Below are positions 1 to 64,000 of a stretch of 64,000 nucleotides of DNA, piece by piece. How positions within the stretch are numbered: the first letter of the stretch is position 1; each line of letters begins with the position of its first letter. Source of the stretch: Shigella phage ESH35; the sequence record ON528745. One strand, 5' to 3'. Below the pieces are notes generated by a model that was not told the DNA's origin, made no database searches, and was given only the letters and a program-made list of their open reading frames with translations. The position numbers and the translations under genes were made by a program.

Positions 1-2
1 AT

Positions 3-650
3 GGTCGACATATAACTAATAACATCAATGATTCGTATGTTGGTAGTGGAAATTATATAGAACGTGTAAAAGTGTCAAATGACCACATATTATCAAAAAC
101 GGTTTTAGAAGTTTTTGATAATTATGATAAAATGGTACAAGCTGAAATATTATATATCATGGCAGGTAAATTGAAATATGGAAAAAACTGTGTTAACCTG
201 TCATACGGGGGTGAAGGAGGAAAGGTTGCAGATGAAACTAGGATAAAATGCAAAAAGCATTCTATAAATTTATGGAAAAATCCTAATCATATACAGCATA
301 TGAAGAAAAAGATGAAAGAGGTCACATCCACGCCGGAAGCTAAATTAAACACTTCAATAAAAACTTCGCAACGATATAAGGACCCAGTTTTTGTTAGAAA
401 AGTTAGTAATATTATTAAAAAGAAACTAAACAATCCTGCAGTAAAAGAAAAGCATATTAATGGAATTAAAGCTGCAAAGCGTTCTCATTTAACTATATGG
501 CAGTATGAAGATGAATTATTCGAGCTTTGGAAAGAAACTAAATATGGATGGAGAAAATTTACAAAGGAAGCTATAAAACACGGATATCCAAATGAACCGT
601 ATCGTAGTATGGTATCAACTTTTCAGAAAAGACATTTAGAAGAATCCTAA
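3..650 (+). CDS. GIY-YIG-family homing endonuclease (Seg-like), 5' end outside window
   Basis: Frame of track ORF 72..650 stays open to the window edge; upstream residues ...NDSYVGSGNYIERVKVSNDH resemble the YIG-Arg-His half of the GIY-YIG motif (cf. I-TevI); basic C-terminal half looks like a DNA-binding domain. Confidence 0.5.
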   Translation, partial: GRHITNNINDSYVGSGNYIERVKVSNDHILSKTVLEVFDNYDKMVQAEILYIMAGKLKYGKNCVNLSYGGEGGKVADETRIKCKKHSINLWKNPNHIQHMKKKMKEVTSTPEAKLNTSIKTSQRYKDPVFVRKVSNIIKKKLNNPAVKEKHINGIKAAKRSHLTIWQYEDELFELWKETKYGWRKFTKEAIKHGYPNEPYRSMVSTFQKRHLEES

Positions 651-720
651 GACAAAAAGGCAGTTCAGAAATAGATTATATGGACTGCCATCAAAAAGAT
701 GACTAGAATTAAACTGGTAA

Positions 721-1035
721 ATGGAGGTAATGATGTTATACTCAAAGGCTCGTGAAATTTATGAAACTAAAATTAAAGAAGCAGTATTTCAGTTCGCAAC
801 GACAATGCGTTGGACAAATGATTGGGAGTATTCAAAAAATCATAAGAAGCCCTTGGTGACAAGAAAGGCTCATATGTTAGTGTTAATAGACCGTGAGCAG
901 ATTAAAGCCCGAGAAGCCCTCCAGAATCATAAAAAGGCTGCCTTTGAATGGTTTATGGATAACACTGCTCCTGAGACTAAGAAAGCAGTGAGCGCTTGGT
1001 TCAGTGGAAAAAATTGTGAAAGAAGTTTCTTTTAG
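721..1035 (+). CDS. hypothetical early protein
   Basis: 104-aa track ORF with GGAGG just upstream of in-frame ATGs at about 730/733; sits in nrdC-distal plastic region. Confidence 0.4.
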   Translation: MEVMMLYSKAREIYETKIKEAVFQFATTMRWTNDWEYSKNHKKPLVTRKAHMLVLIDREQIKAREALQNHKKAAFEWFMDNTAPETKKAVSAWFSGKNCERSFF

Positions 1036-1037
1036 TT

Positions 1038-1095
1038 GTTTACAAGACTGTTCCTCTGTGGTACTATACAACTATCAACTACGGAGGAACAGAAA
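1038..1095 (+). promoter_or_regulatory. early promoter/leader cassette copy A (PeSL-like)
   Basis: GTTTAC -35, TACTAT -10 after TGTGG, leader ACAACTATCAACTACGGAGGAACAGAAA; 9-bp arms CTGTTCCTC/GAGGAACAG flank the -10; coordinates +/-2. Confidence 0.6.
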
Positions 1096-1623
1096 ATGAA
1101 CGCTAAAGATATTTTCAACTTGGTAAATTACAACGATGGTAAATTTAAATCTGAAGCACAAAGCAAGTTCTTTAATGACATCTCAATCGGAGGTGAAATC
1201 ACTGTTGATGGAGGACAAATTTACAAATCCCGTTGGAATTGGATCGTTATTATCGATGAGATTGGTATTGTAGAAATTTACAAGAATACGAATAAAAATC
1301 GTACATTACACTGGTCTCGTGATACTAACGAACAGTACAAAAAGGATAAAGCATCTAAATTATCTCGTGTAACTCAAGAAGATATTGAGTTCATCAAGAA
1401 AGATATTTTGATGTATGATAACTTAATTGCTGAAGAGCAAGCTGTTATTGATAAATTTGACGAGATTAAAGCTTCTCGTGAAATTCCTGATTTTATGAAA
1501 GAATCAGTAAATGAACGATACACTCTCATTTCAGAGCGTATTGAAACTTACAAAAAGCAAAGAGCTGAACGCCAAAATACTCTTCGGAAGTTTGAAGAAC
1601 GGTTAAAGACGGTACTCGCATAA
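1096..1623 (+). CDS. hypothetical protein with helical/basic C-terminal tail
   Basis: Track ORF 1036..1623 begins inside the promoter cassette; start moved to internal ATG (index 21) preceded by GGAGGAACAGAAA. Confidence 0.55.
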   Translation: MNAKDIFNLVNYNDGKFKSEAQSKFFNDISIGGEITVDGGQIYKSRWNWIVIIDEIGIVEIYKNTNKNRTLHWSRDTNEQYKKDKASKLSRVTQEDIEFIKKDILMYDNLIAEEQAVIDKFDEIKASREIPDFMKESVNERYTLISERIETYKKQRAERQNTLRKFEERLKTVLA

Positions 1624-1678
1624 CCGCTTTATACCAAGGATGGTATAATGGTTCTAAGCCCTTTTAATTGAGATTATT

Positions 1679-2086
1679 ATGAAACAGTTGATAATTAAAA
1701 GATTGAATTTATTGATATGTTGTTTATGTGTAGTAGTTGCATATGGTTATTACGCAATTAATGATTATATGCATTATAAAGATTATGATGTTACTGTAGT
1801 TAATACCCTTACAGGAACTCAAGGAAAGGGGTCTAGTTTATCGTTTATTGCCGTATATGAACTCAAAGACGGTTATAGATTTAGCGAATATATTTCACCA
1901 GAGATGTATTCTTCAATAGAAAAAGGTGATAATATTACTGTAAGTTTACGTCCTTTCGACGTAAAACAGACATTGTTTGATAATATTGTTTGGTTCTTTG
2001 GAATGGTATTAGTTCAATCTGTATGCGGTGCTTATATAGTCTTTTCCATCATATTCTGCGTATTTAGTAAAATTGAAATTGAGTGA
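1679..2086 (+). CDS. small membrane protein (two hydrophobic segments)
   Basis: 135-aa ORF; N-terminal LLICCLCVVVAYGYYAI and C-terminal IVWFFGMVLVQSVCGAYIVFSIIFCVF hydrophobic stretches. Confidence 0.5.
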   Translation: MKQLIIKRLNLLICCLCVVVAYGYYAINDYMHYKDYDVTVVNTLTGTQGKGSSLSFIAVYELKDGYRFSEYISPEMYSSIEKGDNITVSLRPFDVKQTLFDNIVWFFGMVLVQSVCGAYIVFSIIFCVFSKIEIE

Positions 2087-2093
2087 GGAAAAT

Positions 2094-2981
2094 ATGTCAG
2101 TAGTAATTAATAATGTCAATGCAGTAATTAAATCTTTAGTTAATAAAAAATTGAATGAATGGACTGTACTTCGTCGTGGAGAGCCAGATAAATTTTTTCA
2201 TAGATTTAACCCAACTTTGGATTTGAATGTTATTGACAGAGATGTTCATGCTGAAATTTTAGATAAATTTAAAGTTGATATTGGGTTTGGATTAGATAAA
2301 CATTTACAGCGAACAAACGGGTCTGGAATGAGTTTATCTAATCGCATCATGAAAGCCCTTAATAAAATTGGAGCATTGTCTCGTATTAATGCAAGTGAAA
2401 TTCTTCGCAATTATAATAAAGGCTATGATCTTTACGGTCGACTAATGCCGAAATTATCATTTGACCAAATGATCGCAGATTTGTGGGAAAATCAACGACG
2501 ATTATTAGCATTAGGCGCTCGATTAGCTAAAGGTCTAGATAAACAAATGATTTTTAAGACCAATAATACAGAAGACCTTAAATGCTTTAAATTTAGCACT
2601 CGTGGAGATGATTATTACGTCAGAGCTCACTCTACAGATTATGCCAATATGGGTCATCATCTCTGTTTAGCTTTTGAAATTTTAAAAGAAGCCGGAACAT
2701 TAGAATATTCATCTGGTGCAAAATGTCCAATTGGTTCAAGTTGTATTTTAATTTATCGCCCGGATGAATCCAGTTCATCTAAATTACCTACAAAACCTGT
2801 ACCAGTTCGTAGTAACGAAAAACATTCTGAACAAATTGATTATTTTAATAAGCAAATTGAAGAGCTGAATATTTCTATTCAGCAATATGATGATGAAATT
2901 TTCAGACTATCTGGACTGAGTAGTAAAGCTAAATCTGAGCGTGAAAAGTTAATTAAAATTGTTGATTTACTTAAATCTTAA
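2094..2981 (+). CDS. hypothetical protein with C-terminal coiled coil (tandem family member 1)
   Basis: Track ORF 2073..2981 trimmed to ATG after GAGGAAAAT; about 295 aa; C-terminal heptad-like helix. Confidence 0.55.
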   Translation: MSVVINNVNAVIKSLVNKKLNEWTVLRRGEPDKFFHRFNPTLDLNVIDRDVHAEILDKFKVDIGFGLDKHLQRTNGSGMSLSNRIMKALNKIGALSRINASEILRNYNKGYDLYGRLMPKLSFDQMIADLWENQRRLLALGARLAKGLDKQMIFKTNNTEDLKCFKFSTRGDDYYVRAHSTDYANMGHHLCLAFEILKEAGTLEYSSGAKCPIGSSCILIYRPDESSSSKLPTKPVPVRSNEKHSEQIDYFNKQIEELNISIQQYDDEIFRLSGLSSKAKSEREKLIKIVDLLKS

Positions 2982-2989
2982 GGAACACT

Positions 2990-4015
2990 ATGAAAACTCG
3001 TTCTCAAATTGAAGATATGGTTCGTAATTGCAGCTATACTCGTGATGTTATGACATTTTTGTGCCAAAATAATTTAGACCCTGATAAAGTTAATCGTGAT
3101 ATTCACTTTAAATATATGAATAGCAGTGAATGGTTACGTCATTTTAGTAAAGCAGGGTATATTACGCAAATGACTGCTCGTGAACAGCTCACCGATTTCT
3201 GTAAAACTATTGATTATAAAAATCCTCTATTTGTTCAAGGTGTTGGTCAGAGTAAGGTCGATTTATCATCTGGATTTTTCAATCCAAATCATTATCGTAT
3301 TGAATGGAGATTTATTGCTCTATTCCGTAAACAATTAAAGCAAATTTTGTCGACGGCTAGTCGATTAAAAGGTTCTGACATTAACTTAAAGAATCTGAAA
3401 TTTGATGGTTATACTCTTCAGATGGAAGTAAGACCATTAAAAGAAAATAATAGAACTGCACGAATTAGCTTTAAACCTAGTACTAAAAATTCTCTTTCAA
3501 TTTGTGAATGTCTTAAATCACAGCTGACAGAAGCATTTAAGTATATGGATGTTGTTGCTGCTGTTCAATCTAAGATTTCGCAGCATTTCGAACGATTTAA
3601 ATTAGATACGACAACATATGAACTTGATATGATCGTTTCATTTAAATATGATTTTTTGAGAAAGGACGAAGTTACACAAGAGAAAAAGCAGGAAGTGCAA
3701 GATAACTTAAATTTAAATTTATCCAATTACTTATCAAACGATCCTAAATTTTGGATGTATAGTTCAGGTAATAAGGATGCATGGAAATTCAATAAAGTGA
3801 ATTTTCTTCCTATTGAAAATCCTAGTCTTAAACCTGTTGAAAAATGGCATGCAGATGCGATTGAGAAGTCTCTTAAGGCAGTAGATGATGAACTCGTTAA
3901 AGCGACCAATGAAGTGCTAGAAGCTGAAAAGGCGTTAGAACAAGCTCAGTCAAGGGTTCAAAATCTGACAAAGCAACGTTCTAAACTGAACAATGCACTA
4001 AATGCACTGAACTAG
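2990..4015 (+). CDS. hypothetical protein with C-terminal coiled coil (family member 2)
   Basis: 341-aa ORF starting MKTR..; ends in about 45-aa predicted coiled coil (EAEKALEQAQSRVQNLTKQRSKLNNALNALN). Confidence 0.6.
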   Translation: MKTRSQIEDMVRNCSYTRDVMTFLCQNNLDPDKVNRDIHFKYMNSSEWLRHFSKAGYITQMTAREQLTDFCKTIDYKNPLFVQGVGQSKVDLSSGFFNPNHYRIEWRFIALFRKQLKQILSTASRLKGSDINLKNLKFDGYTLQMEVRPLKENNRTARISFKPSTKNSLSICECLKSQLTEAFKYMDVVAAVQSKISQHFERFKLDTTTYELDMIVSFKYDFLRKDEVTQEKKQEVQDNLNLNLSNYLSNDPKFWMYSSGNKDAWKFNKVNFLPIENPSLKPVEKWHADAIEKSLKAVDDELVKATNEVLEAEKALEQAQSRVQNLTKQRSKLNNALNALN

Positions 4016-4044
4016 TTTACTTTGCCACAAGGATGTGGTATAAT
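4015..4044 (+). promoter_or_regulatory. early promoter (second repeated type)
   Basis: GTTTACTTTGCCACAAGGATGTGGTATAAT; near-identical copy at about 49027. Confidence 0.55.
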
Positions 4045-4072
4045 GTTCTTACTTTCTACTGAGGAGATTATT

Positions 4073-5074
4073 ATGACTCGTAACGAATATATCAAATCAT
4101 TCAATAGCGTTATTGATGATAAAGCTATACCGATGTTTGGACAAAATAGCGTTCTTTCTATTATCAATCAATGGCTCAATAGTGTTGATGCAGGTATTGT
4201 TTCTTCTGCTAAATTTATTCATGAAATTCGTAAAATTTCTAGCCGTGTAGATAAAGATAATATCAAGAAAACCTTTAAAGAGTCTCGTCTTCTTTCATAT
4301 TTGGTTAATCGGGATATTCTTGGTAATTTTGGGAAAGAAATTAAACGAACCAAAGATGTAGTAGGATATAATTGGTTCGGTGATGTTAATTCTTATCATC
4401 TTAATAATAAAGAAGACCCTGAGAATATTTTTACTCGTCGTTGGATTAGTAATTTCAGACTTTTCAAAGGACAAATTCTAAAATCAGCTTCTAAATTATG
4501 TTATGGCGATTATCGTCAAATTCATCCTTTGGCTTCTGATATGATTATCGTAAAAGAATATGAGCTTGATGAAAATAAAGTATCTATTTTTGTGAATTAT
4601 GGATTTTTTACACCAGAAACTAACCAAAAGAATATTAATAAATTTTTCTCAATTGCTAGCACTATAACTCGTCAATTAGAGACCGCATTACTTTGTATGG
4701 AAACAGTAGAAAATATTCATACTTATCCTTTTAAGAATATATGCGGTTGGGAAGGATATAAAATTATAATTAGCCTTCGTGAAGTGAAATGTGCGTACTC
4801 ACCGACTGATAAAGAAATTTACCAACAAAAATGTGAAGAAATTGTGAATACTCCTAAAGAAGAAACTACCCTTGAGGAACTAATGGAATGTCTTGACGAT
4901 TCACCTGAACCGGTAGAAATTCGTCCAGAAGTTATTGCACTAGAAAAAGCTTATAAAGAAGTTCTAGAAATTTCTAATAAAGCACAGAAAGAATATGAGC
5001 AGGCTAAAAGGATTTGGGAAGAATCTGTTAATCGCTTGGATCGTCTTGAACAAGCTTTACAGTTAATTAAGTAA
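4073..5074 (+). CDS. hypothetical protein with C-terminal coiled coil (family member 3)
   Basis: Track ORF 4022..5074 trimmed to ATG (index 18) after GAGGAGATTATT; early promoter GTTTAC..TATAAT upstream; C-terminal coiled coil. Confidence 0.6.
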   Translation: MTRNEYIKSFNSVIDDKAIPMFGQNSVLSIINQWLNSVDAGIVSSAKFIHEIRKISSRVDKDNIKKTFKESRLLSYLVNRDILGNFGKEIKRTKDVVGYNWFGDVNSYHLNNKEDPENIFTRRWISNFRLFKGQILKSASKLCYGDYRQIHPLASDMIIVKEYELDENKVSIFVNYGFFTPETNQKNINKFFSIASTITRQLETALLCMETVENIHTYPFKNICGWEGYKIIISLREVKCAYSPTDKEIYQQKCEEIVNTPKEETTLEELMECLDDSPEPVEIRPEVIALEKAYKEVLEISNKAQKEYEQAKRIWEESVNRLDRLEQALQLIK

Positions 5075-5126
5075 TTTAAAGCCAAGGATGGCTCGGAGTA
5101 TAAATCATTAACCAAGTGAGAAGAAC

Positions 5127-6056
5127 ATGAAAACTCGTAAACATTATATTGATTATTTTGATAGTCTTATTACTAAACACCGTAATTATCAGATCGGACA
5201 CAGAGCAGTAATCAATAATATTCTTCGTGATTTCCTTCAATATGTTGGCCAGGAAAATCATATCTGTAAAGATACTCAGAACGCTTATTCTTATTCGGTA
5301 GGCAATTTGCTTGAATGGTTTAAACGTTCTCGTATGTTATCTTCTACTGTAGCTCGTGATAACATTGAAAACTTTATGAAGCCGAGCTTCATTAAATCTG
5401 CGACATCTATAACCGATTTGGTTGAATTTACTATTGTTAACGATGTTAAAAAGACCCATTTGGCTGATTGGTTATCTACCATTCCTGAAACTAAATTTGC
5501 TGATAAATTTGCTTGTCAATTCAATGACCAAGTGAATATGCTTTTTAAGCATGCTCGCAAACTATTTACCGCGGGCGATGACCGTACAAATACAGTTCAT
5601 GTTAAGGACTGGGTTATTGCTGATGAAGTAACACACAAGCCAGGTGGTTCATCAGTATTAATTAATATCCAGGTTCCTTATTATTACTCACGTAATCTTG
5701 GCACCATGACAGCTAAAGAAATTAATAAGCACAACAAAACTATTCGTTCGTTGTCTTATAAACTCCGCATGGTGTTAAAAATTATGGACGTAGTGGAAAT
5801 GTATGACGAAACCGAAGATAATGGTTCAATGTTATACAGTTCACGCATTCTAATTAAACTGAAGAACCCTAATACATATAAGACAGTTGTAAAAGAGCCT
5901 AAAGTAGAAAAGGTTGATAATCTGAGTGAAGAACGTGAATATCTCAATGCCCGTTTGATTGAAGTTGAAGCCCAAATTACAGAACACACCAAATTGTTAA
6001 AAGCTCTTAATGCAAAAGCAAATGGTTTACGTAATGCTATTGAGGTATTGAAATGA
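5127..6056 (+). CDS. hypothetical protein with C-terminal coiled coil (family member 4)
   Basis: 309-aa ORF starting MKTRK..; C-terminal helix [42 protein letters not shown]. Confidence 0.6.
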   Translation: MKTRKHYIDYFDSLITKHRNYQIGHRAVINNILRDFLQYVGQENHICKDTQNAYSYSVGNLLEWFKRSRMLSSTVARDNIENFMKPSFIKSATSITDLVEFTIVNDVKKTHLADWLSTIPETKFADKFACQFNDQVNMLFKHARKLFTAGDDRTNTVHVKDWVIADEVTHKPGGSSVLINIQVPYYYSRNLGTMTAKEINKHNKTIRSLSYKLRMVLKIMDVVEMYDETEDNGSMLYSSRILIKLKNPNTYKTVVKEPKVEKVDNLSEEREYLNARLIEVEAQITEHTKLLKALNAKANGLRNAIEVLK

Positions 6057-6442
6057 AAAAGCGTTTATTAGAAGACATTGCAGCTTCAAGTAATTCCAGT
6101 TTAATTAAAATTATTATGGCTGGTGAGGAAGATGATATGGAAATGCGTGGAAAGATTCACGGCTGCGACGATTTAGATTTTAAACCTCCAGCATGGGATG
6201 CTATTATGGCTATGGTTGAACGACGTGAAAGAGCTTCTAAAAACGTTCCTAATTGCCCTGAATGCGGTACTGAACAAGTTCAATTGATTAACTGGCGTAA
6301 ACCAGAGCTTGAATATAAATGCCGTCAATGTAAACATAAATTCAGTAAGCATGCTCCGGAAATGGTTAAATTGCCTGACTCTACTGAGTTCTTTAAAGAA
6401 CTTGTGAGTGTTCAACCAATGCCTAATAATATTTTGGATTAA
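6053..6442 (+). CDS. zinc-ribbon protein
   Basis: 129 aa; CPECG...CRQCKHKF CxxC-x18-CxxC motif; start overlaps upstream stop (ATGA). Confidence 0.5.
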
Positions 6443-6444
6443 AA

Positions 6445-6687
6445 ATGACCAAGCGTAAAGAATATATGGAGGCTGCTGAAAAGGCAGTCCGTGAATTAGC
6501 AATAGCTTATTATAATGAACATGGTAAATTTCCTGATAGATACAGCGTGCTTAAATCTGCTTTAACTCGTTCATATAAAAATATGCTATCAGAAGTAAGT
6601 GATATTATATACAAACATAAAGAACAAACGGGCCAAAGTCTTGATTACGACGAGACTTTTAAACAAGTACTAGGAATTAAGGAATAA
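6445..6687 (+). CDS. hypothetical early protein
   Basis: 80-aa ORF tightly packed between neighbours. Confidence 0.45.
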
Positions 6688-6688
6688 T

Positions 6689-6952
6689 ATGTTTAAAGTA
6701 TATGGTTATGATAGCAACATTCATAAATGTGTGTATTGCGATAATGCAAAACGTCTTTTGACCGTGAAGAAACAGCCGTTTGAATTTATCAACATTATGC
6801 CGGAAAAAGGTGTTTTTGATGATGAGAAAATCGCTGAGCTTCTGACTAAACTAGGTCGTGATACTCAAATCGGCTTGACAATGCCCCAGGTATTTGCTCC
6901 TGATGGAAGTCATATTGGTGGATTTGACCAACTGCGAGAATATTTTAAATGA
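6689..6952 (+). CDS. nrdC: thioredoxin/glutaredoxin NrdC
   Basis: 87 aa, CVYC redox motif, sequence recognised as T4 thioredoxin. Confidence 0.85.
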   Translation: MFKVYGYDSNIHKCVYCDNAKRLLTVKKQPFEFINIMPEKGVFDDEKIAELLTKLGRDTQIGLTMPQVFAPDGSHIGGFDQLREYFK

Positions 6953-7164
6953 TGCTCGAAGGAACTGACTATATTCATGATTACCGCGGAAGCGCGGTAT
7001 ATGTAGGTGATGAAGTTGCAGTTTATTATGGGTATGGAACTTTGATGACAGCCAAGGTTATTCAAATTAAAAATAATCGTGCTAAACTTGAAGTTTATTA
7101 TTCTAATGGTGAAAAGTCTATTTCTAAGTGGAAATACGGCGATTGTATGGTCAAACTGGGGTAA
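6949..7164 (+). CDS. hypothetical protein (49.3 position)
   Basis: 71-aa ORF overlapping nrdC stop by 4 nt. Confidence 0.45.
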   Translation: MMLEGTDYIHDYRGSAVYVGDEVAVYYGYGTLMTAKVIQIKNNRAKLEVYYSNGEKSISKWKYGDCMVKLG

Positions 7165-7166
7165 AT

Positions 7167-7337
7167 ATGATTTACGATATTAATGTAGCAAGAGCTCCGT
7201 CAATGGTTACTATTCCTGCTGAAGAACTAGATCGTCTTCATAAAATTGAAGAACTTCTTTGGGAAATTGAATCTGATTTGCCATCAGGATTAGAATCCTG
7301 GATTGATTATGAAGAACTTAATAAATTGCGAAATTAA
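7167..7337 (+). CDS. hypothetical protein (49.2 position)
   Basis: Track ORF 7128..7337 trimmed to internal ATG (index 14). Confidence 0.4.
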   Translation: MIYDINVARAPSMVTIPAEELDRLHKIEELLWEIESDLPSGLESWIDYEELNKLRN

Positions 7338-7347
7338 TTGGTGAAAA

Positions 7348-7668
7348 ATGACTATTGAAAATAAATTAGATGTTGATGCAGTTCTGAGCGAAATCATTGA
7401 AGACCATGATGCATTTTCGGAAAACTATGATTTCGATTTTTCCGATTATCTTAAACCTATCGAAATAGAAGACTGGGTGCAAGATGGTAAATGCCAATAT
7501 CGTCAGTGTGTTTACTTTAGTCCAAAACATAATGTACATGTAGCGGTAAATGAATCTCGGTCAGGTTCTTATCATTCTGACTGGTATTATGCAGTTCCGA
7601 CTGTTGAACTAGTCGAGCCCCGTGAACGTGTAGTAACTCAGATAGTACGAGAATGGATTACGATATAA
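7348..7668 (+). CDS. hypothetical acidic protein (49.1 position)
   Basis: 106-aa ORF, acidic N-terminus. Confidence 0.5.
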   Translation: MTIENKLDVDAVLSEIIEDHDAFSENYDFDFSDYLKPIEIEDWVQDGKCQYRQCVYFSPKHNVHVAVNESRSGSYHSDWYYAVPTVELVEPRERVVTQIVREWITI

Positions 7669-7791
7669 AACCTTGGTGGGCGGCTAGATGGGAAACTGTA
7701 GAGCCAGAGCCGGAAGAACCGGTTTACACTGATGAAGAAACAGTATATAATGAACCAACGATAAATGACTTAATTGATATGGATATGGGAC

Positions 7792-8277
7792 ATGATTACA
7801 GTAGATAAGTGGTTTAGAATTAATCGTGCTGATACAGGGCTGTGTAATTACTGGCCGGAACTTAGTGCAGGTACTGTCTTTAAAGTTCGTGAACTTGCAA
7901 AAGAATGTGAAGATGATATAGAGCCTGATACTGGAATTATTGAAATTGAACTTTCCGACGGAAAGATTATTAATATCTATGATAAGCCAATTACGTATTG
8001 GTGCTTATGGAATACTGAATCCATTGAAAATGGCGAAATTGAAGAAGTTGTAGAGCGAACTAATCAAGTTGTTCAGAAGCCTAAAGCCGATTTTCAAGGT
8101 GAACGTATTTCATACGCATTAGCTAAATTAGCTGCACAAGAAAATAACGATGGCTATGAAGGAAATTTGATGCAAACTGCGGCAGAATATATTGAATGGC
8201 TTGAAACCCAAATTTCTTTTTCTGACCAAAAGATTCGGCAATATAAGCGATTGAATCAAATGTTTTACAATACTTGA
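7792..8277 (+). CDS. pin: possible Pin (protease inhibitor) homologue
   Basis: Track ORF 7774..8277 (TTG start) trimmed to ATG, giving 161 aa, the T4 Pin length; position immediately upstream of gene 49 matches T4 synteny; no sequence identity check possible. Confidence 0.45.
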   Translation: MITVDKWFRINRADTGLCNYWPELSAGTVFKVRELAKECEDDIEPDTGIIEIELSDGKIINIYDKPITYWCLWNTESIENGEIEEVVERTNQVVQKPKADFQGERISYALAKLAAQENNDGYEGNLMQTAAEYIEWLETQISFSDQKIRQYKRLNQMFYNT

Positions 8278-8319
8278 AAATAATAAATACCCTTATCTAT
8301 TTAAGGTAAGGGTTTTATT

Positions 8320-8793
8320 ATGTTATTGACTGGCAAATTATACAAAGAAGAAAAACAGAAATTTTATGATGCACAAAATGGTAAATGCTTAATTTGCCAA
8401 CGAGAACTAAATCCTGACGTTCAAGCTAATCACCTCGACCATGACCATGAATTAAATGGACCAAAAGCAGGAAAGGTACGTGGATTGCTTTGTAATCTCT
8501 GCAATGCCGCAGAAGGTCAAATGAAGCATAAATTTAATCGTTCTGGCTTAAAGGGACAAGGTGTTGATTATCTTGAATGGTTAGAAAATTTACTTACTTA
8601 TTTAAAATCCGATTACACCCAAAATAATATTCACCCTAACTTCGTTGGAGATAAATCAAAGGAATTTTCTCGTTTAGGAAAAGAGGAAATGATGGCCGAG
8701 ATGCTTCAAAGAGGATTTGAATATAATGAATCTGACACCAAAACACAATTAATAGCTTCATTCAAGAAGCAGCTTAGAAAGAGTTTAAAATGA
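8320..8793 (+). CDS. 49: endonuclease VII (Holliday junction resolvase)
   Basis: 157 aa; N-terminal zinc-binding CLICQ..HLDHDH..CNLCN; recognised as T4 gp49. Confidence 0.85.
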   Translation: MLLTGKLYKEEKQKFYDAQNGKCLICQRELNPDVQANHLDHDHELNGPKAGKVRGLLCNLCNAAEGQMKHKFNRSGLKGQGVDYLEWLENLLTYLKSDYTQNNIHPNFVGDKSKEFSRLGKEEMMAEMLQRGFEYNESDTKTQLIASFKKQLRKSLK

Positions 8794-10607
8794 CAATTGA
8801 AAAAGAAATTGAAGGATTGATTCATAAAACTAATAAAGACCTTTTGAACGAGAATGCTAATAAAGATTCTCGTGTTTTTCCAACTCAACGGGACCTTATG
8901 GCTGGTATTGTGTCTAAACACATTGCCAAAAATATGGTCCCGTCTTTTATTATGAAAGCGCATGAAAGCGGAATTATTCATTTCCATGATATTGATTATT
9001 CCCCTGCTCTTCCATTTACTAATTGTTGTTTAGTAGATTTAAAAGGAATGCTTGAAAACGGATTTAAGCTAGGTAATGCACAGATTGAAACTCCTAAATC
9101 AATTGGAGTTGCTACTGCAATTATGGCACAAATTACTGCGCAAGTTGCTTCTCACCAATACGGCGGAACGACTTTTGCGAATGTAGATAAAGTACTTTCT
9201 CCTTATGTTAAACGCACCTATGCAAAACATATTGAGGATGCAGAAAAATGGCAAATCGCTGATGCGTTAAATTATGCTCAATCTAAAACAGAAAAAGATG
9301 TATACGATGCATTCCAAGCTTATGAATATGAAGTAAATACTCTCTTTAGTTCAAACGGACAGACTCCTTTTGTAACAATTACATTTGGTACGGGAACTGA
9401 CTGGACTGAACGAATGATTCAGAAAGCAATTCTGAAAAATCGTATTAAAGGTCTCGGTCGTGATGGGATAACTCCTATTTTCCCTAAGCTTGTTATGTTC
9501 GTTGAAGAAGGTGTTAATCTTTATAAAGACGATCCGAACTATGATATTAAGCAGCTTGCTCTAGAGTGTGCAAGCAAAAGGATGTATCCTGATATTATTT
9601 CAGCTAAGAACAATAAAGCTATCACCGGCTCATCTATTCCTGTTTCTCCAATGGGTTGCCGCAGTTTCTTGAGTGCGTGGAAAGATTCAACCGGTAATGA
9701 AATTCTTGATGGACGTAATAATCTTGGTGTTGTAACACTGAATCTTCCTCGTATTGCGTTGGATTCTTATATTGGAACACAGTTCAATGAACAGAAATTT
9801 ACTGAATTGTTCAATGAGCGAATGGATTTATGTTTTGAAGCTTTGATGTGTAGAATTAGTTCCTTAAAAGGAGTTAAAGCGACTGTTGCTCCTATTCTTT
9901 ATCAAGAAGGTGCATTCGGGGTTCGTCTTAAACCTGATGACGACATAATTGAGTTATTTAAAAACGGTAGAAGTTCAGTGTCTTTAGGATACATTGGTAT
10001 TCATGAATTGAATATTCTTGTCGGTCGTGATATTGGACAAGAAATTTTAACTAAAATGAATGCTCGTCTTAAACAGTGGGCTGAAAGAACTGGGTTTGCT
10101 TTTAGTTTGTATTCGACTCCTGCTGAAAACCTTTGTTATCGCTTCTGTAAACTTGATACAGAAAAATATGGAAGTGTAAAAGATGTTACCGATAAAGGAT
10201 GGTACACTAACAGTTTCCATGTTTCAGTAGAAGAAAATATTACTCCGTTTGAAAAGATTTCTCGCGAAGCCCCATATCATTTCATTGCGACAGGTGGTCA
10301 CATTTCTTATGTTGAACTTCCTGATATGAAAAATAACCTAAAAGGTCTTGAGGCTGTCTGGGATTATGCTGCACAACATTTAGATTATTTTGGTGTTAAT
10401 ATGCCAGTAGATAAATGTTTTACATGTGGAAGTACCCATGAAATGACTCCTACTGAAAACGGATTTGTTTGTTCTATTTGTGGAGAAACTGATCCTAAAA
10501 AGATGAACACAATAAGAAGAACATGTGGTTATTTGGGAAATCCGAACGAACGCGGATTTAATCTCGGCAAAAATAAAGAAATCATGCATAGGGTTAAGCA
10601 CCAATGA
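8790..10607 (+). CDS. nrdD: anaerobic ribonucleotide reductase large subunit NrdD
   Basis: 605-aa continuous ORF; C-terminal Zn site CFTCGS..CSICG and glycyl-radical motif RRTCGYLG. Confidence 0.92.
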   Translation: MTIEKEIEGLIHKTNKDLLNENANKDSRVFPTQRDLMAGIVSKHIAKNMVPSFIMKAHESGIIHFHDIDYSPALPFTNCCLVDLKGMLENGFKLGNAQIETPKSIGVATAIMAQITAQVASHQYGGTTFANVDKVLSPYVKRTYAKHIEDAEKWQIADALNYAQSKTEKDVYDAFQAYEYEVNTLFSSNGQTPFVTITFGTGTDWTERMIQKAILKNRIKGLGRDGITPIFPKLVMFVEEGVNLYKDDPNYDIKQLALECASKRMYPDIISAKNNKAITGSSIPVSPMGCRSFLSAWKDSTGNEILDGRNNLGVVTLNLPRIALDSYIGTQFNEQKFTELFNERMDLCFEALMCRISSLKGVKATVAPILYQEGAFGVRLKPDDDIIELFKNGRSSVSLGYIGIHELNILVGRDIGQEILTKMNARLKQWAERTGFAFSLYSTPAENLCYRFCKLDTEKYGSVKDVTDKGWYTNSFHVSVEENITPFEKISREAPYHFIATGGHISYVELPDMKNNLKGLEAVWDYAAQHLDYFGVNMPVDKCFTCGSTHEMTPTENGFVCSICGETDPKKMNTIRRTCGYLGNPNERGFNLGKNKEIMHRVKHQ

Positions 10608-11074
10608 ATTATGATAGATTTTATCCTTGCGATTTTGTTAATGGTCCTGGCTGTAGGACCGTTCTTTTCGTTACAGGTTGTTTGCATAAATGTGAAGGGT
10701 GTTATAATAAATCAACATGGAATGCTAGAAATGGTGTTCCATTCACTGGTGAAACACTAGAACAATTAATTGAATGTTTGAATAATGATTATATAGAAGG
10801 ATTGACTATAACCGGAGGTGACCCTCTCTATCCTGATAACCGAGATGTTGTTCATTGCATTGTTCAAACAGTAAAAAATTTTTATCCCAATAAAAGCATT
10901 TGGTTGTGGACAGGATATAAATTTGAAGATATTAAACAACTAGAAATGCTTAAATATGTTGATGTTATTATTGATGGGAAGTATGAGAAAAATCTTCCGA
11001 CCAAAAAGCTGTGGCGAGGATCAGATAATCAGCGACTTTGGTCAAATACCGATGGGGTGTGGAAACATGATTAA
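10604..11074 (+). CDS. nrdG: anaerobic RNR activating protein NrdG (radical SAM)
   Basis: 156 aa; CLHKCEGC radical-SAM cysteine motif; start overlaps nrdD stop. Confidence 0.88.
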   Translation: MNYDRFYPCDFVNGPGCRTVLFVTGCLHKCEGCYNKSTWNARNGVPFTGETLEQLIECLNNDYIEGLTITGGDPLYPDNRDVVHCIVQTVKNFYPNKSIWLWTGYKFEDIKQLEMLKYVDVIIDGKYEKNLPTKKLWRGSDNQRLWSNTDGVWKHD

Positions 11075-11188
11075 ATTGAATTATATTATGGACACTATAA
11101 ATGATATGATTTTTCATTTTGGTCCAGAATTTTATTCGCAATATAGTTTAGTGCTTATCAATGCTTGGTTAATCAATTAAGGGTAAAT

Positions 11189-11401
11189 ATGTATAAATTT
11201 CGTAAAGGTTTAGCTGATTTTCTTACAACCGTAACATTCTTTTTGTTTATGGCAGTTGGAGCTATTTTCCTTATTCCTTTTATTGCTATATTTTTCGTGA
11301 TTAGTTTGATTTCTCCAGAAAAAGGACTATCTTCTAGTGAGTTCAATGAGCGTCTGGATAAAATTACTAATAAGCTGAATGCTGCTCTTAGTAAGGAATA
11401 G
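11189..11401 (+). CDS. small membrane protein
   Basis: Track ORF 11165..11401 trimmed to internal ATG; hydrophobic core TVTFFLFMAVGAIFLIPFIAIFFVISLI. Confidence 0.4.
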   Translation: MYKFRKGLADFLTTVTFFLFMAVGAIFLIPFIAIFFVISLISPEKGLSSSEFNERLDKITNKLNAALSKE

Positions 11402-11403
11402 TT

Positions 11404-11712
11404 GTGAAACAAAACAAGATTGAAGTCTATGGAATTCCAGATGAAGTAGGTCGTTGTCCTGGATGTCAATCAGTTACAAAACTTCTAAAGGAGCTCAATG
11501 CTCCTTTTACTTTCTATAAAGTTCTTACAAATAATGGTAAGATTGAGTATGATCGTCCACTGATTGTATCTCTTGCTAAACGCGCTGGATTCACATCTCT
11601 TAACATTCGTTATCCAGTCATTTTCATCAATGATTCTAGACAAAAGAACATTAAACACTTCAAAGAAACTCTCATTTCACTTGGATATGATAGAGATATC
11701 ATAGAAGACTAA
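11404..11712 (+). CDS. nrdH: glutaredoxin-like protein NrdH
   Basis: 102 aa, CPGC redox motif, GTG start; followed by terminator hairpin. Confidence 0.7.
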   Translation: MKQNKIEVYGIPDEVGRCPGCQSVTKLLKELNAPFTFYKVLTNNGKIEYDRPLIVSLAKRAGFTSLNIRYPVIFINDSRQKNIKHFKETLISLGYDRDIIED

Positions 11713-11715
11713 GAC

Positions 11716-11737
11716 GGGCCCTCTGGGCCTTTCTTTC
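11716..11737 (+). terminator. intrinsic terminator
   Basis: GGCCC-TCT-GGGCC hairpin followed by TTTCTTTCT after nrdH. Confidence 0.5.
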
Positions 11738-11809
11738 TCGCATTCTGTATATTACCATTCTAAGCTATCGTTCCCTTCTTATCGTTCCCTAAAATAATTT
11801 CACAAAGTT

Positions 11810-11839
11810 GTTTACAAGAAGTTCAAACTGTGGTATTAT
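11810..11839 (+). promoter_or_regulatory. early promoter
   Basis: AATTTCACAAAGTTGTTTACAAG...TGTGGTATTATT; coordinates approximate. Confidence 0.5.
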
Positions 11840-11869
11840 TAACATATGAATTGCCTTTGAGGATTTGAT

Positions 11870-12046
11870 ATGGTTGATAAAGAGATTAAAAAGGATCAGT
11901 ATTATCGTGTTAACGGACATATTGTTATTGTTACAGCAGTAGATGATCTAGATGTTCATTATACTGTACTTAAATGGAATAAACAGATGATTTGCGATCG
12001 TGCTGTATTTAGTTCAGTTGCTAAGGAAATTAAACTCCATGGGTAA
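11870..12046 (+). CDS. hypothetical small protein (58 aa)
   Basis: Not in track (<60 aa); read by eye after early promoter and GAGGA; stop overlaps next start (ATGGGTAA); coordinates approximate. Confidence 0.3.
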   Translation: MVDKEIKKDQYYRVNGHIVIVTAVDDLDVHYTVLKWNKQMICDRAVFSSVAKEIKLHG

Positions 12047-12332
12047 AACGTATCGTCGTAAAGATTTAAAAGTACGTGATTATGACTATTTCGGAAAGCG
12101 TAAAGCTCCTGATGGTGTAAGTCATAAAGATATGGTTGAAAACATTTTTCGCTCAGATAAATGGCGTAGAATGAAAGGCATTGATTCAGAAGTTAAAGAT
12201 GAGTTAAATCGTCAATTACGTGGTGAAGTAAGAAAGTTGAAAAAATCAGTTTACATTGACGATGATTTTGATTACAATACTTCTCAACGAGTTGCTAAGC
12301 GTAAATCAAACGAGTGCTATCGTTACAGCTGA
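12039..12332 (+). CDS. hypothetical basic protein
   Basis: Track ORF 12000..12332 (GTG) trimmed to ATG index 14; Lys/Arg-rich. Confidence 0.45.
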   Translation: MGKTYRRKDLKVRDYDYFGKRKAPDGVSHKDMVENIFRSDKWRRMKGIDSEVKDELNRQLRGEVRKLKKSVYIDDDFDYNTSQRVAKRKSNECYRYS

Positions 12333-12339
12333 GGAAAAT

Positions 12340-12471
12340 ATGAATATCAAACGCATGCTTTTTAAACAGGGATTATATACTTTAAATGTTGCTCCAAAAG
12401 GCGATACGACCAAGTGGTCAGTAAATGACTGGATTAAATTTATTGATGAAAATGGTAATTGGAAAATTTAA
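12340..12471 (+). CDS. hypothetical small protein
   Basis: Internal ATG of track ORF 12256..12471 preceded by GAGGAAAAT. Confidence 0.3.
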   Translation: MNIKRMLFKQGLYTLNVAPKGDTTKWSVNDWIKFIDENGNWKI

Positions 12472-12672
12472 ATGAATCCTGAATCTAAATTATCGCAACG
12501 AATTGCTGAAGCTCGTCGCCAGTTCTTTGAAAATATGATAGCCCAGGGTATTGATGACGAAGTTTTTCTGAACTGGTTTTGGAATCACAAATATTCAAAA
12601 TGCGCAGGAGCAATATTAATATCAGCCGCAATGATGTACGAAGGCTGGAAGGGTGCCAAACAGTTTAGCTAA
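12472..12672 (+). CDS. hypothetical protein
   Basis: 66-aa ORF followed directly by GGGCTTCGGCCC terminator. Confidence 0.45.
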   Translation: MNPESKLSQRIAEARRQFFENMIAQGIDDEVFLNWFWNHKYSKCAGAILISAAMMYEGWKGAKQFS

Positions 12673-12690
12673 GGGCTTCGGCCCTTTTTG
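12672..12690 (+). terminator. intrinsic terminator (UUCG tetraloop)
   Basis: GGGCTTCGGCCC + TTTTTG. Confidence 0.6.
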
Positions 12691-12724
12691 GATAATAAAA
12701 TTTTAACGCAATTGAGGATAATGT

Positions 12725-13051
12725 ATGACTATTCAAATTAAAAACGCCATCAATTCTTATGCATATGATAAAGTAGTTTCTCTGCTAGAAAAAGGCGATA
12801 TTGTAACTCCTCAAATTTTGGATAAATGGGAAAAAGAGCTTCATCAGACGATGAAACAGAATGATCAGAAGATTGGACGAAATACTGTCCGTGAATTGTT
12901 GGTTCAATATATCTTGTCAGAATTTGATGTTAAAGCTTTTGGTGTAGAATCTAAAGCTTATCAAAAACATGAAATTTCCGATAAAACTATTCGTCGTATG
13001 AAAAATCAACGCAAGAAAAAATTTGCTGACCTGAAAATTGCTAAGGTATGA
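12725..13051 (+). CDS. hypothetical protein
   Basis: 108-aa ORF with AGGA upstream. Confidence 0.5.
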   Translation: MTIQIKNAINSYAYDKVVSLLEKGDIVTPQILDKWEKELHQTMKQNDQKIGRNTVRELLVQYILSEFDVKAFGVESKAYQKHEISDKTIRRMKNQRKKKFADLKIAKV

Positions 13052-13269
13052 ATATGAACGAAGCTCTTATTAACGATTTACGTCTTGCCGGATATGAAGT
13101 AAATACAAATGGCATTGGTTTAACTCAAATTGAAGGAAATGGATTCATCCTTGAGTATGAATTTAGCCAATGGTGGTTATACGCTAATTATGGCGAATTG
13201 ATTGAATACGTTGACCAGTTTGATTCACTAGATGCAGCTCTCGAAGCGGCTAAGTTGATGAATGTATGA
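13048..13269 (+). CDS. hypothetical acidic protein
   Basis: 73-aa ORF, start overlaps upstream stop. Confidence 0.5.
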   Translation: MNMNEALINDLRLAGYEVNTNGIGLTQIEGNGFILEYEFSQWWLYANYGELIEYVDQFDSLDAALEAAKLMNV

Positions 13270-13535
13270 AATTTATTAATATTTCTATTACTATTGAAAA
13301 TTATGGCATTTTCTATGTTGACCAATACATGAAAATTTCATTTTTCCCAAATAAGACTGGTATTGGATATTGGGAAAGCCATGTTTCTGAATTAAATGAA
13401 AGTGAATATGTTAGTACACATGAAAAGTTTTTAGACTTTTTATATCATGCTGATCTAACTAGTCATTATATAGATATTCATGAATTTAAAAAGATGATGG
13501 AAAAAGTATTCCAAGCATACTGTTTACTTAGATAA
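13266..13535 (+). CDS. hypothetical protein
   Basis: 89-aa ORF, start overlaps upstream stop. Confidence 0.45.
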   Translation: MKFINISITIENYGIFYVDQYMKISFFPNKTGIGYWESHVSELNESEYVSTHEKFLDFLYHADLTSHYIDIHEFKKMMEKVFQAYCLLR

Positions 13536-13613
13536 CTGATATCCTCTATGCTTTAAGATAGATCTTCAAATATTATGATATAATAGATCTATGAATTGAG
13601 CTAAGAGGTGAAA

Positions 13614-14171
13614 ATGACAGAAACTAAGCCTAAATATAATTACGTAAACAATAAAGAGCTTTTACAAGCTATTATTGATTGGAAAACAGAATTAGCAAAT
13701 AATAAAGACCCAAATAAAGTAGTTCGTCAGAATGATACTATCGGATTAGCCATTATGCTTATTGCAGAAGGCTTATCTAAGCGTTTCAACTTTTCAGGAT
13801 ACACCCAGTCCTGGAAACAAGAAATGATTGCAGATGGTATAGAAGCTTCTATTAAGGGGCTTCATAATTTTGATGAAACGAAATATAAAAACCCACATGC
13901 ATATATAACTCAAGCTTGTTTTAATGCATTCGTCCAACGTATTAAAAAAGAACGTAAGGAAGTTGCAAAGAAATATAGTTACTTCGTTCACAATGTCTAT
14001 GACAGCCGTGACGACGATATGGTTGCGTTAGTAGATGAAACTTTTATTCAAGACATCTATGATAAAATGACGCATTACGAAGAATCAACCTATAGAACAC
14101 CGGGGGCTGAAAAGAAAAGTGTTGTAGACGATTCTCCTAGTTTGGATTTTTTATATGAGGCTAACGATTAA
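13614..14171 (+). CDS. 55: late-transcription sigma factor gp55
   Basis: Track ORF 13608..14171 trimmed to ATG; [23 protein letters not shown]... recognised as T4 gp55 (about 185 aa). Confidence 0.9.
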
Positions 14172-14373
14172 CCTCTCCGGATTCTTGGAAGAAATACCTG
14201 AAGTTGAAGCTATTCCCTATTTACTTAAAATGTATCTCAGGGAAGTTTTAGCTCTTGACATTGATATTGATCCAGAAAATCCGTATGATACCGCTTTTAA
14301 ATCTAATGGTGTAGAATTAAACTATCGGTATCATTTAACAGATGATGATTTTTATTTTATATTAGAGAAATAA
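14155..14373 (+). CDS. hypothetical protein
   Basis: 72-aa ORF overlapping gene 55 end. Confidence 0.4.
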
Positions 14374-14374
14374 T

Positions 14375-14692
14375 ATGACTGATAAACCCGAAATTAATGA
14401 TGAAGTGGAAAAGCTTATTTCTTCTATTGAAGAAAAGAACCGTCTTGAAGCAGAAAGAAAAGCAAATAAGTTATTGTCTAAAAACAAACGCGAACTGAAC
14501 CGTCTTTATAAGCACGCTCAGATTGCAGCTGAAAACAATAATTTCGCTCAATACGAATATGCTATCAAGAAAAGTCGGGATATTCTAAAACAGCCATATA
14601 ACGATGAACTCATTAGTATTCTTTGGAAGACTACTAGATCGCAGATTGAGGATATGATTGATGCTTACACACGTAAAATTCAAGCGTCTTAA
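14375..14692 (+). CDS. hypothetical helical protein
   Basis: 105-aa ORF, charged helical composition. Confidence 0.5.
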   Translation: MTDKPEINDEVEKLISSIEEKNRLEAERKANKLLSKNKRELNRLYKHAQIAAENNNFAQYEYAIKKSRDILKQPYNDELISILWKTTRSQIEDMIDAYTRKIQAS

Positions 14693-14864
14693 AATTAATG
14701 CAGGATTTACTGAATCTTTGAATGGTCATCTTTGCGTGAAAATTTCTGAAAAAGAATACCATGATAGTTCAATTAAAGAAGTTAATCCTCCTATTGTAAG
14801 AGCAGACCCTAATATGAAAGTGTGGGTTGATTCCTATCAAGTCAAAAAATGGTGGCAACTGTGA
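14658..14864 (+). CDS. hypothetical protein
   Basis: 68-aa track ORF (TTG/ATG start) overlapping upstream ORF by 35 nt. Confidence 0.35.
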   Translation: MMLTHVKFKRLKINAGFTESLNGHLCVKISEKEYHDSSIKEVNPPIVRADPNMKVWVDSYQVKKWWQL

Positions 14865-15040
14865 AAGATGAACACCCAGACTTCTGAAATAGATTATAAT
14901 AAAATTCGTTCCTCTAAAGAGGAAATGATGAGACGCTTTAAAGAGTCTCATGATAAAGCTAAAGCAGAAGGAACTATAAAATATAAGCGCATAAAATTTA
15001 AAAGTTCTAACGAGCCTCTGTATGGCGTATTATGTGGATA

Positions 15041-15066
15041 GGAGCTTCGGCTCCTATATTGCTTTA
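15041..15066 (+). terminator. intrinsic terminator (UUCG tetraloop)
   Basis: GGAGCTTCGGCTCC then T-rich tract, upstream of alpha-gt. Confidence 0.5.
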
Positions 15067-15107
15067 TAAATTTTTGGTAAAATAAACCAAAACAAAGAGG
15101 ATATTAA

Positions 15108-16310
15108 ATGAAAGTATGTATTTTTATGGTTCGAGGTCTTGAAGGTTGTGGTGTAACTAAATTTTCTCTTGAGCAACGTGATTGGTTTATTAAGAATGGT
15201 CATGAAGTAACTTTGGTTTATGCTAAAGATAAATCATTTACTCGTAATTGCGCGCATGATTATAAATCATTTTCAATTCCGGTTTTATTGGCAAAAGAAT
15301 ATGATAAAACACTTAAGCTGGTAAATGATTGTGATATTCTAATTATCAATTCAGTTCCTGCTACTTCGGTTGAAGAAGACACTATTAATAACTATAAAAA
15401 AATTATTGATAACATTAAACCTTCTGTTCGTGTTGTAGTTTATCAACATGACCATTCTTCTCTTTCTTTGCGCCGAAATTTGGGATTAGAAGAAACTGTT
15501 CGTCGAGCTGATGTTATTTTTAGCCATTCTGATAATGGTGATTTTAATAAAGTTCTGATGAAAGAATGGTATCCTGAAACAGTTTCTCTGTTTGATGATA
15601 TTGAAGAAGCACCGACAGTATATAACTTTCAGCCTCCTATGGATATTGCGAAGGTTCGGTCAACCTACTGGAAAGATGTTTCTGAAATTAACATGAATAT
15701 CAACCGTTGGATTGGTCGTACGACCACATGGAAAGGTTTTTATCAGATGTTTGATTTTCATGAAAAACATCTTAAACCTGCAGGACTAAGTACTATTATG
15801 GAAGGTCTGGAACGTTCTCCAGCGTTCATTCCTATTAAAGAAAAAGGAATTCCATACGAGTATTATCGTCTTCATCAAGTAGACCAAATTAAAATTGCTC
15901 CTAATTTGCCAACGCAAATTCTTGACCGTTATGTAAATAGCGAAATGCTTGAACGTATGAGTAAATCCGGATTTGGTTATCAGTTGAGTAAGTTGGATAA
16001 AAAATATCTACAGCGTTCTTTAGAATATACTCATCTCGAGCTTGGTGCATGTGGAACAATTCCGGTATTTTGGAAATCTACTGGCGAAAATTTAAAATTC
16101 CGTGTTGATAATACTCCTTTGACCTCGCATGATAGCGGTATCATTTGGTTTGATGAAAATGATATGGAATCAACATTTGAACGTATTAAAGAACTGTCAT
16201 CTGACCGAGCTCTTTATGACCGTGAGCGAGAAAAAGCATATGAATTTTTGTATCAGCATCAAGATTCAAGCTTCTGCTTTAAAGAACAGTTTGACATTAT
16301 TACAAAATAA
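15108..16310 (+). CDS. a-gt: DNA alpha-glucosyltransferase
   Basis: 400 aa; near-identical to remembered T4 alpha-gt N-terminus MRICIFMARGLEGCGVTKFSLEQRDWFIKNGHEV. Confidence 0.9.
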   Translation: MKVCIFMVRGLEGCGVTKFSLEQRDWFIKNGHEVTLVYAKDKSFTRNCAHDYKSFSIPVLLAKEYDKTLKLVNDCDILIINSVPATSVEEDTINNYKKIIDNIKPSVRVVVYQHDHSSLSLRRNLGLEETVRRADVIFSHSDNGDFNKVLMKEWYPETVSLFDDIEEAPTVYNFQPPMDIAKVRSTYWKDVSEINMNINRWIGRTTTWKGFYQMFDFHEKHLKPAGLSTIMEGLERSPAFIPIKEKGIPYEYYRLHQVDQIKIAPNLPTQILDRYVNSEMLERMSKSGFGYQLSKLDKKYLQRSLEYTHLELGACGTIPVFWKSTGENLKFRVDNTPLTSHDSGIIWFDENDMESTFERIKELSSDRALYDREREKAYEFLYQHQDSSFCFKEQFDIITK

Positions 16311-16335
16311 AGGGCTTCGGCCCTTTAGCTTTATA
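16311..16335 (+). terminator. intrinsic terminator (UUCG tetraloop)
   Basis: GGGCTTCGGCCC + TTTAGCTTTA after alpha-gt. Confidence 0.6.
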
Positions 16336-16349
16336 CGGAGTTTGATATA

Positions 16350-16490
16350 ATGATATTTCTTGGATATGTGATACTTTTTCTTGCATTTTATCTATTCACT
16401 AGAGCATGCTGGATTGGGTTCTTTAGCACTCCAGATGGATTTATTTCAATAATTTTATTTTGCATTTCAATGACGGTTCTTGATATATGA
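16350..16490 (+). CDS. small hydrophobic protein (47.1 position)
   Basis: Not in track; about 46-aa hydrophobic ORF ending in ATGA overlap with gene 47 start; coordinates approximate. Confidence 0.3.
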   Translation: MIFLGYVILFLAFYLFTRACWIGFFSTPDGFISIILFCISMTVLDI

Positions 16491-17506
16491 AAATTTTAAA
16501 TTTAGGTGATTGGCATTTAGGCGTTAAAGCCGATGATGAGTGGGTTCAATCCATTCAGTTAGATGGAATTAAACAAGCAATAGAATATTCTAAGAAAAAT
16601 GGAATTACTACCTGGATTCAATATGGTGATATTTTTGATGTGCGAAAAGCAATCACACATAAAACTATGGAGTTCGCTCGTGAAATAGTTCAAATGCTTG
16701 ATGATGCTGGTATTACCCTGCATACTGTTGTAGGAAACCATGATATGCACTTTAAAAATACTTTAACTCCAAATGCCTCTACTGAGCTTTTGGCTAAATA
16801 TCCTAATGTTAAAGTATATGATAAGCCTACTACAGTAGATTTTGACGGATGTTTAATTGATTTAATTCCTTGGATGTGTGAAGAAAATACTGGTGAAATT
16901 CTCGAGCACATAAAAACTTCTTCTGCTTCTTTTTGTGTTGGTCACTGGGAACTGAATGGATTTTATTTTTATAAAGGAATGAAATCTCACGGTCTTGAAC
17001 CTGATTTCCTTAAGACTTATAAAGAGGTGTGGTCTGGTCACTTCCATACTATTTCTGAGGCTGCAAACGTCAGATATATTGGGACACCATGGACACTAAC
17101 TGCAGGTGACGAGAATGACCCTCGTGGGTTCTGGATGTTTGATACAGAAACAGAACGAATGGAATTTATTCCAAACAACACTACCTGGCATCGTAGAATT
17201 CATTATCCATTTAAAGGAAAAATTGACTATAAAGATTTTACAAATCTATCAGTACGTGTTATAGTAACTGAAGTAGACAAAAATCTAACGAAGTTCGAAT
17301 CTGAACTAGAAAAAGTTGTGCATTCGTTACGAGTTGTGTCAAAGATTGATAACTCTGTCGAGTCAGATGACAGTGAAGAAGTTGAAGTTCAATCTCTTCA
17401 GACGTTGATGGAAGAATACATTAATGCAATTCCAGACATCACTGATTCTGACCGCGAAGCACTTATTCAATATGCAAATCAGTTATATGTAGAGGCAACG
17501 CAATGA
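16487..17506 (+). CDS. 47: recombination nuclease subunit gp47 (Mre11-like)
   Basis: 339 aa; phosphoesterase motifs DWHLG, GDIFD, GNHD, GHWE, GHFH. Confidence 0.9.
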   Translation: MKILNLGDWHLGVKADDEWVQSIQLDGIKQAIEYSKKNGITTWIQYGDIFDVRKAITHKTMEFAREIVQMLDDAGITLHTVVGNHDMHFKNTLTPNASTELLAKYPNVKVYDKPTTVDFDGCLIDLIPWMCEENTGEILEHIKTSSASFCVGHWELNGFYFYKGMKSHGLEPDFLKTYKEVWSGHFHTISEAANVRYIGTPWTLTAGDENDPRGFWMFDTETERMEFIPNNTTWHRRIHYPFKGKIDYKDFTNLSVRVIVTEVDKNLTKFESELEKVVHSLRVVSKIDNSVESDDSEEVEVQSLQTLMEEYINAIPDITDSDREALIQYANQLYVEATQ

Positions 17507-17766
17507 CTTTTGATGAATTTAAAAATGTTATGATGAGTCAGCATTTTGAATGCGAAGTAAAAGATGATATTGGTCATAAAGAAATTATTGAATATTGGTT
17601 TGAACCGTTAGAGGTTGAAGATAATTGTATTAAAAAGGTTACAGTCTGCACTGACTGGGCTGTATCTTTTAACTTCAACATTTTAGATAATGACACACCT
17701 AAATCATTACAAGATATGGCTGTATCTTGTATTAAGGATGCATACTGTGAAGTTTTCGACATTTGA
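17503..17766 (+). CDS. hypothetical protein (46.2 position)
   Basis: 87-aa ORF overlapping gene 47 stop. Confidence 0.45.
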   Translation: MTFDEFKNVMMSQHFECEVKDDIGHKEIIEYWFEPLEVEDNCIKKVTVCTDWAVSFNFNILDNDTPKSLQDMAVSCIKDAYCEVFDI

Positions 17767-17953
17767 CATTAATGATGAATTCATAGCAAACATTGATTAT
17801 ACCGAAGAAGATTCTAGATATGTTGGAATAATTTATATCACATCAAAAACAGCACAAGGCGTTGTTTGCATGGCTGAATTTGATGAATACTTTTTAGATT
17901 ATGATGATATGATAGAATGGTCTAAAAGATACATTAAAAGGAATCTTTTGTGA
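17738..17953 (+). CDS. hypothetical protein (46.1 position)
   Basis: Track ORF 17690..17953 trimmed to internal ATG to reduce overlap; start uncertain. Confidence 0.4.
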   Translation: MHTVKFSTFDINDEFIANIDYTEEDSRYVGIIYITSKTAQGVVCMAEFDEYFLDYDDMIEWSKRYIKRNLL

Positions 17954-19638
17954 AGAATTTTAAACTAAACCGAGTTAGGTATCAAAATATAATGTCAGTA
18001 GGTGGAAATCCTATTGACATTCAATTAGATAAGGTTCAAAAAACTCTTATTACTGGACGAAATGGCGGTGGTAAGTCTACTATGTTAGAAGCCATCACAT
18101 TTGGGCTTTTTGGCAAGCCATTTCGTGATGTAAAGAAAGGTCAATTAATAAACAGCACAAATAAGAAAGAACTTTTAGTTGAACTGTGGATGGAATATGA
18201 TGAGAAAAAGTACTATATCAAAAGAGGACAAAAACCAAACGTTTTCGAAATCACCGTTAACGGTACACGTCTTAATGAATCTGCCAGCAGTAAAGATTTC
18301 CAAGCAGAATTTGAACAGCTTATCGGAATGTCATATGCCAGTTTCAAGCAGATTGTTGTCCTTGGTACAGCAGGGTATACCCCTTTCATGGGTTTGTCGA
18401 CCCCTGCACGAAGAAAGCTTGTGGAAGACCTGCTTGAGGTAGGAACATTAGCTGAAATGGATAAGCTTAATAAAGCACTAATACGTGAATTAAATTCACA
18501 AAACCAAGTGCTTGATGTTAAAAAAGATAGTATTATCCAACAAATTAAAATATATAATGATAACGTTGAACGCCAGAAAAAATTAACTGGTGACAACCTT
18601 ACTCGTCTTCAAAATATGTATGATGATTTGGCAAAAGAAGCTAGAACGCTAAAATCAGAAATAGAAGAAGCTAATGAAAGATTAGTTAATATTGTTTTAG
18701 ACGAAGACCCGACTGATGCATTTAATAAAATCGGTCAAGAAGCAGTTTTAATTAAATCAAAAATTGACTCGTATAATAAAGTCATTAATATGTATCATGA
18801 AGGTGGATTATGTCCAACCTGCTTGTCACAATTAAGTTCCGGTGATAAAGTTGTTTCTAAAATTAAAGATAAAGTTTCTGAATGTACGCATTCGTTTGAA
18901 CAGCTTTCAACACATCGTGATAATTTAAAAGTTCTTGTTGATGAATACCGAGATAATATTAAAACCCAGCAGTCGTTGGCAAATGATATTCGCAATAAAA
19001 AGCAATCTCTAATCACGACGGTAGATAAAGCTAAAAAAGTTAAAGCAGCTATAGAAAAAGCATCTTCTGAGTTTATTGACCATGCTGATGAAATAGCATT
19101 GCTTCAAGAAGAACTTGATAAAATTGTTAAGACAAAAACTAATTTAGTAATGGAAAAATACCACCGAGGAATTTTGACTGATATGCTCAAAGATTCTGGT
19201 ATTAAAGGTGCTATTATTAAAAAGTACATTCCATTATTTAATAAGCAGATTAACCATTATCTTAAAATAATGGAAGCGGATTATGTGTTTACATTAGATG
19301 AAGAATTTAATGAGACAATTAAATCCCGTGGTCGTGAAGATTTTAGTTATGCTTCATTCAGTCAAGGTGAAAAAGCGCGAATTGATATTGCTCTTTTATT
19401 TACTTGGCGTGATATTGCTGAAAAAGTTTCAGGTGTTAAAATAAGTTGTTTATTTCTTGATGAAGTGTATGACGGTGCATTTGATGCTGAAGGCATTAAA
19501 AATGTAGCTAAAATTTTAGATGGTTTGAAGGATACCAACTTCTTCATAATTTCGCATAAAGACCATGATCCGCAGGATTATGGACAGCATATTAAAATGG
19601 AAAAAGTTGGTAGATTTAGTGTTGCCACTATTAATTAA
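17950..19638 (+). CDS. 46: recombination ATPase subunit gp46 (Rad50/SbcC-like)
   Basis: 562 aa; Walker A GRNGGGKST, central coiled coil with CPTC zinc hook, C-terminal signature/Walker B. Confidence 0.9.
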   Translation: MKNFKLNRVRYQNIMSVGGNPIDIQLDKVQKTLITGRNGGGKSTMLEAITFGLFGKPFRDVKKGQLINSTNKKELLVELWMEYDEKKYYIKRGQKPNVFEITVNGTRLNESASSKDFQAEFEQLIGMSYASFKQIVVLGTAGYTPFMGLSTPARRKLVEDLLEVGTLAEMDKLNKALIRELNSQNQVLDVKKDSIIQQIKIYNDNVERQKKLTGDNLTRLQNMYDDLAKEARTLKSEIEEANERLVNIVLDEDPTDAFNKIGQEAVLIKSKIDSYNKVINMYHEGGLCPTCLSQLSSGDKVVSKIKDKVSECTHSFEQLSTHRDNLKVLVDEYRDNIKTQQSLANDIRNKKQSLITTVDKAKKVKAAIEKASSEFIDHADEIALLQEELDKIVKTKTNLVMEKYHRGILTDMLKDSGIKGAIIKKYIPLFNKQINHYLKIMEADYVFTLDEEFNETIKSRGREDFSYASFSQGEKARIDIALLFTWRDIAEKVSGVKISCLFLDEVYDGAFDAEGIKNVAKILDGLKDTNFFIISHKDHDPQDYGQHIKMEKVGRFSVATIN

Positions 19639-20348
19639 TGTTTGTGCTTACAGTTATCATTATGCCACCTTGATAAATTTCCGAAAGTGGTAACTTTACC
19701 ACAATGGACGCAAGTACCAGTCTTTTCAGTTTTCTTGCGTCCATTTGGATTTTTCTTGCAGAAATTTCTATGCGCTGCGATAACGCATTTCTTGCCTATC
19801 ATTCCGCAGAATTCGCAGGATGTTTCTTCAAGAATGATTGCTTTAAGCCCGTTTGAGATATTATTTCTGTGTTCTTTAGACATCGGTGGTCTAACTTTAG
19901 GATTAGGGTGATTCGGGCAGTTATCAAAATGCCATCGATTCATATTCCCGCTTAATCCGGACTTACCGCAATGTGGACAAGTTAGTCTTGCTTTATTAGC
20001 TACTGCATCAGACATTTTCTTTCGTGTCTCCTGGGAGAATTCTTTATTCTTTTCTATTTCCCAGAGTTTACGACGAATCCAACCGAAAGTTTTATTGTTA
20101 CGTTTAGCGTATTTCGTGGAAACTGTCATCATGTTAGCAGCATAGACTAATTTTGGTTCAGAAGGATAAATTTTTACTAAAAGTTGATGAGCTACATAGT
20201 GCTCTTCCGGTGTTAAATCTACTAAGTTTGAAGCATCATCGCTGCCATTTAAACAGCGTGGTATAATGTGATGAGATTCAGTATAGCAATCAAGTTTTCG
20301 AGATTTAGCATTAGAGATTAACTTTTCATAAATTAGTTTATAATTCAT
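19635..20348 (-). CDS. freestanding HNH homing endonuclease with three C-terminal zinc-finger repeats
   Basis: 237 aa; HNH motif ESHHIIPRCLNGSDDASNLVDLTPEEHYVAH; three CxxCG..RWH..NC modules; opposite strand to all neighbours; TATAAATA late-promoter match about 34 nt upstream. Confidence 0.8.
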   Translation of the reverse strand: MNYKLIYEKLISNAKSRKLDCYTESHHIIPRCLNGSDDASNLVDLTPEEHYVAHQLLVKIYPSEPKLVYAANMMTVSTKYAKRNNKTFGWIRRKLWEIEKNKEFSQETRKKMSDAVANKARLTCPHCGKSGLSGNMNRWHFDNCPNHPNPKVRPPMSKEHRNNISNGLKAIILEETSCEFCGMIGKKCVIAAHRNFCKKNPNGRKKTEKTGTCVHCGKVTTFGNLSRWHNDNCKHKH

Positions 20349-20381
20349 AACATATCCTTTTGATACAGCGAGTGATAAACA

Positions 20382-20389
20382 TATTTATA
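20382..20389 (-). promoter_or_regulatory. late promoter (TATAAATA) for the HNH endonuclease gene
   Basis: + strand TATTTATA, i.e. TATAAATA on - strand, about 34 nt upstream of the HNH ATG. Confidence 0.55.
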
Positions 20390-20399
20390 CGGAGGAACT

Positions 20400-20591
20400 G
20401 TGGCAGAATATTCAACTGGACAGCATCTATTAACTTTTCCTGAAATAAAACGATATATTCTGAGAAATAATTTTTCTAATGAAGAGCATATAGTTACTGA
20501 ATCTATGCTTAGGAATGCATTTAAAGCAGAATATACAAAAATAATGTCCAATAGAAATGAAGCTTGGACTGTTACTGATTATTATGACTAA
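20400..20591 (+). CDS. hypothetical protein (45.2 position)
   Basis: 63-aa ORF with GTG start after GGAGGA. Confidence 0.5.
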   Translation: MAEYSTGQHLLTFPEIKRYILRNNFSNEEHIVTESMLRNAFKAEYTKIMSNRNEAWTVTDYYD

Positions 20592-20600
20592 AGGTGTATT

Positions 20601-20990
20601 ATGACTAAAATTACTGTGAATTATACTGTTGATGTAAAAGATATTCAGCCAAAACACGTGCGTTCTGAATCAAATCCACAAAACCAAAATAAAATTCGTC
20701 GAGCATGGGTTTTGTCTCTTTCTGATAACGCAATGGAAGTTATTCAGAACAAAATTAAATCTGCACCTGCTCGTCATGCGTATTATGAAGCTATCGATCG
20801 TGAAGTAAGTAATAAATGGATTGAACTAATGCGCAAACATACTACAGAATCCCTAAACGCCGGTGCTAAATTTATTATGACTTCATGCGGTGAACGTCTT
20901 GAAGATGAATATTGCGGCAATGCAGATGAACGTCTGATTGTTGCTGCTCAAATTGTTGCCGAAACAATCGCAGCTGATTTTAATCGTTAA
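20601..20990 (+). CDS. rpbA: RNA polymerase-binding protein RpbA
   Basis: 129 aa (T4 RpbA length) immediately upstream of gene 45, matching T4 synteny. Confidence 0.7.
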
Positions 20991-21045
20991 TTGCTTTATT
21001 AAATTAGTTATAAAATTAAATCTCATTTGAATTGAAGGAAATTAC

Positions 21046-21732
21046 ATGAAACTGTCTAAAGATACTACTGCTCTGCTTAAAAATTTCGCTACTATTAACT
21101 CTGGTATTATGCTTAAATCAGGTCAATTTATTATGACTCGTGCGGTTAATGGTACAACTTATGCGGAAGCAAATATTTCTGACGTTATTGATTTTGATGT
21201 AGCAATTTACGATTTGAACGGTTTTCTCGGTATTCTGTCTCTAGTTAATGATGATGCAGAAATTTCCCAGTCAGAAGATGGAAATATTAAAATTGCTGAT
21301 GCCCGCTCAACAATTTTTTGGCCAGCAGCCGATCCGAGTACAGTAGTTGCTCCTAATAAACCAATTCCATTCCCGGTAGCATCTGTTGTTACTGAAATTA
21401 AAGCTGAAGACCTTCAACAGCTGTTGCGTGTATCTCGTGGTCTGCAGATTGATACAATTGCTATCACGGTAAAAGAAGGTAAAATCGTAATTAACGGTTT
21501 TAATAAAGTAGAAGATTCTGCTCTTACCCGTGTTAAATATTCTTTGACTCTTGGTGATTATGATGGTGAAAATACATTTAATTTCATTATCAATATGGCA
21601 AATATGAAAATGCAACCAGGAAATTATAAACTTCTGCTCTGGGCAAAAGGTAAACAAGGCGCTGCTAAATTTGAAGGTGAACACGCGAATTATGTAGTAG
21701 CTCTTGAAGCTGATTCTACCCACGATTTTTAA
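21046..21732 (+). CDS. 45: sliding clamp gp45
   Basis: 228 aa; MKLSKDTTALLKNFATINSGIMLKSGQFIMTRAV recognised as T4 gp45. Confidence 0.95.
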   Translation: MKLSKDTTALLKNFATINSGIMLKSGQFIMTRAVNGTTYAEANISDVIDFDVAIYDLNGFLGILSLVNDDAEISQSEDGNIKIADARSTIFWPAADPSTVVAPNKPIPFPVASVVTEIKAEDLQQLLRVSRGLQIDTIAITVKEGKIVINGFNKVEDSALTRVKYSLTLGDYDGENTFNFIINMANMKMQPGNYKLLLWAKGKQGAAKFEGEHANYVVALEADSTHDF

Positions 21733-21734
21733 TA

Positions 21735-21755
21735 GAGGGCTTCGGCCCTTTATAA
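21735..21755 (+). terminator. intrinsic terminator (UUCG tetraloop)
   Basis: GGGCTTCGGCCC + TTTATAATTT after gene 45. Confidence 0.6.
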
Positions 21756-21783
21756 TTTACACTAAAACTTGAATGAGGAAATT

Positions 21784-22743
21784 ATGATTACCGTAAATGA
21801 AAAAGAACACATTCTTGAACAGAAATATCGTCCATCTACTATCGATGAATGTATTCTTCCCGCCTTTGATAAAGAAACCTTTAAATCTATTACAAGTAAA
21901 GGTAAGATTCCACATATTATTCTTCATTCTCCTTCTCCAGGAACAGGTAAAACAACTGTAGCAAAAGCATTGTGTCATGATGTAAATGCTGATATGATGT
22001 TTGTGAATGGGTCAGATTGTAAAATTGATTTCGTTCGTGGTCCTTTGACTAATTTTGCCAGCGCCGCTTCATTTGATGGTCGTCAAAAAGTAATCGTTAT
22101 TGATGAATTTGACCGTTCAGGGTTAGCAGAGTCTCAGCGACATCTTCGTTCCTTTATGGAAGCTTATAGTTCAAACTGCAGTATTATTATTACTGCTAAC
22201 AATATTGATGGTATTATTAAACCGCTTCAGTCACGCTGTCGAGTTATTACATTCGGTCAACCAACTGATGAAGATAAAATTGAAATGATGAAGCAGATGA
22301 TTCGTCGATTAACTGAAATCTGCAAGCATGAAGGAATTGCTATAGCTGATATGAAAGTTGTAGCAGCTTTGGTTAAAAAGAATTTTCCTGATTTTCGTAA
22401 AACTATTGGTGAGCTCGATAGTTATTCATCTAAAGGTGTTTTGGATGCTGGTATTTTATCACTGGTTACTAACGATCGTGGTGCTATTGATGATGTTCTT
22501 GAATCTCTCAAAAATAAAGATGTTAAACAGCTCAGAGCTTTAGCGCCAAAATATGCAGCTGATTATTCGTGGTTCGTAGGTAAACTTGCCGAAGAAATCT
22601 ATACACGCGTAACTCCACAAAGTATTATTCGTATGTATGAAATTGTTGGTGAAAATAACCAGTATCACGGAATTGCGGCTAATACTGAATTACATTTAGC
22701 ATATCTTTTCATTCAATTAGCATGCGAAATGCAGTGGAAGTGA
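21784..22743 (+). CDS. 44: clamp loader large subunit gp44 (AAA+)
   Basis: Track ORF trimmed to [11 protein letters not shown] (319 aa); Walker [11 protein letters not shown]; arginine finger SRC. Confidence 0.95.
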
Positions 22744-22744
22744 T

Positions 22745-23308
22745 ATGAGCTTATTTGAAGATGATATTCAATTAAACGAGCATCAAGTTGCTTGGTATTC
22801 AAAAGATTGGACAGCTGTCCAATCTGCTGCTGATTCTTTTAAGGAAAAAGCTGAAAATGAATTTTTTGAAATAATTGGAGCTATTAATAATAAAACTAAA
22901 TGCTCTATTGCTCAAAAAGATTATTCAAAATACATGGTTGAGAATGCATTATCACAATTTCCTGAATGCATGCCAGCTGTATATGCTATGAATTTAATTG
23001 GATCAGGTTTAAGCGATGAAGCCCATTTTAATTATCTGATGGCTGCTGTTCCTCGTGGTAAAAGATATGGTAAATGGGCAAAACTGGTCGAAGATTCTAC
23101 TGAAGTATTGATTATTAAGTTGCTTGCTAAGCGATATCAAGTTAATACAAATGATGCAATTAACTATAAATCAATTCTTACTAAAAATGGAAAACTTCCT
23201 TTAGTATTAAAAGAACTAAAAGGTTTAGTCACGGATGATTTTTTAAAAGAAGTGACTAAGAATGTAAAAGAACAGAAACAACTCAAAAAACTAGCATTGG
23301 AATGGTAA
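22745..23308 (+). CDS. 62: clamp loader small subunit gp62
   Basis: 187 aa; start coupled to gene 44 stop (TGATATG). Confidence 0.9.
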
Positions 23309-23309
23309 A

Positions 23310-23678
23310 ATGATTGAAATTACTCTTAAAAAACCTGAAGATTTTCTGAAAGTAAAAGAAACTTTGACTCGTATGGGAATTGCTAATAATAAAGATAAAG
23401 TTCTGTATCAGTCCTGCCACATTCTTCAGAAAAAAGGACTATACTATATCGTCCATTTTAAAGAAATGCTTCGTATGGATGGTCGTCAGGTTGAAATGAC
23501 AGAAGAAGATGAAGTTCGTCGTGATTCGATTGCGTGGCTGTTAGAAGATTGGGGATTGATTGAAATCGTTCCTGGTCAAAGAACTTTTATGAAAGATTTA
23601 ACCAATAACTTCCGAGTTATTTCTTTTAAACAAAAACATGAATGGAAACTTGTTCCTAAATATACGATTGGTAATTAA
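23310..23678 (+). CDS. regA: translational repressor RegA
   Basis: 122 aa; recognised T4 RegA sequence and position. Confidence 0.9.
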   Translation: MIEITLKKPEDFLKVKETLTRMGIANNKDKVLYQSCHILQKKGLYYIVHFKEMLRMDGRQVEMTEEDEVRRDSIAWLLEDWGLIEIVPGQRTFMKDLTNNFRVISFKQKHEWKLVPKYTIGN

Positions 23679-23679
23679 T

Positions 23680-23901
23680 ATGACTGCTATAATTCCGCAA
23701 GAATACATGGCGTCTCTTAAAGAAAAATATAATCTTTCTGCAACAGAAACACTTTTTGATTTACCAGAAAACCTCCAACTAAAATTTCAGGTAGAATTTC
23801 AAAAATTAGTTCACCCAGAACAAAAACACTTTACCGCAGTGGTTAAGTCAATTAATGCAGATGGATTAACAATTTTTCACCGACAACTGGTATTAATTTA
23901 A
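23680..23901 (+). CDS. hypothetical protein
   Basis: Track ORF 23638..23901 trimmed to ATG index 15; followed by GGGGCTTCGGCCCC terminator. Confidence 0.45.
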   Translation: MTAIIPQEYMASLKEKYNLSATETLFDLPENLQLKFQVEFQKLVHPEQKHFTAVVKSINADGLTIFHRQLVLI

Positions 23902-23904
23902 GCA

Positions 23905-23927
23905 AGGGGCTTCGGCCCCTTATTTGG
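23905..23927 (+). terminator. intrinsic terminator (UUCG tetraloop)
   Basis: GGGGCTTCGGCCCC + TTATTTGG before gene 43. Confidence 0.6.
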
Positions 23928-23942
23928 AGTATAATATATCAA

Positions 23943-23961
23943 GAGCCTAATAACTCGGGCT
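23943..23961 (+). promoter_or_regulatory. gene 43 translational operator hairpin
   Basis: GAGCCTAATAACTCGGGCT stem-loop about 20 nt upstream of the gene 43 ATG, matching the remembered T4 gp43 autoregulatory operator. Confidence 0.6.
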
Positions 23962-23979
23962 ATAAACTAAGGAATATCT

Positions 23980-26676
23980 ATGAAAGAATTTTATATCTCT
24001 ATCGAAACAGTCGGAAATAATATTGTTGAACGTTATATTGATGAAAATGGAAAGGAACGTACCCGTGAAGTAGAATATCTTCCGACTATGTTTAGGCATT
24101 GTAAGGAAGAGTCAAAATACAAAGACATTTATGGTAAAAATTGTGCTCCTCAAAAATTTCCATCAATGAAAGATGCACGAGACTGGATGAAACGAATGGA
24201 AGACATTGGTCTCGAAGCTCTCGGTATGAACGATTTTAAACTCGCTTATATCAGTGATACATATGGTTCAGAAATTGTTTATGACCGAAAATTTGTTCGT
24301 GTAGCTAACTGTGACATTGAGGTTACTGGTGATAAATTTCCTGACCCAATGAAAGCAGAATATGAAATTGATGCTATCACTCATTATGATTCAATTGACG
24401 ATCGTTTTTACGTCTTTGATTTGTTGAATTCAATGTACGGTTCAGTATCAAAATGGGATGCAAAGTTAGCTGCTAAGCTTGACTGTGAAGGTGGTGATGA
24501 AGTTCCTCAAGAAATTCTTGACCGAGTAATTTATATGCCATTTGATAATGAGCGTGATATGCTCATGGAATATATTAATCTCTGGGAACAGAAACGACCT
24601 GCTATTTTTACCGGTTGGAATATTGAGGGATTTGACGTTCCGTATATCATGAATCGTGTTAAAATGGTTCTCGGTGAACGTAGTATGAAACGCTTCTCTC
24701 CAATCGGTCGAGTAAAATCTAAACTAATTCAAAATATGTACGGTAGCAAAGAAATTTATTCTATTGATGGCGTATCTATTCTTGATTATTTAGATTTATA
24801 CAAGAAGTTCGCATTTACTAATTTGCCATCGTTCTCTTTGGAATCAGTTGCTCAACATGAAACCAAAAAAGGTAAATTGCCGTACGATGGTCCTATTAAT
24901 AAACTTCGTGAGACTAATCATCAACGATACATTAGTTATAACATCATTGACGTAGAATCAGTTCAAGCAATTGATAAAATTCGTGGGTTTATCGATCTAG
25001 TTTTAAGTATGTCTTATTACGCTAAAATGCCTTTTTCTGGTGTAATGAGTCCTATTAAAACTTGGGATGCTATTATTTTTAACTCACTGAAAGGTGAACA
25101 TAAGGTTATTCCTCAACAAGGTTCGCACGTTAAACAGAGTTTTCCAGGTGCATTTGTGTTTGAACCTAAACCGATTGCTCGTCGATACATTATGAGTTTT
25201 GACTTGACGTCTCTGTATCCTAGCATTATTCGTCAGGTTAACATTAGTCCTGAGACTATTCGTGGGCAGTTTAAAGTTCATCCAATTCATGAATATATCG
25301 CAGGAACAGCTCCTAAGCCAAGTGATGAATATTCTTGCTCTCCGAATGGATGGATGTATGATAAGCACCAAGAAGGTATCATTCCAAAGGAAATCGCTAA
25401 AGTATTTTTCCAGCGTAAAGATTGGAAAAAGAAAATGTTCGCGGAAGAAATGAATGCCGAAGCTATTAAAAAGATTATTATGAAAGGTGCAGGGTCTTGC
25501 TCAACTAAACCAGAAGTTGAACGATATGTTAAGTTCAATGATGATTTCTTAAACGAATTATCGAATTACACTGAATCTGTTCTTAATAGTCTGATTGAAG
25601 AATGTGAAAAAGCTGCTACACTCGCTAACACAAATCAGCTGAACCGTAAAATTCTTATTAACAGTCTTTATGGTGCTCTTGGTAATATTCATTTCCGCTA
25701 CTATGATTTGCGAAATGCTACTGCTATCACAATTTTCGGTCAAGTCGGTATTCAGTGGATTGCTCGTAAAATTAATGAGTATCTAAATAAAGTATGTGGA
25801 ACTAATGGTGAAGATTTCATCGCAGCAGGTGATACTGATTCGGTATATGTTTGTGTAGATAAAGTTATTGAAAAAGTAGGTCTTGACCGCTTTAAAGAAC
25901 AAAATGATTTAGTTGAATTCATGAATCAGTTCGGTAAGAAAAAGATGGAACCTATGATTGATGTTGCATATCGTGAGTTATGTGATTATATGAATAATCG
26001 CGAGCATCTGATGCATATGGACCGTGAAGCTATTTCTTGTCCTCCGCTTGGTTCAAAGGGTGTTGGTGGATTTTGGAAAGCGAAAAAACGTTATGCTCTG
26101 AACGTTTATGATATGGAAGATAAGCGATTTGCTGAACCACATCTAAAAATCATGGGTATGGAAACTCAGCAGAGTTCAACACCAAAAGCAGTACAAGAAG
26201 CTCTCGAAGAAAGTATTCGTCGTATTCTTCAAGAAGGTGAAGAGTCTGTCCAAGAATATTACAAGAACTTCGAGAAAGAATATCGTCAACTTGACTATAA
26301 AGTTATTGCTGAAGTAAAAACTGCGAACGATATAGCGAAATATGATGATAAAGGTTGGCCAGGATTTAAATGCCCGTTCCATATTCGTGGTGTGCTAACT
26401 TATCGTCGAGCTGTTAGCGGTTTAGGTGTAGCTCCAATTTTGGATGGAAATAAAGTAATGGTTCTTCCATTGCGTGAAGGAAATCCATTTGGTGACAAAT
26501 GCATTGCTTGGCCGTCGGGTACAGAACTTCCAAAAGAAATTCGTTCTGACGTACTGTCTTGGATTGACTACTCAACTTTGTTCCAAAAATCGTTTGTTAA
26601 ACCGCTTGCGGGCATGTGTGAATCGGCTGGTATGGACTATGAAGAAAAAGCTTCGTTAGACTTCCTGTTTGGCTGA
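23980..26676 (+). CDS. 43: DNA polymerase gp43 (family B, with 3'-5' exonuclease)
   Basis: 898 aa; Exo I DIE, polymerase motifs DxxSLYPS and YGDTDS; translational operator hairpin upstream. Confidence 0.97.
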   Translation: MKEFYISIETVGNNIVERYIDENGKERTREVEYLPTMFRHCKEESKYKDIYGKNCAPQKFPSMKDARDWMKRMEDIGLEALGMNDFKLAYISDTYGSEIVYDRKFVRVANCDIEVTGDKFPDPMKAEYEIDAITHYDSIDDRFYVFDLLNSMYGSVSKWDAKLAAKLDCEGGDEVPQEILDRVIYMPFDNERDMLMEYINLWEQKRPAIFTGWNIEGFDVPYIMNRVKMVLGERSMKRFSPIGRVKSKLIQNMYGSKEIYSIDGVSILDYLDLYKKFAFTNLPSFSLESVAQHETKKGKLPYDGPINKLRETNHQRYISYNIIDVESVQAIDKIRGFIDLVLSMSYYAKMPFSGVMSPIKTWDAIIFNSLKGEHKVIPQQGSHVKQSFPGAFVFEPKPIARRYIMSFDLTSLYPSIIRQVNISPETIRGQFKVHPIHEYIAGTAPKPSDEYSCSPNGWMYDKHQEGIIPKEIAKVFFQRKDWKKKMFAEEMNAEAIKKIIMKGAGSCSTKPEVERYVKFNDDFLNELSNYTESVLNSLIEECEKAATLANTNQLNRKILINSLYGALGNIHFRYYDLRNATAITIFGQVGIQWIARKINEYLNKVCGTNGEDFIAAGDTDSVYVCVDKVIEKVGLDRFKEQNDLVEFMNQFGKKKMEPMIDVAYRELCDYMNNREHLMHMDREAISCPPLGSKGVGGFWKAKKRYALNVYDMEDKRFAEPHLKIMGMETQQSSTPKAVQEALEESIRRILQEGEESVQEYYKNFEKEYRQLDYKVIAEVKTANDIAKYDDKGWPGFKCPFHIRGVLTYRRAVSGLGVAPILDGNKVMVLPLREGNPFGDKCIAWPSGTELPKEIRSDVLSWIDYSTLFQKSFVKPLAGMCESAGMDYEEKASLDFLFG

Positions 26677-26687
26677 TAGAATAAATC

Positions 26688-26711
26688 TAGGGACCTCCGG
26701 GTCCCTTTTTC
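26688..26711 (+). terminator. intrinsic terminator
   Basis: GGGACCTCCGGGTCCC + TTTTTC after gene 43. Confidence 0.65.
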
Positions 26712-26779
26712 ATACAAGTAATATAAATCTATACTTATGAAAAACAGATGATTCTGGACCTTTAGAATTCCCTAAAAAA

Positions 26780-26859
26780 TTTTCACAAAACTGTTTACAA
26801 GACTGTTCTTCTGTGGTACTATACAACTATCAACTACTGATACAGATTTGGAGAATAAA
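26780..26859 (+). promoter_or_regulatory. early promoter/leader cassette copy B
   Basis: TTTTCACAAAA UP-like, GTTTACAAGACTGTTCTTCTGTGGTACTATACAACTATCAACTACTGATACAGA leader. Confidence 0.6.
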
Positions 26860-27096
26860 ATGAAAATTGTTATGGGATGCTTAGCAGTTTGTTTAGTTGC
26901 ATTAGTAGCAGTTCCATTTGTTAGTGTTGAAAATGATACTCAACCTGTGATTAAATCTAGCACCGTTATTCACACTAATGGTAAAATATCAGTTAAAATT
27001 GATGATAATCTTCATATGAATACTAATGGAACGTTGGGTGTTCAATTAGGTAATACCTGTGTAAGCACTACTGGAGTAATTACTACTTGTATTTGA
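26860..27096 (+). CDS. small secreted protein (signal peptide)
   Basis: Track ORF 26848 (TTG) trimmed to ATG after GGAGAATAAA; N-terminal MKIVMGCLAVCLVALVAVPFVSV signal-like. Confidence 0.55.
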   Translation: MKIVMGCLAVCLVALVAVPFVSVENDTQPVIKSSTVIHTNGKISVKIDDNLHMNTNGTLGVQLGNTCVSTTGVITTCI

Positions 27097-27106
27097 GGAA
27101 ATTATT

Positions 27107-27487
27107 ATGAAAATCGCTATTTTGGTTATTGCATTAGGTCTTACTGGCTGTGTAGCTCAAGGACCGGTAGTAAATCAATCTGATGTAGGAAAAATTGTAA
27201 ACTGTTCAAGCAAATTTTATAATCCTAATGTTAAGTGTTATAAAGAAGCTCCAAAACAGACAGTAGAACAGATGCAGGCGAATTTTGACGAAGCTATTCG
27301 CCCAGATGAATCTGCTCAAGCATATCGTAATTCAGATGTAATTACACGCGAAGAAAAAATTGAAAACTACTGCGCCGAAATTTGGGCTAATTGGGCTAAT
27401 AATTACCAATGGCGTACTGGTAAAAATGCTCCGATGGAGTATGTAGTGAATTCTTATAATTCATGTGTAAAAAATTTGACTAAGTGA
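27107..27487 (+). CDS. putative lipoprotein
   Basis: 126 aa; N-terminal MKIAILVIALGLTGC lipobox (L-T-G-C). Confidence 0.6.
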   Translation: MKIAILVIALGLTGCVAQGPVVNQSDVGKIVNCSSKFYNPNVKCYKEAPKQTVEQMQANFDEAIRPDESAQAYRNSDVITREEKIENYCAEIWANWANNYQWRTGKNAPMEYVVNSYNSCVKNLTK

Positions 27488-27494
27488 GGAAAAC

Positions 27495-27746
27495 ATGGAA
27501 ACTTTAGTAGCAGGTTCAATTTTTATGGTTTTAGTTTCAGGTGTGTTGGCTATTATTATATACATGCTTCCATGGTTCATCGCCTTGATGCGTGGGTCAA
27601 AATCAACAGTAGGAATCTTTTTCACGTCTTTACTGTTTAACTGGTCAATTATTGGTTGGTTTATTACATTTATTTGGTCAATTGCGGGTGAAACTAAAAA
27701 GTCTGCACAACCAAATCAGGTAATTATCATCAGAGAGAAGGAATGA
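27495..27746 (+). CDS. imm: Imm-like two-helix membrane protein (superinfection immunity)
   Basis: 83 aa (T4 Imm length), two hydrophobic helices, position between 43 and 42. Confidence 0.55.
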   Translation: METLVAGSIFMVLVSGVLAIIIYMLPWFIALMRGSKSTVGIFFTSLLFNWSIIGWFITFIWSIAGETKKSAQPNQVIIIREKE

Positions 27747-27892
27747 AAAGCAAAATTATAGCAGTGTTGCTTTTAATCTTGATGATTATAATAAGTATAT
27801 ACTATAGTGTAACGGTTCCTCTTATGATTCCAACTATTATTTTAGGTTGGGGTTTATTACTGTTACAAGTTAAATATGAATGTATCAATTGA
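27743..27892 (+). CDS. small hydrophobic protein
   Basis: Not in track; about 49-aa ORF read by eye, ATGA overlap with upstream stop; coordinates approximate. Confidence 0.3.
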   Translation: MKSKIIAVLLLILMIIISIYYSVTVPLMIPTIILGWGLLLLQVKYECIN

Positions 27893-27899
27893 GGTTTAA

Positions 27900-28640
27900 A
27901 TGATTAGTGACTCTATGACAGTTGAAGAAATCCGTCTTCATTTGGGGCTTGCATTAAAAGAAAAAGATTTCGTAGTTGATAAAACTGGTGTTAAAACTAT
28001 TGAAATTATTGGCGCATCATTTGTAGCAGATGAACCGTTTATTTTTGGCGCTCTTAATGATGAATACATTCAGCGTGAACTTGAATGGTATAAATCTAAG
28101 AGCTTGTTTGTTAAAGATATTCCAGGTGAAACACCAAAGATTTGGCAGCAGGTAGCATCTTCTAAAGGCGAAATTAACTCGAATTATGGTTGGGCTATCT
28201 GGTCAGAAGATAACTATGCCCAGTATGATATGTGTTTAGCTGAACTTGGTCAAAATCCTGATTCTCGACGTGGTATCATGATTTATACTCGTCCATCCAT
28301 GCAATTTGACTACAATAAAGATGGTATGTCAGATTTCATGTGTACGAATACAGTACAGTACCTGATTCGTGATAAGAAAGTCAATGCAGTAGTAAGCATG
28401 CGTTCAAATGACGTGGTCTTCGGATTCCGTAATGATTATGCATGGCAAAAATACGTATTAGATAAATTAGTATCTGATTTGAATGCAGGTGATTCAACTC
28501 GTCAGTATAAAGCAGGTTCCATTATATGGAATGTCGGGAGCCTTCATGTGTATTCCCGTCATTTTTATTTGGTTGACCATTGGTGGAAAACTGGTGAAAC
28601 ACATATTGCGAAAAAAGATTATAACGGTGAGTGGAAATGA
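27900..28640 (+). CDS. 42: dCMP hydroxymethylase gp42
   Basis: 246 aa (T4 gp42 length), thymidylate-synthase-like, conserved position. Confidence 0.9.
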   Translation: MISDSMTVEEIRLHLGLALKEKDFVVDKTGVKTIEIIGASFVADEPFIFGALNDEYIQRELEWYKSKSLFVKDIPGETPKIWQQVASSKGEINSNYGWAIWSEDNYAQYDMCLAELGQNPDSRRGIMIYTRPSMQFDYNKDGMSDFMCTNTVQYLIRDKKVNAVVSMRSNDVVFGFRNDYAWQKYVLDKLVSDLNAGDSTRQYKAGSIIWNVGSLHVYSRHFYLVDHWWKTGETHIAKKDYNGEWK

Positions 28641-29479
28641 TTCAATTCGTAATTCCAAGCTATCAACGCGTAGGGGCAGTTTCTGCCCTTGATATGTTTC
28701 CATCTGATTATGAACCGCATATTGTAGTACGTGAACACGAAGAAAAAGCTTATTATGACGCTTACGGGTCTAGAGCTAAAATTATAACTATTCCTGATGA
28801 TGTTAACGGAATTGCTGGTACTCGTAAAGCAATTACTGATATGTATGCAGGTCAACGAATTTGGATGATTGATGATGATACTACTATTTGTATGAGTTCA
28901 ATGCGAAAGAAAGATGATCGTCGCTGTGTAGATAAAATTAATCAATTAACTCGTGAACAGTTCTATGAATTGATTCAATACGTTAAAGATGCCATGGATT
29001 GCGGTTATTATCATGGCCATGCTCGTCTACCTATTTTTAAAATTACTTCATCTTGGGGTAATTATCGTGAAAATTCATATGGATTCACGAATACTTGGTA
29101 TGACCTTGGAAAACTTACAACAGAACAAATTGGGTATGGAAAAATTGATTTATGCGAAGATATGTATGCATTTCTCAATTTAATTAATCAAGGTTATCCG
29201 CATTTGGCCTTGTTCAAATATCTGGTTGTATCTGGAAAAGCACAGGCTCCGGGCGGGTGCAGTTCAATTCGTAGTAATTCAAAACATAATAGAGCTCTTG
29301 AGCAAATCAATAGAGAGTTTCCAGAGCAAGCTCGTTGGAAAACTTCTAATATTGAAAAACGAAAATCGTTGGGTGAAGAAGACGAGCCATTAAAGGTTCT
29401 TCGCATGTGTGTTTCGCGCAAAGAAAAATCAGAAGCATTTCATAAGTTTAATGCTATTCATCCAATAGCAGTTGATTAA
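28631..29479 (+). CDS. GT-A-type glycosyltransferase (DxD motif) in the locus where T4 has beta-gt
   Basis: 282 aa; RIWMIDDDTT DxD motif; no similarity to remembered T4 beta-gt. Confidence 0.6.
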   Translation: MEMIQFVIPSYQRVGAVSALDMFPSDYEPHIVVREHEEKAYYDAYGSRAKIITIPDDVNGIAGTRKAITDMYAGQRIWMIDDDTTICMSSMRKKDDRRCVDKINQLTREQFYELIQYVKDAMDCGYYHGHARLPIFKITSSWGNYRENSYGFTNTWYDLGKLTTEQIGYGKIDLCEDMYAFLNLINQGYPHLALFKYLVVSGKAQAPGGCSSIRSNSKHNRALEQINREFPEQARWKTSNIEKRKSLGEEDEPLKVLRMCVSRKEKSEAFHKFNAIHPIAVD

Positions 29480-29556
29480 TGCCTAAATTTATTGTGTTAT
29501 AATTACTCTATCTTTAACCAGTGAGGAAAATATAATGATGCCTATGGAAAAAATGA

Positions 29557-30738
29557 ATGTCTATTGCAGATTTAAAATCCCGTTTGATTAAAGCTTCCAC
29601 TTCTAAAATGACTGCTGAACTGACTACATCTAAATTCTTTAATGAAAAGGATGTAATCCGTACAAAAATCCCAATGCTTAATATTGCTATTTCTGGTGCG
29701 ATTGATGGCGGCATGCAGTCTGGTTTAACTATTTTCGCAGGGCCTTCTAAACACTTTAAATCAAATATGTCTTTGACTATGGTTGCGGCATATTTGAACA
29801 AATATCCTGACGCGGTTTGTCTATTCTATGATAGTGAATTTGGTATTACTCCAGCTTATTTGCGATCTATGGGAGTTGACCCGGAACGAGTAATTCATAC
29901 GCCGATTCAGTCAGTTGAACAGCTGAAAATTGATATGGTGAACCAGCTTGAAGCTATTGAGCGTGGTGAAAAGGTTATTGTATTCATCGACTCAATTGGT
30001 AATATGGCTTCTAAGAAAGAAACGGAAGATGCCTTGAATGAAAAATCTGTGGCAGATATGACTCGTGCTAAATCACTGAAGTCATTATTCCGTATTGTTA
30101 CTCCTTATTTTAGTATTAAAAATATTCCATGTGTTGCAGTTAACCATACAATTGAAACAATTGAAATGTTTAGTAAAACCGTGATGACAGGTGGTACAGG
30201 CGTAATGTATTCGGCTGATACTGTATTCATTATCGGTAAGCGTCAGATTAAAGATGGTTCTGATCTTCAGGGGTATCAATTTGTTCTAAATGTAGAAAAA
30301 TCTCGTACCGTTAAAGAAAAAAGTAAATTCTTTATTGATGTTAAATTTGACGGTGGTATCGATCCTTATTCTGGATTGTTAGATATGGCTCTAGAATTAG
30401 GATTTGTAGTAAAACCTAAAAATGGCTGGTATGCTCGTGAATTTCTTGACGAAGAAACCGGCGAGATGATTCGCGAAGAAAAATCTTGGCGTGCAAAAGA
30501 TACTAACTGCACTACATTCTGGGGTCCTTTATTTAAGCATCAACCATTCCGAGATGCTATTAAACGTGCTTATCAGTTAGGTGCTATTGATAGTAATGAA
30601 ATTGTTGAAGCTGAAGTTGATGAATTGATTAACTCAAAGGTTGAAAAATTTAAATCTCCAGAAAGTAAAAGTAAATCAGCTGCTGATTTAGAAACTGACC
30701 TCGAGCAGTTAAGTGATATGGAAGAATTTAATGAATAA
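29557..30738 (+). CDS. uvsX: recombinase UvsX (RecA-like)
   Basis: 393 aa; MSIADLKSRLIKASTSK... recognised; Walker A GPSKHFKS. Confidence 0.95.
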   Translation: MSIADLKSRLIKASTSKMTAELTTSKFFNEKDVIRTKIPMLNIAISGAIDGGMQSGLTIFAGPSKHFKSNMSLTMVAAYLNKYPDAVCLFYDSEFGITPAYLRSMGVDPERVIHTPIQSVEQLKIDMVNQLEAIERGEKVIVFIDSIGNMASKKETEDALNEKSVADMTRAKSLKSLFRIVTPYFSIKNIPCVAVNHTIETIEMFSKTVMTGGTGVMYSADTVFIIGKRQIKDGSDLQGYQFVLNVEKSRTVKEKSKFFIDVKFDGGIDPYSGLLDMALELGFVVKPKNGWYAREFLDEETGEMIREEKSWRAKDTNCTTFWGPLFKHQPFRDAIKRAYQLGAIDSNEIVEAEVDELINSKVEKFKSPESKSKSAADLETDLEQLSDMEEFNE

Positions 30739-31075
30739 AGATGATTTAGATTTAGATCTAGAAATTATCGATGAATCCCCCTCTTCGGAGGGGGAAGAAG
30801 AAAGAAAAGAACGTCTTTTTAATGAATCTCTTAAGATAATTAAATCCGCTATGGAAAATGTTATCCAGGAGATTGTCATTAAACTAGAAGATGGTTCTAC
30901 ACATATAGTGTATGTAACTAAACTGGATTGGGTTGATGGAAAGGTTGTAATGGACTTTGCTGTTCTTGACCAAGAAAGAAAAGCTGAGTTAGCTCCTCAT
31001 GTAGAAAAATGTATTACAATGCAACTACAAGATGCATTTAATAAAAGGTCAAAGAAAAAGTTTAAATTCTTTTAA
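30731..31075 (+). CDS. 40: gp40 head-vertex assembly chaperone (by position)
   Basis: Track ORF 30713 (GTG) trimmed to ATG overlapping uvsX stop (ATGAATAA); acidic N-terminus. Confidence 0.6.
   Translation: MNKDDLDLDLEIIDESPSSEGEEERKERLFNESLKIIKSAMENVIQEIVIKLEDGSTHIVYVTKLDWVDGKVVMDFAVLDQERKAELAPHVEKCITMQLQDAFNKRSKKKFKFF
30777..30794 (+). other. stable hairpin inside the 5' end of gene 40
   Basis: CCCCCTC-TTCG-GAGGGGG (7-bp G/C stem, UUCG loop) encoding ..SPSSEGE..; no U-run after it. Confidence 0.4.
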
Positions 31076-31084
31076 GGAGTAAGT

Positions 31085-32512
31085 GTGGTAGAAATTATTC
31101 TTTCTCATCTTATATTTGATCAAGCTTATTTTTCAAAAGTTTGGCCATATATGGATTCAGAATATTTTGAAAGTGGTCCAGCTAAAAATACATTCAAATT
31201 AATTAAATCTCATGTTAATGAGTACCATAGCGTTCCATCTATTAATGCGTTAAATGTTGCATTAGAAAATAGTTCATTTACTGAAACAGAATATTCTGGT
31301 GTAAAAACACTTATTTCAAAACTGGCTGATTCTCCGGAAGACCACAGCTGGTTAGTAAAAGAAACAGAAAAATATGTTCAGCAAAGGGCGATGTTTAACG
31401 CCACATCTAAAATAATTGAAATTCAAACTAATGCTGAGCTTCCTCCGGAAAAACGAAATAAGAAAATGCCGGATGTTGGTGCTATTCCTGACATCATGCG
31501 CCAAGCATTATCAATTTCATTTGATAGTTACGTTGGTCATGATTGGATGGATGACTACGAAGCACGTTGGCTATCTTATATGAATAAAGCTCGTAAGGTT
31601 CCATTTAAACTCAGAATTCTAAACAAAATTACGAAAGGCGGAGCTGAAACTGGAACGCTGAACGTTTTAATGGCTGGCGTTAACGTTGGTAAGTCATTAG
31701 GATTGTGTTCATTGGCAGCAGATTATTTACAGCTCGGACATAATGTTCTTTACATTTCCATGGAAATGGCAGAAGAAGTCTGCGCTAAACGTATTGATGC
31801 TAATATGCTTGATGTTTCTCTTGATGACATTGATGATGGGCATATTTCTTACGCTGAGTATAAAGGAAAAATGGAAAAATGGCGTGAGAAATCTACTCTC
31901 GGTCGTTTAATCGTTAAACAGTATCCTACTGGTGGAGCAGATGCTAATACATTTCGATCGCTTTTAAACGAATTAAAGCTCAAGAAGAATTTTGTTCCAA
32001 CAATCATTATTGTCGACTATCTGGGTATTTGTAAATCTTGCCGCATTAGAGTTTACTCAGAAAATAGTTACACAACTGTTAAAGCCATTGCAGAGGAATT
32101 ACGTGCTCTTGCTGTTGAAACCGAAACTGTTCTTTGGACTGCAGCACAGGTTGGTAAACAAGCTTGGGATTCTTCTGATGTTAACATGAGCGATATTGCA
32201 GAATCTGCCGGTCTTCCAGCAACAGCTGATTTTATGCTTGCGGTCATTGAAACCGAGGAGTTAGCAGCTGCTGAACAACAACTTATTAAGCAAATCAAAT
32301 CACGATATGGTGATAAGAATAAATGGAATAAGTTTTTGATGGGTGTTCAAAAAGGAAATCAGAAATGGGTAGAAATTGAACAAGATTCTACTCCAACCGA
32401 AGTGAGTGAAGTAGCAGGTTCACAACAGATTCAGGCTGAACAGAATCGCTATCAAAGAAACGAATCAGCTCGAGCTCAGTTAGATGCTTTGGCAAATGAA
32501 TTAAAATTTTAG
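31085..32512 (+). CDS. 41: replicative DNA helicase gp41 (DnaB family)
   Basis: 475 aa; Walker A GVNVGKS; GTG start. Confidence 0.95.
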   Translation: MVEIILSHLIFDQAYFSKVWPYMDSEYFESGPAKNTFKLIKSHVNEYHSVPSINALNVALENSSFTETEYSGVKTLISKLADSPEDHSWLVKETEKYVQQRAMFNATSKIIEIQTNAELPPEKRNKKMPDVGAIPDIMRQALSISFDSYVGHDWMDDYEARWLSYMNKARKVPFKLRILNKITKGGAETGTLNVLMAGVNVGKSLGLCSLAADYLQLGHNVLYISMEMAEEVCAKRIDANMLDVSLDDIDDGHISYAEYKGKMEKWREKSTLGRLIVKQYPTGGADANTFRSLLNELKLKKNFVPTIIIVDYLGICKSCRIRVYSENSYTTVKAIAEELRALAVETETVLWTAAQVGKQAWDSSDVNMSDIAESAGLPATADFMLAVIETEELAAAEQQLIKQIKSRYGDKNKWNKFLMGVQKGNQKWVEIEQDSTPTEVSEVAGSQQIQAEQNRYQRNESARAQLDALANELKF

Positions 32513-32545
32513 TTTACAAGCTGACAAGACTATGGTATAGTAGTC
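32512..32545 (+). promoter_or_regulatory. early promoter upstream of dmd with 9-bp inverted repeat across the -10
   Basis: GTTTACAAGCTGA CAAGACTAT GGT ATAGTCTTG. Confidence 0.5.
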
Positions 32546-32570
32546 TTGTTGGTTAAATGAGGAGATTGTT

Positions 32571-32747
32571 ATGGAATTGGTAAAGGTAGTTTTTATGGGG
32601 TGGTTTAAGAATGAAAGCATGTTTACTAAAGAAATCACAATGATGAAAGATGACGTTCAATGGGCTACTACTCAATATGCTGAAGTTAATAAAGCATTAG
32701 TTGAAGCTTTCATTGATGACAAGAAAGTATGTGAAGTGGATTGCTGA
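32571..32747 (+). CDS. dmd: Dmd antitoxin (inhibitor of RnlA/LsoA)
   Basis: Not in track (58 aa); MELVKVVFMGWFKNESMFTKEITMMKDDVQWATTQYAEVNKALVEAFIDDKKVCEVDC recognised as T4 Dmd. Confidence 0.8.
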   Translation: MELVKVVFMGWFKNESMFTKEITMMKDDVQWATTQYAEVNKALVEAFIDDKKVCEVDC

Positions 32748-32754
32748 GGATAAT

Positions 32755-33012
32755 ATGCATATTGTTTTATTTAAACCTACTCCGTATAACGTCAGGAAAA
32801 ATACTCAATTCAAAGCACTTATTGCAGATACATGGGAATTGGTGTTAGATATTCCAGCAGAAGAAAGTCCTCCATTTGGTCGAGTGGAATTTATTAAGTT
32901 TGCTGTACGTCCTACGAAGAGGCAGATTCGTCAGTATAAAAGGTATTTTCGTAAAATCGTTAAGCTAGAGAAACAGTTTGTAACATGTGATTACGCAGAA
33001 GTTTTAAAATAG
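32755..33012 (+). CDS. gene 61.4-position protein (possible TifA-like ToxN inhibitor)
   Basis: Track ORF 32701 (TTG) trimmed to ATG after GAGGATAAT; 85 aa; assignment is by synteny and memory only. Confidence 0.5.
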   Translation: MHIVLFKPTPYNVRKNTQFKALIADTWELVLDIPAEESPPFGRVEFIKFAVRPTKRQIRQYKRYFRKIVKLEKQFVTCDYAEVLK

Positions 33013-33072
33013 CTGTTTACTTTTGTTGGAAATTGAGATACTATATAAACATAAACTACTGAGGAGATTATC

Positions 33073-33366
33073 ATGAAAAAATTTATTTTTGCTACAATTT
33101 TTACTTTGGCTTCTTGTGCTGCTCAGCCTGCTATGGCAGGTTATGATAAAGATTTGTGCGAATGGTCTATGACTGCTGATCAGACTGAGGTTGAAACTCA
33201 AATTGAAGCAGATATTATGAATATCGTTGAGCGCGATCGCCCTGAAATGAAAGCTGAAGTGCAAAAACAGCTTAAGTCTGGTGGTGTAATGCAGTATAAT
33301 TATGTTCTATATTGCGATAAAAACTTTAATAATAAAAATATCATCGCTGAAGTGGTAGGTGAATAA
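33073..33366 (+). CDS. sp: Spackle periplasmic protein
   Basis: 97 aa with signal peptide MKKFIFATIFTLASCAAQPAMA; T4 Sp length and position. Confidence 0.75.
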   Translation: MKKFIFATIFTLASCAAQPAMAGYDKDLCEWSMTADQTEVETQIEADIMNIVERDRPEMKAEVQKQLKSGGVMQYNYVLYCDKNFNNKNIIAEVVGE

Positions 33367-33992
33367 TGCTCTATCAAATGCACAAGTGCAAAGATACATA
33401 CAAATATAAAGGTGCCCAGTGTTATATCATTAATCGTGAAAACGCGGGTCCAGGTCATTCGCATCAATCACGGTTTGTATTCGTTAAAAACAATGAAATT
33501 ATAGCAGTTGCTAATTATATGCTTGTGACTAATGATGTTAATCCGGTGCCTTTTACATATTATAATCTAATGGACTTGGCGTACGATTATAATTGGTTTA
33601 ATCATGACACTTTGGCTCATATCGAAGGCGTAGGATTTGACATCTCTTATTCTAGTTACTCGTTGTGTCCTATGAGCAGAGCTCATAAAGAGCCTGAATA
33701 TTTTTCATTTCGTCGGCGTGTAGACTCTAAACGCAGTACAGAGTATGTCGGTGGAATCTTTGTTAAAGATAATCGAATTACTCGCATTATTTATCCTTTG
33801 GGCTGTGGTCAAAAAGATATTGATGTTGATTTAGACTTTACTGAAAACATCATTAATCATATTGCTTCTGTGTATTTTGATATTGATCACAAAATTGTAA
33901 TATGTGGATATGAATTACCATCAGAAAAACAGTCTAAAGTAGATGTTTCTATTGATGACCAAATTTTTAATGCTTTTATGAATAGAGGTTAA
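33366..33992 (+). CDS. gene 61.2-position protein (possible AdfA-like anti-DarT factor)
   Basis: 208 aa; syntenic with T4 61.2; function from memory, unverified. Confidence 0.5.
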   Translation: MLYQMHKCKDTYKYKGAQCYIINRENAGPGHSHQSRFVFVKNNEIIAVANYMLVTNDVNPVPFTYYNLMDLAYDYNWFNHDTLAHIEGVGFDISYSSYSLCPMSRAHKEPEYFSFRRRVDSKRSTEYVGGIFVKDNRITRIIYPLGCGQKDIDVDLDFTENIINHIASVYFDIDHKIVICGYELPSEKQSKVDVSIDDQIFNAFMNRG

Positions 33993-33993
33993 T

Positions 33994-34158
33994 ATGAAAA
34001 CATATAAAGAATTTATTAAAGAAGATATGGTAGCTGGAGATTCAGGTGGTAATCCTGAAAATATCTCTACTGGAACAACGTCAGGTGCTGTAGTAAATAA
34101 AGGTCCTGAACAGATTCCTAAAAAGAAAAAAGAGGAATCTAAAGAAAAAGAAGAGTAA
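33994..34158 (+). CDS. small Lys/Glu-rich protein (61.1 position)
   Basis: Not in track; about 54-aa ORF between 61.2 stop and gene 61 start. Confidence 0.35.
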   Translation: MKTYKEFIKEDMVAGDSGGNPENISTGTTSGAVVNKGPEQIPKKKKEESKEKEE

Positions 34159-34160
34159 AA

Positions 34161-35189
34161 ATGTCATTAATACCTTGGATTGATAATGAGTTTGCATACC
34201 GTGCATTGGCTCATTTACCTAAATTCGCACAAGTAAATAATAGTTCAACTTTTAAATTACGGTTTAGATGTCCCGTTTGTGGAGATTCAAAAACCGATCA
34301 AAATAAAGCCCGTGGATGGTATTATGGCGATAATAATGAAGGAAATATTCATTGTTATAACTGTAACTATCATGCACCAATTGGAATATATTTAAAGGAG
34401 TTTGAACCTGATTTATATCGTGAGTATATCTTTGAAATAAGAAAAGAAAAAGGTAAAAGTCGTCCAGTAGAAAAACCTAAAGAACTTCCTAAACAACCTG
34501 AGAAAAAAATAATTAAATCTCTTCCGTCATGTATTAGATTAGATAAACTGGCGGAAGACCATCCAATTATAAAATATGTAAAAGCTCGTTGTATTCCAAA
34601 GGATAAATGGAAATATCTTTGGTTTACAACCGAATGGCCTAAATTAGTTAATAGTATAGCGCCAGGAACATATAAAAAGGAAATACCTGAGCCTCGTCTT
34701 GTTATTCCAATTTATAATGCTAACGGAAAAGCCGAGTCTTTTCAAGGCCGTGCATTAAAGAAAGATGCTCCTCAAAAATATATCACCATAAAAGCTTATC
34801 CTGAAGCAACAAAAATCTATGGCGTTGAACGAGTTAAAGATGGTGATGTATATGTTCTAGAAGGACCTATAGATTCACTTTTTATTGAAAATGGTATAGC
34901 TATTACGGGTGGTCAATTAGACCTAGAAGTTGTTCCATTTAAAGATAGACGTGTGTGGGTTTTAGATAATGAACCTCGTCATCCTGACACTATTAAACGA
35001 ATGACTAAATTAGTTGATGCAGGAGAAAGGGTTATGTTTTGGGACAAATCTCCCTGGAAATCAAAAGATGTTAATGATATGATTAGAAAGGAAGGTGCAA
35101 CCCCTGAACAAATTATGGAATATATGAAAAATAATATTGCTCAGGGGTTGATGGCTAAAATGCGGTTATCTAAATATGCTAAGATTTAA
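34161..35189 (+). CDS. 61: DNA primase gp61
   Basis: 342 aa; zinc ribbon CPVCGDS...CYNCNYH, TOPRIM core; recognised T4 gp61. Confidence 0.95.
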   Translation: MSLIPWIDNEFAYRALAHLPKFAQVNNSSTFKLRFRCPVCGDSKTDQNKARGWYYGDNNEGNIHCYNCNYHAPIGIYLKEFEPDLYREYIFEIRKEKGKSRPVEKPKELPKQPEKKIIKSLPSCIRLDKLAEDHPIIKYVKARCIPKDKWKYLWFTTEWPKLVNSIAPGTYKKEIPEPRLVIPIYNANGKAESFQGRALKKDAPQKYITIKAYPEATKIYGVERVKDGDVYVLEGPIDSLFIENGIAITGGQLDLEVVPFKDRRVWVLDNEPRHPDTIKRMTKLVDAGERVMFWDKSPWKSKDVNDMIRKEGATPEQIMEYMKNNIAQGLMAKMRLSKYAKI

Positions 35190-35386
35190 ATTAACCCAAC
35201 TAAAGCGAATGCTAAATCTACAAATGTATCAAGAGTAACTACTGGAATATTAATACCATGTGCAATTGCAACAGGTGATAGAATAAAGTTCCAGAGTAAA
35301 ATTCCTACCATAGCAGAAATAGTAAAAGCTATACGTTTTTTATTACCTTTTATGGCATTAACAAGTGCCATTAATTTTTGTACCAT
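35186..35386 (-). CDS. antisense small membrane protein
   Basis: 66-aa ORF on opposite strand with GGAGGA 5 nt upstream of ATG; two hydrophobic segments; stop overlaps gene 61 stop. Confidence 0.4.
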   Translation of the reverse strand: MVQKLMALVNAIKGNKKRIAFTISAMVGILLWNFILSPVAIAHGINIPVVTLDTFVDLAFALVGLI

Positions 35387-35459
35387 ATGTCCTCCTTATT
35401 GCTTTATATATTTATTGTATAATTAATCTACTAACCCATGAATTGAAAGGAAAAATAAC

Positions 35460-35978
35460 ATGCCACATTTCAACGAATGTAGTCAACTGATCGAAGGCGC
35501 TGATAAAGCTCAAAATGAATATTGGGATATTCTCGGTGATGAAAAAGACCCGCTGCAGGTAATGCTTGACATGCAGAAATCTCTGCAGATTCGTTTAGCT
35601 AAAGATAAACCTGAATATAATCGTCATCCTGATGATTTGGCTACTGCCGGTGAAGTTGTTGATTGGCTACGTAATCAGAAAGATTATATTGACGATGAAT
35701 TCCGTGAACTTCTGACATCTCTTGGCGGTATGAGCAATGGCGAAAAAGATGCATCTGCTGTATGGAAGCCTTGGAAAGCTCAACATGGTGAACGCCGTGA
35801 AACTCTGATTACTGATTTGTCTCCACAAGACCAATTGGAAATTAAATTTGAAATGATTGATATTCTCCATTTCGTTCTGAACATGTTCCAAGGTCTTGGT
35901 CTTACAGCTGAAGAAATCTTTAAACTTTATTACCTGAAAAATGCTGAAAATTTCGCACGTCAAGACCGAGGTTATTAA
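35460..35978 (+). CDS. 56: dCTP pyrophosphatase gp56
   Basis: 172 aa; MPHFNEC..IEGADKAQNEYWDILGDEKDPLQVMLDMQ recognised as T4 gp56. Confidence 0.9.
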   Translation: MPHFNECSQLIEGADKAQNEYWDILGDEKDPLQVMLDMQKSLQIRLAKDKPEYNRHPDDLATAGEVVDWLRNQKDYIDDEFRELLTSLGGMSNGEKDASAVWKPWKAQHGERRETLITDLSPQDQLEIKFEMIDILHFVLNMFQGLGLTAEEIFKLYYLKNAENFARQDRGY

Positions 35979-36046
35979 CAGCTCGTCTTAAAAGCCGCGA
36001 GAATTTATTATAAATAATCATGTAATTTAAATAAAAGGAGAATTAC

Positions 36047-36304
36047 ATGGCTAGTACTCGCGGTTATGTTAATATCAAAACATTTGACCAAGCAGTTGAT
36101 GGTGGTACAATTCAGGGTAAAGAAATTTCTGTAGCTTTCCCTCTTTATTCTGATGTTCACAAAATTTCTGGTGCTCATTATCAGACATTCCCTTCTGAAA
36201 AAGCAGCATATTCTACAGTATATGAAGAAAATCAGCGTACTAAATGGATCACTGCTAATGAAGGTCTTTGGACTGTTACACCGACACCAGGTGTCGGTGG
36301 TTAA
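36047..36304 (+). CDS. soc: small outer capsid protein Soc
   Basis: 85 aa; MASTRGYVNIKTF..ISVAFPLYSDVHKISGAHYQTFPSEKAAYSTVYEENQRT recognised as T4 Soc. Confidence 0.9.
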   Translation: MASTRGYVNIKTFDQAVDGGTIQGKEISVAFPLYSDVHKISGAHYQTFPSEKAAYSTVYEENQRTKWITANEGLWTVTPTPGVGG

Positions 36305-36311
36305 ATAATTT

Positions 36312-36338
36312 AAGGAATCCTCCGGGATTCCTTTTTTC
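36312..36338 (+). terminator. intrinsic terminator
   Basis: GGAATCCTCCGGGATTCC + TTTTTTC after soc. Confidence 0.65.
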
Positions 36339-36402
36339 ATTTTATGGTTTACATGTCAAAATGAGTGTGGTATAATAAAAATATCTTATAGAGGAGAACA
36401 CT

Positions 36403-36615
36403 ATGTTAAATCGTTGGATTAAACCAAATGAAGACCTCCAGAAGGTTCTTGATAAAGCTATCGCTGATAAATGGGGTATGAAAAGCTGGGATTGTGATGT
36501 CGTCACGCATTCATTCATGATGCACGCAGATGGTTCAGTCGAGTTCAATGCTGAAATGCGATATACTGACTGGGGTGGATTTCAAAGAGTCGAATTTCAA
36601 AGAGGATTTTTGTGA
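36403..36615 (+). CDS. hypothetical protein
   Basis: 70-aa ORF after promoter GTTTAC..TATAAT and AGAGGAG. Confidence 0.45.
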   Translation: MLNRWIKPNEDLQKVLDKAIADKWGMKSWDCDVVTHSFMMHADGSVEFNAEMRYTDWGGFQRVEFQRGFL

Positions 36616-36956
36616 TGTTTATCTTTAATTGGTTTAAAAGTTTCTTTACGGATTTTTTCTCTACGACTCCTGGGGAAGGTGTAGTTCCTATTTCAAATGA
36701 CTACCTCCCTTTAACTGTAGTTGAATATGTTTATATGGGAGATGGAACAGTAGAAGCAGTTACTATGACTTATGAAGAAGCCCAAGAATATTATAAAAAT
36801 CCTTGGCGCTGGTCAACACCTACTACATCATCTAATACGCAGAATACACAGTCTAGTTCTGATTCATATGACACTAATGTTCCTGTTCATGTATGGACGG
36901 GCGATTCGTGTGGAAGTTCTTGCGATTCTAGTTGTTCATCTACATCATGCGATTGA
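36615..36956 (+). CDS. hypothetical protein with Cys/Ser-rich C-terminal tail
   Basis: 113 aa; tail ...[20 protein letters not shown]. Confidence 0.45.
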
Positions 36957-36964
36957 GGAAAAAT

Positions 36965-37450
36965 ATGGAAGCGATTTTGTTTGAAATGTATATTAGCAGT
37001 AATAGCATGTCGTTTGCTAAAGACGTTCCAATTACCGTAGCAGTAATGATTGATAAGGGTTATTGTGACCCAATGTATCTCGTAGAAAATTTTGTTTCAA
37101 TGCCAGTTCCAGAAGATGCTGAAATAAAACTTAAAAAGATTGGTATTATTGAAACTGTACCAAATATTCCGTTTAGAGCAATTGAAGCATTTACTAAATC
37201 TGAATACATTAATGTTAGCACAGAACATTATAATGATAAACCTTTATCTTTCTATTCGTATGATTCAGTATATAGTTGGAAAATAGATAAAGGAAATAAA
37301 TTTATAATTGTGAGTGAAGATGCTTTATCATACTTTATTTCTTCTGTATGGAATAGTTTACATCCAAATTTGCTAAAAATTCATGAATTTGATGATGCTC
37401 CTACTGTTGTTTTAGGTAAAACAAATGAAAGTTCTGAAGAAAATGTTTGA
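36965..37450 (+). CDS. mrh: possible Mrh (modulator of host rpoH)
   Basis: Track ORF trimmed to ATG after GAGGAAAAAT gives 161 aa, the T4 Mrh length; position downstream of soc fits. Confidence 0.5.
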
Positions 37451-37628
37451 ATGGTTCAATAGACCAAACTCAATGTACATTGATGATGGTTGGGTTGAAC
37501 AAGCAAATAAAGAAATGCAGAACGAGTCAGAAGAATGGATGAAATCAATGATTAGTGCTGAGAAAGAAAAGAAATTAGAACGCTCAGCGCTTAAATTGAT
37601 GAGAGACATCTATGGTGATAAATCATGA
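37443..37628 (+). CDS. hypothetical small protein
   Basis: Track ORF 37425..37628, internal ATG chosen (ATGTTTGA overlap with upstream stop). Confidence 0.35.
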
Positions 37629-37789
37629 CCAAAGATATGACGTTAGAAGAGGCTAAAGCTAAAGCAAATGAAGCCTTGGATTTGCTTCTTAAAATTGGCA
37701 GTAAAATGATGGAAGAAAATGAGAAGTATATCCAGGAAAATAAAATTCCTGACGGTCCATTAGTAGGCAAAAGGAAATCACATGATTGA
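37625..37789 (+). CDS. hypothetical small protein
   Basis: Not in track; about 54-aa ORF linked by ATGA overlaps at both ends; approximate. Confidence 0.3.
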
Positions 37790-38252
37790 AGTAGCAAAAT
37801 TATATTCAATAGAATTTATGTCCAAAGAAGGTAAATCAGTAAATACACTTGATAAAAAATGCTCATTGATTATTCCTTTAGCAGAAAATCCGGATTTTTT
37901 AATTAAAGATATAAAAGAAAGAAAATATCCAGAAAATGTTATTCTAATTATAAAGCATACTGAAGATATTTTGCAGAATACTGATTCACCGTTTTCTTCT
38001 TCTGAAGCTTTAACTATTAAAGGCTATAAAAGAGCTCATGAATATGGTCTTTTTGACCTGTTTGAAGATGATAAAGTTAAATTAGCGAGTCAGCCTTTTA
38101 AAAGTAAAACATTCATTATTGAAGATATTAAAGATATAAATGCATTTGTTAAGATGGTCTGGGCTCATTTTGATGTTGGACTACGCTGGAGAATGTCCGA
38201 AGAAGAAAGAAAGATTATTGAAGCTAATCGTCAATTTGGTTTTTATCGCTAG
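37782..38252 (+). CDS. hypothetical protein
   Basis: 156-aa ORF. Confidence 0.5.
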
Positions 38253-38260
38253 GAATTAAT

Positions 38261-38443
38261 ATGGATTTATTTGAGATGTTAGAAGATAATCATTCTACGA
38301 ATATCCAGAATGATTCTAGTGATTATAAGAAAGAGTACCGTATAGTATTACAGAATTATGGAATTGAAGCCCCAGATGCTCTTCTAGAAGAACTAGCTTC
38401 ATACCATCTTGACCCTCCGCCTTGGGCTCCCTGGGCAAAATAA
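38261..38443 (+). CDS. hypothetical acidic small protein
   Basis: 60-aa ORF. Confidence 0.4.
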   Translation: MDLFEMLEDNHSTNIQNDSSDYKKEYRIVLQNYGIEAPDALLEELASYHLDPPPWAPWAK

Positions 38444-38510
38444 TTCAAAAAGTTGTTTACTTTCCTTTCTAACGATGATATGATAGCTTCTGAAGTATAC
38501 GGAGGCTATC

Positions 38511-39134
38511 ATGATTATTAATCTTGCAGATGTTGAACAGTTATCTATAAAAGCTGAAAGCGTTGATTTTCAATATGATATGTATAAAAAGGTCTGTGAA
38601 AAATTTACTGACTTTGAACAGTCAATTCTTTGGCAATGTATGGAAGCCAAAAAGAATGAAGCTCTTCATAGGCAGTTGAATAAAATCATTAAAAAGCATT
38701 TAACTAAATCACCTTATCAGTTATATCGTGGTATATCAAAATCGACAAAAGAACTCATTAAAGATTTACAAGTTGGAGAAGTGTTTTCAACGAACAGGGT
38801 AGATTCATTTACTACTAGTTTGCACACAGCATGTGGTTTTTCTTATGTTGAGTATTTCACTGAAATAATATTTCGCTTAAAAACTGATAAAGCTTTTAAT
38901 TATTCTGACCATATCAGCGATATTATACTTTCTTCTCCTAATACTGAGTTTAAGTACACGTATGAAGATACTGGTGGGCTAGATTCAGAGCGTACTGATA
39001 ACTTAATGATGATTGTGCGTGAACAAGAATGGATGATTCCAATTGGAAAGTATAGAATAACTTCTATTTCAAAAGAAAAATTACACGATTCATTTGGAAC
39101 ATTTAAAGTGTATGATATTGAGGTAGTTGAATGA
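38511..39134 (+). CDS. modB: ADP-ribosyltransferase ModB
   Basis: 207 aa; R-S-E triad candidates (YRGIS, STS, EQEWMIP); paralogous to next ORF. Confidence 0.7.
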   Translation: MIINLADVEQLSIKAESVDFQYDMYKKVCEKFTDFEQSILWQCMEAKKNEALHRQLNKIIKKHLTKSPYQLYRGISKSTKELIKDLQVGEVFSTNRVDSFTTSLHTACGFSYVEYFTEIIFRLKTDKAFNYSDHISDIILSSPNTEFKYTYEDTGGLDSERTDNLMMIVREQEWMIPIGKYRITSISKEKLHDSFGTFKVYDIEVVE

Positions 39135-39733
39135 AATATTCAGCAATGCAATTAAAAGATTTTAAAATCAAATCAATGGATGCATCTGTGCGTGCTTCTA
39201 TTCGTGAAGAATTACTTTCCGAAGGATTTAATTTATCTGAAATTGAACTTTTAATTCATTGTATTACTAATAAACCAGACGATCATTCTTGGTTAAATGA
39301 AATAGTCAAATCTCGTTTGGTTCCAAACGATAAACCTCTTTGGAGAGGTGTTCCAGTTGAGACTAAACAGGTGTTAAATCAAGGAATTGATATTATTACA
39401 TTTGATAAAGTAGTATCAGCTTCATATGATAAAAATATAGCTCTACATTTTGCTTCTGGATTAGAATACAACACACAAGTTATTTTTGAATTCAAAGCTC
39501 CTATGGTGTTTAATTTCCAGGAGTATGCTATAAAAGCTTTACGTTGTAAAGAATATAGTCCGAGTTTTAAGTTTCCGGATAGCCATCGCTATCGTAATAT
39601 GGAATTAGTTTCAGATGAACAAGAAGTAATGATACCAGCTGGAAGTGTATTTAGAATTGCGGATAGATACGAGTATAAAAAGTATTCAACATACACTATC
39701 TATACTCTTGATTTTGAAGGATTTAATCTATAA
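39131..39733 (+). CDS. modA: ADP-ribosyltransferase ModA
   Basis: 200 aa; LWRGV, S-x-S, EQEVMIP motifs; start overlaps modB stop. Confidence 0.7.
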   Translation: MKYSAMQLKDFKIKSMDASVRASIREELLSEGFNLSEIELLIHCITNKPDDHSWLNEIVKSRLVPNDKPLWRGVPVETKQVLNQGIDIITFDKVVSASYDKNIALHFASGLEYNTQVIFEFKAPMVFNFQEYAIKALRCKEYSPSFKFPDSHRYRNMELVSDEQEVMIPAGSVFRIADRYEYKKYSTYTIYTLDFEGFNL

Positions 39734-39849
39734 TGGAAGGACTTAGATTCATTATACCATGAAAGTTTTAAAGCATTTTTCATAAAGTTGTTTACAAGCC
39801 AAGGTAAAAATGTTATAGTATAAGTAGTTAACCCGTCCGTGAGAAAAAT

Positions 39850-40596
39850 ATGAAACTGTCTAAAAATCAAATTCGTAAAATTACACGTCGTCTAGAGCAC
39901 ACTCAGGCATCTGCTAAAAGACGTTCTAAAGATTTTAACTTAGACTTCAATTACATTAAGAACATTTTAGATCAGAAAGTTTGCGCTTACTCAGGAGAAC
40001 CTTTTGATAATCGTATTGAAGGAGAGAAATTATCATTAGAACGTTTTGATAATAACGTTGGATACATTAAAGGGAATGTTATTGCAGTAAAGAAAAAGTA
40101 CAATACATTTCGTTCTGATTATACTTTAGAAGAGTTGATTGAAAAACGGGATTTATTTGCTTTGCGAATTGGTCGTTCATCTGCGAAAAAAGTTCATAAA
40201 CTAAATTTAGATGAAAAGAAATGGGCTAAAATCAAAAAGACTTATAATCAAATTAAAGCTATACAGAAAAAACGTGAAAATCGAATTGAACACATTTCTC
40301 AGCTTTCTAAATCAAAACAGACCTCTGACATTAAGCTAAGGATTATAGCACTTAAAGCTCGTATTGATGGTTCTCGCATAGCAGAAGGCGCTGAAGTTGT
40401 TAAACTGAACGTTCTTCTTAAAGGCTCGGATTGGAAAATTGTGAAAAAGTTGTCAGAAGCAGAAATGCAATATGATATGTGTGATAAAATTATTCAAGGT
40501 GTAGAGCGGTATCAAAACTTGTCTTTTATTGATAAACTTAAACTGAAAAGAGGATACCCGCTAAATTGTTCAATTTTTAAACTTATCCGAGGATAA
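39850..40596 (+). CDS. srd: Srd-like protein
   Basis: 248 aa, basic; length and position match T4 Srd; early promoter upstream. Confidence 0.55.
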   Translation: MKLSKNQIRKITRRLEHTQASAKRRSKDFNLDFNYIKNILDQKVCAYSGEPFDNRIEGEKLSLERFDNNVGYIKGNVIAVKKKYNTFRSDYTLEELIEKRDLFALRIGRSSAKKVHKLNLDEKKWAKIKKTYNQIKAIQKKRENRIEHISQLSKSKQTSDIKLRIIALKARIDGSRIAEGAEVVKLNVLLKGSDWKIVKKLSEAEMQYDMCDKIIQGVERYQNLSFIDKLKLKRGYPLNCSIFKLIRG

Positions 40597-40597
40597 T

Positions 40598-40909
40598 ATG
40601 GTTTATGTATATGCGATAGTTTACCGAGACAAAGACGGATTTACGGCGCCAGTTCCACTTGATGAACATCGTCCTGCTGTGTTTTTTGAAAGAGAGATTG
40701 CTGATAGAGTTTTTACTACTCTCAAAGACCAATATAAACTAGCTTTAGGTATGGGAATTCCAAGACTAGTTGAGACTCCACGCAAGTTTTGGTTTAATAA
40801 AATAGAAGTTAAACATGTTAAGCCTGATGTAGATACACAAAGATTATATCAACGAATTCTAGATACTGGGCGTATTGTTAGTATTCCAATTGCAGGGACT
40901 TTCCGATGA
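40598..40909 (+). CDS. hypothetical protein (dda.1 position)
   Basis: 103-aa ORF overlapping dda start. Confidence 0.45.
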   Translation: MVYVYAIVYRDKDGFTAPVPLDEHRPAVFFEREIADRVFTTLKDQYKLALGMGIPRLVETPRKFWFNKIEVKHVKPDVDTQRLYQRILDTGRIVSIPIAGTFR

Positions 40910-42225
40910 CATTTGATGATTTGACAGAAGGCCAGAAAAACGCCTTTAACATCGTTATGAGGGCTATTAAAGAAAAGAAACATCATGTAACTATTAATGG
41001 ACCTGCTGGTACTGGTAAGACTACTCTTACTAAGTTCATCATTGAAGCTTTAATATCAACAGGCGAAACTGGTATCATTTTGGCAGCTCCTACACATGCA
41101 GCTAAAAAGATTCTTTCAAAACTGTCGGGGAAAGAAGCGAGTACTATTCACAGCATTCTTAAAATTAACCCGGTAACATATGAAGAAAATGTTCTTTTTG
41201 AACAGAAGGAAGTACCAGATTTAGCTAAATGCAGGGTATTAATCTGCGATGAAGTGTCAATGTATGATAGAAAGCTATTTAAAATTCTGCTTTCAACTAT
41301 TCCACCTTGGTGTACTATAATTGGAATAGGGGATAATAAGCAAATTAGACCTGTTGATCCAGGAGAAAATACTGCTTATATCAGTCCATTCTTTACACAC
41401 AAAGATTTTTATCAGTGTGAACTTACTGAAGTTAAACGCAGTAATGCTCCTATTATTGATGTAGCTACTGATGTTCGTAACGGTAAGTGGATTTATGATA
41501 AAGTTGTTGACGGGCATGGAGTACGTGGATTTACTGGTGATACCGCTTTACGCGATTTTATGGTAAATTATTTTTCAATCGTCAAATCGCTAGATGATTT
41601 GTTTGAAAATCGCGTAATGGCATTTACGAATAAATCTGTTGACAAGTTAAACAATATTATTCGCAAAAAGATTTTTGAAACTGATAAAGATTTTATTGTC
41701 GGTGAAATTATTGTAATGCAAGAACCGTTAATTAAAACATATAAAATTGATGGAAAGCCTGTATCAGAAATTATTTTTAATAACGGACAATTAGTTCGTA
41801 TTATAGAAGCAGAGTATACATCGACGTTTGTTAAAGCTCGTGGTGTTCCTGGAGAATATCTAATTCGTCATTGGGATTTAACAGTAGAAACTTACGGTGA
41901 TGATGAATATTATCGTGAAAAGATTAAAATAATTTCATCTGATGAAGAGTTATATAAGTTTAACCTATTTTTAGGTAAAACGGCAGAAACTTATAAAAAT
42001 TGGAACAAAGGCGGAAAAGCTCCGTGGAGTGATTTTTGGGATGCTAAATCACAGTTCAGTAAAGTGAAAGCACTTCCTGCATCAACATTCCATAAAGCTC
42101 AGGGTATGTCTGTAGACCGTGCTTTCATTTATACGCCTTGTATTCATTATGCAGATGCTGAATTAGCTCAACAACTTCTTTATGTTGGTGTTACCCGTGG
42201 TCGTTATGACGTATTTTATGTGTGA
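40906..42225 (+). CDS. dda: Dda DNA helicase (SF1)
   Basis: 439 aa; Walker A GPAGTGKTT, Walker B LICDEVSM. Confidence 0.92.
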   Translation: MTFDDLTEGQKNAFNIVMRAIKEKKHHVTINGPAGTGKTTLTKFIIEALISTGETGIILAAPTHAAKKILSKLSGKEASTIHSILKINPVTYEENVLFEQKEVPDLAKCRVLICDEVSMYDRKLFKILLSTIPPWCTIIGIGDNKQIRPVDPGENTAYISPFFTHKDFYQCELTEVKRSNAPIIDVATDVRNGKWIYDKVVDGHGVRGFTGDTALRDFMVNYFSIVKSLDDLFENRVMAFTNKSVDKLNNIIRKKIFETDKDFIVGEIIVMQEPLIKTYKIDGKPVSEIIFNNGQLVRIIEAEYTSTFVKARGVPGEYLIRHWDLTVETYGDDEYYREKIKIISSDEELYKFNLFLGKTAETYKNWNKGGKAPWSDFWDAKSQFSKVKALPASTFHKAQGMSVDRAFIYTPCIHYADAELAQQLLYVGVTRGRYDVFYV

Positions 42226-42231
42226 GGATAT

Positions 42232-42492
42232 ATGATTAACATCAATTCAAAATATTTAAATCGTCTAATAGATGGTATAAGGAAGCATACTAATAAGCAA
42301 GATAATCTCGATGTTATGGTAACAGGAGCTGAGCTCCTTCATAAGCTTTATCTTATAAGTGATACTATATTAGCAATTAAACGAATTGAAAAACAATCAT
42401 ATCACAGTAATACAGATACGGTAATTACACTAGATGAAAGTGTCTGTAAATTACTAATTAAATTTGAGGAAGCTATTCGTGGAAATAACTAA
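42232..42492 (+). CDS. hypothetical protein (paralog triplet 1)
   Basis: 86-aa ORF. Confidence 0.45.
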   Translation: MININSKYLNRLIDGIRKHTNKQDNLDVMVTGAELLHKLYLISDTILAIKRIEKQSYHSNTDTVITLDESVCKLLIKFEEAIRGNN

Positions 42493-42724
42493 AGACCAGT
42501 TTTATCTGCTTCAAGATAAAGTGAGCGAAATTTATGAAATAGCTTATAGTAAAAATCGTAGAAATGTAAAAATTGAATCTGGCAAGTTAATGCTTCAATT
42601 AGAAGAAATTGAACGAGATTTAATTGCGTTAGAATTCTTTTGTGGTGAAGTGAAAACTGTTACAATCAGTGATTATGTTTTAGGCGAAATTAGCCATCTT
42701 TATAAGGCGATTATTAATGATTGA
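42464..42724 (+). CDS. hypothetical protein (paralog triplet 2)
   Basis: 86-aa ORF; C-terminal ..DYVLGEISHLYKAI. Confidence 0.45.
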   Translation: MRKLFVEITKDQFYLLQDKVSEIYEIAYSKNRRNVKIESGKLMLQLEEIERDLIALEFFCGEVKTVTISDYVLGEISHLYKAIIND

Positions 42725-42959
42725 ATTAAGTTGGTATCAGTTTAAATCTCTTATGGCAAATGTTAAAGCTGTCATTGAAGAAAATCCAGGACCTGAAAAT
42801 GTAACTATTCGTGAAAAAGCTTCAAAGATAGTATACAGTCTTGAAGAGATGCAAAAAGATATTGAATCTATGGCAAAATTTATTGATGAGCCCATTAATA
42901 AAGTTTATATCCAAGATTATACTGTAGGTCAAATTCGCGATTTAGCGAGGAAAGTTTAA
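42717..42959 (+). CDS. hypothetical protein (paralog triplet 3)
   Basis: 80-aa ORF; C-terminal ..DYTVGQIRDLARKV similar to previous ORF. Confidence 0.45.
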   Translation: MIELSWYQFKSLMANVKAVIEENPGPENVTIREKASKIVYSLEEMQKDIESMAKFIDEPINKVYIQDYTVGQIRDLARKV

Positions 42960-43642
42960 TGTTTGATTTTATTATAGATTTTGAAACGATGGGAAGCGGT
43001 GAAAAAGCAGCTGTTATTGATTTGGCTGTAATTGCTTTTGACCCTAACCCGGAAGTTGTTGAAACATTCGATGAACTAGTTTCACGTGGCATTAAAATTA
43101 AATTTGACTTAAAAAGTCAAAAAGGACATCGTCTTTTTACTAAAAGCACTATCGAATGGTGGAAGAATCAATCTCCTGAAGCTAGAAAAAATATTGCACC
43201 ATCAGATGAAGATGTAAGCACTATCGATGGTATTGCAAAATTCAATGATTACATCAATGCACATAACATCGATCCTTGGAAATCTCAAGGTTGGTGCCGT
43301 GGAATGTCGTTTGATTTTCCAATTTTAGTCGATCTCATTCGCGATATTCAACGTCTTAACGGCGTTTCCGAGAATGAGCTTGATACATTTAAGTTAGAAC
43401 CGTGTAAATTCTGGAATCAACGCGACATTCGTACTAGAATTGAAGCACTTCTCCTTGTTCGTGATATGACCACTTGTCCTCTTCCAAAGGGAACTTTAGA
43501 TGGATTCGTTGCACATGATTCTATTCATGACTGTGCGAAAGACATCCTGATGATGAAGTATGCTTTGCGATACGCTATGGGTCTTGAAGATGCTCCGTCA
43601 GAGGAAGAGTGCGATCCTCTGTCTCTTCCAACAAAACGATAA
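42959..43642 (+). CDS. dexA: exonuclease A DexA (DEDDh 3'-5' exonuclease)
   Basis: 227 aa; N-terminal DFETMG motif; length and position match T4 DexA. Confidence 0.8.
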   Translation: MFDFIIDFETMGSGEKAAVIDLAVIAFDPNPEVVETFDELVSRGIKIKFDLKSQKGHRLFTKSTIEWWKNQSPEARKNIAPSDEDVSTIDGIAKFNDYINAHNIDPWKSQGWCRGMSFDFPILVDLIRDIQRLNGVSENELDTFKLEPCKFWNQRDIRTRIEALLLVRDMTTCPLPKGTLDGFVAHDSIHDCAKDILMMKYALRYAMGLEDAPSEEECDPLSLPTKR

Positions 43643-43705
43643 AAAGTTGTTTACTTCCTCGGTTAGTTGTGGTATTATAACACCATAGCTACTGAGGATA
43701 ATAAA

Positions 43706-44218
43706 ATGAAAATTTATCGTGTTGAATCATCGTTTAGCGCATTAAATGATGATAGTGGTATAATGAAAATTAGGCAAGAGTTATGTGTTCAATCAACTCC
43801 TTATCGTGGATTTGATTCTATGAAAACTCGAACTTGGCTAAAATTTTGCGGTATTAATTCATCGTCATTTCATCATCATAGCGATAATTATGAAAGCCAT
43901 GAAAGTATTCCTATTCCACACGATGATAAGTTATTAGTTGAAAATGCTAATGATGCTATTAAAACTAAATGGAATAAAGATTATTCACGAATTGAAAATT
44001 ATATTCCATTGTGGTTTATTGCATTATATCATTTTGCTTTCGCTAGTGAATATGATATAATGAGATGGTTTACTCGAGAAGAGCGTGAAGACTTAAAAGA
44101 TCGTGGAATGTACATTGCGATTTATGAAGTGCCAGATGATCAAGTTATCATTGGTGGGCATCAAGTAATGTTTCGCAAATCGCATGCCGAATTAAAAGGC
44201 TTTATTACCTTAGATTAA
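43706..44218 (+). CDS. hypothetical protein (motB-region)
   Basis: Track ORF 43667 trimmed to ATG after GAGGATAATAAA; 170 aa. Confidence 0.5.
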   Translation: MKIYRVESSFSALNDDSGIMKIRQELCVQSTPYRGFDSMKTRTWLKFCGINSSSFHHHSDNYESHESIPIPHDDKLLVENANDAIKTKWNKDYSRIENYIPLWFIALYHFAFASEYDIMRWFTREEREDLKDRGMYIAIYEVPDDQVIIGGHQVMFRKSHAELKGFITLD

Positions 44219-44227
44219 AGGAAAATT

Positions 44228-44728
44228 ATGATTAAAATTAATACTACGTATCAAATGAAAAAACCATCTGAAATTGATTTCCAGACAATGTCGAATACGA
44301 CTGATAGCAAGTTTTGGGAACTTCTTGGTACAACTGGCGGATATCCTTTTACTGTTATTAGTGTTAATAGCGGAATTCTCATTGGTACAGTGTACATGGA
44401 AATTAGAAACTATTATGGAAGGGTATCATCATTCATCATCTATGAAGAAGATTTCAATTTATTGACAGAAATTGAAAAAGAAGAACAAGAAAAATCCCAT
44501 ATTGATATGGATTTAGTTTCTATGTATGTAACACCAGTTGAAAAAATTGAAGACCCGACTGATTTGTTGTGTAAGGCAGTTTATATTCGTCGTCCATTCG
44601 CGAATCCGATTGGCGGTTGGGTAACTGATCAGTGGATTGAAGATGGTGTTGAACTTCTGAACGTAGTTCATGCTGGAGAGTACTCTGTAGTTCCTCGCAG
44701 CGCAGTGATTAATGTTCGTGTAAGCTAG
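44228..44728 (+). CDS. hypothetical protein (paralog pair A)
   Basis: 166 aa; C-terminal motif VTDQWIEDGVELLNVVHAGEYSVVP. Confidence 0.5.
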   Translation: MIKINTTYQMKKPSEIDFQTMSNTTDSKFWELLGTTGGYPFTVISVNSGILIGTVYMEIRNYYGRVSSFIIYEEDFNLLTEIEKEEQEKSHIDMDLVSMYVTPVEKIEDPTDLLCKAVYIRRPFANPIGGWVTDQWIEDGVELLNVVHAGEYSVVPRSAVINVRVS

Positions 44729-44801
44729 TTTACAAACTCTTGGGATCAGAGTATAATGGTCCTGCGGAGTATAAAATCTTTTTAACAAGTGAGAGATAAT
44801 T

Positions 44802-45293
44802 ATGAATATTAATATCGGTGAAATTGCTCGTGTATCTGATAAATCCCGTTCTAAAGCAGCAGGAAAATTGGTTGAAGTCGTAAGCATTCAGCTTAAACAT
44901 GGTGTTAAAGATGAAGATTCTGAAGTAAAAGTGCGTATCATTCCTAAAGATGGAATGTCTAAACCTCAGTTTGGTTATGTTCGATGGAAATTTCTTGAGC
45001 CTGCGTTTTTGAAAGCTGTTCCCGCTAAAGGAATTGAAACGATTGATACTTCGCATGTAGGTGTAGACTTTAAGTGGAAACTTGGTCAAGCTATCAAGTT
45101 CGTTGCTCCTTATGAGTTTGAATTTACTGAAGGTGAGGAAGGTGTTGTTAACCGTACTCGCGCTATGTGTGCATACATTACTGATCAATGGGTAGAAGAT
45201 GGCGTTAAGTTATACAACGCGGTATTTTTAGGAACATACAAAGTCATTCCTGAAAGTTGGATTAAACACTACAGCAAAGCTCGCTATGCATAA
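44802..45293 (+). CDS. hypothetical protein (paralog pair B; MotB-sized)
   Basis: 163 aa; C-terminal motif ITDQWVEDGVKLYNAVFLGTYKVIP shared with previous ORF. Confidence 0.5.
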   Translation: MNINIGEIARVSDKSRSKAAGKLVEVVSIQLKHGVKDEDSEVKVRIIPKDGMSKPQFGYVRWKFLEPAFLKAVPAKGIETIDTSHVGVDFKWKLGQAIKFVAPYEFEFTEGEEGVVNRTRAMCAYITDQWVEDGVKLYNAVFLGTYKVIPESWIKHYSKARYA

Positions 45294-45310
45294 AGTTTAA
45301 TTTTTTTTTC

Positions 45311-45391
45311 ATAAAACTATATACATCAGTAGTTGATTATGGTACTATATCAATATCAACTACTGATACAGAAAACAACTTGGAGAATAAA
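45311..45391 (+). promoter_or_regulatory. promoter/leader cassette copy C (degenerate -35, 11-bp inverted repeat)
   Basis: CAGTAGTTGAT...TATGGTACTATATCAAT...ATCAACTACTGATACAGA; same downstream leader as copy B. Confidence 0.5.
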
Positions 45392-45661
45392 ATGGAAAAC
45401 TTAATTATCATCGAGCAATCTTTCAACGATTATGGTATGGCTTACGGTTATCGTGCGATAATGGAAGATTCTCGTGGATGTGTTATCGATATTGCTGAAT
45501 GTAAAGATTTACTGCAGCTTTTGAAGATTGTTCGCAAAAATTGGGATTGTGAAAACATTAAAGCTCGTGTTGTTACAGAAGAAGAAACTGTTTTTCATGA
45601 TGTAAAATTCGCTAAAGGTGCTGCTACTCTTCTGAAACGTATCGCTCCACTGTTCAATTAA
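45392..45661 (+). CDS. hypothetical protein
   Basis: Track ORF 45380 (TTG) trimmed to ATG after GGAGAATAAA, same leader as ORF 26860. Confidence 0.5.
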   Translation: MENLIIIEQSFNDYGMAYGYRAIMEDSRGCVIDIAECKDLLQLLKIVRKNWDCENIKARVVTEEETVFHDVKFAKGAATLLKRIAPLFN

Positions 45662-45674
45662 TGAGGAAATTGTA

Positions 45675-45890
45675 ATGAAACGTAAAATTGTTCAGAATTG
45701 CACTAATGACGAATTTGAAGATGTATTATTTGATCCAGATTTGGTAGTGGTTCAAAAGGAACATACCGTTAAGTTTACTCACTTGACTTCGGTTTATGTG
45801 TATGAAAAGGTTGGTGATAAACAACCAATTTACGGTGTATTTCGTGAAATTACTGAAGATGGCACAACTTACTGGAAGGAAATTTATTAA
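45675..45890 (+). CDS. hypothetical protein
   Basis: 71-aa ORF. Confidence 0.45.
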
Positions 45891-46315
45891 TGGCTATTAA
45901 ATTTGAAGTTAATAAATGGTATCAATTTAAAAATAAACAAGCTCAAGAAGATTTTATCAAGGACCATACTGAAAACGGAATTTATGCACGACGTCTTGGT
46001 ATGGAACCTTTTAGAGTTACAGATATTGACTATCTTGGTCGTCCTACTAAAATTATGTCATTTACTGGCACAATTGGATATGCAACACATGGTGATATCC
46101 TTGACGAAAACTTTATCTGGCTCTCTACTAACGAAGCCGAGTTCTTTGATGAAGTGGAAAATCCATATCAGGCAGCTGAAGAGCAAGAGCAGGAAGAGAA
46201 AGAGCAAGAACAAATAGAAGATTTCACAGAATTTCCTGTCATGAAAGTTACTATTGAAAATAATGAACAGGCATGGTCCTTGTATCAAATGCTGAAAGCA
46301 CACTTTAAGGAATAA
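45890..46315 (+). CDS. hypothetical protein with strongly acidic C-terminal tail
   Basis: 141 aa; tail ..[28 protein letters not shown]. Confidence 0.5.
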
Positions 46316-46317
46316 TT

Positions 46318-46494
46318 ATGCCAACGTATGATTATAAATGCCAATCCGAAGATTGCGGGCATGAATATGAAAAAATTAAAAAGATTTCTGAACGAGAAAA
46401 TGATGTTTGCCCTAAATGTCATCGTTTGTCTACTCGTCGGCCTTCTGCTCCTAAGCATGTGAATGGCGGTTTTTACGATTTACTTAAAGGGTGA
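46318..46494 (+). CDS. small zinc-ribbon protein
   Basis: Not in track; about 58 aa; YDYKCQSEDCGH..CPKCH CxxC..CxxC. Confidence 0.35.
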   Translation: MPTYDYKCQSEDCGHEYEKIKKISERENDVCPKCHRLSTRRPSAPKHVNGGFYDLLKG

Positions 46495-46496
46495 TT

Positions 46497-46871
46497 ATGT
46501 TTAAAATCGGTAAGAAATATCGTGTTCGCGAAGGTGAAGAAAAGAAATATCTACTTTCTGCTAGTAATAGGAATGGTTCTATTAATGCCGTAATATCTAC
46601 AAGCGAATTTATCGTTGAAGATATGAAAGGTCATAATGTTACAATGATTAGTACAGCAACTAGCAGAAATGCTGGAAAAATTCTTCACAGTCTGCGGAGT
46701 GAAGTTCTAATTTATGATGAAGAATTTGACTTCTTCGAAGAAGTTCCTGAAGATTTTGATTTTGAATGCACTATCACTATGAAATCTGGTGACCCTCTTT
46801 CTTTTACAGTTAAAGATGAAAGAAGCCGTTTGAGAATTATTAGTCTCCTTCAAGCCATTAAATTTAAGTGA
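46497..46871 (+). CDS. hypothetical protein
   Basis: Track ORF 46491 (GTG) trimmed to ATG. Confidence 0.45.
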   Translation: MFKIGKKYRVREGEEKKYLLSASNRNGSINAVISTSEFIVEDMKGHNVTMISTATSRNAGKILHSLRSEVLIYDEEFDFFEEVPEDFDFECTITMKSGDPLSFTVKDERSRLRIISLLQAIKFK

Positions 46872-47137
46872 AAATTATGAAATATATTAATCGTTCTATC
46901 GCGGCATTAGTATTAGCAGTGTCTTTAGCAGGATGTACTGATGCTGATAATGCAACCAAAGTTTTATCTTCAAGTGGTTTTACTAATATTGAAATCACTG
47001 GATATAATTGGTTTGGTTGTTCTGAAAATGATTTCCAACATACTGGATTTCGTGCTATTGGACCTACTGGGCAGAAAGTAGAAGGAACAGTATGTTCTGG
47101 GCTGTTCTTTAAGGATTCAACTATTCGTTTTAAATAA
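46868..47137 (+). CDS. putative lipoprotein
   Basis: 89 aa; signal plus lipobox ..LAVSLAGC; followed by terminator. Confidence 0.5.
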   Translation: MKIMKYINRSIAALVLAVSLAGCTDADNATKVLSSSGFTNIEITGYNWFGCSENDFQHTGFRAIGPTGQKVEGTVCSGLFFKDSTIRFK

Positions 47138-47160
47138 AAGGCCTTCGGGCCTTTAGCTTT
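47138..47160 (+). terminator. intrinsic terminator (UUCG tetraloop)
   Basis: AGGCCTTCGGGCCT + TTAGCTTTA before gene 39. Confidence 0.55.
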
Positions 47161-47206
47161 ATGATTGCCGGAGTATAATATTCCCGAAACCAAACGAGGA
47201 TAAGTG

Positions 47207-49024
47207 ATGATTAAGAATGAAATTAAAATTCTGAGCGATATTGAACATATCAAAAAGCGTAGCGGCATGTATATTGGCTCTTCTGCTAATGAAATGCATG
47301 AGCGCTTTCTGTTTGGTAAATGGGAAAGTGTTCAGTATGTACCTGGTCTTGTTAAGCTTATTGATGAAATTATCGATAACTCAGTAGATGAAGGTATTCG
47401 TACTAAGTTTAAATTCGCGAATAAAATTAATGTTACCATTAAAGATAATCAGGTAACAGTTGAAGATAACGGTCGCGGTATTCCACAAGCGATGGTTAAA
47501 ACACCTACTGGTGAAGAAATTCCTGGTCCTGTTGCTGCCTGGACTATTCCAAAAGCAGGTGGTAACTTCGGTGATGATAAAGAACGCGTCACCGGTGGTA
47601 TGAATGGTGTTGGTTCTAGTTTGACAAACATTTTTTCTGTGATGTTTGTCGGTGAAACTGGCGATGGTCAAAATAATATTGTAGTTCGTTGTTCAAATGG
47701 TATGGAAAATAAATCCTGGGAAACTATTCCTGGAAAATGGAAAGGAACTCGTGTTACTTTCATTCCTGATTTTATGTCATTTGAAACTAATGAGCTGTCT
47801 CAGGTTTATCTTGACATTACACTGGACCGTCTCCAGACACTTGCTGTCGTTTATCCTGATATTCAATTTACTTTTAATGGTAAAAAGGTTCAGGGCAATT
47901 TTAAGAAATATGCACGACAGTATGATGAACATGCTATTGTTCAAGAACAAGAAAATTGTTCTATTGCGGTTGGTCGTTCACCGGATGGTTTTCGTCAATT
48001 AACTTACGTGAATAACATTCATACTAAGAATGGTGGCCATCACATTGACTGTGTTATGGATGATATTTGCGAAGACCTTATTCCACAAATCAAACGTAAA
48101 TTCAAAATTGATGTAACTAAAGCACGCGTTAAAGAATGTTTGACTATCGTTATGTTTGTTCGTGATATGAAAAACATGCGATTTGATTCTCAAACTAAAG
48201 AGCGTTTGACTTCTCCATTTGGCGAAATTCGTAGTCATATTCAACTTGATGCTAAAAAGATTTCACGCGCTATTCTAAATAATGAAGCAATTCTGATGCC
48301 GATTATTGAAGCTGCGTTGGCTCGTAAATTGGCGGCAGAAAAAGCAGCAGAAACTAAAGCAGCTAAAAAGGCTTCTAAAGCTAAGGTTCATAAACATATC
48401 AAAGCGAATCTTTGTGGTAAAGATGCTGACACTACTCTTTTCTTGACTGAGGGTGATTCTGCTATCGGATATCTTATTGATGTTCGTGATAAAGAACTTC
48501 ATGGTGGTTATCCATTGCGTGGTAAAGTTCTTAACAGCTGGGGTATGTCATATGCTGATATGCTTAAAAACAAAGAACTATTTGATATTTGCGCAATCAC
48601 TGGATTAGTTCTTGGTGAAAAAGCTGAAAACTTGAATTATCATAATATTGCTATTATGACCGATGCTGACCATGATGGTCTAGGAAGCATTTATCCTTCT
48701 CTGCTCGGGTTTTTTAGTAATTGGCCAGAATTGTTTGAGCAAGGACGAATTCGCTTTGTCAAAACTCCTGTAATCATCGCTCAGGTCGGTAAAAAACAAG
48801 AATGGTTTTATACAATCGCTGAATATGAGAGTGCCAAAGATGCTCTACCTAAACATAGCATCCGTTATATTAAAGGACTTGGCTCTTTGGAAAAATCTGA
48901 ATATCGTGAGATGATTCAAAATCCAGCATATGATGTTGTTAAACTTCCTGAGAACTGGAAAGAGCTTTTTGAAATGCTCATGGGAGATAATGCTGACCTT
49001 CGCAAAGAATGGATGAGCCAGTAG
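47207..49024 (+). CDS. 39: DNA topoisomerase II large subunit, fused gp39+gp60 type (GHKL ATPase + TOPRIM)
   Basis: About 605-aa single ORF (track 47204 GTG, ATG at 47207); MIKNEIKILSDIEHIKKRSGMYIGS.. recognised; longer than split T4 gp39. Confidence 0.92.
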   Translation: MIKNEIKILSDIEHIKKRSGMYIGSSANEMHERFLFGKWESVQYVPGLVKLIDEIIDNSVDEGIRTKFKFANKINVTIKDNQVTVEDNGRGIPQAMVKTPTGEEIPGPVAAWTIPKAGGNFGDDKERVTGGMNGVGSSLTNIFSVMFVGETGDGQNNIVVRCSNGMENKSWETIPGKWKGTRVTFIPDFMSFETNELSQVYLDITLDRLQTLAVVYPDIQFTFNGKKVQGNFKKYARQYDEHAIVQEQENCSIAVGRSPDGFRQLTYVNNIHTKNGGHHIDCVMDDICEDLIPQIKRKFKIDVTKARVKECLTIVMFVRDMKNMRFDSQTKERLTSPFGEIRSHIQLDAKKISRAILNNEAILMPIIEAALARKLAAEKAAETKAAKKASKAKVHKHIKANLCGKDADTTLFLTEGDSAIGYLIDVRDKELHGGYPLRGKVLNSWGMSYADMLKNKELFDICAITGLVLGEKAENLNYHNIAIMTDADHDGLGSIYPSLLGFFSNWPELFEQGRIRFVKTPVIIAQVGKKQEWFYTIAEYESAKDALPKHSIRYIKGLGSLEKSEYREMIQNPAYDVVKLPENWKELFEMLMGDNADLRKEWMSQ

Positions 49025-49026
49025 TT

Positions 49027-49056
49027 TACTTTACCACAAGGATGTGGTATAATTAA
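49027..49056 (+). promoter_or_regulatory. early promoter upstream of rIIA.1/rIIA
   Basis: GTTTACTTTACCACAAGGATGTGGTATAAT, one mismatch from the 4015 copy. Confidence 0.55.
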
Positions 49057-49078
49057 TTGGGCAAATGAGGATATTGGA

Positions 49079-49282
49079 ATGAAATCATATAAAGTAAATT
49101 TAGAACTTTTTGATAAAGCAGTTCATCGAGAATATAGAATCATTCAACGCTTTTTCGATATGGGAGAAGCCGAAGAATTTAAAAACCGCTTTAAAGATAT
49201 TAGAGATAAAATTCAATCCGACACTGCAACTAAAGATGAACTACTAGAAGTTGCTGAAGTTATTAAGCGTAATATGAATTAA
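49079..49282 (+). CDS. hypothetical protein (rIIA.1 position)
   Basis: 67-aa ORF after early promoter GTTTAC..TATAAT. Confidence 0.5.
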
Positions 49283-49292
49283 TGAGGAAATT

Positions 49293-51470
49293 ATGATTAT
49301 CACCACTGAAAAAGAAACAATTCTTGGTAATGGTTCTAAATCAAAAGCATTTAGCATCACAGCATCTCCTAAAGTATTTAAAATTCTGTCATCTGATTTG
49401 TATACAAACAAAATTCGCGCAGTTGTTCGTGAATTGATTACCAACATGATTGATGCCCATGCTCTCAATGGAAATCCTGAAAAATTTATCATTCAAGTTC
49501 CTGGACGTTTAGATCCACGATTTGTTTGTCGAGATTTTGGTCCGGGTATGAGTGATTTTGATATTCAGGGTGATGATAATTCTCCTGGGTTATATAATTC
49601 ATACTTCAGTTCATCTAAGGCTGAATCTAACGATTTCATTGGCGGATTTGGTTTAGGTTCTAAATCTCCGTTTAGTTATACTGATACGTTTAGTATTACT
49701 TCGTATCATAAAGGTGAAATTCGTGGTTATGTAGCTTACATGGATGGTGATGGTCCACAAATTAAACCTACATTCGTGAAAGAAATGGGTCCAGATGATA
49801 AAACTGGTATTGAAATCGTAGTTCCAGTTGAAGAAAAAGACTTTAGAAACTTTGCTTATGAAGTTTCTTATATCATGCGACCGTTCAAAGATTTGGCTAT
49901 TATTAATGGTCTTGACCGCGAAATTGATTATTTTCCGGATTTTGATGACTATTACGGTGTAAATCCAGAAAGATACTGGCCTGATCGTGGTGGATTATAT
50001 GCTATCTATGGTGGTATTGTTTATCCTATCGATGGTGTTATTAGAGACCGTAACTGGCTAAGCATTCGCAATGAAGTGAATTACATTAAATTTCCAATGG
50101 GTTCACTTGATATTGCTCCATCTCGCGAGGCTCTTTCACTGGATGATCGTACTCGTAAAAATATTATTGAACGAGTTAAAGAACTCAGTGAGAAAGCATT
50201 TAATGAAGATGTAAAACGATTTAAAGAATCTACATCTCCCCGTCACACATATCGTGAATTGATGAAGATGGGGTATTCTGCTCGAGATTATATGATTAGT
50301 AATTCAGTCAAATTCACGACTAAAAATCTGTCATATAAAAAGATGCAGAGCATGTTTGAACCTGACAGTAAGTTATGTAATGCAGGCGTGGTGTATGAAG
50401 TAAATCTTGACCCTCGACTGAAACGCATTAAGCAAAGTCATGAAACATCAGCCGTTGCGTCAAGTTATCGTCTGTTTGGTATTAATACAACAAAAATTAA
50501 TATCGTTATTGATAATATTAAAAATCGTGTTAATATTGTCCGTGGATTAGCACATGCGCTAGATGATAGTGAATTTAATAACACTTTAAATATTCATCAC
50601 AATGAGCGTCTTCTGTTTATTAATCCGGAAGTAGAATCGCAGATTGATTTACTACCTGATATTATGGCAATGTTTGAAAGTGATGAAGTTAACATTCATT
50701 ATTTGTCAGAAATTGAAGCTTTAGTTAAAAGCTATATTCCAAAGGTAGTTAAAAGTAAAGCTCCTCGTCCTAAAGCTGCTACAGCATTTAAGTTTGAAAT
50801 TAAAGATGGGCGTTGGGAAAAAGAGGAATTATTTACACTTACGTCAGAAGCAGATGAAATTACTGGTTATGTAGCGTATATGCATCGTTCTGATATTTTC
50901 TCTATGGATGGTACTACATCACTTTGTCATCCATCTATGAATATTTTGATTCGTATGGCTAATCTTATTGGCATTAATGAATTTTATGTTATTCGTCCGC
51001 TTTTACAGAAAAAGGTAAAAGAACTCGGTCAGTGCCAATGTATTTTTGAAGCTTTGCGTGATTTATATGTAGATGCTTTTGATGATGTAGATTATGATAA
51101 GTATGTAGGTTATTCAAGTTCAGCTCAACGATATATTGATAAAATTATCAAGTATCCTGAACTAGATTTTATGATGAAGTACTTCAGTACAGATGAAGTT
51201 TCTGAAGAATATACACGACTTGGTAATATGGTTAGTTCATTACGCGGTGTGTATTTCAATGGTGGAAAAGATACCATCGGTCATGATATCTGGACAGTAA
51301 CTAATCTCTTTGATGAATTATCACGTAATGCTTCAAAAAATAGTGATAAAATGGTTGCTGAGTTTACCAAGAAATTCCGTATTGTTTCCGACTTCATCGG
51401 ATATCGCAACTCTTTAAGTGATGATGAAGTTTCCCAAATCGCTAAAACTATGAAGGCCCTTGCGGCCTAA
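49293..51470 (+). CDS. rIIA: RIIA protein
   Basis: 725 aa, exact T4 RIIA length, adjacent to 312-aa RIIB. Confidence 0.9.
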
Positions 51471-51481
51471 TAAGGAAAATT

Positions 51482-52420
51482 ATGTACAATATTAAATGCC
51501 TGACCAAAAACGAACAAGCTGAAATTGTTAAGCTGTATTCAAGTGGTAATTACACCCAACAGGAATTGGCTGATTGGCAAGGTGTATCGGTTGACACAAT
51601 TCGTCGTGTTTTGAAAAATGCTGAAGAAGCTAAACGCTCTAAAGTTACTATTAGCGGTGATATTACAATTAAAGTTAATAGCGATGCAGTTATTGCTCCA
51701 GTTGCTAAATCTGACATTATTTGGAATGCATCTAAAAAATTCATTTCAATTACTGTTGACGGTGTAACTTATAACGCAACTCCTAATACTCATTCAAACT
51801 TCCAGGAAATTCTTAATCTGCTTGTAGCAGATAAGTTGGAAGAAGCGGCACAAAAAATTAATGTTCGTCGCGCTGTTGAAAAATATATTTCCGGCGATGT
51901 TCGAATTGAAGGCGGAAGCTTGTTCTATCAAAATATCGAATTACGGTCTGGTTTAGTTGATCGTATTCTCGATTCGATGGAAAAAGGTGAAAACTTTGAA
52001 TTTTATTTTCCGTTCTTGGAAAATCTGCTGGAAAACCCAAGCCAGAAAGCGGTATCTCGACTCTTTGATTTCTTGGTAGCAAACGATATTGAAATTACAG
52101 AAGATGGTTACTTCTATGCTTGGAAAGTAGTTCGTGACAACTACTTTGACTGTCACTCAAACACCTTTGATAACAGTCCTGGTAAAGTAGTTAAAATGCC
52201 GCGTACTCGTGTGAATGACGATGATACACAAACTTGTTCTCGTGGTCTGCATGTGTGTTCTAAATCTTATATTCGTCACTTTGGCAGTTCAACCAGCCGA
52301 GTTGTAAAAGTTAAAGTACATCCACGTGATGTAGTATCAATTCCGATTGATTACAACGATGCTAAAATGCGTACCTGCCAATACGAAGTAGTTGAAGACG
52401 TTACTGAACAATTTAAATAA
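51482..52420 (+). CDS. rIIB: RIIB protein
   Basis: 312 aa, exact T4 RIIB length; followed by terminator. Confidence 0.9.
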   Translation: MYNIKCLTKNEQAEIVKLYSSGNYTQQELADWQGVSVDTIRRVLKNAEEAKRSKVTISGDITIKVNSDAVIAPVAKSDIIWNASKKFISITVDGVTYNATPNTHSNFQEILNLLVADKLEEAAQKINVRRAVEKYISGDVRIEGGSLFYQNIELRSGLVDRILDSMEKGENFEFYFPFLENLLENPSQKAVSRLFDFLVANDIEITEDGYFYAWKVVRDNYFDCHSNTFDNSPGKVVKMPRTRVNDDDTQTCSRGLHVCSKSYIRHFGSSTSRVVKVKVHPRDVVSIPIDYNDAKMRTCQYEVVEDVTEQFK

Positions 52421-52440
52421 GGGCTTCGGCCCTTATCATA
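52418..52440 (+). terminator. intrinsic terminator (UUCG tetraloop)
   Basis: AAGGGCTTCGGCCCTT after rIIB. Confidence 0.55.
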
Positions 52441-52452
52441 TTAAGGAAAATT

Positions 52453-52647
52453 ATGTTAGGTTATCAAGCACGAGTAAAAGAAGAATACGATCAATTAATG
52501 CTCAAAATTAATGCACTGAGCAAATTTTTAGAAAGCGCAAAGTTTCTAACAGTTAACGCAGTTGAGCAAGAACTGCTACTTTCGCAGTTCATCTCAATGA
52601 AATCTTATGCTGAGTGTCTAGAGAAAAGAATCGCACAATTCAAATAA
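52453..52647 (+). CDS. hypothetical helical protein bracketed by two terminators
   Basis: 64-aa ORF; AAGGGCTTCGGCCCTT hairpins immediately before and after. Confidence 0.45.
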   Translation: MLGYQARVKEEYDQLMLKINALSKFLESAKFLTVNAVEQELLLSQFISMKSYAECLEKRIAQFK

Positions 52648-52649
52648 AA

Positions 52650-52674
52650 TAAGGGCTTCGGCCCTTTTGTTTTA
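52650..52674 (+). terminator. intrinsic terminator (UUCG tetraloop), duplicate of 52418 copy
   Basis: AAGGGCTTCGGCCCTTTTGTTTT. Confidence 0.6.
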
Positions 52675-52710
52675 AGAGAAATTATGATTCCGACATAAAG
52701 GAAAGTTTAA

Positions 52711-53268
52711 ATGCAGAAAACGAATCCGGGTTTACAGAGACTATTTCAGATTCCGACATTTACCCTATCGAACAGTGACTTGACTAGTGAAATGAAGGTC
52801 AAAATTGCTGATACAGCAAGATACTCTTTAAAACAAAACCCGAACCAGGATAAAGCAGAAGTTATCGAAAGATGCCGTATCGCTGTGTACGCAGAGTTTT
52901 TTGTGGCAGATTGGCTAAGCGGATATGTCAATAAAGGCCAAGAAAATGTCGATGATCCGTACACGTATGCATGGGATGTTTTAGCGCATCCAAAATATTG
53001 CGGGCTTCGTGTAGAAGTCAAAACACATCAAACTGACTCGCGTTGGATTTCGGTAACAACGGGATGCAGCGGAGAGTATCCATATGGTTCTGGAATAAAT
53101 TTAGGGCCCATTCTAAATCATCAAGTCGCTGACTGTATAATTATATTCAACACTAAAGAAATTCATCCAGGTGTCATCCAGTACACTCCGAAGTTCATCG
53201 GTGACAGAGAAGACCTTCGTAAGGTTGTAAGAAAAAGCAACTACAACGGATGGTATCTTTCCATTTAA
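52711..53268 (+). CDS. denB: probable endonuclease IV DenB
   Basis: 185 aa (T4 DenB length) in the position after rIIB. Confidence 0.6.
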   Translation: MQKTNPGLQRLFQIPTFTLSNSDLTSEMKVKIADTARYSLKQNPNQDKAEVIERCRIAVYAEFFVADWLSGYVNKGQENVDDPYTYAWDVLAHPKYCGLRVEVKTHQTDSRWISVTTGCSGEYPYGSGINLGPILNHQVADCIIIFNTKEIHPGVIQYTPKFIGDREDLRKVVRKSNYNGWYLSI

Positions 53269-53269
53269 A

Positions 53270-53344
53270 AATTTTTTCACAAAACGGTTTACATACCACA
53301 AGGACCGTGGTACTATTACCCTATCAACTACGGAGGAGCGGAAA
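53270..53344 (+). promoter_or_regulatory. early promoter/leader cassette copy D
   Basis: TTTTCACAAAACGGTTTAC...CGTGGTACTATTACCCTATCAACTACGGAGGAGCGGAAA. Confidence 0.6.
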
Positions 53345-53608
53345 ATGAAATTTAAATTTTATTACGCTAAACATAAAATAACTGATGAGTTTGTGTCAGT
53401 TGAATATTCTAGCGATGATGAAGGCATGATTTATACTCGCTTAGGATTATCGCATTGGGAGTCTGATCAGCCTTATTTTTCAACTCCCGAAGAAATTACA
53501 CGCTTAGTTAATGGTCATATGAATGACCACTGGAATGTAATTCTTTCAGATAGTCTTAAAGCGGCTATTAATAGTAATGAAATGAAAATCGCTGAGATTG
53601 AGCTATGA
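53345..53608 (+). CDS. hypothetical protein
   Basis: 87-aa ORF driven by promoter-cassette copy D. Confidence 0.45.
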   Translation: MKFKFYYAKHKITDEFVSVEYSSDDEGMIYTRLGLSHWESDQPYFSTPEEITRLVNGHMNDHWNVILSDSLKAAINSNEMKIAEIEL

Positions 53609-54263
53609 GTTCATTATGGTGGTGTTTCGTTTGGTTAATTAGTATTCCATTAATTTGTTTAACATTTACTTTTGTGATGAGGTTATTATGAAAATTTTGA
53701 ATTCTGTACTTATTGCTTGTGCGTGGTGGGTTGCACAGGTTTCAGCAGTGGTGATTGGTATTCACATTTATTACGAATATTTTTAAAAAGTTGTTTACAA
53801 GACTGTTCTTCCGTGGTACTATTACCCTATCAACTACGGAGGAACAGAAAATGAAAAAGATTGTTAAAGCTATATGGAATGTAGTTATAATACTAATAGT
53901 TTTGAGTATATTCCCAATCGTTTTAATGATTGATGTATTAAACGTTTACTTTGGATTTATGTGAGGAAAATATGAATATTGCAAAATTATTAGGAGTTAT
54001 TTCATTTATTTGTTGGATAGTAGCATGTGTTTTAACTATCTGTATTGATGCTAGCAGTGTGTTTTCACAAGCTTTAGCCCAGGGTATGTGTGCATATTTA
54101 ACATTTGTGTTGTTATCTACTAATGATTAAGAAAATCTTGGGCTATTCACTAGCCCTTGCTACTTTATTGGTAGCACTATATTATGGAGTAATGTTCGGA
54201 TTAATTCAAGTCGTGCTTTTCATTTCTGATGTTATTATGGCACTACATTCACTAGTATGGTAA
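53604..54263 (+). other. cluster of at least five short hydrophobic ORFs (28-52 aa), ndd/ac/stp-equivalent region
   Basis: Read by eye: MSSLWWCFVWLISIPLICL.., MKILNSVLIACAWWVAQV.., MKKIVKAIWNVVIILIVLSIFPIVLMI.. (track 53755..53964 trimmed), MNIAKLLGVISFICWIVACVL.., MIKKILGYSLALATLLVALYYGVMFGL..; individual coordinates approximate. Confidence 0.35.
53787..53850 (+). promoter_or_regulatory. early promoter/leader cassette copy E
   Basis: GTTTACAAGACTGTTCTTCCGTGGTACTATTACCCTATCAACTACGGAGGAACAGAAA. Confidence 0.6.
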
Positions 54264-54267
54264 ATTT

Positions 54268-55596
54268 ATGCAACTGAATAATCGCGATTTAAAAAGTATC
54301 ATTGATAATGAAGCACTGGCTTATGCTATGTACACGGTTGAAAATCGTGCTATCCCAAATATGATTGACGGATTTAAGCCAGTTCAACGATTTGTTATTG
54401 CTCGAGCTCTTGATTTGGCACGAGGAAATAAAGATAAGTTTCACAAACTCGCTTCTATCGCAGGTGGTGTAGCGGACCTTGGATATCATCATGGCGAAAA
54501 CTCTGCACAAGACGCAGGTGCTTTGATGGCTAACACTTGGAATAATAACTTTCCTCTGTTAGATGGTCAAGGAAACTTCGGTTCTCGTACCGTTCAAAAA
54601 GCAGCGGCAAGTCGTTATATTTTTGCTCGTGTAAGTAAAAATTTCTATAACGTATATAAAGATACTGAGTATGCTCCGGTACATCAAGATAAAGAACACA
54701 TTCCGCCTGCTTTCTATTTGCCTATTATTCCTACTGTTCTTCTTAATGGCGTTTCCGGTATTGCAACTGGTTATGCAACTTACATTCTTCCTCATAGTGT
54801 TTCTTCTGTCAAGAAAGCTGTACTGCAAGCTCTTCAAGGAAAGAAAGTAACTAAACCGAAGGTAGAATTCCCAGAATTTCGTGGTGAAGTTGTTGAAATT
54901 GATGGGCAGTATGAAATTCGTGGAACATATAAGTTTACTTCACGAACTCAAATGCATATCACTGAGATTCCATATAAGTATGATCGTGAAACTTATGTGA
55001 GTAAAATCTTAGACCCACTTGAAGATAAAGGCTTCATTACATGGGATGATGCTTGCGGTGAGCACGGTTTTGGATTCAAAGTTAAATTCCGCAAAGAATA
55101 TTCTTTGAGCGATAATGAAGAAGAACGCCATGCAAAAATTATGAAAGACTTCGGGTTGATTGAGCGTCGTTCTCAGAATATTACGGTTATTAATGAGAAA
55201 GGAAAACTACAAGTTTACGATAACGTAGTTGATTTAATTAAAGATTTCGTTGAAGTTCGTAAAACTTATGTCCAAAAACGAATTGATAACAAAATTAAAG
55301 AAACTGAGTCAGCTTTTCGTTTAGCCTTTGCCAAGGCACATTTCATTAAGAAAGTAATTTCAGGTGAAATTATTGTACAGGGTAAAACTCGTAAAGAACT
55401 GACCGAAGAACTTTCGAAAATCGATATGTATTCTTCTTATGTTGATAAATTAGTTGGAATGAATATTTTTCATATGACTTCCGACGAAGCAAAGAAACTT
55501 GCTGAAGAAGCTAAAGCTAAAAAAGAAGAAAACGAATATTGGAAAACTACTGATGTAGTTACTGAATACACCAAAGATTTAGAGGAAATCAAATGA
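54268..55596 (+). CDS. 52: DNA topoisomerase II medium subunit gp52 (GyrA-like)
   Basis: 442 aa; IPNMIDGFKPVQRFVIARAL.. recognised as T4 gp52. Confidence 0.93.
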   Translation: MQLNNRDLKSIIDNEALAYAMYTVENRAIPNMIDGFKPVQRFVIARALDLARGNKDKFHKLASIAGGVADLGYHHGENSAQDAGALMANTWNNNFPLLDGQGNFGSRTVQKAAASRYIFARVSKNFYNVYKDTEYAPVHQDKEHIPPAFYLPIIPTVLLNGVSGIATGYATYILPHSVSSVKKAVLQALQGKKVTKPKVEFPEFRGEVVEIDGQYEIRGTYKFTSRTQMHITEIPYKYDRETYVSKILDPLEDKGFITWDDACGEHGFGFKVKFRKEYSLSDNEEERHAKIMKDFGLIERRSQNITVINEKGKLQVYDNVVDLIKDFVEVRKTYVQKRIDNKIKETESAFRLAFAKAHFIKKVISGEIIVQGKTRKELTEELSKIDMYSSYVDKLVGMNIFHMTSDEAKKLAEEAKAKKEENEYWKTTDVVTEYTKDLEEIK

Positions 55597-55742
55597 GTCC
55601 ATTCATTGGTATTACAAGCGCTGCATTAGTATCTGGTAGCATTTTACTGGCGGGTTTAGGCGTTGTTCCAGCCGTAGCAGGAGGTCTTCTTGCGTTCGGA
55701 ATTCAACGTGTTATCATGACAGTTATCACAGTCATGCAGTAA
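55593..55742 (+). CDS. small membrane protein (52.1 position)
   Basis: Not in track; about 49-aa Gly/Ala-rich hydrophobic ORF with ATGA overlap at gene 52 stop. Confidence 0.3.
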   Translation: MSPFIGITSAALVSGSILLAGLGVVPAVAGGLLAFGIQRVIMTVITVMQ

Positions 55743-55745
55743 TTT

Positions 55746-55776
55746 TAGGGAGAGCCGAGGCTCTCCCTTTTTTATT
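55746..55776 (+). terminator. intrinsic terminator
   Basis: GGGAGAGCCGAGGCTCTCCC + TTTTTTATTTT after gene 52.1. Confidence 0.7.
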
Positions 55777-55779
55777 TTA

Positions 55780-55869
55780 AAATTTTTTTCACAAAACGGT
55801 TTACAACCAAAGCATACTGTGGTACTATACAACTATCAACTACTGATACAGAATTACGGAGATTAGAAA
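55780..55869 (+). promoter_or_regulatory. early promoter/leader cassette copy F (upstream of motA)
   Basis: TTTTCACAAAACGGTTTAC...CTGTGGTACTATACAACTATCAACTACTGATACAGA. Confidence 0.6.
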
Positions 55870-56505
55870 ATGTCTAAAGTAACTTACATCATCAAAGCTT
55901 CTAACGATGTTCTGAATGAAAAAACTGCTGCGATTTTAATTACTATTGCTAAGAAAGATTTCATTACAGCTGCAGAAGTTCGTGAGGTGCATCCAGATTT
56001 AGGTAACGCAGTAGTTAATAGTAATATTGGGGTATTGATTAAAAAAGGCCTGGTGGAGAAATCTGGTGATGGATTAATCATTACAGGTGAAGCTCAGGAT
56101 ATTATTTCAAACGCAGCAACTTTATACGCGCAGGAAAATGCTCCGGAACTGCTGAAAAAACGAGCAACTCGTAAAGCTCGTGAGATTACTTCTGATATGG
56201 AAGAAGATAAAGACCTCATGTTAAAACTTTTAGATGAAAATGGATTTGTTCTTAAAAAGGTCGAAACTTATCGCAGTAACTATCTCGCTATTTTAGAAAA
56301 ACGCACTCACGGAATTCGTAATTTTGAAATTAACAATAATGGAAATATGCGAATTTTTGGATACAAAATGATGGAACATCATATTCAGAAATTTACTGAT
56401 ATCGGAATGTCATGTAAAATCGCTAAAAACGGTAATGTGTATCTTGACATTAAACGTTCAGCAGAAAACATTGAAGCTGTAATCACTGTAGCATCTGAAC
56501 TGTGA
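55870..56505 (+). CDS. motA: middle-transcription activator MotA
   Basis: 211 aa (T4 MotA length); sequence recognised. Confidence 0.85.
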   Translation: MSKVTYIIKASNDVLNEKTAAILITIAKKDFITAAEVREVHPDLGNAVVNSNIGVLIKKGLVEKSGDGLIITGEAQDIISNAATLYAQENAPELLKKRATRKAREITSDMEEDKDLMLKLLDENGFVLKKVETYRSNYLAILEKRTHGIRNFEINNNGNMRIFGYKMMEHHIQKFTDIGMSCKIAKNGNVYLDIKRSAENIEAVITVASEL

Positions 56506-56515
56506 GGAATAAATA

Positions 56516-56845
56516 ATGAACAAGTTAGAAATTATCAATGAACTTCGTCGTTGTGCAGAACCTACTCAAGAGGGTTGGGATATCTGGTACCATGGAGCTT
56601 ATCTTGGAAGTATCGTAAAGATTAAGACTGGTAAATATTTAATCATCCGTGGCGGTTCTGAAGCCTCTATGGGAATTCGCAAGAACTTTATGGCAGCGAT
56701 CAGTACTTTTGTTCAAGCGGCTTATGAAATTTACCTTGCTGATTATAAAGAATTCCAGGAATCTCAACCAGTTATTCGCTCAATTGGTGTTAACAAAGCT
56801 CAACAGAAAACTTTGTGGCAGCGTATTAAAGGATGGTTTAAATGA
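56516..56845 (+). CDS. hypothetical protein
   Basis: 109-aa ORF. Confidence 0.5.
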
Positions 56846-57303
56846 ACCCATTTATTAATCGTTTAAAAATGTTGAATGTTCCTTTATCTCGTGAGACTCC
56901 AGAAAGTCTTGTTGAAAAATTTAAAGCGCATGGTTATAAATGCACAGAAGAAGATATTCTGAAAGAAGTTCCTGAAATCTGTTGGCAGTCTGCATATTGG
57001 GACGAAAATCAAAAATATCAACGACGAATTGTTTGCGCAGCCAACCGTTTTAAATTAAAAGATGGACGAACTCTTATTATTCCAGGTGCTCGTCATTATT
57101 CTAAAGATATGGCAGAAGTTTTAGATGTAGTTAAACCTCAATTAGTTACTCAGCAAGTTTGTGATGATGACCAAGGGTTTATTGACCAATATAGTAATTA
57201 TTGGACACGTGAAGAAGCAATGATTATTGCAACTTACGCCGGACAAGTACGTATTGAACGCGGTGGTAGTGAAAAAGAACTTTACTCTGAGGACCTTTAC
57301 TAA
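56842..57303 (+). CDS. hypothetical protein
   Basis: 153-aa ORF, start overlaps upstream stop. Confidence 0.5.
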
Positions 57304-57599
57304 TGAATATTAAAAAGTTTCAAATTGATGGAATTATGAATCAAATCCAGGCATTGGAATATGCCAATAAAATGATGTCAACTAATTGGGGAATTTATGC
57401 CAATGAACCGGTATTTAAGTTCTGTAATATGGAATTCACCAAAAAGCTCGTAGGAAAAGATTATGTATGTCCATTTAGTTCTCCAATAAATGGAATGCTA
57501 AAACCTGCTTTACGCGATCTTTATATTGCGATGAACGAAGAAATGATAAAAGAATTAAAACGTCAACTGAAGGTGATTCAATTTGGCCAGGGAAATTAA
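57303..57599 (+). CDS. hypothetical protein
   Basis: 98-aa ORF. Confidence 0.45.
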   Translation: MNIKKFQIDGIMNQIQALEYANKMMSTNWGIYANEPVFKFCNMEFTKKLVGKDYVCPFSSPINGMLKPALRDLYIAMNEEMIKELKRQLKVIQFGQGN

Positions 57600-57801
57600 T
57601 TCAAAATCTGACTATTTTAATTCTCTCAATGATAAAGATAAAAATCTAATACGGCATTTTATCGTTGAGATGGGATATACTGATACACGTGATTTAAGAG
57701 AACATATATTTGAATGTGGTGTAGCTAAAAAGTTTTCATTCACATGCAAATGTTTAAGAGAGGTAATTCAGCACTATGAACAATTTAGTCGCAAAACATA
57801 A
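57583..57801 (+). CDS. hypothetical protein
   Basis: 72-aa track ORF; start uncertain. Confidence 0.35.
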   Translation: MAREINSKSDYFNSLNDKDKNLIRHFIVEMGYTDTRDLREHIFECGVAKKFSFTCKCLREVIQHYEQFSRKT

Positions 57802-57884
57802 TTTTAATAAAGCTTCTGTTCATAAGGATAAGAAGAAAGCGTTTAAAGAATCTAATCGCAAACAGAAACATAAGGGGAAGGTCT

Positions 57885-58163
57885 ATGATTATTGATTCTC
57901 AATCCGTGGTTCAATACACAATCAAAATTGATATTCTAGAAAAGCTATATAAGTTTCTACCAAATCTATACCATTCAATTGTCAATGAATTAGTTGAAGA
58001 ACTACATCTTGAGAATAACGATTTCTTAATTGGAACTTATAAAGACCTCTCAAAAGTAGGATATTTTTACGTAATTCCAGCTCCAGGAAAAAGTATTGAT
58101 GATGTATTAAAAACTATAATGATTTATGTCCATGATTACGAAATTGAAGATTATTTCGAATGA
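57885..58163 (+). CDS. arn: possible Arn (anti-restriction, McrBC inhibitor)
   Basis: 92 aa acidic protein (T4 Arn length) near asiA; assignment by size and synteny only. Confidence 0.4.
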   Translation: MIIDSQSVVQYTIKIDILEKLYKFLPNLYHSIVNELVEELHLENNDFLIGTYKDLSKVGYFYVIPAPGKSIDDVLKTIMIYVHDYEIEDYFE

Positions 58164-58312
58164 GTCATAATCTTGAAATGGTAATCGAGCATAATGCAGC
58201 TCAGGAACGCGAGTCGTTCAAGGAATTCGTAGAAAAAATTTTTGAAGAAAATAACACAGACCAGTTTACAAATCAAGCGTCTGATGATATTATAACAAAG
58301 TCAACTAATTGA
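58160..58312 (+). CDS. hypothetical acidic small protein
   Basis: Not in track; about 50-aa ORF with ATGA overlap. Confidence 0.3.
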   Translation: MSHNLEMVIEHNAAQERESFKEFVEKIFEENNTDQFTNQASDDIITKSTN

Positions 58313-58324
58313 GTGGTATAGTTA

Positions 58325-58597
58325 ATGAATAAAAATATTGATACAGTTCGTGAAATTATTACTGTTGCGTCTATTTTGATTAAATTTTCCAGAGAAGATA
58401 TTGTTGAGAATCGTGCTAATTTTATTGCATTTCTGAATGAGATTGGAGTAACGCATGAAGGTAGAAAATTAAATCAGAATTCATTCCGTAAAATTGTTTC
58501 TGAATTAACCCAAGAAGATAAGAAAACCCTCATCGACGAATTCAACGAGGGTTTTGAGGGTGTATATCGATATCTAGAGATGTATACAAACAAATAA
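58325..58597 (+). CDS. asiA: anti-sigma-70 factor AsiA
   Basis: 90 aa; MNKNIDTVREIITVASILIKFSREDIVENRANFIAFLNEIG.. recognised as T4 AsiA. Confidence 0.9.
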   Translation: MNKNIDTVREIITVASILIKFSREDIVENRANFIAFLNEIGVTHEGRKLNQNSFRKIVSELTQEDKKTLIDEFNEGFEGVYRYLEMYTNK

Positions 58598-59254
58598 TTA
58601 TTTAGCCCTTCCTAATATTCTGGCCGCCTGAGAACATATTGATTCAAGGCGGTCATTACTTATATGATCATTTCTATACCAGTACATGGTTATTGTTCCA
58701 GCATAGATGTTATCCAAATTAAAATATGGACAACTGTACATGTAGTTTATTTCGGGAGTAGGCTTTTTAGTTGGTAAAAAAGCAAATTTTGAGTTGGAAT
58801 AATAATGACGTCCATTTAAATGAACTGTATATTCATCCATAGTTTTATCAACAGGATATCCTCCAAGTGATTTTTCACTTATTGTTGAAGGTAATTTTCC
58901 TTCATATGCTATAACATCAACAAAATAGTTTAAGTTTTTAGGGCGGAAAGAATACACCGCACTAAAGTCTGCCTCAGATGATATGTGAACTATCTGGAGT
59001 TGTTCCAGGGCGACAGATTCAAAGCGTGCATTTCTTTCCTTTTCAATAATTTCACTGTATGTTTCATACTTTGATTGCTTATAGTACTCAAAGAAACTAT
59101 CTCCCCTATACCAAACAATCGCCATCATAAATAAAAGAATTACGACAGCTACCCGGGAAGCAAGAACTTTCCCGGTAGCGTTATCTTTGAACAAGCGATC
59201 TAGAACACCAAATAGAATATCAGAGGGCGAAAATGATATTCTAGGTGCTGCCAT
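58598..59254 (-). CDS. t: holin T
   Basis: 218 aa (T4 T length); N-terminal TM segment VAVVILLFMMAIVWY; AGGAGG upstream. Confidence 0.9.
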   Translation of the reverse strand: MAAPRISFSPSDILFGVLDRLFKDNATGKVLASRVAVVILLFMMAIVWYRGDSFFEYYKQSKYETYSEIIEKERNARFESVALEQLQIVHISSEADFSAVYSFRPKNLNYFVDVIAYEGKLPSTISEKSLGGYPVDKTMDEYTVHLNGRHYYSNSKFAFLPTKKPTPEINYMYSCPYFNLDNIYAGTITMYWYRNDHISNDRLESICSQAARILGRAK

Positions 59255-59284
59255 AGACCCTCCTTTTAAGGATATTTATTCAAA

Positions 59285-60073
59285 TTATACTCTTGGACCA
59301 TATATTGCTCCAACGTTTTGCCATGTCGGTGTAGACCCTATGACGGCATAACCAGCAGCTCCGCCATCGTATTCAGATCCTTGACCACGAATATTACATC
59401 TACCTCCTGCGGAGCCAACTTCGCCACCGCCACCGCCGCTATAGATACCGTTCACAGACCCTGCGCCAGGCGCAGAAATAGTACCAGCAGTTGCTCCTGA
59501 TTGCATATCAATAGATCCGCCCGGTGCGCCAAACGGACGCCCGCCGCCGCCGCCAAAAGTCAATCTCATTTGTGAAAAAGGAGAATAATATCCGCCGCCG
59601 CCACCGCCGCCACCTCCAGCAATAGCTCCGCCATTATTAATTCTTAGTCTCCCACCAATATCGTTTTGAATACAATGACCTCCAGCTGAGCCAGGACTAT
59701 TGCTACCGCCATTACCGCCACGTCCATACATCGTTACGCCGTGTATATTCAACTGAACATATTCATTCGGTGTATCTCCATACATGAAGAATAAAGGAAC
59801 ATCTTTAGAATATGATACTAAATCTCCAGTGATATTAAACACTATAGGTGCACTACCTGCCTCAAAACATCTATCTCGGAACCATTGACCATTGAAGTTA
59901 TGGTCTGCTCCAAGTGTGTGAATTACTTCAACAGATCGACCTATCATATTACTCATCCAAAACGGAATTCCCATTCTCAATCTCTGTGCGGCACCACCCA
60001 TCCAAGGATCTCCAGTCTGTACCCTTGCAGACCATCCTACCCACGGTCCTGTTACTGCCATATAAACCTCCAA
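59285..60073 (-). CDS. 38: T2-type tail-fibre adhesin gp38 with glycine-rich motifs
   Basis: 262 aa; several poly-Gly islands ([39 protein letters not shown]). Confidence 0.8.
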
Positions 60074-60088
60074 GGGGCCGAAGCCCCT
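60073..60088 (-). other. stem-loop in the gene 37-38 intergenic region
   Basis: GGGGCTTCGGCCCC (on - strand) between gp37 stop and the GGAGG RBS of gp38; no U-run on the late strand. Confidence 0.4.
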
Positions 60089-60092
60089 CTTA

Positions 60093-63000
60093 TTATTTTA
60101 ACAATGATTTAACTAATGCTTTAAGTTCTTCAATTTCTGATTTAAGTTCCGCAATTTCTGCAGTATGCTCATTGATTGCAGCTGTATTTAAACCAATTAC
60201 ACCGTTATAGTTCAAACGAAGTAAAGCTTCGCCATCAGGGTCACCTTCAACTAATTCAGGCAAAATAGCTTGAACTTCTTGAGCTATCAAACCGGCGTTT
60301 GGTTCCCATTTCTGATTACCTTCTTCATCTAGGCCTCGCTTCTGCATATAAGTGTAACCATTAATTTTTGAAAGCTTCTCAGAAGCATTTTCAAATTTAA
60401 CGAGGTCTTTTTTAACACGAATATCAGAACGGACATAAACATCACGGACAAACGTTGAATAACTATCATTTGCCTGAACGAGATGCCCATGAGAAACGAT
60501 AGCTCTTCCAACTTCTGTCCAAAAAGCACCGGTTGAATCCCAAAGCCCAGGATGAGATTGATAGCCTGCTCCCCAGTTTGCAATATGTATACCATTGGCA
60601 ACCATATTGATTCGGCCGTCACCGCCATGAACTAACCCAGTGTCATTATCACCAATAACAACGCATGCGCCTGTCCATACAGGGTCACCTCCACCAGCTG
60701 ATAATCTTACTCCAGCTTTAACCATGTCAGGAACGTACATGTTTCCATTATGGTGGAATTCGAAGATAGCTTGCGGATCGCTAGCATTTTCCTGATTACC
60801 TACACGGATAATACCTTGTGCCCAGTTATTAGTAATGCGTCGCATACCGAAATCAACACCAGATACGTACCCTTCATTAGTAATAACAGATTTTCCTTTA
60901 ATAATAGGATAATAGCAGTCATTGCCGACACTACCAAAATCCACAAATATAGGAGCTTCTTGATGCCATTGGTTTCCCCAGTCACCAGCTTGATGCGCAG
61001 TCCATTGAGTCCCATTTATATGGAGACGATCGCAGTTAAAGTTAAATGTTGCAGCACCTTGTGGAATCAGCGCGATTTCACCAATAGAGTTAATTTGCAC
61101 AGCCCCATTGGTTTTATAGTTGTAGAATGATACGGTATTATCAGCGCCGCCTTTACCAATATACCATTGATTTTCTCCACCGCCAGTAGAAAGAAGGTAG
61201 CTTGCATCAGTCGCTGAAGGCGCAGCTAAGTTAATAGCATCAGAATCTCTTCTAATAATCAACTTGCCGGTCATCGTGTCGCCTTCTTTCGAAACACGAG
61301 TCGCAATAGCATCGCGAATATTAGTTACGTCGCCAGCTGAAGTAAACGTTTTCCAGATATCAGACCAGATATTACCATTGCGAGCAATAGTAGCTTCACC
61401 GCCGCCAACAGAAACGTTATCTGGGAAGTTAACAGTACCGTCTTGATTAAAACGAGACGTATGGCCTTGTGAACCATCTTCTTTCAGATGATGAATAACG
61501 AATGTACCCGAATTAATTTCAGTACCTAAAGACCAAACGGATTTACCGTTTAGAAACTTCTGTTTAACAATAGGATAATATTTGCTTACAGCATCGTCAT
61601 CGATTTCCTGGAAAACAGGAGCTGCTTGAGCATATTGAATATCATAACCACCAGCGCCTGCACCATGGCCAACAAATTTAATATAGCCGTTCGCAGTGAT
61701 CGTATTGTATTTTGATTGTAAATCTGGAATAGTAACTTTACCAGTATCTAAAGCCATACTAAACGGGCGAAGTGGACCGATATCGCCATCTTTGCCTTCG
61801 CCATAAGCAGTTGGAATAATATGAAGACTTTCTTCTGAACGTCTAAAAATGGCTCCATAATCTGCGTTCCAAATACGAAGAGCATTCACTGCTCCAGATG
61901 AAATTTCACCTGTTGTGTGAACTCCTCTATCTCCAGCAGTAACACCAGATGATTCAAATGAACCATTAACGTTCATTTCTACTTCACCTGTTGTAAGTCT
62001 TTGAATATAGCTCATCCAACTAGTTGCATCAGAAATTTCCATGACATTTTTACGATTACCTACGCTAGGATTAGTAAACGTGTTACCCCACACGGAAATT
62101 GTCATATTATCAACTGAACTACTACCAGTTGTGTTACCTCTAAACAACAGAGTAGATGCATTGTTGCGGCCGTCAATATTAACCGAACCACCAATAACAT
62201 TAATATCACCTGGAGTAACTAACAAACCGCCTTGAGTATTAATGTTTGTAGTACCCTTACCGCGGAAATAATGATGATAGTTACCGCCTTGGTAATATCC
62301 TAAAAGAGTTTGACCGTCACCATACGCGTTATTATCATGGTAAGTAACAACAGTGGCCAAAGCATAGTTTTCTGTCGGTGGCGTTGTCATAAGAAGCCCA
62401 TCTGGAGAATAAGCCATAACCATTTTTCTAAGGCTTTGCGTTTCTCCTGGGCCATAGATGAAAGTTTTTGTTCCGTTGTTTACTGTATAGAAATATCCAT
62501 CTTGATGCCATTTTAACCCAGTGTCATTATCACCAAGAGCAATTGAGGCAGTCCCTAATTCAGAATATCCTTTTGGACCGCCTGGGGTACCTATAGAAAT
62601 AGAATGACCCGCTTTCAACCCACCGGACCACGTAAACGACCAAAGATAGGCATCTAACCCGTCACCGGCGTACCAGGTTATCCCGTCGTTATCTTTAACT
62701 TCATGGAATATACCAGATCCTACGGCATTTCGCATAACACGGAGGTGGTTAATAGCCGTTTCGCTTTCTGCCAATGGAGTGTTATTTGCTAATGAATAGA
62801 TATCATAATCGCCTGTCTTCTTCCCATTTGTAATAACTTTATCGGTCAGAATTTGTGGAGACGAAATAGATTTCCATGCTGATACTTCAGGTGAAGTAAA
62901 TAGGCCACTGCCTGAAAATGCATAAGTGCTTTCGCTACCAGCGGCGTAGTCTTGAACCCTGATATTAAGTACTTGTGTAGTTAAACCATCATTAGCCGGG

Positions 63001-63407
63001 GCATAAATGATTCCACGTTCGCGACTATTGCCATCGAAAAAACGAACATGCGCTGTACCTGAACTTTTTGTAATAAGTTCTCCGCCTTCAGTCATAATCT
63101 GCCCGGCGGCAATAATATCACGAGTTACTCGAGCAATACCAGTTAAATTAAAATTACCTGTCTGAGTGAATGTGCCATTTAAAGTATAATCGCCAGTTTG
63201 GTTATAATTGCCTGTATGAATAACATTCCCGTCAATATTACCGCCTTTAGCAAAACCCAGATCAATAATATTTCCTTGGTCATCTTTAGTAAAAAGTACA
63301 CGGTCTTTTAAGTTTATAGCCAATTCACCTTCGGCTAATACTGAAGCGGCAGGACGTGCTCCTGCAGTTTTGCTTCTTTTAAATTGTATTTGTTTTAAAG
63401 TAGCCAT
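60093..63407 (-). CDS. 37: long tail fibre distal subunit gp37
   Basis: 1104-aa ORF rich in G/T/N/S repeats immediately upstream of gp38 on the late strand. Confidence 0.85.
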
Positions 63408-63415
63408 AAGTCCTC

Positions 63416-64000
63416 TTAATAATAGCCGAAATCTTGAACAGAATCCTTAATAACAATTTGGTCAAATCGTGGAACATGTGAGGGTTGAGATGCAGGATTC
63501 TGTGAAAAAAGGTTTGGCGCAGTTAAATTTCCTGTCATAGTGTCTCCAGAGCGTAATACCCTAGAGTTTGCGTTTGCTGTAACAATATTTATTGCTCCAT
63601 CAACATAATCTTTCCGCGTAAGGTCATAATTATTTACTGGTGATAACGAAGTTACACGGATTTGTGATGCTTCAATTACGCCCTTTGAGCTAATATCTCC
63701 ATTTCGTGTGTTAATTACTACAGTTCTACCTGCTGTTCCTTGTGATGATTTAAAACCAATACCATACCACGAAACAATATCCATATTTGTAGTATCATAC
63801 GTGGCACTATCACCAGGACCAGCAAAAATACCATTATCGCCTGACCCTGCGCCAGGAACAGTCATTCCTTTATTAAAAATTACTTTATTTAAATAAGTAC
63901 CACCATTAGCTTTAGAAACGAAATCGTTATCTGCAGCTTGTGGTTTATTATATTCTGAATATATTTTAAATGATTTATAGAGTACATCGTCACCGGCTGG
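63416..64000 (-). CDS. 36: tail fibre protein gp36, 5' end outside window
   Basis: Track ORF 63416..63865; I read the frame as open past the track ATG to the window edge. Confidence 0.65.
   Translation of the reverse strand, partial: PAGDDVLYKSFKIYSEYNKPQAADNDFVSKANGGTYLNKVIFNKGMTVPGAGSGDNGIFAGPGDSATYDTTNMDIVSWYGIGFKSSQGTAGRTVVINTRNGDISSKGVIEASQIRVTSLSPVNNYDLTRKDYVDGAINIVTANANSRVLRSGDTMTGNLTAPNLFSQNPASQPSHVPRFDQIVIKDSVQDFGYY

Follow-up and report, generated by a model that had tools for sequence, protein, structure and literature searches.

The left edge of the DNA analysed here, a stretch of 64,000 nucleotides from Shigella phage ESH35 (sequence record ON528745; hereafter the window), cuts into an open reading frame that raises two related questions: what does the frame encode, and does it mark a site that mobile genes of different families have invaded independently? 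On the forward strand, window positions 3–650 hold 215 sense codons without a stop, followed by a TAA at 648–650, and the translation begins GRHITNNINDSYVGSGNYIERVKVSNDH..., as quoted in the initial annotation. The other forward frames carry many stops across the same interval, and at the roughly 7% stops per codon expected from base composition, the calculated chance of an open run of 216 codons is about 1e-7. The initial annotation, made from the letters of the window, had proposed that the gene was cut by the window edge. Indeed, the frame is open from position 3 and 70 nt of the gene, or 23 codons and part of residue 24, are missing to the left; the window holds residues 25–239 of a 239-residue protein, plus the TAA stop.

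Window positions 1–720 match phage RB32 (DQ904452) base for base, and a megablast search with window 1–3000 matched about 700 T-even (Tequatrovirus) genomes. The RB32 gene, RB32ORF093c, is 720 bp long, lies between nrdC.10 and nrdC.9, and has been annotated since 2006 as a [quoted passage not shown]. It and its orthologues are the same gene at the same site as the one described here, the sole difference being the first 70 nt, which fall outside the window. At the nucleotide level, the gene is 100% identical to its counterparts in RB32 and RB33 and at least 97.5% identical across 66 records. The gene also occurs at this position in T6 (AXN58132), and there are further orthologues in RB14, RB51, RB3 and AR1, the last labelled "segE". 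With the open frame, the 100% nucleotide identity to RB32ORF093c and a match to the protein family PHROG_314 all pointing the same way, window 3–650 (forward strand) reads as the 3′ 90% of a seg-like coding sequence. We put at roughly 85% the probability that these bases belong to a homing endonuclease gene (HEG) of T-even phages, free-standing and of the Seg type within the GIY-YIG family, namely RB32ORF093c, of which the window edge leaves the 3′ part; it is an already known, ordinary mobile nuclease gene.

The start of the gene deserves comment, as a mechanical list of reading frames places it at the GTG at position 72, which is merely the first start codon inside the window. Taken at face value, that listing would make 72–650 a complete, separate, non-nuclease gene with a frame that happens to stay open upstream by chance. 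Such a reading has next to no chance of being right and is refuted on three counts: window 3–71 encodes invariant family residues (G25, H27, D34, Y36 and the GSG motif), the alignment of the family profile starts at the first residue in the window, and an upstream ATG is annotated in all relatives. This ATG precedes window position 1 by 70 nt and overlaps the nrdC.10 stop codon. The N-terminal 24 residues of the ESH35 protein lie outside the window, and their motifs were read from the identical RB32 gene, where the sequence is MKKYFTIYKTEILNLKTGIKKYYY, followed by the G of window codon 3–5. To the left of the window, ESH35 itself is expected to read ...GAAATCGCTGAAACGGTATTATTAAAATGAAAAAATATTTTACTATCTATAAAACT..., with the nrdC.10 tail in its recoded form, then the ATGA overlap, then FTIY...YYYG.

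Assignment to the GIY-YIG family, which the initial annotation had proposed, was sustained by sequence, profile and fold evidence, by a less direct route than the profile search it had called for. Neither the fragment nor the full-length protein matched any Pfam or NCBIfam model even at E<=10, and the gathering scores of PF01541 and PF19835 were not reached. The missing match is a failure of profile sensitivity and not a sign of another family, and without one the assignment has to be made from transitive and structural evidence. Several other direct approaches were equally silent: phmmer against PDB sequences and Foldseek against the PDB gave no match for the seg-like protein, a word-indexed homologue search returned its own cluster only, and a single-sequence AlphaFold model was unusable (pLDDT 41).

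Other lines of evidence make the assignment secure. The protein matches PHROG_314, "homing endonuclease", at E 1.6e-26, and in a tblastn search of 2.3 Gb of phage DNA it found SegH (31% identity over residues 1–151, E 2e-6) and T4 SegB (27% identity, E 3e-5), with pairwise E values of 2e-13 and 1e-12, respectively. SegB itself scores above the Pfam GIY-YIG gathering threshold. An exhaustive HMMER scan gathered 1438 relatives; among 62 that were aligned, 25 match PF19835 (SegE_GIY-YIG), 18 match PF01541 (GIY-YIG) and 20 match NUMOD3. [quoted passage not shown] The structural neighbours of the protein in BFVD are Seg-like HEGs, and the GIY-YIG alpha/beta fold is present. An HNH motif, the mark of the Mob-type enzymes, had no Pfam match in the seg-like protein.

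Another line of evidence comes from individual residues. In an alignment of 98 relatives, 13 positions are invariant or nearly so (Y8, Y23, G25, H27, D34, Y36, G38, S39, G40, E72, N89, G93 and G94), and all 13 are kept here. Extending the sequence leftwards in the identical relatives recovers both halves of the signature that the initial annotation had asked for. Read from RB32, whose gene is 100% identical, the GIY motif is FTIY; it lies 50 nt beyond the left edge of the window and contains Tyr8 (Tyr in 98/98 relatives; Tyr6 in I-TevI). The YIG motif is YYYG, spanning Tyr23 (97/98) to Gly25 (98/98; Tyr17–Gly19 in I-TevI), and it straddles the window edge with Gly25 alone inside, at codon 3–5. 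The initial annotation had instead taken SYVGSG for the YIG half, which it is not: these residues belong to the insert D-x-Y-x-G-S-G that the Seg subfamily carries after YIG-x-H. In full, the insert reads H-x6-D-x-Y-x-G-S-G, and H27, D34, Y36, G38, S39 and G40, each conserved in 94–98 of the 98 relatives, occupy window 9–50. GIY and YIG are 14 residues apart here, compared with the canonical 10–11, a spacing 4 residues longer than the canonical one and that of most relatives.

The part of the catalytic domain that lies in the window, residues 25–97, occupies positions 3–221 on the forward strand. Further sites within it include Glu72 (144–146) and Asn89 (195–197), both found in 98/98 relatives, the G93–G94 pair, and a candidate catalytic arginine, Arg45 (63–65). 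This last residue aligns with the R of SegB (K-R-A) and SegH (R-A); its column holds Arg in 37/98 relatives, with K/R in the adjoining column, and its equivalence to I-TevI R27 is tentative. The K-Y-G motif of the family is V-S-N in this protein.

Beyond the N-terminal GIY-YIG nuclease domain, the protein continues with about five NUMOD3-like helices and ends in a three-helix DNA-binding module. Residues 101–186 (window 231–488, forward strand) form an extended, NUMOD3-like DNA-binding linker, in which an AF2 model predicts five helices of about 15–17 residues each (101–116, 118–132, 135–149, 152–166 and 169–186), carrying a degenerate repeat of the form "(N/T/D)P-x3-K-x6-K". This protein does not itself match the Pfam NUMOD3 model that recognises the 20 relatives counted above, and the stretch aligns to the NUMOD-like repeats of MobD. 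The C-terminal module, about 50 aa long (residues 187–238; window 489–644, forward strand), is marked by the motif W-x-Y-x-D-E-L-F-x-L-W ... G-Y-P-x3-Y-x3-V-x2-F and is tandemly repeated two to four times in the metagenomic relatives P0006, P0009, P0016 and P0088. A Pfam search through relatives that have this module alone in common found no matching model. The module is probably a helix-turn-helix DNA-binding domain, one that the HNH enzyme MobD also has. The order of the domains follows the plan of I-TevI and SegB, a nuclease domain joined to an extended DNA-binding region (PMC2330249), here without a zinc finger.

The closest characterised systems are SegH (of RB3, T6 and U5) and T4 SegB. 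Both combine a GIY-YIG domain bearing the H-x6-D-x-Y-x-GSG insert and the conserved Glu and Asn with a NUMOD3-type helical region, and both genes are free-standing and intergenic, overlap the end of the upstream gene and occur sporadically, as seen here. There are also differences. Identity to this protein is only 27–31%, the GIY-YIG hairpin is 4 residues longer here, and this protein ends in a MobD-type module, whereas SegH has one of the I-TevI_DNA-bd type. The sites also differ, segH lying at nrdD/nrdG and segB in the tRNA cluster, compared with nrdC.10/nrdC.9 for this gene. SegH and SegB are characterised homing endonucleases, while the present gene is known from sequence. I-TevI, encoded by the T4 td intron (structure 1LN0), shares the positions of the catalytic Tyr, the Tyr-Gly, the Glu and the Asn, and likewise joins a nuclease domain to an extended DNA-binding region with a helix-turn-helix at its end (PMC2330249). 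The present protein is only 18% identical to I-TevI, is not intron-encoded, lacks the zinc finger and carries the Seg-specific 13-residue insert after YIG.

MobD offers a different kind of likeness. Its C-terminal DNA-binding region is homologous to that of the seg-like protein (residues 133–231 here and 131–246 in MobD, E 6e-6; MobD at L009 749–1525), and the motifs P-x-VKEKH and W-x-D-x-L-x2-LW...GYP...Y...F occur in both, whereas the catalytic domains belong to different families, HNH in MobD and GIY-YIG here. The HNH match of MobD is itself weak (PF01844, E 0.0029, below the gathering score). A C-terminal module common to a Seg-like protein and MobD makes a small case of domain shuffling between endonuclease families.

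Does the gene then occupy the site of T4 mobD, as the initial annotation proposed, and so show that two endonuclease families invaded one target independently? Some observations speak for the idea. Both genes lie within the variable early region between nrdC and mobD, the C-terminal module occurs in both proteins, and RB32, T6 and G157lw have the seg-like gene without mobD, while T4 shows the reverse. The maps nevertheless tell against it. T4 mobD lies between nrdC.11 and mobD.1 (PMC2988022 Table 1), and in T4 nrdC.10 adjoins nrdC.9 across a 94-nt spacer; the two insertion points are thus about 2.1 kb and two genes apart, with mobD upstream. In RB32, T6 and G157lw the mobD position is filled by an unrelated ORF, RB32ORF096c, and Salmonella phage pSe_SNUABM_01 carries both the seg-like gene and mobD (99% identical to T4 MobD), so the two can co-occur. 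The maps of RB32, T4 and pSe_SNUABM_01 thus refute the proposal of a single hotspot, which we regard as very improbable, and leave two separate insertion sites within one variable region.

At its own site, the gene is a discrete cassette of 734 bp that is present or absent among near-identical genomes. Its ATG shares bases with the nrdC.10 stop codon (ATGA), and 70 nt separate its end from nrdC.9. From window 647 on (CTAAGACAAAAAGG...), the sequence is again homologous to that of HEG-less phages (T4, T2, PST, Sf21 and others), and the element is therefore a 734-bp replacement running from window −87 to 646. Window 647–720 (forward strand) comprises the right junction and the intergenic DNA upstream of nrdC.9 that is shared with the HEG-less phages. 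The segment stands in place of 39 nt of T4, and its boundaries are exact. The site is occupied in the 66 records of at least 97.5% identity noted above and contiguous and empty in 435 records; the gene is free-standing, sits between conserved genes and is missing from collinear close relatives. Among the fixed differences between genomes with and without the HEG, none fell in the 550-nt flanks on either side outside the junction, where a co-conversion haplotype was sought among 4+6 genomes. The 39-nt junction of T4 was also considered as a scar of the 3′ end of the HEG and was rejected, its local alignment score being reached by 750/2000 shuffles.

The same insertion point is used in a second genus. 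In Klebsiella Jiaodavirus (vB_Kpn_AM_K5 and Nispero), a homologue of 238 aa, 46% identical and of the same architecture, immediately follows the nrdC.10 orthologue (74% aa identity), and its distribution is as sporadic as in Tequatrovirus, with 7 records occupied and about 130 empty. The Jiaodavirus gene differs in starting 8 nt after the nrdC.10 stop, without overlap, and in having other downstream neighbours.

Of all the signs of mobility, the most telling is found in the DNA immediately before the gene. In the final 24 nt of nrdC.10 (window about −87 to −64; L001 3911–3934), genomes with and without the HEG differ at 11–12 positions in a comparison of 4 carriers with 5 empty-site genomes other than T4, whereas the preceding 744 nt of nrdC.10 hold 13–17 differences (about 2%) and every other 24-nt window holds at most 4. 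The peptide tail is kept despite the recoding, ETVLLK* in carriers and EVTLLK* in the others. The HEG-carrying allele of Jiaodavirus is altered in the same CTGAAATAA stretch. At this candidate recognition site, then, the carrier allele is unlike the recipient allele, which is the pattern expected of self-immunity, if the site is indeed the target. From the pattern of substitutions, the recoded tail is probably the target and immunity site of the endonuclease, and its recognition site would be the nrdC.10 stop-codon region of empty genomes. This amounts to a concrete and testable prediction of a homing site for an uncharacterised Seg enzyme.

Some details of the flanking genes can be added. EVTLLK* is the common HEG-less tail, found in T2, PST, Sf21, slur14 and sb4, and the T4 nrdC.10 tail, TGYSSEINS* (L003, ~54343–54375), is a T4-specific indel or frameshift variant of it; T4 is therefore not a typical empty site. 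The nrdC.10 product (L001 2966–3934) has sub-threshold Pfam matches to AAA/STAND NTPases (AAA_14, E 5.8e-5), and the probable target gene of the HEG would thus be one for a conserved P-loop NTPase-like protein. On the other side, nrdC.9 (window 721–1035) encodes a DUF7203 protein (E 2.8e-15). The nrdC.x genes are widely mislabelled "thioredoxin" in public records.

As for expression, sigma-70-like promoter sites were not above chance (14 vs 9.7 ± 2.9), no late promoter (TATAAATA) was present in 11 kb, and no Shine-Dalgarno sequence was found for the gene. By analogy with SegA, SegB, SegE, SegF, SegG, SegH and I-TevI, the gene is probably co-transcribed with nrdC.10, translationally coupled to it and expressed at a low level. 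The same enzymes suggest how it could spread. During a mixed infection, the enzyme would bind to an allele without the HEG and cut it at the 3′ end of nrdC.10 or close by; the candidate site is GCTGAGGTTACTCTTCTGAAATAA together with the 15-nt spacer that follows it. Recombinational repair of the break would then give the recipient a copy of the HEG with its flanks. The carrier allele, in this proposal, would be protected by the recoding of the last 24 nt of its nrdC.10 and by the replacement of the spacer. From the behaviour of these relatives, we infer cleavage and homing by the gene product.

How far can this be pressed? The fullest version holds that the gene encodes an active Seg endonuclease of new specificity, directed at the nrdC.10 stop region (around GCTGAGGTTACTCTTCTGAAATAA) in both Tequatrovirus and Klebsiella Jiaodavirus by way of an undescribed DNA-binding module (W-x-Y-x-ELF-x-LW...GYP...Y...F; about 50 aa), which the GIY-YIG (Seg) and HNH (MobD) enzymes have exchanged with each other. 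It may be so, at somewhat less than even odds. An alternative to the main reading is a decaying or domesticated relic, with an intact reading frame that no longer cuts or homes, or that serves the phage in another role, such as the competitor exclusion or break-induced amplification reported for T6 SegB (PMC13096335). That precedent for a host-beneficial role counts in its favour, as do the lost K-Y-G motif and ambiguous Arg, the failure of standard GIY-YIG profiles to recognise the protein and the want of expression signals of its own. Decay of the kind typical of the degenerative phase of the HEG cycle can in fact be seen in individual copies. G157lw, the closest relative over 3 kb, has an A6 run in the catalytic domain (window 182–187, forward strand; intact here) shortened to A5, which splits the gene into two annotated fragments, and the copies of AR1 and RB3 are split or truncated. 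Against this, the frame is full-length in most of the 66 records at no less than 97.5% identity, and the 13/13 invariant or near-invariant family residues are retained. Moreover, the recoded nrdC.10 tail, read as the result of selection against self-cleavage, would imply activity at least in the recent past. We regard a relic as unlikely.

Public annotation of the gene is inconsistent: it is an "HNH homing endonuclease" in one T6 record (AP018814.1), "segE" in AR1 and RB68, and elsewhere a "hypothetical protein". Automated pipelines arrive at "hypothetical protein" or "HNH" because the standard GIY-YIG profiles miss the protein. The name segE in the AR1 and RB68 records is a similarity label only; the best T4 match of the protein is segB, and segE proper, in T4, is found between hoc.1 and uvsW (PMC2330249). 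A 2010 review by Petrov et al. credits RB32 with two GIY-YIG HEGs of the seg-like kind (PMC2993671 Table 5); in the library of papers searched, neither RB32ORF093c nor nrdC.9 is named and no experiments on the gene are described. Beyond correct annotation, its significance is small.

The window is mosaic. Window 1–750 is identical to RB32, and from 751 on the sequence diverges by 1–4% (window 751–7000). Around window 5250–6500 and beyond 6750 (nrdC.4–nrdC.3), it differs strongly from RB32 and T4 and matches G157lw, while at 19–21 kb RB51/RB68 matches best. On the reverse strand, window 19638–20384 holds a second free-standing HEG, which is presumably the one that the initial annotation counted as its first. 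It is a MobD-like HNH ORF, equivalent to RB32ORF054w, with a phmmer match to MobD at E 1.6e-20 and a weak Pfam HNH match. This second gene lies between gene 46 and rpbA, both of which are on the other strand, and is present in only 59/598 matching phage records.

Follow-up and report, generated by a model that had tools for sequence, protein, structure and literature searches.

Two phage proteins that neutralize defense-associated sirtuin NADases are among the closest described counterparts of the genes considered here. The first, T4 NrdC.5, counteracts Dsr1, a SIR2-type NADase defense (Srikant, Guegler & Laub, eLife 2022, PMC9391042): according to the accessible portion of that report, a T4 deletion mutant plates again on cells with Dsr1 from E. 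coli ECOR17 once nrdC.5 is supplied on a plasmid, a phenotype specific to the presence of dsr1. The same portion describes genetic rescue alone, with no structure, role of the tail, or kinship to neighboring genes, and we found no account of the mode of action of nrdC.5 on Dsr1 in the literature searched. The second, DSAD1 of SPbeta-group phages, inhibits the sirtuin DSR2 by filling its sensor domain, which the tail tube protein would otherwise occupy to activate the enzyme (PMC10973363, PMC10981675). This offers a reasonable template for how NrdC.5 might act, by analogy and not by membership in a common family, and the C-terminal sensor of DSR2 differs from that of DSR1. Phage tail terminator and tail completion proteins (lambda gpU-like fold) also count among the closest known systems.

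T4 is the best-studied lytic phage, and most genes upstream of nrdC are without known function. The window that we analyzed, a 64-kb stretch of Shigella phage ESH35 (64,000 nucleotides of record ON528745), belongs to a Tequatrovirus (T4-like) genome, matching hundreds of Tequatrovirus genomes at 97% by megablast, and its block from 1096 to 6056 corresponds to the T4-type early genes that run from nrdC.8 to nrdC.3. A preliminary description of this block singled out five ORFs and suggested comparing them with T4 nrdC.10 and nrdC.11; all five are present, on the + strand and with good Shine-Dalgarno sequences, and by synteny and annotated records they are instead nrdC.8 (1096..1623, 175 aa, phrog_2274), nrdC.6 (2094..2981, 295 aa, phrog_2257), nrdC.5 (2990..4015, 341 aa, phrog_2351), nrdC.4 (4073..5074, 333 aa, phrog_1435), and nrdC.3 (5127..6056, 309 aa, phrog_1435). 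The start of nrdC.4 at 4073 is backed by a GAGGAG Shine-Dalgarno sequence and a conserved MTRNEY N terminus. Described as a head-to-tail run, the five genes do lie adjacent on one strand but are not strictly contiguous: nrdC.7 (1679..2086, + strand, 135 aa, phrog_2547), which falls outside the family defined below, intervenes.

The bodies of these proteins had been called unrelated-looking, without an obvious motif in common. This holds for pairwise BLAST only, and even there nrdC.4 and nrdC.3, the two nearest paralogs, align over their full length (BLASTP E 1.4e-9). By profile and fold comparison, nrdC.6, nrdC.5, nrdC.4, and nrdC.3 are old tandem paralogs of one family, homologous over their full length (very probably so in the case of nrdC.6). 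Both nrdC.4 and nrdC.3 match phrog_1435 (E 6e-169 and 2.5e-115), and all 94 of the homologs found for this pair carry a precomputed PF26897 annotation, such that the PF26897/phrog_1435 family includes the ORFs at 4073 to 5074 and 5127 to 6056. In hhalign comparisons, nrdC.5 matches the nrdC.3/nrdC.4 profiles with 94% probability (E 1.4e-7, 146 columns), or 96.7% (E 5e-10) in global mode. A single protein of Klebsiella phage Marfa, gp080, matches the nrdC.5 and the nrdC.3/nrdC.4 profiles (E 1e-13 and 1e-12) and bridges the two families in iterative HMM searches, a result obtained after removal of P0056, a natural nrdC.5::nrdC.3 chimera. Databases keep PF26897/phrog_1435, DUF7235 (phrog_2351), and the nrdC.6 group (phrog_2257) separate, whereas we merge them into one superfamily, with the nrdC.6 group as a very probable part.

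The most divergent candidate, nrdC.6, very probably belongs to the superfamily, judging from predicted structures and weak profile matches. AF2 models of nrdC.6 (pLDDT 75, pTM 0.65) and nrdC.5 (pLDDT 72, pTM 0.60), both of medium confidence and the former built on an alignment of five sequences, present the same order of elements (HH-HH-EE-H-EE-linker-long helix). Three BFVD entries (A0A0A0PZG4, A0A2S1GM98, and A0A2Z4QAR2, the PM2, Cronus, and Mineola proteins) are significant Foldseek matches to both models, and it is on element order and these common matches that we judge the fold to be common. By hhalign, nrdC.6 aligns with the superfamily collinearly and below threshold (local E 7e-4, 27%; global E 4e-5, 43%), and it is never recruited in iterative HMMER searches; one protein of a Yersinia phage, gp94, gives matches to the profile of nrdC.6 as well as to those of nrdC.3/nrdC.4.

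The fifth ORF, nrdC.8, had been counted with the others, and here the comparison gives a different answer: from its sequence, it appears to be a separate, strongly conserved small protein unrelated to nrdC.3 through nrdC.6. Against the other four, hhalign returns no match (the lowest P-value, 0.038, covers 9 columns), and against the merged superfamily profile, the P-value is 0.78; iterative HMM searches of the family never recruit nrdC.8, and it lacks the C-terminal signature of the family. Its sequence suggests a beta-rich N-terminal half and a coiled-coil-like C-terminal half (tail at about aa 131 to 175, 1486-1620), which resembles the family tails in composition and periodicity only and whose PDB profile matches are weak and of the coiled-coil type. 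Length and conservation regime also differ from those of the family: 402 phage records carry nrdC.8 at 99% identity or more, identity between genera is 67 to 85%, and a dN/dS of 0.01 for nrdC.8 indicates much stronger purifying selection. It is seen only in the four genera with an expanded array, always at the array head.

Those four genera of E. coli phages (Tequatro-, Mosig-, Gapriver-, and Dhakavirus) carry three or four family copies each, and the paralogs are old orthologous lineages common to all of them. The preliminary description placed the block in a variable region, and gene content does differ between genera: Mosigvirus has nrdC.3 in place of nrdC.4, and Gaprivervirus and Dhakavirus lack nrdC.3. 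Natural variants include a split nrdC.5 (SP18), an nrdC.5::nrdC.3 fusion without nrdC.4 (P0056), and a frameshifted nrdC.8 tail (Bp7). The family extends through the Straboviridae and related T4-like phages, whose hosts include Klebsiella, Yersinia, and Acinetobacter; in more distant T4-like phages, the region upstream of nrdC holds one copy or two, and in the four phages examined, one copy lies 0.1 to 1.9 kb upstream of nrdC. Gene-wide dN/dS in the family (0.09 to 0.31, nrdC.3 being the highest of the block) exceeds that of neighboring genes, and the bodies reach 10 to 30 times the values of nrdC and nrdC.8. There is no sign of positive selection, so that the term "diversifying," previously applied to the block, is apt only in a weak sense.

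Among the five ORFs, only the one at 2990 to 4015 is the counterpart of T4 NrdC.5. It matches Pfam DUF7235 (PF23882) across model positions 1 to 307 of 307 (E 7e-120; 400.5 bits against a cutoff of 30), a model that finds no match in the other four, is 87 to 95% identical to its Tequatrovirus homologs, and is likewise flanked by nrdC.6 and nrdC.4. Given this identity within the genus, ESH35 nrdC.5 would be expected to neutralize Dsr1, and the anti-defense link proposed for the block is borne out insofar as the ORF is the ortholog of a gene reported, in the portion of the source available, to counter Dsr1 (PMC9391042). Because this counter-defense role is published for T4 nrdC.5, the most likely reading is that of an old, moderately fast-evolving counter-defense family with three uncharacterized members. 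Extrapolating from paralogy, nrdC.3, nrdC.4, and nrdC.6 may have anti-defense roles as well; as paralogs of the anti-Dsr1 gene, they would be three concrete counter-defense candidates.

The family could instead consist of host-takeover or regulatory proteins, acting for example on RNA polymerase or nucleotide-metabolism complexes, with an indirect effect of nrdC.5 on Dsr1, such as preventing production of the trigger. The genes sit among nucleotide-metabolism genes, their lineages are old and under purifying selection (dN/dS as above), and no mechanism for nrdC.5 emerged from the literature searched, all of which would suit such a role. Against this stand the dispensability of the genes in the laboratory (their loss carries no cost on K-12), the specificity of the nrdC.5 phenotype to the presence of dsr1, as far as the accessible portion of PMC9391042 describes it, and the high dN/dS of the bodies relative to nrdC and nrdC.8; we consider host takeover unlikely.

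A tripartite build recurs in every member of the family: first an alpha/beta body (about 220 to 250 residues), then a poorly conserved disordered linker, and last a single amphipathic heptad helix of 45 to 58 residues that closes with A-[LI]-x-[LA]-L-K. In the AF2 model of nrdC.5, the body (aa 1-223, 2990-3658) is followed by a disordered linker (aa 224-280, 3659-3829) and a single helix (aa 283-340, 3836-4009); in that of nrdC.6, the body (aa 1-226) precedes a disordered linker (aa 227-242) and a terminal helix (aa 245-294, 2826-2978) modeled as two segments, 245-274 and 277-294. By position, nrdC.4 has an acidic, proline-rich linker (about aa 251-285) and a coiled-coil tail (about aa 286-333, 4928-5071), and in nrdC.3, a short linker leads into the coiled-coil tail (about aa 262-309, 5910-6053). 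The helices, previously put at 35 to 45 residues, are thus real, but the AF2 boundaries in nrdC.5 and nrdC.6 make them longer. At the other end, three of the four family bodies begin with M(K)TR, as had been noted, and this start is kept in homologs (T3 and R4 invariant in one case, A4; T2 and R3 nearly invariant in another, A5).

The heptad character of the tails goes well past what chance would give. On an ad hoc heptad score over 35-residue windows, the C-terminal tails of the five ORFs rank first to fifth among 87 nonoverlapping ORFs of the 64-kb window (nrdC.5, 21.2, rank 1; nrdC.8, 19.5, rank 2; nrdC.3, 18.4; nrdC.4, 16.6); against 15,592 background windows, each scores beyond the 99.5th percentile. 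Their profile matches are weak and only to coiled-coil proteins, examples being Smc, keratin, EmrA, and the RSV F heptad repeat. A monomer model with a long lone helix agrees with a coiled coil without proving one. A signature defined post hoc, [AI][LIV]x[LAV][LI][KN], occurs five times in 18,115 positions, and four of those five occurrences are the C termini of nrdC.3 through nrdC.6 (IVDLLKS in nrdC.6). When tail-only HMMs are compared with heptad-preserving shuffles, no pair of tails, the nrdC.3 and nrdC.4 pair included, shows similarity that is specific to sequence; we therefore infer their common descent from the collinearity of the whole proteins and the terminal signature. Since the four bodies are homologous, the tail appears to have been inherited with the body, not acquired.

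Among orthologs, the tails are better conserved than the bodies (0.59 versus 0.43, 0.61 versus 0.35, and 0.30 versus 0.21), and dN/dS is lower in the tail than in the body of nrdC.6, nrdC.4, and nrdC.3. Between the paralogs nrdC.4 and nrdC.3, the relation is reversed, the bodies being 23% identical and the tails 9 to 12%. Tails kept among orthologs and unlike between paralogs fit paralog-specific oligomerization better than docking onto a common partner. In the mechanism that we propose, the body would be the specificity module, presumably binding a host defense protein directly and a different one for each paralog; the linker and terminal coiled coil would drive self-association, probably into homo-oligomers capable of multivalent binding to oligomeric defense proteins, and the divergence of tails between paralogs would keep the copies from cross-assembling. 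Taken as a whole, a family of four paralogs with coiled-coil tails and defense-protein targets, with nrdC.8 separate, is the explanation that we favor and hold to be reasonably probable.

The same tails might assemble the paralogs, and perhaps nrdC.8 too, into a hetero-oligomer that works as a single machine, an arrangement that would account for adjacent early genes on one strand, for a distinct conserved tail in each paralog (as expected for specific heteromeric pairing), and for the restriction of nrdC.8 to the head of expanded arrays. Such an arrangement seems improbable given that copy number varies between genera, that nrdC.3 or nrdC.4 can be missing, that distant phages have a single copy, and that nrdC.5 is split in SP18, fused to nrdC.3 in P0056, and accompanied in Bp7 by an nrdC.8 with a frameshifted tail; moreover, plasmid-borne nrdC.5 alone restores plating on Dsr1 (the neighbors lost in the mutant are not stated in the accessible portion of PMC9391042). 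The interpretation first given to the block, that five unrelated bodies each gained the same C-terminal module to dock onto one common partner (a host protein or phage hub), draws on five coiled-coil-like tails that outscore all others in the window, a terminal A-[LI]-x-[LA]-L-K common to four, and stronger constraint on tails than bodies in three genes, but is very improbable given four homologous bodies that brought their tails with them, tails that are the part least similar between paralogs and show no sequence-specific likeness beyond heptad composition, and an nrdC.8 without signature or any kinship.

Within the favored reading of a counter-defense family, the paralogs could, by analogy with DSAD1 mimicking the tail tube protein on DSR2, form a decoy toolkit, in which the bodies mimic tail-assembly-like phage proteins sensed by the host and the coiled coil acts as a multivalent clamp on an oligomeric defense protein. 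We regard this as a speculative extension with a small chance of being correct; if it is, each of nrdC.3, nrdC.4, and nrdC.6 would counter its own, different E. coli defense system, and in T4-like phages infecting Klebsiella, Yersinia, Acinetobacter, and other hosts, the family would do likewise. None of this amounts to a system of a new type: the genes have long been known, a function has been published for one of them, and the mechanism put forward here is an inference. The superfamily merges two Pfam DUFs and three PHROGs, which would improve the annotation of hundreds of phage genomes.

The intervening nrdC.7 has no coiled-coil tail (heptad tail score, 1.0), and the annotations of SP18, Bp7, APCEc01, and VR20 list no gene of that name between nrdC.8 and nrdC.6. 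Both ends of the ESH35 protein are hydrophobic, and by eye we judge it to be a membrane protein.

The window derives from a Tequatrovirus genome oriented in the direction of early transcription, and positions 1000 to 6100 share 97% identity with hundreds of T4-like phages. Gene names taken from the annotated relatives vB_Eco_NR1 and RB3 identify the five ORFs with C-terminal heptad helices (here, tails) as nrdC.8 (1096–1623, 175 aa), nrdC.6 (2094–2981, 295 aa), nrdC.5 (2990–4015, 341 aa), nrdC.4 (4073–5074, 333 aa), and nrdC.3 (5127–6056, 309 aa), so that the comparison with nrdC.10 and nrdC.11 suggested in the preliminary description was directed at the wrong genes. The ORF starts given there are backed by Shine-Dalgarno sequences and conserved N termini, but the five do not form an uninterrupted run: nrdC.7 (1679–2086), a 135-aa membrane-type ORF, was overlooked between the first and second proteins. 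The array is preceded by nrdC.9 (721–1035) and followed by nrdC.2, nrdC.1, and the glutaredoxin gene nrdC (6053–6952).

The heptad-like tails are real. We applied an ad hoc heptad score (hydrophobic residues at positions a and d, polar or charged residues elsewhere, Pro and Gly penalized, best of seven registers) to 35-residue windows of the 87 nonoverlapping ORFs. The C-terminal scores of the five ORFs (16.6 to 21.2) are the five highest among the 87, and every tail exceeds the 99.5th percentile of 15,592 windows; the C terminus of nrdC.7 scores 1.0. Because this control is drawn from the same genome, the pattern is no by-product of A+T-rich composition. AlphaFold2 models likewise contain long terminal helices: nrdC.5 (41-sequence alignment, pLDDT 72, pTM 0.60) has an alpha/beta body (residues 1–223), a stretch with pLDDT below 50 (224–280), and a single continuous helix (283–340), and in nrdC.6 (5 sequences, pLDDT 75, pTM 0.65) the body is followed by a disordered segment (227–242) and by helices at 245–274 and 277–294.

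The bodies preceding these tails had looked unrelated, yet four of the five are related, as judged by BLASTP for nrdC.3 and nrdC.4, by profile comparison for nrdC.5, and by structural models for nrdC.6. BLASTP connects nrdC.4 with nrdC.3 (E = 1.4e-9), the only pairwise link among the five proteins; these two can be aligned over their full length, and both match phrog_1435 and PF26897; nrdC.5 corresponds to Pfam DUF7235. With shallow local alignments, hhalign gave only 21% for nrdC.5 versus nrdC.4, and we therefore enriched the alignments from a protein database (A4, 41 sequences; A5, 45 sequences), whereupon nrdC.5 matched the nrdC.3/4 families with 94% probability (E = 1.4e-7, 146 columns) and, in global mode, with 96.7% (E = 5e-10). 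Gp080 of Klebsiella phage Marfa (315 aa), which starts with MTRNEV, ends in AIQALK, and is encoded directly upstream of an nrdC.2 homologue, is a bridging sequence, matching both the nrdC.5 and the nrdC.3/4 profiles (E = 1e-13 and 1e-12). In the PDB, none of the four family profiles found more than weak coiled-coil or chance matches, and an NCBIfam scan produced no match.

A link between nrdC.5 and nrdC.3 from a first iterative HMM run was discarded, as its bridge proved to be a natural fusion protein (P0056), and the search was repeated without it; Marfa gp080 then connected the nrdC.5 and nrdC.3/4 families. Encoded on a 167-kb metagenomic/ENA contig, P0056 joins the C-terminal part of the nrdC.5 body in frame to nrdC.3 (this portion beginning MLFKHARKLF), with nrdC.4 deleted; it corresponds to about 3455–3910 of the window joined to about 5535–6053, with the junction at a short FN..VN similarity. 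Deletions between paralogues therefore occur in nature.

For nrdC.6, which is more remote, the structural evidence is stronger than the sequence evidence. Its best sequence match to the merged superfamily profile (hhalign E = 7e-4 local, 4e-5 global) is collinear and involves the same two motif blocks as the nrdC.5–nrdC.4 alignment, and gp94 of Yersinia phage fHe-Yen9-01 hits the nrdC.6 profile as well as that of nrdC.3/4; an exhaustive phmmer search of 1.84 billion representatives recovered only its own narrow family (11 sequences) and no bridge. The nrdC.5 and nrdC.6 models have an identical order of elements (HH-HH-EE-H-EE-linker-long helix), and Foldseek searches of BFVD with either model retrieve uncharacterized proteins of 300 to 375 aa from other T4-like phages. 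Three entries are common to both, from Pectobacterium phage PM2 (E = 2e-5 with nrdC.5, 2e-7 with nrdC.6), Erwinia phage Cronus (3e-8 and 3e-4), and Klebsiella phage Mineola (3e-6 and 5e-4). We consider it quite probable that nrdC.6 belongs to the same superfamily as nrdC.3 to nrdC.5. Although the genes nrdC.8 to nrdC.3 themselves have long been known, this analysis adds the proposed link among DUF7235, PF26897, and the nrdC.6 group, together with their common three-part architecture of body, linker, and tail.

A family of five, as originally envisaged, is not what we find, since nrdC.8 has neither a profile match nor the C-terminal A-[LI]-x-[LA]-L-K signature and evolves under a different conservation regime. 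Its lowest hhalign P value was 0.038 (over 9 columns), with 0.78 against the merged superfamily profile; iterative HMM searches never recruited it; and its C-terminal half has only weak coiled-coil-type matches. The identity of nrdC.8 is 99% or higher across 402 records and 67 to 85% between genera, and its dN/dS of 0.01 equals that of nrdC. To judge from these comparisons, it is not a member of the nrdC.3–nrdC.6 family. In phage Bp7 (locus L003, 3366–3917), the coiled-coil tail of the nrdC.8 homologue is replaced by a frameshifted ending, '...SGRSIVRTPASRTSGRAPIA', and in Shigella phage SP18 (locus L002, 5038–5942) the nrdC.5 homologue is divided between two ORFs, gp93 and gp92; both may reflect real pseudogenization or sequencing errors. 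A 175-aa protein of Klebsiella phage KPV15 (BFVD A0A1J0MH73), exactly the length of nrdC.8, matches the nrdC.5 model weakly by Foldseek (E = 9e-3, probability 0.97, 20% identity), whereas a search of one Jiaodavirus locus with the nrdC.8 HMM returned no homologue; this protein may be either a counterpart of nrdC.8 or a shortened member of the family.

Gaprivervirus, Dhakavirus, and Mosigvirus retain the order nrdC.8, nrdC.6, nrdC.5-like, and finally nrdC.4 or nrdC.3; among the four genera examined, only Tequatrovirus has nrdC.7 or has nrdC.4 and nrdC.3 together. We also inspected the nrdC locus of more distant phages (Marfavirus, Jiaodavirus, Tegunavirus, and Acinetobacter Lazarusvirus), each of which carries one member 0.1 to 1.9 kb upstream of nrdC (tail scores 16 to 19), with a second about 8 kb upstream in the Tegunavirus phage fHe-Yen9-01. 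Direct repeats across 1000–6100 are short chance matches only, so neither a recent duplication nor a recombination cassette is present, and as the copies lack DNA similarity, the duplications are old. Paralogue identity between genera is 21 to 52%, and dN/dS within Tequatrovirus climbs along the array (nrdC.6, 0.09; nrdC.5, 0.19; nrdC.4, 0.25; nrdC.3, 0.31): all four evolve faster than the nrdC.8 and nrdC references, with no gene-wide positive selection.

The tails had been read as a shared module on divergent bodies, but the relationship spans the full length of the proteins, with no shuffled tail, and the tail looks paralogue specific. When orthologues are compared across genera, conservation is highest in the tail (tail versus body, 0.59 versus 0.43 in nrdC.4, 0.61 versus 0.35 in nrdC.6, and 0.30 versus 0.21 in nrdC.5), and its dN/dS is below that of the body in three genes; between the paralogues nrdC.4 and nrdC.3, it is the least similar part (0.09 to 0.12, versus 0.23 for the body). 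What the four tails have in common is limited to the heptad pattern and the six C-terminal residues, A-[LI]-x-[LA]-L-K, a motif (defined post hoc) with one further occurrence in 18,115 positions. Such constraint within a lineage and difference between lineages would be expected of an oligomerization helix in which divergence followed duplication and kept paralogous copies from cross-assembling. Specific heteromeric pairing would also fit this pattern. A common docking module would not be expected to show it. When each family's tail HMM was compared with 2,000 heptad-position-preserving shuffles per target tail, P fell below 0.05 for only 2 of the 20 family pairs (nrdC.6 versus nrdC.8, 0.025; nrdC.8 versus nrdC.5, 0.04), a number in line with chance, and neither withstood correction for multiple testing; as the true paralogues nrdC.3 and nrdC.4 also fail, this test has little power and argues neither way.

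The suggestion of a diversifying anti-defense family was half right: the observation behind it stands and nrdC.5 does link to anti-defense, but the family has four members instead of five. According to PMC9391042, a T4 mutant with large deletions fails to plate on ECOR17 or on K-12 with ECOR17 dsr1, and plasmid-borne T4 nrdC.5 restores its plating. Our literature search on nrdC.3, nrdC.4, nrdC.6, nrdC.8, DUF7235, PF26897, and Dsr1 inhibitors returned functional data for nrdC.5 only, with no later work on its mechanism; for nrdC.8, the sole mentions were a RegB cleavage site and down-regulation in DRT1-expressing cells. A tail tube protein activates the related sirtuin DSR2, and DSAD1 blocks DSR2 by taking up the same pocket (PMC10973363); it is therefore conceivable that NrdC.5 acts as a decoy, although the structural evidence goes no further than the fold. 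The family makes nrdC.3, nrdC.4, and nrdC.6 three named candidates for further counter-defense functions.

Promoter and terminator consensus counts across 1–7000 were no higher than in shuffles, and the top-ranking promoter-like site in this block (4016–4044; TTTACT, 17-nt spacer, TATAAT, upstream TG), which sits in the 57-bp gap before nrdC.4 and overlaps a terminator-like hairpin (4023–4040), is for this reason only a lead as a candidate promoter. GGAG, the motif of the RegB endoribonuclease, occurs in the Shine-Dalgarno regions of nrdC.8 (1075–1095, ACGGAGGAAC) and nrdC.4 (4055–4072, CTGAGGAGAT); RegB is reported to cut the T4 nrdC.8 site moderately (PMC1702504). Downstream, nrdC.2 (6053–6442) encodes a zinc-ribbon protein, and its start codon overlaps the stop codon of nrdC.3 (ATGA); the protein has 129 aa, versus 74 to 104 aa in annotated homologues of SP18, Bp7, VR20, and RB3, and a weak match of its last 20 residues to the unrelated phrog_21284 suggests a variable C-terminal extension.

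At the left edge (1–650, plus strand; ORF listed at 72–650), the frame is open from base 3, beginning '...NDSYVGSGNYIERVK', so the gene extends past the edge. Its product, which by its sequence looks GIY-YIG/Seg-like, hits phrog_314, a family of homing endonucleases (E = 3e-23). For most Tequatrovirus genomes, the alignment to the window starts only at about base 647, so this ORF is a mobile insertion, located between nrdC.10 and nrdC.9 and carried by some of the phages; the RB3 annotation calls it a site-specific intron-like DNA endonuclease and splits it into two ORFs.

Follow-up and report, generated by a model that had tools for sequence, protein, structure and literature searches.

Near-identical early-type promoters with an embedded GGA-loop hairpin at two gene junctions of Shigella phage ESH35

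Two copies of a promoter element and their surroundings

The window analysed here is a stretch of 64,000 nucleotides from Shigella phage ESH35 (sequence record ON528745), which belongs to the genus Tequatrovirus. It contains two copies of a 30-bp element on the same strand: copy A (GTTTACTTTGCCACAAGGATGTGGTATAAT) at the junction between nrdC.5 and nrdC.4, and copy B (GTTTACTTTACCACAAGGATGTGGTATAAT) at the junction between gene 39 and rIIA.1 (Table 1). In both cases, the gene ahead ends in a TAG that overlaps the element, and the promoter is followed by the Shine-Dalgarno (SD) sequence and ATG of the next gene. Gene 39, which encodes the large subunit of topoisomerase II, is unsplit in the window. 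The nrdC.3 gene, which lies beyond nrdC.4, is a paralogue of the latter.

Table 1. Genes, promoter elements and hairpins discussed in the text, numbered from the first letter of the window
Feature	Coordinates	Strand	Remarks
Site C, MotA-type (middle) promoter-like element	1622..1649	+	Upstream of nrdC.7
nrdC.5	2990..4015	+	TAG stop runs into copy A by one base
Copy A, early-type sigma-70 promoter (predicted)	4015..4044	+	Upstream of nrdC.4; identical in T4
Hairpin A, UGCCACA-AGGA-UGUGGUA	4023..4040	+	7 pairs, including one G.U
nrdC.4	4073..5074	+	Putatively served by copy A
Site D, hairpin AGCCA-AGGA-UGGCU	5080..5093	+	Between nrdC.4 and nrdC.3
Gene 39, topoisomerase II large subunit	47204..49024	+	Start is the mechanical ORF start
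Copy B, early-type promoter (predicted)	49024..49053	+	Upstream of rIIA.1; identical in T4
Hairpin B, UACCACA-AGGA-UGUGGUA	49032..49049	+	7 Watson-Crick pairs
rIIA.1	49079..49282	+	Putatively served by copy B
Site E, early promoter GTTTACATACCACAAGGACCGTGGTACTAT	53287..53316	+	Orthologue of T4 position 167086

The original prediction described two near-identical 30-bp early promoters with a single mismatch, together with a related core ahead of the open reading frame at 1679-2086. Alignment of the three sites and their flanks agrees with this description. The copies are equal at 29/30 positions, the sole difference being G4024 versus A49033, although the second copy begins at 49024 and not at about 49027; the core, CCAAGGATGGTATAATGG, is found exactly at 1634-1651. 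The match between A and B reaches two nucleotides further upstream, into the preceding stop codon, for a total of 31/32. Beyond this block it is at the level of chance for a genome of 65% A+T (23/100 positions upstream and 36/100 downstream), and none of the shuffled windows held two matches to the 30-bp element. Identity confined to the two promoter hexamers was not seen, since the match spans the whole spacer, and the claim that it goes beyond the needs of a promoter is correct in that it exceeds what the consensus of T4 early promoters explains.

Both copies are sequences of the early-promoter type, as had been proposed. Each has the form TTTACT-17-TATAAT, with a TG before the second hexamer. 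The -35 region (GTTTAC/TTTACx) lies at 4015-4020 and 49024-49029, and in copy A, where it reads GTTTAC/TTTACT, it is followed by a 17-bp spacer, TGn at 4036-4038 and the -10 hexamer TATAAT at 4039-4044. Transcription is predicted to start near 4051 from copy A and near 49060 from copy B, which correspond to about 50937 and 2422 in T4. The GTTTAC-N18-TATAAT class, which both copies fit, is 12-fold over-represented on the same strand, and copy B is annotated as a 'predicted early promoter' in one record, that of Yersinia phage fPS-2 (NC_054943.1). Judged by these features, A and B are probably sigma-70-dependent early promoters of a T4-like phage. A short open reading frame from the ATG inside AAGGATGTGG was also considered and was dropped, as it has no usable SD spacing and its length differs between the copies.

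T4 itself contains both elements, and the resemblance to its early promoters (the sigma-70 'UP/-35/TGn/-10' type) is extensive. It includes GTTTAC, the 17-bp spacer, TGn and TATAAT, as well as the early strand, an adjoining early-region gene, a short leader and a GAGGA SD sequence. There are two differences. Firstly, most T4 early promoters have an A/T-rich UP-like block (upstream consensus ..AAAA..TTT.A.AAA.T.), which A and B lack because coding sequence extends to the -35 region; the 25 nucleotides upstream are coding, with an A+T content of 16/25 for A and 14/25 for B, compared with 20/25 upstream of the -35 region of site E. Secondly, the spacer of A and B holds a self-contained hairpin.

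Age and distribution of the element

The near-identity of the two copies had been taken as a sign of recent copying. The distribution of the element argues against this. In T4, sites A, B and C are all found at the same gene junctions as in the window, and A and B show the same G/A difference. The element is present in 741 phage records, mostly at two places per genome, and in about 650 of these the match is 31/32 or better. The A allele is present in both copies in phage AR1, making them 30/30 identical. The core is also present in other genera of the family, where it sits at other junctions, and its hairpin is seen between other genes in Jiaodavirus, Winklervirus, Dhakavirus, Karamvirus and Mosigvirus. 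A search for related loci with nrdC.4 and with rIIA.1 gave only five Tequatrovirus contigs for each gene, a sample too small for population statistics. When viral contigs were scanned with CCACAAGGATGTGG, a bare 14-mer, most matches were chance ones in unrelated coding sequence, and only those in a promoter context were kept. Two candidates were set aside: a hairpin upstream of a -35 region in Edwardsiella phage PEi20, where the promoter is degenerate with a 15-bp spacer and the downstream GTTTAC is fortuitous, and a match in Acinetobacter phage Maestro, which resembles the promoter but has no GGA hairpin.

Near-identical early promoters are not peculiar to this pair. For the 39 strict early-promoter sites of the complete T4 genome, the mean pairwise spacer identity is 6.6/18, compared with 17/18 for A and B; six pairs reach at least 15/18, where column-preserving shuffles give 0.024. 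T4 has several families of near-identical early promoters, and A and B are one pair of many; among the top T4 pairs they have the least flank identity (40/80). The duplicated promoter is ordinary T4 biology, and marks neither a recent event nor a breakpoint in the genome. More generally, near-identical intergenic repeats in T4-like genomes need not mean recent copying.

Hairpins in the promoter spacer

The spacer shared by A and B can be written as the hairpin (U[G/A])CCAC-AAGGAU-GUGG(UA), and hairpin A can be drawn equally well as CCAC-AAGGAU-GUGG. The single difference between the copies exchanges an A-U pair for a G.U pair, and is polymorphic within the genus. Both hairpins lie entirely upstream of the predicted start sites, and the SD sequence is not included in either. 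The 5' arm CCAC and the GGA of the loop fall outside the -35 region, TGn and the -10 hexamer. Each has a 7-bp stem and a folding energy of -8.2 kcal/mol (local z about -3.5). In a simple terminator scan, copy A, with its U-rich tail, passes and copy B does not; with so short a stem, terminator function would be weak at best. A search of the window against Rfam at gathering thresholds gave no match.

Similar hairpins are found at further sites in the window. At site C, a MotA box and -10 hexamer can be recognised by sequence (cGCTTTA at 1625-1631, 12 bp, TATAAT at 1644-1649), and the hairpin UUAUACCA-AGGA-UGGUAUAA occupies 1629-1648. The hairpin of site D is surrounded by a weak promoter-like ATTTAA..TATAAA, and site E carries UACCAC-AAGGACC-GUGGUA at 53294-53312. 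Sites D and E are additional to the three sites of the original prediction. The distance from the loop to the -10 hexamer differs among A/B, C and D, so the loop is not a fixed promoter contact.

Comparison among phages shows which parts of the hairpin are conserved. Downstream of the gp43 stop codon, in samples chosen independently of the hairpin, different lineages carry CCACA-AGGA-TGTGG, TCACA-AGGA-TGTGA, GGCAA-TGGA-TTGCC or CCAC-ATGGAAC-GTGG, and the Karamvirus hairpin at this place reads TACCACA-CGGA-TGTGGTA. The Mosigvirus orthologue of site C keeps the hairpin with two compensatory pairs, and that of site D has AACC-AAGGAT-GGTT within TGTACA-N17-TATAAT. Across the variants, changes in the stems are compensatory and the loop remains fixed as A-N-G-G-A-Y, or in full A-[A/U/C]-G-G-A-[U/C]. 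The element is present, with covarying stems, in at least six T4-like genera, including at MotA-type and weak promoters.

When 10 distinct hairpins are compared, 90% of cells are paired, against 55+-5% in shuffles (0/500) and 25-57% in slid controls, with double changes at all 6 pairs and a covariation of 0.852 versus 0.217; this count is inflated, as T4 sites C and D were found by requiring a stem. Many of the CCAC/GTGG copies probably share a common origin and are then not independent cases. The motif also has a strand bias. Hexaloops closed by at least 4 bp account for 4 of the 60 AAGGAT sequences on the sense strand, all four intergenic and with three different stems, and for none of the 58 on the opposite strand (binomial P = 7e-4). 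GGA-loop hairpins lie within the spacer of 4/39 T4 early promoters, where 0.0025 are expected per promoter. Only the AAGGAT loop is enriched: hairpins of the general ANGGAN type are not in excess across the T4 genome (5 versus 3.3+-1.6), and over 50 kb of CHI14 the GGA-loop hairpins fall without bias on the two strands (26 versus 24). As a class, T4 early promoters overlap hairpins that could form in RNA (mean MFE -10.4 versus -5.5 kcal/mol, P = 3e-6), and many of them pair the spacer with the +1 region or the downstream SD sequence. Many T4 early promoters contain TGTGG, the 3' arm, on account of promoter function, so no role in RNA is needed to account for that part of the stem.

Origin and possible role of the shared spacer

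The explanation that appears best placed, at a probability of roughly 60%, is that A and B are compact early promoters of the PeSL type, in which promoter and hairpin constraints overlap in the same 30 bp and so produce the near-identity of the copies. The first constraint would be the promoter itself, with GTTTAC, the TGTGG extended -10 and TATAAT; the second would be a short hairpin with a fixed A-N-G-G-A-Y loop. The 3' arm of this hairpin is at the same time the extended -10 and the TA of the -10 hexamer, which would force the 5' arm to (U[A/G])CCAC. Together, the two constraints may leave only about two free positions in the 30 bp. The useful result would then be a cause for the identity, namely that one stretch of DNA serves both as a promoter and as a structured element whose loop is sequence-specific. 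Such a cassette would be old and held by selection, recurring at different gene junctions across genera.

Lying directly after the stop codons of nrdC.5 and gene 39, the two promoters would restart transcription for nrdC.4 and rIIA.1. Since the hairpin is upstream of its own start site, it would exist as RNA only in transcripts that read through from the upstream gene. There it might act on upstream-derived RNA by attenuation, by affecting the stability of a 3' end or processing product, or through recognition of the loop by a protein, and the promoter would re-initiate after it. If the hairpin does act on RNA, this would add a layer to the separation and insulation of adjacent transcription units in T4-type phages.

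Comparable arrangements are known in T4. In the e, soc, 49 and I-TevI genes, the promoter lies inside a hairpin, and read-through and promoter-initiated RNAs differ in structure. A and B are alike in that the 5' arm is upstream of the start site and only read-through RNA could fold it. In the classic cases, however, the promoter is a late one and the hairpin sequesters the SD sequence, whereas the hairpins of A and B lie wholly upstream of the start and exclude it.

The PeSL are promoter/stem-loop cassettes described in T4 and PST (Arbiol 2010, PMC2839356; Comeau 2014, PMC4122927), and the A/B unit may, by analogy, be a compact variant of them. Both are intergenic and combine a strong early promoter with a stem-loop, with an SD sequence and ATG at the end; both are repeated within a genome and occur at other junctions in related phages, and the A/B unit, like the PeSL, may be linked to differences in gene content. 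The arrangement differs, however. In PST and T4 the stem-loop is upstream of the -35 region and is preceded by an AT-rich tract, whereas in A and B the upstream stop codon abuts the -35 region, no stem-loop precedes it, and the stem-loop lies inside the spacer, where it shares its 3' arm with the extended -10 and has a conserved GGA loop. In RB49, the G/C-rich stem-loop of the cassette works as a terminator; A and B have at most weak terminator features.

Alternatively, the promoter may be the only constraint, the 30-mer being a near-optimal polymerase site whose spacer is kept for DNA shape or for contacts with the polymerase, with the inverted repeat and GGA incidental. This is possible, if unlikely. 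The consensus of T4 early promoters is known to extend past the canonical elements, TGTGG often forms the extended -10, and the Acinetobacter phage promoter resembles the element without having the hairpin. Yet in the 39 T4 early promoters no spacer position from -30 to -18 reaches 50% consensus, and the same AAGGAT hairpin is found at the MotA-type site C and at site D, at differing distances from the -10 hexamer. Moreover, a different stem (GGCAA/TTGCC), which offers no TGn, occupies the same spacer position with an NGGA loop. The arms also covary, and the A/B polymorphism is of the A-U versus G.U kind.

A more specific proposal is that the A-N-G-G-A-Y hairpin found in promoter spacers of several T4-like genera is a candidate high-affinity site for host CsrA, or for another factor that binds GGA hairpins, on read-through polycistronic RNA. 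CsrA selects RUACARGGAUGU in SELEX, with GGA in an ANGGAN hexaloop closed by at most 4 bp, and can bridge to another site at a distance of 10-63 nt. In copies A and B the sequence is cCACAAGGAUGUGg, a 10/12 match to this consensus that is exact over ACARGGAUGU, and CCAC-AAGGAU-GUGG and its variants fit an ANGGAN hexaloop on a stem core of at most 4 bp, with the loop A, G, G and A invariant. In this they are similar to the CsrA/RsmA hairpins of the glgC leader and the CsrB repeats. The SD sequences downstream provide a second GGA within bridging distance, at 4063 for nrdC.4 (GAGGAG), 32 nt past the GGA of the hairpin loop, and at 49069 for rIIA.1, 29 nt past it, so that bridging could occur as in the glgC leader. 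Nevertheless, this reading is tentative and quite unlikely. The extended -10 already sets part of the UGU/ACA stem, which leaves the loop as the only free match to the consensus; the SD sequences after sites C and D have no GGA; T4 has no general excess of ANGGAN hairpins; and, in contrast to CsrA/RsmA sites, the candidate site is absent from the promoter's own transcript. In literature searches, nothing relevant was found on a connection of CsrA with T4 or on the exact sequence of the element. If the proposal were true, the phage could handle the read-through copy of a gene differently from the promoter-initiated one, or early gene expression could be coupled to the Csr state of the host. The element would offer a defined 20-nt target for asking if RNA-binding proteins of the host, CsrA for example, have a part in T4 early gene expression. 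RegB, which cleaves at GGAG, was rejected as a reader of the loop, as the loops are GGAU or GGAC.

The identity could also be historical, the result of a recent duplication or gene conversion, or of ectopic recombination that keeps the copies alike, and would then mark recombination points. A spacer far more alike than the promoter consensus demands, in a pair matching at 29/30, would fit such a history, as would the fully identical AR1 copies, which could reflect conversion. Short homologies are enough for recombination in T4, recombination of PeSL cassettes has been reported, and work on these cassettes has proposed such a role for T4-type early promoters (PMC2839356, PMC4122927). Against this, hundreds of relatives share the loci with the same or a two-state allele, the identity ends exactly at the element, the core recurs in genera with far more diverged genes, and the stems show compensatory change. 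In addition, A and B are direct repeats 45 kb apart, and recombination between them would delete replication genes (41, 43, 44, 45). The 'recent' part of this explanation is largely refuted, and as a whole it is very unlikely. Across Tequatrovirus, the two copies have a single variable position. As to the recombination points themselves, the junctions of A and B are not rearranged within this genus, but differences in gene order between Tequatrovirus and Mosigvirus in the nrdC cluster do fall at cassette positions. This coincidence is indirect and weak evidence, because whole-gene indels necessarily have intergenic boundaries.

Finally, a double-stranded DNA operator, in which a dimeric host or phage regulator would bind CCACA-N4-TGTGG at a subset of early promoters, for example in their shut-off, is hardly tenable. 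In its favour, the 5+5 inverted repeat has its centre in the spacer, a position from which a bound protein would block polymerase, and how T4 early promoters are shut off is described in the literature as unknown. However, the arms vary (CCAC, TACC, AGCC, AACC, ACCC, GGCA, TCAC) around an invariant, asymmetric A-N-G-G-A-Y centre, the reverse of the pattern of a dimer operator, the motif is specific to one strand (4 versus 0), and the G.U-compatible polymorphism would break a DNA palindrome.

Position, age and class of the promoter pair

A near-identical early promoter was originally predicted to occur twice, 45 kb apart. This is borne out by two 30-mers (copies A and B) with a single mismatch, G4024 against A49033. 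The first copy had been placed correctly at 4015 and the second three bases away from its true start, while a third quoted site (site C), ahead of the ORF at 1679, was exact. The A/B match reaches 2 nt further 5', within a TAG stop codon, for a total of 31/32, and flank identity is at chance (23/100 upstream, 36/100 downstream, in a genome of 65% A+T).

Features of the window discussed in the text
Feature	Position	Strand	Setting	Hairpin
Copy A	4015-4044	+	between nrdC.5 and nrdC.4	
Copy B	49024-49053	+	between gene 39 and rIIA.1	
Site C	1634-1651		between nrdC.8 and nrdC.7, inside a MotA-type promoter	TTATACC-AAGGAT-GGTATAA
Site D			before nrdC.3	AGCC-AAGGAT-GGCT
Site E	53287-53316		fifth window member	CCAC-AAGGACC-GTGG
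Promoter GTTTACAAACTCTTGGGATCAGAGTATAAT	44728-44757		T4 7215 orthologue	ACTCT-TGGGATC-AGAGT
Other near-identical family, example	32512-32541			
Aligned region with a ~150-bp almost invariant block	~3970-4185		block centred on copy A	
nrdC.4	4073-5074			
nrdC.3	5127-6056			
Gene 39	47204-49024		one ORF	

In both copies, the -35 is overlapped by the stop codon of the upstream gene, and a simple promoter scan scored both as TTTACT-17-TATAAT with an extended -10 TG. The + strand of the window has 12 sites of the GTTTAC-N18-TATAAT type, where 0.9 would be expected. This layout supports the promoter call, as does the RefSeq annotation of Yersinia phage fPS-2, where exactly the copy B 30-mer is a 'predicted early promoter'.

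The window belongs to a Tequatrovirus (T4-like phage), in the orientation opposite to the T4 map. In T4 (NC_000866), A, B and C occupy the corresponding junctions, and A and B show the identical G/A difference. Searching with a short query recovered the element from 741 phage records; some 650 of these match at 31/32 or better, usually at two places in a genome. Phage AR1 has A in place of G in copy A, which makes its two copies 30/30 identical; the single difference is thus a two-state polymorphism within the genus. The recent copying that had been proposed is rejected on these grounds.

Among seven Tequatrovirus sequences, a small sample picked for exact promoter match, a block of ~150 bp at copy A is almost invariant, with variable coding sequence on either side. 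It runs from the nrdC.5 3' end through the promoter and leader to about codon 17 of nrdC.4. Gene 39 is undivided in the window; in T4 the mobA/60.1 insertion breaks it into 39 and 60, and gene 60 has translational bypass.

Near-identical early promoters are a general feature of T4. Among 39 strict early-promoter sites from the early strand of the whole T4 genome, mean pairwise spacer identity is 6.6/18, and six pairs reach at least 15/18, against 0.024 expected from column-preserving shuffles. Two pairs match at 18/18 (30/30 over the 30-mer) and extend into the flanks (63/80), that is, into the upstream A/T block and 5' leader. The A/B pair has 17/18 in the spacer but just 40/80 overall, and its likeness does not go beyond the core. 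The duplicated promoter, as first reported, is ordinary T4 biology. That near-identical early promoters are general in T4 fits the literature on promoter/stem-loop (PeSL) cassettes, described as repeated in RB49/phi1 and T4/PST and proposed as mediators of modular shuffling (PMC2839356, PMC4122927). Other near-identical families lie at T4 positions 146875/55384, 136336/123093, 166807/27080/53943/70696 and 57990/20612; the leader ACAACTATCAACTAC is common to many early transcripts.

The spacer hairpin

The A/B spacer is an inverted repeat whose RNA folds into a 7-bp stem with an AGGA tetraloop, equally drawn CCAC-AAGGAU-GUGG (-8.2 kcal/mol in each copy, local z about -3.5). The extended -10 (TGTGG) and the TA of the -10 hexamer together form the 3' arm, and the one base difference sits in the stem, exchanging A-U and G.U. 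AAGGAT is closed by at least four Watson-Crick pairs in 4/60 cases on the T4 early-sense strand, against 0/58 on the other strand (binomial P = 7e-4). The four are A, B, C and D, which have three different stems and one loop; all lie between genes, and 41-44 nt separate the start of the loop from the start codon. A GGA-loop hairpin lies within the spacer of 4/39 T4 early promoters, where 0.0025 is expected per promoter. Given that the distance from loop to -10 differs among A/B, C and D, the loop is not a fixed polymerase contact.

In the window, early promoter GTTTACAAACTCTTGGGATCAGAGTATAAT has a spacer hairpin whose loop also holds GGA, on an unrelated stem. Genome-wide on the T4 early-sense strand, stems of at least 4 bp close CTTCGG far more often than any other hexamer (15 cases), presumably as UUCG-tetraloop hairpins that serve as terminators or stabilisers.

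Taken as a class, the early promoters of T4 coincide with RNA-capable hairpins, with a mean MFE over -30..+22 of -10.4 kcal/mol against -5.5 in random same-strand windows (P = 3e-6). Two patterns are frequent: the -10 in a hairpin loop (20612, 57990, 65799, 73939, 133331, 70359, 146143, 7215), or a spacer anti-SD (SD, Shine-Dalgarno) paired with the downstream SD (8218, 62797, 53943, 166807, 130310, 15288). At about six promoters, the following gene has a GAGGA SD that pairs with TTCCTC in the spacer; this would mask the SD in read-through RNA and leave it free in promoter-initiated RNA. Copies A and B show the overlap of promoter and hairpin in compact form.

The promoter anatomy and age of A and B, the covariation of the stems and the strand bias are established results. 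From these we infer, with a probability of roughly 0.6, that the two old promoters are active early and that their spacer doubles as a selected hairpin, which would act on transcripts continuing from the upstream gene, like a compact PeSL cassette. The embedded hairpin and its conserved GGA loop amount to a modest novelty within a cassette type already described.

It is unlikely, though worth keeping as a lead, that the hairpin is a CsrA-type site. Over ACARGGAUGU, its loop and inner stem agree exactly with the CsrA SELEX consensus RUACARGGAUGU, whose GGA is placed in an ANGGAN hexaloop, and an SD GGA follows the hairpin GGA at 32 nt (A) or 29 nt (B), inside the 10-63 nt over which CsrA bridging to a second GGA works. 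However, the extended -10 accounts for part of the stem sequence, GGA is missing from the SDs after C and D, ANGGAN hairpins have no general enrichment, and a literature search for a T4-CsrA link found nothing; for these reasons CsrA stays only a lead.

The hairpin in other genera

Outside Tequatrovirus, the core CCACAAGGATGTGG occurs in promoter context at non-orthologous junctions: at three sites in Jiaodavirus (including motB/x and gp43/x), at gp41/sp and gp43/x in Winklervirus CHI14, after an alt-like ORF in Dhakavirus, and in several further T4-like contigs. In a sample chosen solely by the C-terminus of DNA polymerase gp43, the promoter after the gp43 stop has CCACA-AGGA-TGTGG, TCACA-AGGA-TGTGA (outer pair compensated), GGCAA-TGGA-TTGCC (a wholly different stem, without the extended -10 TGn) or CCAC-ATGGAAC-GTGG. 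Two lineages of this sample have no GGA and a longer hairpin around the -10, with a T-run in one. Karamvirus PS49 has TACCACA-CGGA-TGTGGTA after gp43. In Mosigvirus WFL6982, located via nrdC.7 protein homology, the orthologues of C (ACCC-AAGGAC-GGGT) and D (AACC-AAGGAT-GGTT) have compensatory stem changes.

In a pair count over ten distinct hairpins, where a stem had been a condition for picking T4 sites C and D and many CCAC/GTGG copies probably share ancestry, 90% of cells are paired, against 55+-5 in shuffles (0/500) and 25-57% in slid controls. Double changes occur at all six pairs, covariation is 0.852 against 0.217, and loop positions A, G, G, A are invariant.

Directly after the gp43 stop in three T4-like contigs of ~175 kb, a 9-bp hairpin, GTGTTGGGC...GCCTAACAC, encloses the early-promoter -10 (TAAAAT) in its loop and runs out into TTTTT, so that a putative promoter and intrinsic terminator overlap fully.

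Gene order at the nrdC and gene 39 junctions

The copies had also been taken to mark recombination points. No rearrangement was found at A or B within Tequatrovirus, and support is indirect, from nrdC gene order, which differs between genera at cassette positions. The window has nrdC.8, C, nrdC.7, nrdC.6, nrdC.5, A, nrdC.4, D, nrdC.3; Mosigvirus has nrdC.8, C', nrdC.6-like, D', nrdC.3. The pattern is compatible with cassette-mediated shuffling, but is weak evidence for it, since whole-gene indels must end in intergenic DNA. As tandem paralogues, nrdC.3 and nrdC.4 have diverged to 25.6% identity over 227 aa (E = 4e-8). An AAGGAT hairpin cassette stands ahead of each, its loop beginning 43-44 nt before the start codon, which suggests that gene and cassette were duplicated together long ago.

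In Mosigvirus, a canonical terminator is in place after gene 39. The CCACAAGGATGTGG promoter is absent from WFL6982 2428-3662, where gene 39 is followed by GCTCC-TTCG-GGAGC plus TTCATTTT and then an extra 366-aa ORF. A terminator at this position would fit a need for a stem-loop immediately behind gene 39. An 11-bp inverted repeat, GGCACTATTAC...GTAATAGTGCC, brackets the rIIA.1 leader of WFL6982.

Follow-up and report, generated by a model that had tools for sequence, protein, structure and literature searches.

The closest described relatives of the gene examined here are the mob homing endonuclease genes of phage T4. To our knowledge, MobE is the only Mob enzyme whose target has been mapped. 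The T4 mob genes are all co-oriented with their neighbours, and mobA, mobC, mobD and mobE have been described as promoter-less cassettes (PMC2988022). MobE acts on the adjacent gene, nrdB, by a nick about 120 nt within it, whereupon co-conversion follows and immunity is provided by polymorphism (PMC2790892). The sole T4 homing endonuclease gene opposed to its neighbours is segD (PMC2988022). SegF and SegG bring about intronless homing and marker exclusion, and SegG converts from a distant cleavage site (PMC2993671, PMC2988022).

We analysed a 64-kb stretch of DNA from a T4-like phage, hereafter the window, in which a gene for a predicted HNH endonuclease separates two replication/recombination genes, 46 and 45.2. 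Sequence comparison and structural modelling make it probable, at roughly 0.85, that the feature belongs to the T-even 'Mob' family of HNH enzymes and forms a free-standing homing endonuclease cassette without an intron. Like the T4 Mob proteins (MobA-E), the product has an N-terminal HNH domain, homologous to those of MobB and MobC, and like the T4 mob genes its gene is free-standing between conserved genes and sporadic in distribution. Mob family C-terminal regions, which presumably bind DNA, differ from member to member, as is also the case here (PMC2790892). The predicted action resembles that of MobE: a conserved gene next to the endonuclease gene is nicked, co-conversion follows and polymorphism confers immunity. 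However, the 46/45.2 slot differs from the T4 mob slots, and the endonuclease gene, unlike the T4 mob genes, runs against its neighbours; it also lies behind a late-promoter box of its own. T4 MobB is also without the three CCHC fingers of the protein described here.

Orientation against the neighbours is a feature shared with T4 segD, but segD belongs to the GIY-YIG family and has no identifiable promoter, whereas the present gene is of the HNH type with a consensus late promoter kept in orthologues. SegF and SegG, as we propose for this locus, come from free-standing genes, cleave an essential gene next to their own and carry flanking markers along; both belong to the GIY-YIG family and have been shown to make double-strand cuts, whereas here it is population data only that point to co-conversion. 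I-HmuI, I-TevIII and I-TevI share the modular arrangement of nuclease, linker or NUMOD and DNA-binding domain as well as late or middle expression, and I-TevI has a late promoter and a zinc finger in its linker. I-HmuI and I-TevIII are intron-encoded HNH enzymes, while the gene here is not intron-encoded.

Gene position and organisation

The coding sequence occupies 19635..20348 on the minus strand and, from an ATG start, specifies 237 aa and a stop (ORF listing and sequence). Its convergent neighbour and presumed target, gene 46 (17950..19638, plus strand), encodes a Rad50/SbcC-like recombination nuclease subunit of 562 aa, as judged by homologous annotations. Gene 45.2 lies on the other side (20400-20591, plus strand; Pfam Gp45_2, E 2.6e-35). 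The endonuclease and gene 46 stops have a TTAA palindrome in common at 19635-19638, with the gene 46 TAA at 19636-19638 on the plus strand and the endonuclease stop at 19637-19635 on the minus strand. An earlier note on this DNA had described a 237-aa minus-strand ORF with a stop overlapping that of gene 46, and had called it the sole antisense gene of its block. Both the ORF and the overlap are as described, and the third statement holds for ORFs of at least 150 aa at window positions 1-58,597, where the endonuclease ORF stands alone on the minus strand in the ORF listing. The same listing contains no paralogue of the endonuclease in the 64-kb window. An intrinsic terminator was sought 3' of the gene and within the cassette, and none was found.

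Domain architecture of the protein

The free-standing Mob/HNH type that had been proposed for the ORF is supported. T4 MobB is matched with 44% identity over 126 aa (BLASTP, E 7e-30), and BLASTP finds no MobB similarity beyond residue ~110. The protein falls in PHROG 655, 'homing endonuclease', at E 1.8e-68. A Foldseek comparison with viral models (BFVD) returned 85 matches at E <= 1e-3, including annotated Mob-like HNH endonucleases; T4 MobB scored 3.4e-11 and MobC 1.3e-9. Sequence and fold searches against solved structures, solved HNH homing enzymes included, gave no significant match.

The nuclease domain comprises residues 1-100 (20049..20348, minus strand), with support from alignment, MobB similarity, Foldseek and an AF2 model. 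Its HNH motif reads E24-H26-H27 ... N41 ... H50 ... H54. The codons of H26, H27, N41, H50 and H54 fall within 20187-20279, and these residues are invariant in an alignment of 47 homologues. The motif claimed by the earlier note is thus present, and the loss of catalytic residues on alignment, which the note had named as counting against it, is not seen. In the AF2 model the HNH core is a beta-beta-alpha fold with strands at 24-27 and 42-45, a helix at 47-60 and a pLDDT of ~96; the whole protein, which has three finger modules besides this core, is modelled at a mean pLDDT of 90. Pfam HNH (PF01844) matches residues 23-43 with 17.0 bits (E 0.0068), below its gathering threshold of 21.4 bits, and the orthologues are likewise sub-threshold. 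Because all residues of the motif are present, the low score reflects the sensitivity of the Pfam model and not loss of the motif.

The nuclease is joined to the first finger by a NUMOD3-like helix, residues 104-117, with the sequence FSQETRKKMSDAVA (19998..20039, minus strand). Here too the Pfam match is sub-threshold (PF07460, residues 103-115, 12.6 bits, E 0.13, against a gathering threshold of 20.4 bits); PF07460 is present in many more distant homologues. A second NUMOD3-like helix lies at residues 156-170, and AF2 places helices at 106-117 and 158-170. The three C-terminal zinc-finger repeats that had been read from the sequence are C-x2-C ... H-x3-C units, and their ligands are kept in seven orthologues. 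Each is modelled as a beta-hairpin followed by a helix. Finger 1 (C124/C127/H140/C144; 19917..19988, minus strand) has strands at 121-123 and 130-132 and a helix at 133-143. Finger 2 (C178/C181/H193/C197; 19752..19826, minus strand) has strands at 175-177 and 184-186 and a helix at 187-199. Finger 3 (C213/C216/H229/C233; 19650..19721, minus strand) has strands at 210-212 and 219-221 and a helix at 222-232, and all four of its ligands are invariant in the 47 homologues. The dN/dS of the gene is 0.06-0.13, with synonymous divergence saturated between genera. The gene is intact, and purifying selection acts on it.

Late-promoter consensus and leader

A late-promoter match about 34 nt upstream of the ATG had been claimed, and the T4-type late promoter consensus TATAAATA is indeed found at 20382..20389 (minus strand), 33 nt upstream of the endonuclease ATG. 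The octamer is depleted in the 64-kb window, with 2 copies on both strands together versus 9.8 +/- 2.9 expected. The second copy precedes the late capsid gene soc by 30 nt, and both copies stand ~30 nt ahead of an ATG. Because there are just two copies where 9.8 are expected, and the other precedes soc, the box before the endonuclease gene is not a chance match. MHG19, ST0 and P0020 keep the full TATAAATA octamer upstream of their orthologues, and in 8/8 lineages the gene is preceded by a TAAATA core.

Between promoter and start codon is a 5' untranslated leader (20349..20381, minus strand) with a block, TTTATC...GCTGTATC.AA.AAGGA, conserved in the window, MHG19, ST0 and P0018. Its Shine-Dalgarno sequence, AAGGA at 20355-20359 (minus strand), lies 6 nt before the ATG and, like the promoter, is conserved in orthologues. 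RNA hairpins that sequester the ribosome-binding site have been reported for mobE and I-TevI. Leader folds of the window, ST0 and MHG19 gave z-scores of -0.7 to +0.9 and lend no support to such a hairpin. An I-TevI-like operator was also considered by comparing the promoter and leader with the gene 46 3' end or the empty-site spacer. The best 22-mers matched at 14-16 of 22 positions (p >=0.13 versus shuffles), and the best-match positions disagreed between lineages, so this candidate was rejected.

Many phage homing endonuclease genes are defunct. The protein could accordingly be catalytically dead or have no target left, in which case it would be a relic in decay or a regulator that binds DNA, comparable to the defunct I-TevIII in T4, and the sub-threshold Pfam HNH score would agree with this. 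We consider it very improbable. Every HNH residue and all twelve zinc ligands are conserved, a dN/dS of ~0.1 has been held while synonymous sites became saturated between genera, the loci inspected include no frameshifted copies, and the promoter and Shine-Dalgarno sequence have been kept as well.

Distribution and cassette junctions

The gene is already annotated in public genomes (RB32, RB51, RB68) and is apparently uncharacterised; we found no paper in the literature that characterises the endonuclease. RB32ORF054w is the same gene and has carried the annotation "homing endonuclease, similar to mobB" since the RB32 record. Its copies in RB32, RB51, RB68, RB33, Aplg8, slur07 and others occupy the same place. 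The window protein is 99.6% identical to the RB51 copy, and a 2.3-kb query spanning the gene is 99.3% identical in nucleotides to RB51 and RB68. Two 3' end variants occur: RB51 and RB68 have that of the window, with 237 aa and the TTAA stop overlap, while RB32 has 238 aa and an 8-nt overlap. Mob-like HNH genes without names have been counted in these phages, two in RB32 and one in RB51/RB70 (PMC2993671), and the present gene is presumably among them.

At >=95% amino acid identity the gene occurs in 58 of about 600 GenBank/RefSeq Tequatrovirus records (~10% of flank matches). This count comes from a junction-spanning query; apart from these there are Ac3, with a recoded copy, and KMB22, which has the allele without the endonuclease gene. 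The carriers include several species (RB32, aplgate, slur07, zeezeethirty). About 540 Tequatrovirus records with matching flanks are without the gene, T4, T2 and T6 among them, and this sporadic occurrence is seen among genomes that otherwise hardly differ. In Mosigvirus, 15 records have it and about 150 do not. Six IMG/VR loci anchored on rpbA are all without the gene and served as extra empty sites. The absence from T4 that the earlier note had stated is therefore correct, and the ORF is not found in every T-even reference genome. The specificity for one phage lineage that the note derived from it does not stand. In addition to the 58 Tequatrovirus records, orthologues with 42-63% identity were found in 7/7 other T4-like lineages examined, always antisense and abutting the 3' end of the gp46 homologue: MHG19 (unclassified Tevenvirinae), ST0 (Mosigvirus), KpCCP1 (Slopekvirus), EBPL (Pseudotevenvirus) and three metagenomic T4-like contigs.

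The cassette junctions are sharp and lie at homologous positions in Tequatrovirus and Mosigvirus. In the empty T4 site, a spacer of 55 nt separates genes 46 and 45.2. The earlier note had taken the cassette for an insertion at the 46-45.2 junction; that junction is empty in T4, T2 and T6 as supposed, but the cassette replaces sequence there and is not a simple insertion. Three elements of the empty site give way to it: the final codons of gene 46, the 55-nt spacer, which contains a MotA-type promoter, and the start of 45.2. The left junction covers the last ~16 codons and the stop of gene 46 (19591..19638, plus strand). The right junction, at 20391..20405 (plus strand), was placed by comparing the window and RB32 with T4 and T2, and ST0 with JK45 and RB69. 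The right end of the cassette provides gene 45.2 with a GGAGG Shine-Dalgarno sequence, GTG as start codon and an additional Ala codon, so that the 45.2 N-terminus reads MAEYS in the window versus MEYS. Since the cassette brings both C-terminal codons of gp46 and the ribosome-binding site and start of 45.2, its clean loss would be harder.

A weak candidate for a MotA-type middle promoter, TGCTTTA-N13-TATTAT, is embedded in the endonuclease coding sequence at 19839..19864, on the plus strand used by 45.2 and rpbA. In the window this pattern is more frequent than expected (15 versus 4.8 +/- 2.2). This candidate is identical in four other endonuclease-positive Tequatroviruses, themselves ~98% identical overall, and is absent at this position in distant orthologues; ST0 has TGCTTTA-N12-TATAAT at its right end. 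From its sequence and place, it might stand in for the spacer promoter that the cassette removed.

The distribution bears on whether the gene is active in homing at all. It could instead be an ancestral resident, inherited vertically and repeatedly lost by deletion or recombination. Its retention would then be due to a benefit to the phage, for example exclusion of markers from co-infecting relatives or the provision of promoter or start signals to its neighbours. The same slot and orientation in seven diverged lineages, at only 42-63% identity, speak for an old association. Purifying selection and the supply of the 45.2 start and gp46 C-terminus by the cassette agree with this, and KMB22, possibly also JK45 and RB69, resemble losses by recombination. 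We nevertheless think vertical residence rather unlikely as the main explanation. The cassette and its linked allele are found in several Tequatrovirus species at >=95% protein identity, which fits horizontal spread through recombination. Moreover, a phage that excludes its competitors and an element that homes do the same thing at the molecular level, and thus the two accounts differ more in emphasis than in mechanism.

Gene 46 and the candidate target

If the gene is a homing cassette, its target is probably the 3' end of gene 46, either inside a variable patch or at the stop-codon junction, as far as can be judged from aligned sequences. The first candidate location is a hypervariable patch between the Walker B and H-loop codons of gene 46 (19420..19545, plus strand), which is 78-80% identical to T4 between flanks of 95-100%. 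Tequatrovirus has three patch alleles, and 58/58 endonuclease-positive records share one of them; 12 records match the patch at 80-90% identity. In two genera, pairs of endonuclease-free phages have their divergence hot spot in this patch as well, with T4/T2 at 67% and JK45/JS09 at 61%. Patchy divergence is found elsewhere in these genomes too, e.g. in gene 47. A search for the lineage that donated the gene 46 allele linked to the endonuclease found none closer than 77-79% among the lineages fetched.

The second candidate location is the left junction, 19591..19638. KMB22 is a natural recombinant, with the endonuclease-linked patch allele and no endonuclease gene, and turns T4-type between 19585 and 19591. 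Fixed differences of the carriers lie at 19591, 19600, 19602, 19612 and 19619, then from 19622 on. With KMB22 counted, no flanking interval other than 19591-19638 shows strict linkage to the endonuclease gene in Tequatrovirus. In Mosigvirus, the carrier ST0 departs from the empty-site JK45 and RB69 only after ...CGATTTACTGTAATG, from the last four gene 46 codons onward; up to this junction the two endonuclease-free phages have the carrier's gene 46 allele. Because they share it, the comparison does not allow the patch to be assigned as the immunity determinant.

These observations raise the possibility that the enzyme cuts the 46/45.2 junction, i.e. the gene 46 stop region and empty-site spacer, which the earlier note had favoured, with immunity gained through replacement by the cassette as in intron and intein homing. 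The restriction of the ST0 differences to the last four codons, the confinement of strictly linked Tequatrovirus differences to the junction interval and the occurrence of CGATTTACTGTAATG in the empty sites of both genera would all be expected from such a target. We regard it as a serious candidate at somewhat less than even odds. It leaves the upstream patch allele of 58/58 carriers unexplained, as well as the patch hot spot between endonuclease-free genomes of two genera, and the targets of MobE and SegG lie in the neighbouring gene and not at the insertion point (PMC2988022, PMC2790892). A site 90-190 nt inside gene 46 fits the comparative data at least as well as the junction. The population pattern, a flanking allele shared by 58/58 carriers and by KMB22 too, fits co-conversion and also a single origin. 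The linkage of the patch allele could stem from one ancestral invasion followed by ordinary recombination, and not from obligatory co-conversion.

Discussion

Taken together, the domain architecture, promoter and distribution are consistent with a Mob-type homing cassette that would act as follows. In the late phase of infection, RNA polymerase carrying gp55, the late sigma factor, would start at the TATAAATA box, and the endonuclease transcript would run antisense to the early 46-45.2-rpbA-45 operon. The two NUMOD3-like helices of the protein and its three beta-beta-alpha zinc fingers of the CCHC type would bind DNA, and the HNH domain would thereby come to lie where it can nick or cut the 3' end of gene 46 in a co-infecting, cassette-free relative. 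Recombination-dependent repair would then copy the donor cassette together with the adjoining gene 46 allele, which would be refractory to cleavage. Co-conversion of this kind would account for the single gene 46 3' allele in 58/58 carriers and for the mosaic hot spot from Walker B to the H-loop in two genera.

A bolder reading, which we put forward tentatively and hold to be doubtful, is that the gene represents a position-specific, deeply conserved Mob subfamily whose three tandem CCHC fingers read the Walker B-to-H-loop sequence of gene 46. Repeated cleavage, co-conversion and escape, all due to this single endonuclease family, would then have made the sharply bounded gp46 patch in several T4-like genera, and the antisense late promoter would be an adaptation by which expression of the endonuclease is separated in time from its early target operon.

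The mobile element was spotted correctly, but it had been annotated before and carries little weight as a discovery. Its antisense orientation and own late promoter give it a layout unlike that of all T4 endonuclease genes in a 2010 review. The comparative data narrow the candidate target to ~220 nt at the gene 46 3' end, and natural test substrates are provided by alleles of the T4, T2 and endonuclease types and by that of the KMB22 recombinant. Should the gp46 hot spot prove to be linked to the endonuclease, the locus would be a clean case of a homing endonuclease shaping variation of a core recombination protein across genera. If, in addition, the fingers do read gene 46, a selfish nuclease would be driving the diversification of an essential recombination ATPase.

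Genomic context and late-promoter box

The endonuclease ORF occupies 19635..20348 on the minus strand, begins with ATG and encodes 237 aa (MNYKLIYEKLI...YTESHHIIPRCLNGSDDASNLVDLTPEEHYVAH). Gene 46 lies on the plus strand at 17950..19638 (562 aa). Because its TAA stop falls at 19636-19638 and the antisense TAA is read from 19637-19635 on the minus strand, the two stops share the palindrome TTAA, the overlap described in the earlier note. In the window's ORF listing, the endonuclease ORF is the sole minus-strand ORF of at least 150 aa between 1 and 58,597; on that scale, it is indeed the only antisense gene of its block. The window contains neither mobB, which in T4 adjoins a-gt (T4 segment L027, 86-880), nor another paralogue, as tblastn with the protein found only itself.

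The late-promoter match claimed at about 34 nt upstream of the ATG is a TATAAATA box 33 nt upstream (20389-20382, minus strand), with AAGGA 6 nt ahead of the start codon. Over both strands, the window has 2 copies of TATAAATA, against 9.8 +/- 2.9 in shuffles, an approximately five-fold depletion in what is an early-gene region. The second copy, at 36009-36016 on the plus strand, is 30 nt upstream of the capsid gene soc (36047-36304, plus strand; 85-aa ORF; Pfam Soc, E 1.4e-44), and thus both copies are at positions expected of a late promoter. A TAAATA core is found 19-45 nt upstream of the ATG in 8/8 lineages, four of them having the full TATAAATA, and the leader block TTTATC...GCTGTATC.AA.AAGGA is preserved among Tevenvirinae copies. 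The gene would be transcribed late, by gp55-RNA polymerase.

The protein is a Mob-like endonuclease

The HNH motif and three zinc-finger repeats claimed from sequence are intact. Residues E24, H26, H27, P30, G35, N41, H50 and H54 are invariant in a 47-member alignment, so the loss of HNH residues named in advance as contrary evidence was not seen in these sequences. The C-terminal units, C124/C127/H140/C144, C178/C181/H193/C197 and C213/C216/H229/C233, keep 12/12 ligands across seven orthologues of 42-99% identity. By codon comparison, purifying selection acts on the gene (dN/dS 0.06-0.13).

The protein falls in PHROGs family 655, 'homing endonuclease' (E 1.8e-68). In the proposed comparison with T-even mob-type HNH proteins, T4 MobB is 44% identical across the N-terminal 126 residues (E 7e-30) and does not align past them. 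Pfam HNH (17.0 bits) and NUMOD3 (12.6 bits) were both sub-threshold. The alignment-based AlphaFold model is confident (mean pLDDT 90.1) and has a beta-beta-alpha core, two helices at NUMOD3-like segments and a beta-hairpin-plus-helix module at each of the three finger motifs. A comparison of the model with predicted viral structures gave T4 MobB (3.4e-11), T4 MobC (1.3e-9) and many proteins annotated as Mob-like or HNH homing endonucleases, in all 85 matches at E <= 1e-3. Solved structures gave no significant match, the weak top matches being tandem C2H2 finger arrays and HNH domains. The endonuclease fits the published definition of Mob proteins, in which the N-terminal HNH domain is conserved and each member has a C-terminal domain of its own (PMC2790892). 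The T4 Mob proteins are its closest known entities; it differs from their layout in being antisense with its own late promoter box. By the account of a 2010 review, segD, which lacks a discernible promoter, is the one T4 homing endonuclease gene that is not oriented like its neighbours (PMC2988022).

Annotation and distribution

The 2.3-kb query 18800-21100, which spans the gene, matches phages RB51 and RB68 at 99.3% identity; there the ORF is annotated as RB32ORF054w, 'homing endonuclease'; the RB32 record adds 'similar to mobB'. A table in a 2010 review lists two unnamed mob-like HNH genes in RB32 and one in RB51/RB70 (PMC2993671), presumably including the counterpart of this gene. We found no publication characterising it. 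The endonuclease is an already annotated, apparently uncharacterised member of a known family: the earlier note was right about its kind, and the novelty it implied does not stand.

As that note stated, T4 has no gene here: 55 nt of spacer separate 46 from 45.2, and T2 and T6 are empty too. The whole query is covered in 59 of 599 flank-matching phage records; by a junction-spanning query, these are one anomalous record, Ac3, and 58 ordinary carriers, a count that includes many GenBank/RefSeq duplicates. Orthologues occur in Yersinia phage MHG19 (63% identity), Mosigvirus ST0 (58%), Slopekvirus KpCCP1 (42%), Pseudotevenvirus EBPL (43%) and three metagenomic contigs (56%, 48% and 45%). The ST0 copy (238 aa, intact, between genes 46 and 45.2; segment L009 2501-3217, NC_041990.1 about 25,203-25,919) carries no annotation in the RefSeq record. 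Each lies antisense, with the gp46 homologue, whose 3' end it abuts or overlaps, on one side and a gene resembling 45.2 or rpbA on the other, so the supposed restriction to one phage lineage fails. Within Mosigvirus, 15 records have the gene and about 150 do not.

The Ac3 record (OK040907.1, about 31,960-35,212; segments L025 and L026) contains an anomalous block of about 3.25 kb corresponding to window 17953-20350 and encompassing gene 46, the endonuclease gene and, upstream, an additional pseudogene of about 860 nt that resembles an endonuclease gene. Its proteins are 99% identical to those of the window (556/563 and 237/238 aa) and its DNA merely 74-77%, with 359/434 and 141/167 differences at codon position 3. 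GC3 is 0.60 versus 0.23-0.31, the block's overall GC content is 45-51% where the surrounding sequence has about 35%, and on its right side the block stops precisely at the endonuclease start codon. Natural divergence does not account for such a block, which resembles the product of synonymous recoding or codon optimisation, or else an artefact of assembly or of the record.

An unrelated 855-nt endonuclease-like ORF, called 'mobD' or 'homing endonuclease', is present in some Tequatroviruses and absent from the window. It sits on the gene 46 strand between 46.1 and the gene 46 5' end: Aplg8 (L013 1-635), KIT03 (L018 186-1040), T6 ('T6ORF054', L023 3496-4350) and T2 (L016 188-1040, split into two ORFs). 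Aplg8 gene 46 has endonuclease genes on both flanks.

The cassette replaces the 46/45.2 junction

Alignment of the 46-45.2 junction with T4 and T2, as the earlier note proposed, gave sharp cassette junctions and showed that the cassette replaces sequence and is not simply inserted. In empty sites the order is ...CGATTTACTGTAATG, 1-4 further codons and a stop, a spacer, then ATG GA(A/G) TAT TCA... In two genera, represented by T4 (L001, reverse complement) and by JK45, RB69 and JS09 (L020-L022), this spacer carries a MotA box and a -10 element (TGCTTTA/GCTTTA-N11-12-TATAAT) within a hairpin, TATAAT being in the loop. Filled sites supply other gp46 last codons, lack the spacer with its MotA element, and bring GGAG(G), a start and an extra Ala codon for 45.2 (MAEYS versus MEYS; GTG GCA in Tequatrovirus, ATG GCG in ST0).

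At window 19569-19647, compared with segments L012-L015, carriers fall into two junction variants. The RB51/RB68 variant, in the present window and 7 records, ends gp46 with ...SVATIN and the endonuclease with ...KHKH, the stops overlapping in TTAA; the RB32 variant (about 51 records) ends them with ...SLAKIS and ...KYKPS, with an 8-nt overlap.

A MotA-type pattern at 19839-19864 (plus strand), inside the endonuclease gene, might substitute for the lost spacer promoter. Such patterns are three-fold enriched in the window (15 vs 4.8 expected), mostly on the plus strand, one lying directly upstream of gene 45 (20992-21016). The copy at 19839-19864 is not conserved among distant orthologues, so we regard it as no more than a weak candidate.

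A linked gene 46 allele and the likely target

Around the cassette, window and T4 mostly agree at 95-100% identity, a few 100-nt intervals being at 81-94%; in the final 240 nt of gene 46 the value falls to 78-80%. Gene 47 (window 16500-16800) has its own localised drop, to 88% and 81% per 100 nt within surroundings of 95-100%, so mosaic patchiness also occurs outside the 3' end of gene 46.

Tequatroviruses have three alleles of the gene 46 3' segment, T4-type, T2-type and carrier type, the last in 58/58 carriers (at least 92% identity over the junction query). Even endonuclease-free genome pairs diverge most at nt 1500-1600 of gene 46 (window about 19450-19549), a stretch that separates the Walker B from the H-loop codons: identity per 100 nt is 84, 67 and 81% for T4 versus T2 (93-100% elsewhere) and 95, 61 and 76% for JK45 versus JS09 (95-100% elsewhere). 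Endonuclease-free KMB22 (OR539217.1, L024; window 19218-19640) has the carrier-type allele to about 19585, T4-type sequence from 19591 and a T4-type empty 46/45.2 site, and is a natural recombinant. Given this switch, strict linkage to the endonuclease gene is confined to 19591-19638. In Mosigvirus, the carrier ST0 equals endonuclease-free JK45 and RB69 up to the last four gene 46 codons.

We infer that the NUMOD3-like helices and three fingers would bind DNA and that the HNH domain would nick or cut the gene 46 3' end in cassette-free co-infecting relatives, whereupon recombinational repair would copy in the cassette and linked allele. The earlier note took the 46/45.2 junction as the likely cleavage target; the enzyme would then recognise the stop codon and spacer that the cassette replaces. 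We slightly favour a break inside the hypervariable patch, which would make co-conversion of the patch obligatory, in the manner of MobE in nrdB and SegG in gene 32. With a break in the patch, KMB22, JK45 and RB69 would have been converted to resistance without taking up the gene. KMB22 is an ideal substrate for telling patch immunity from junction immunity.
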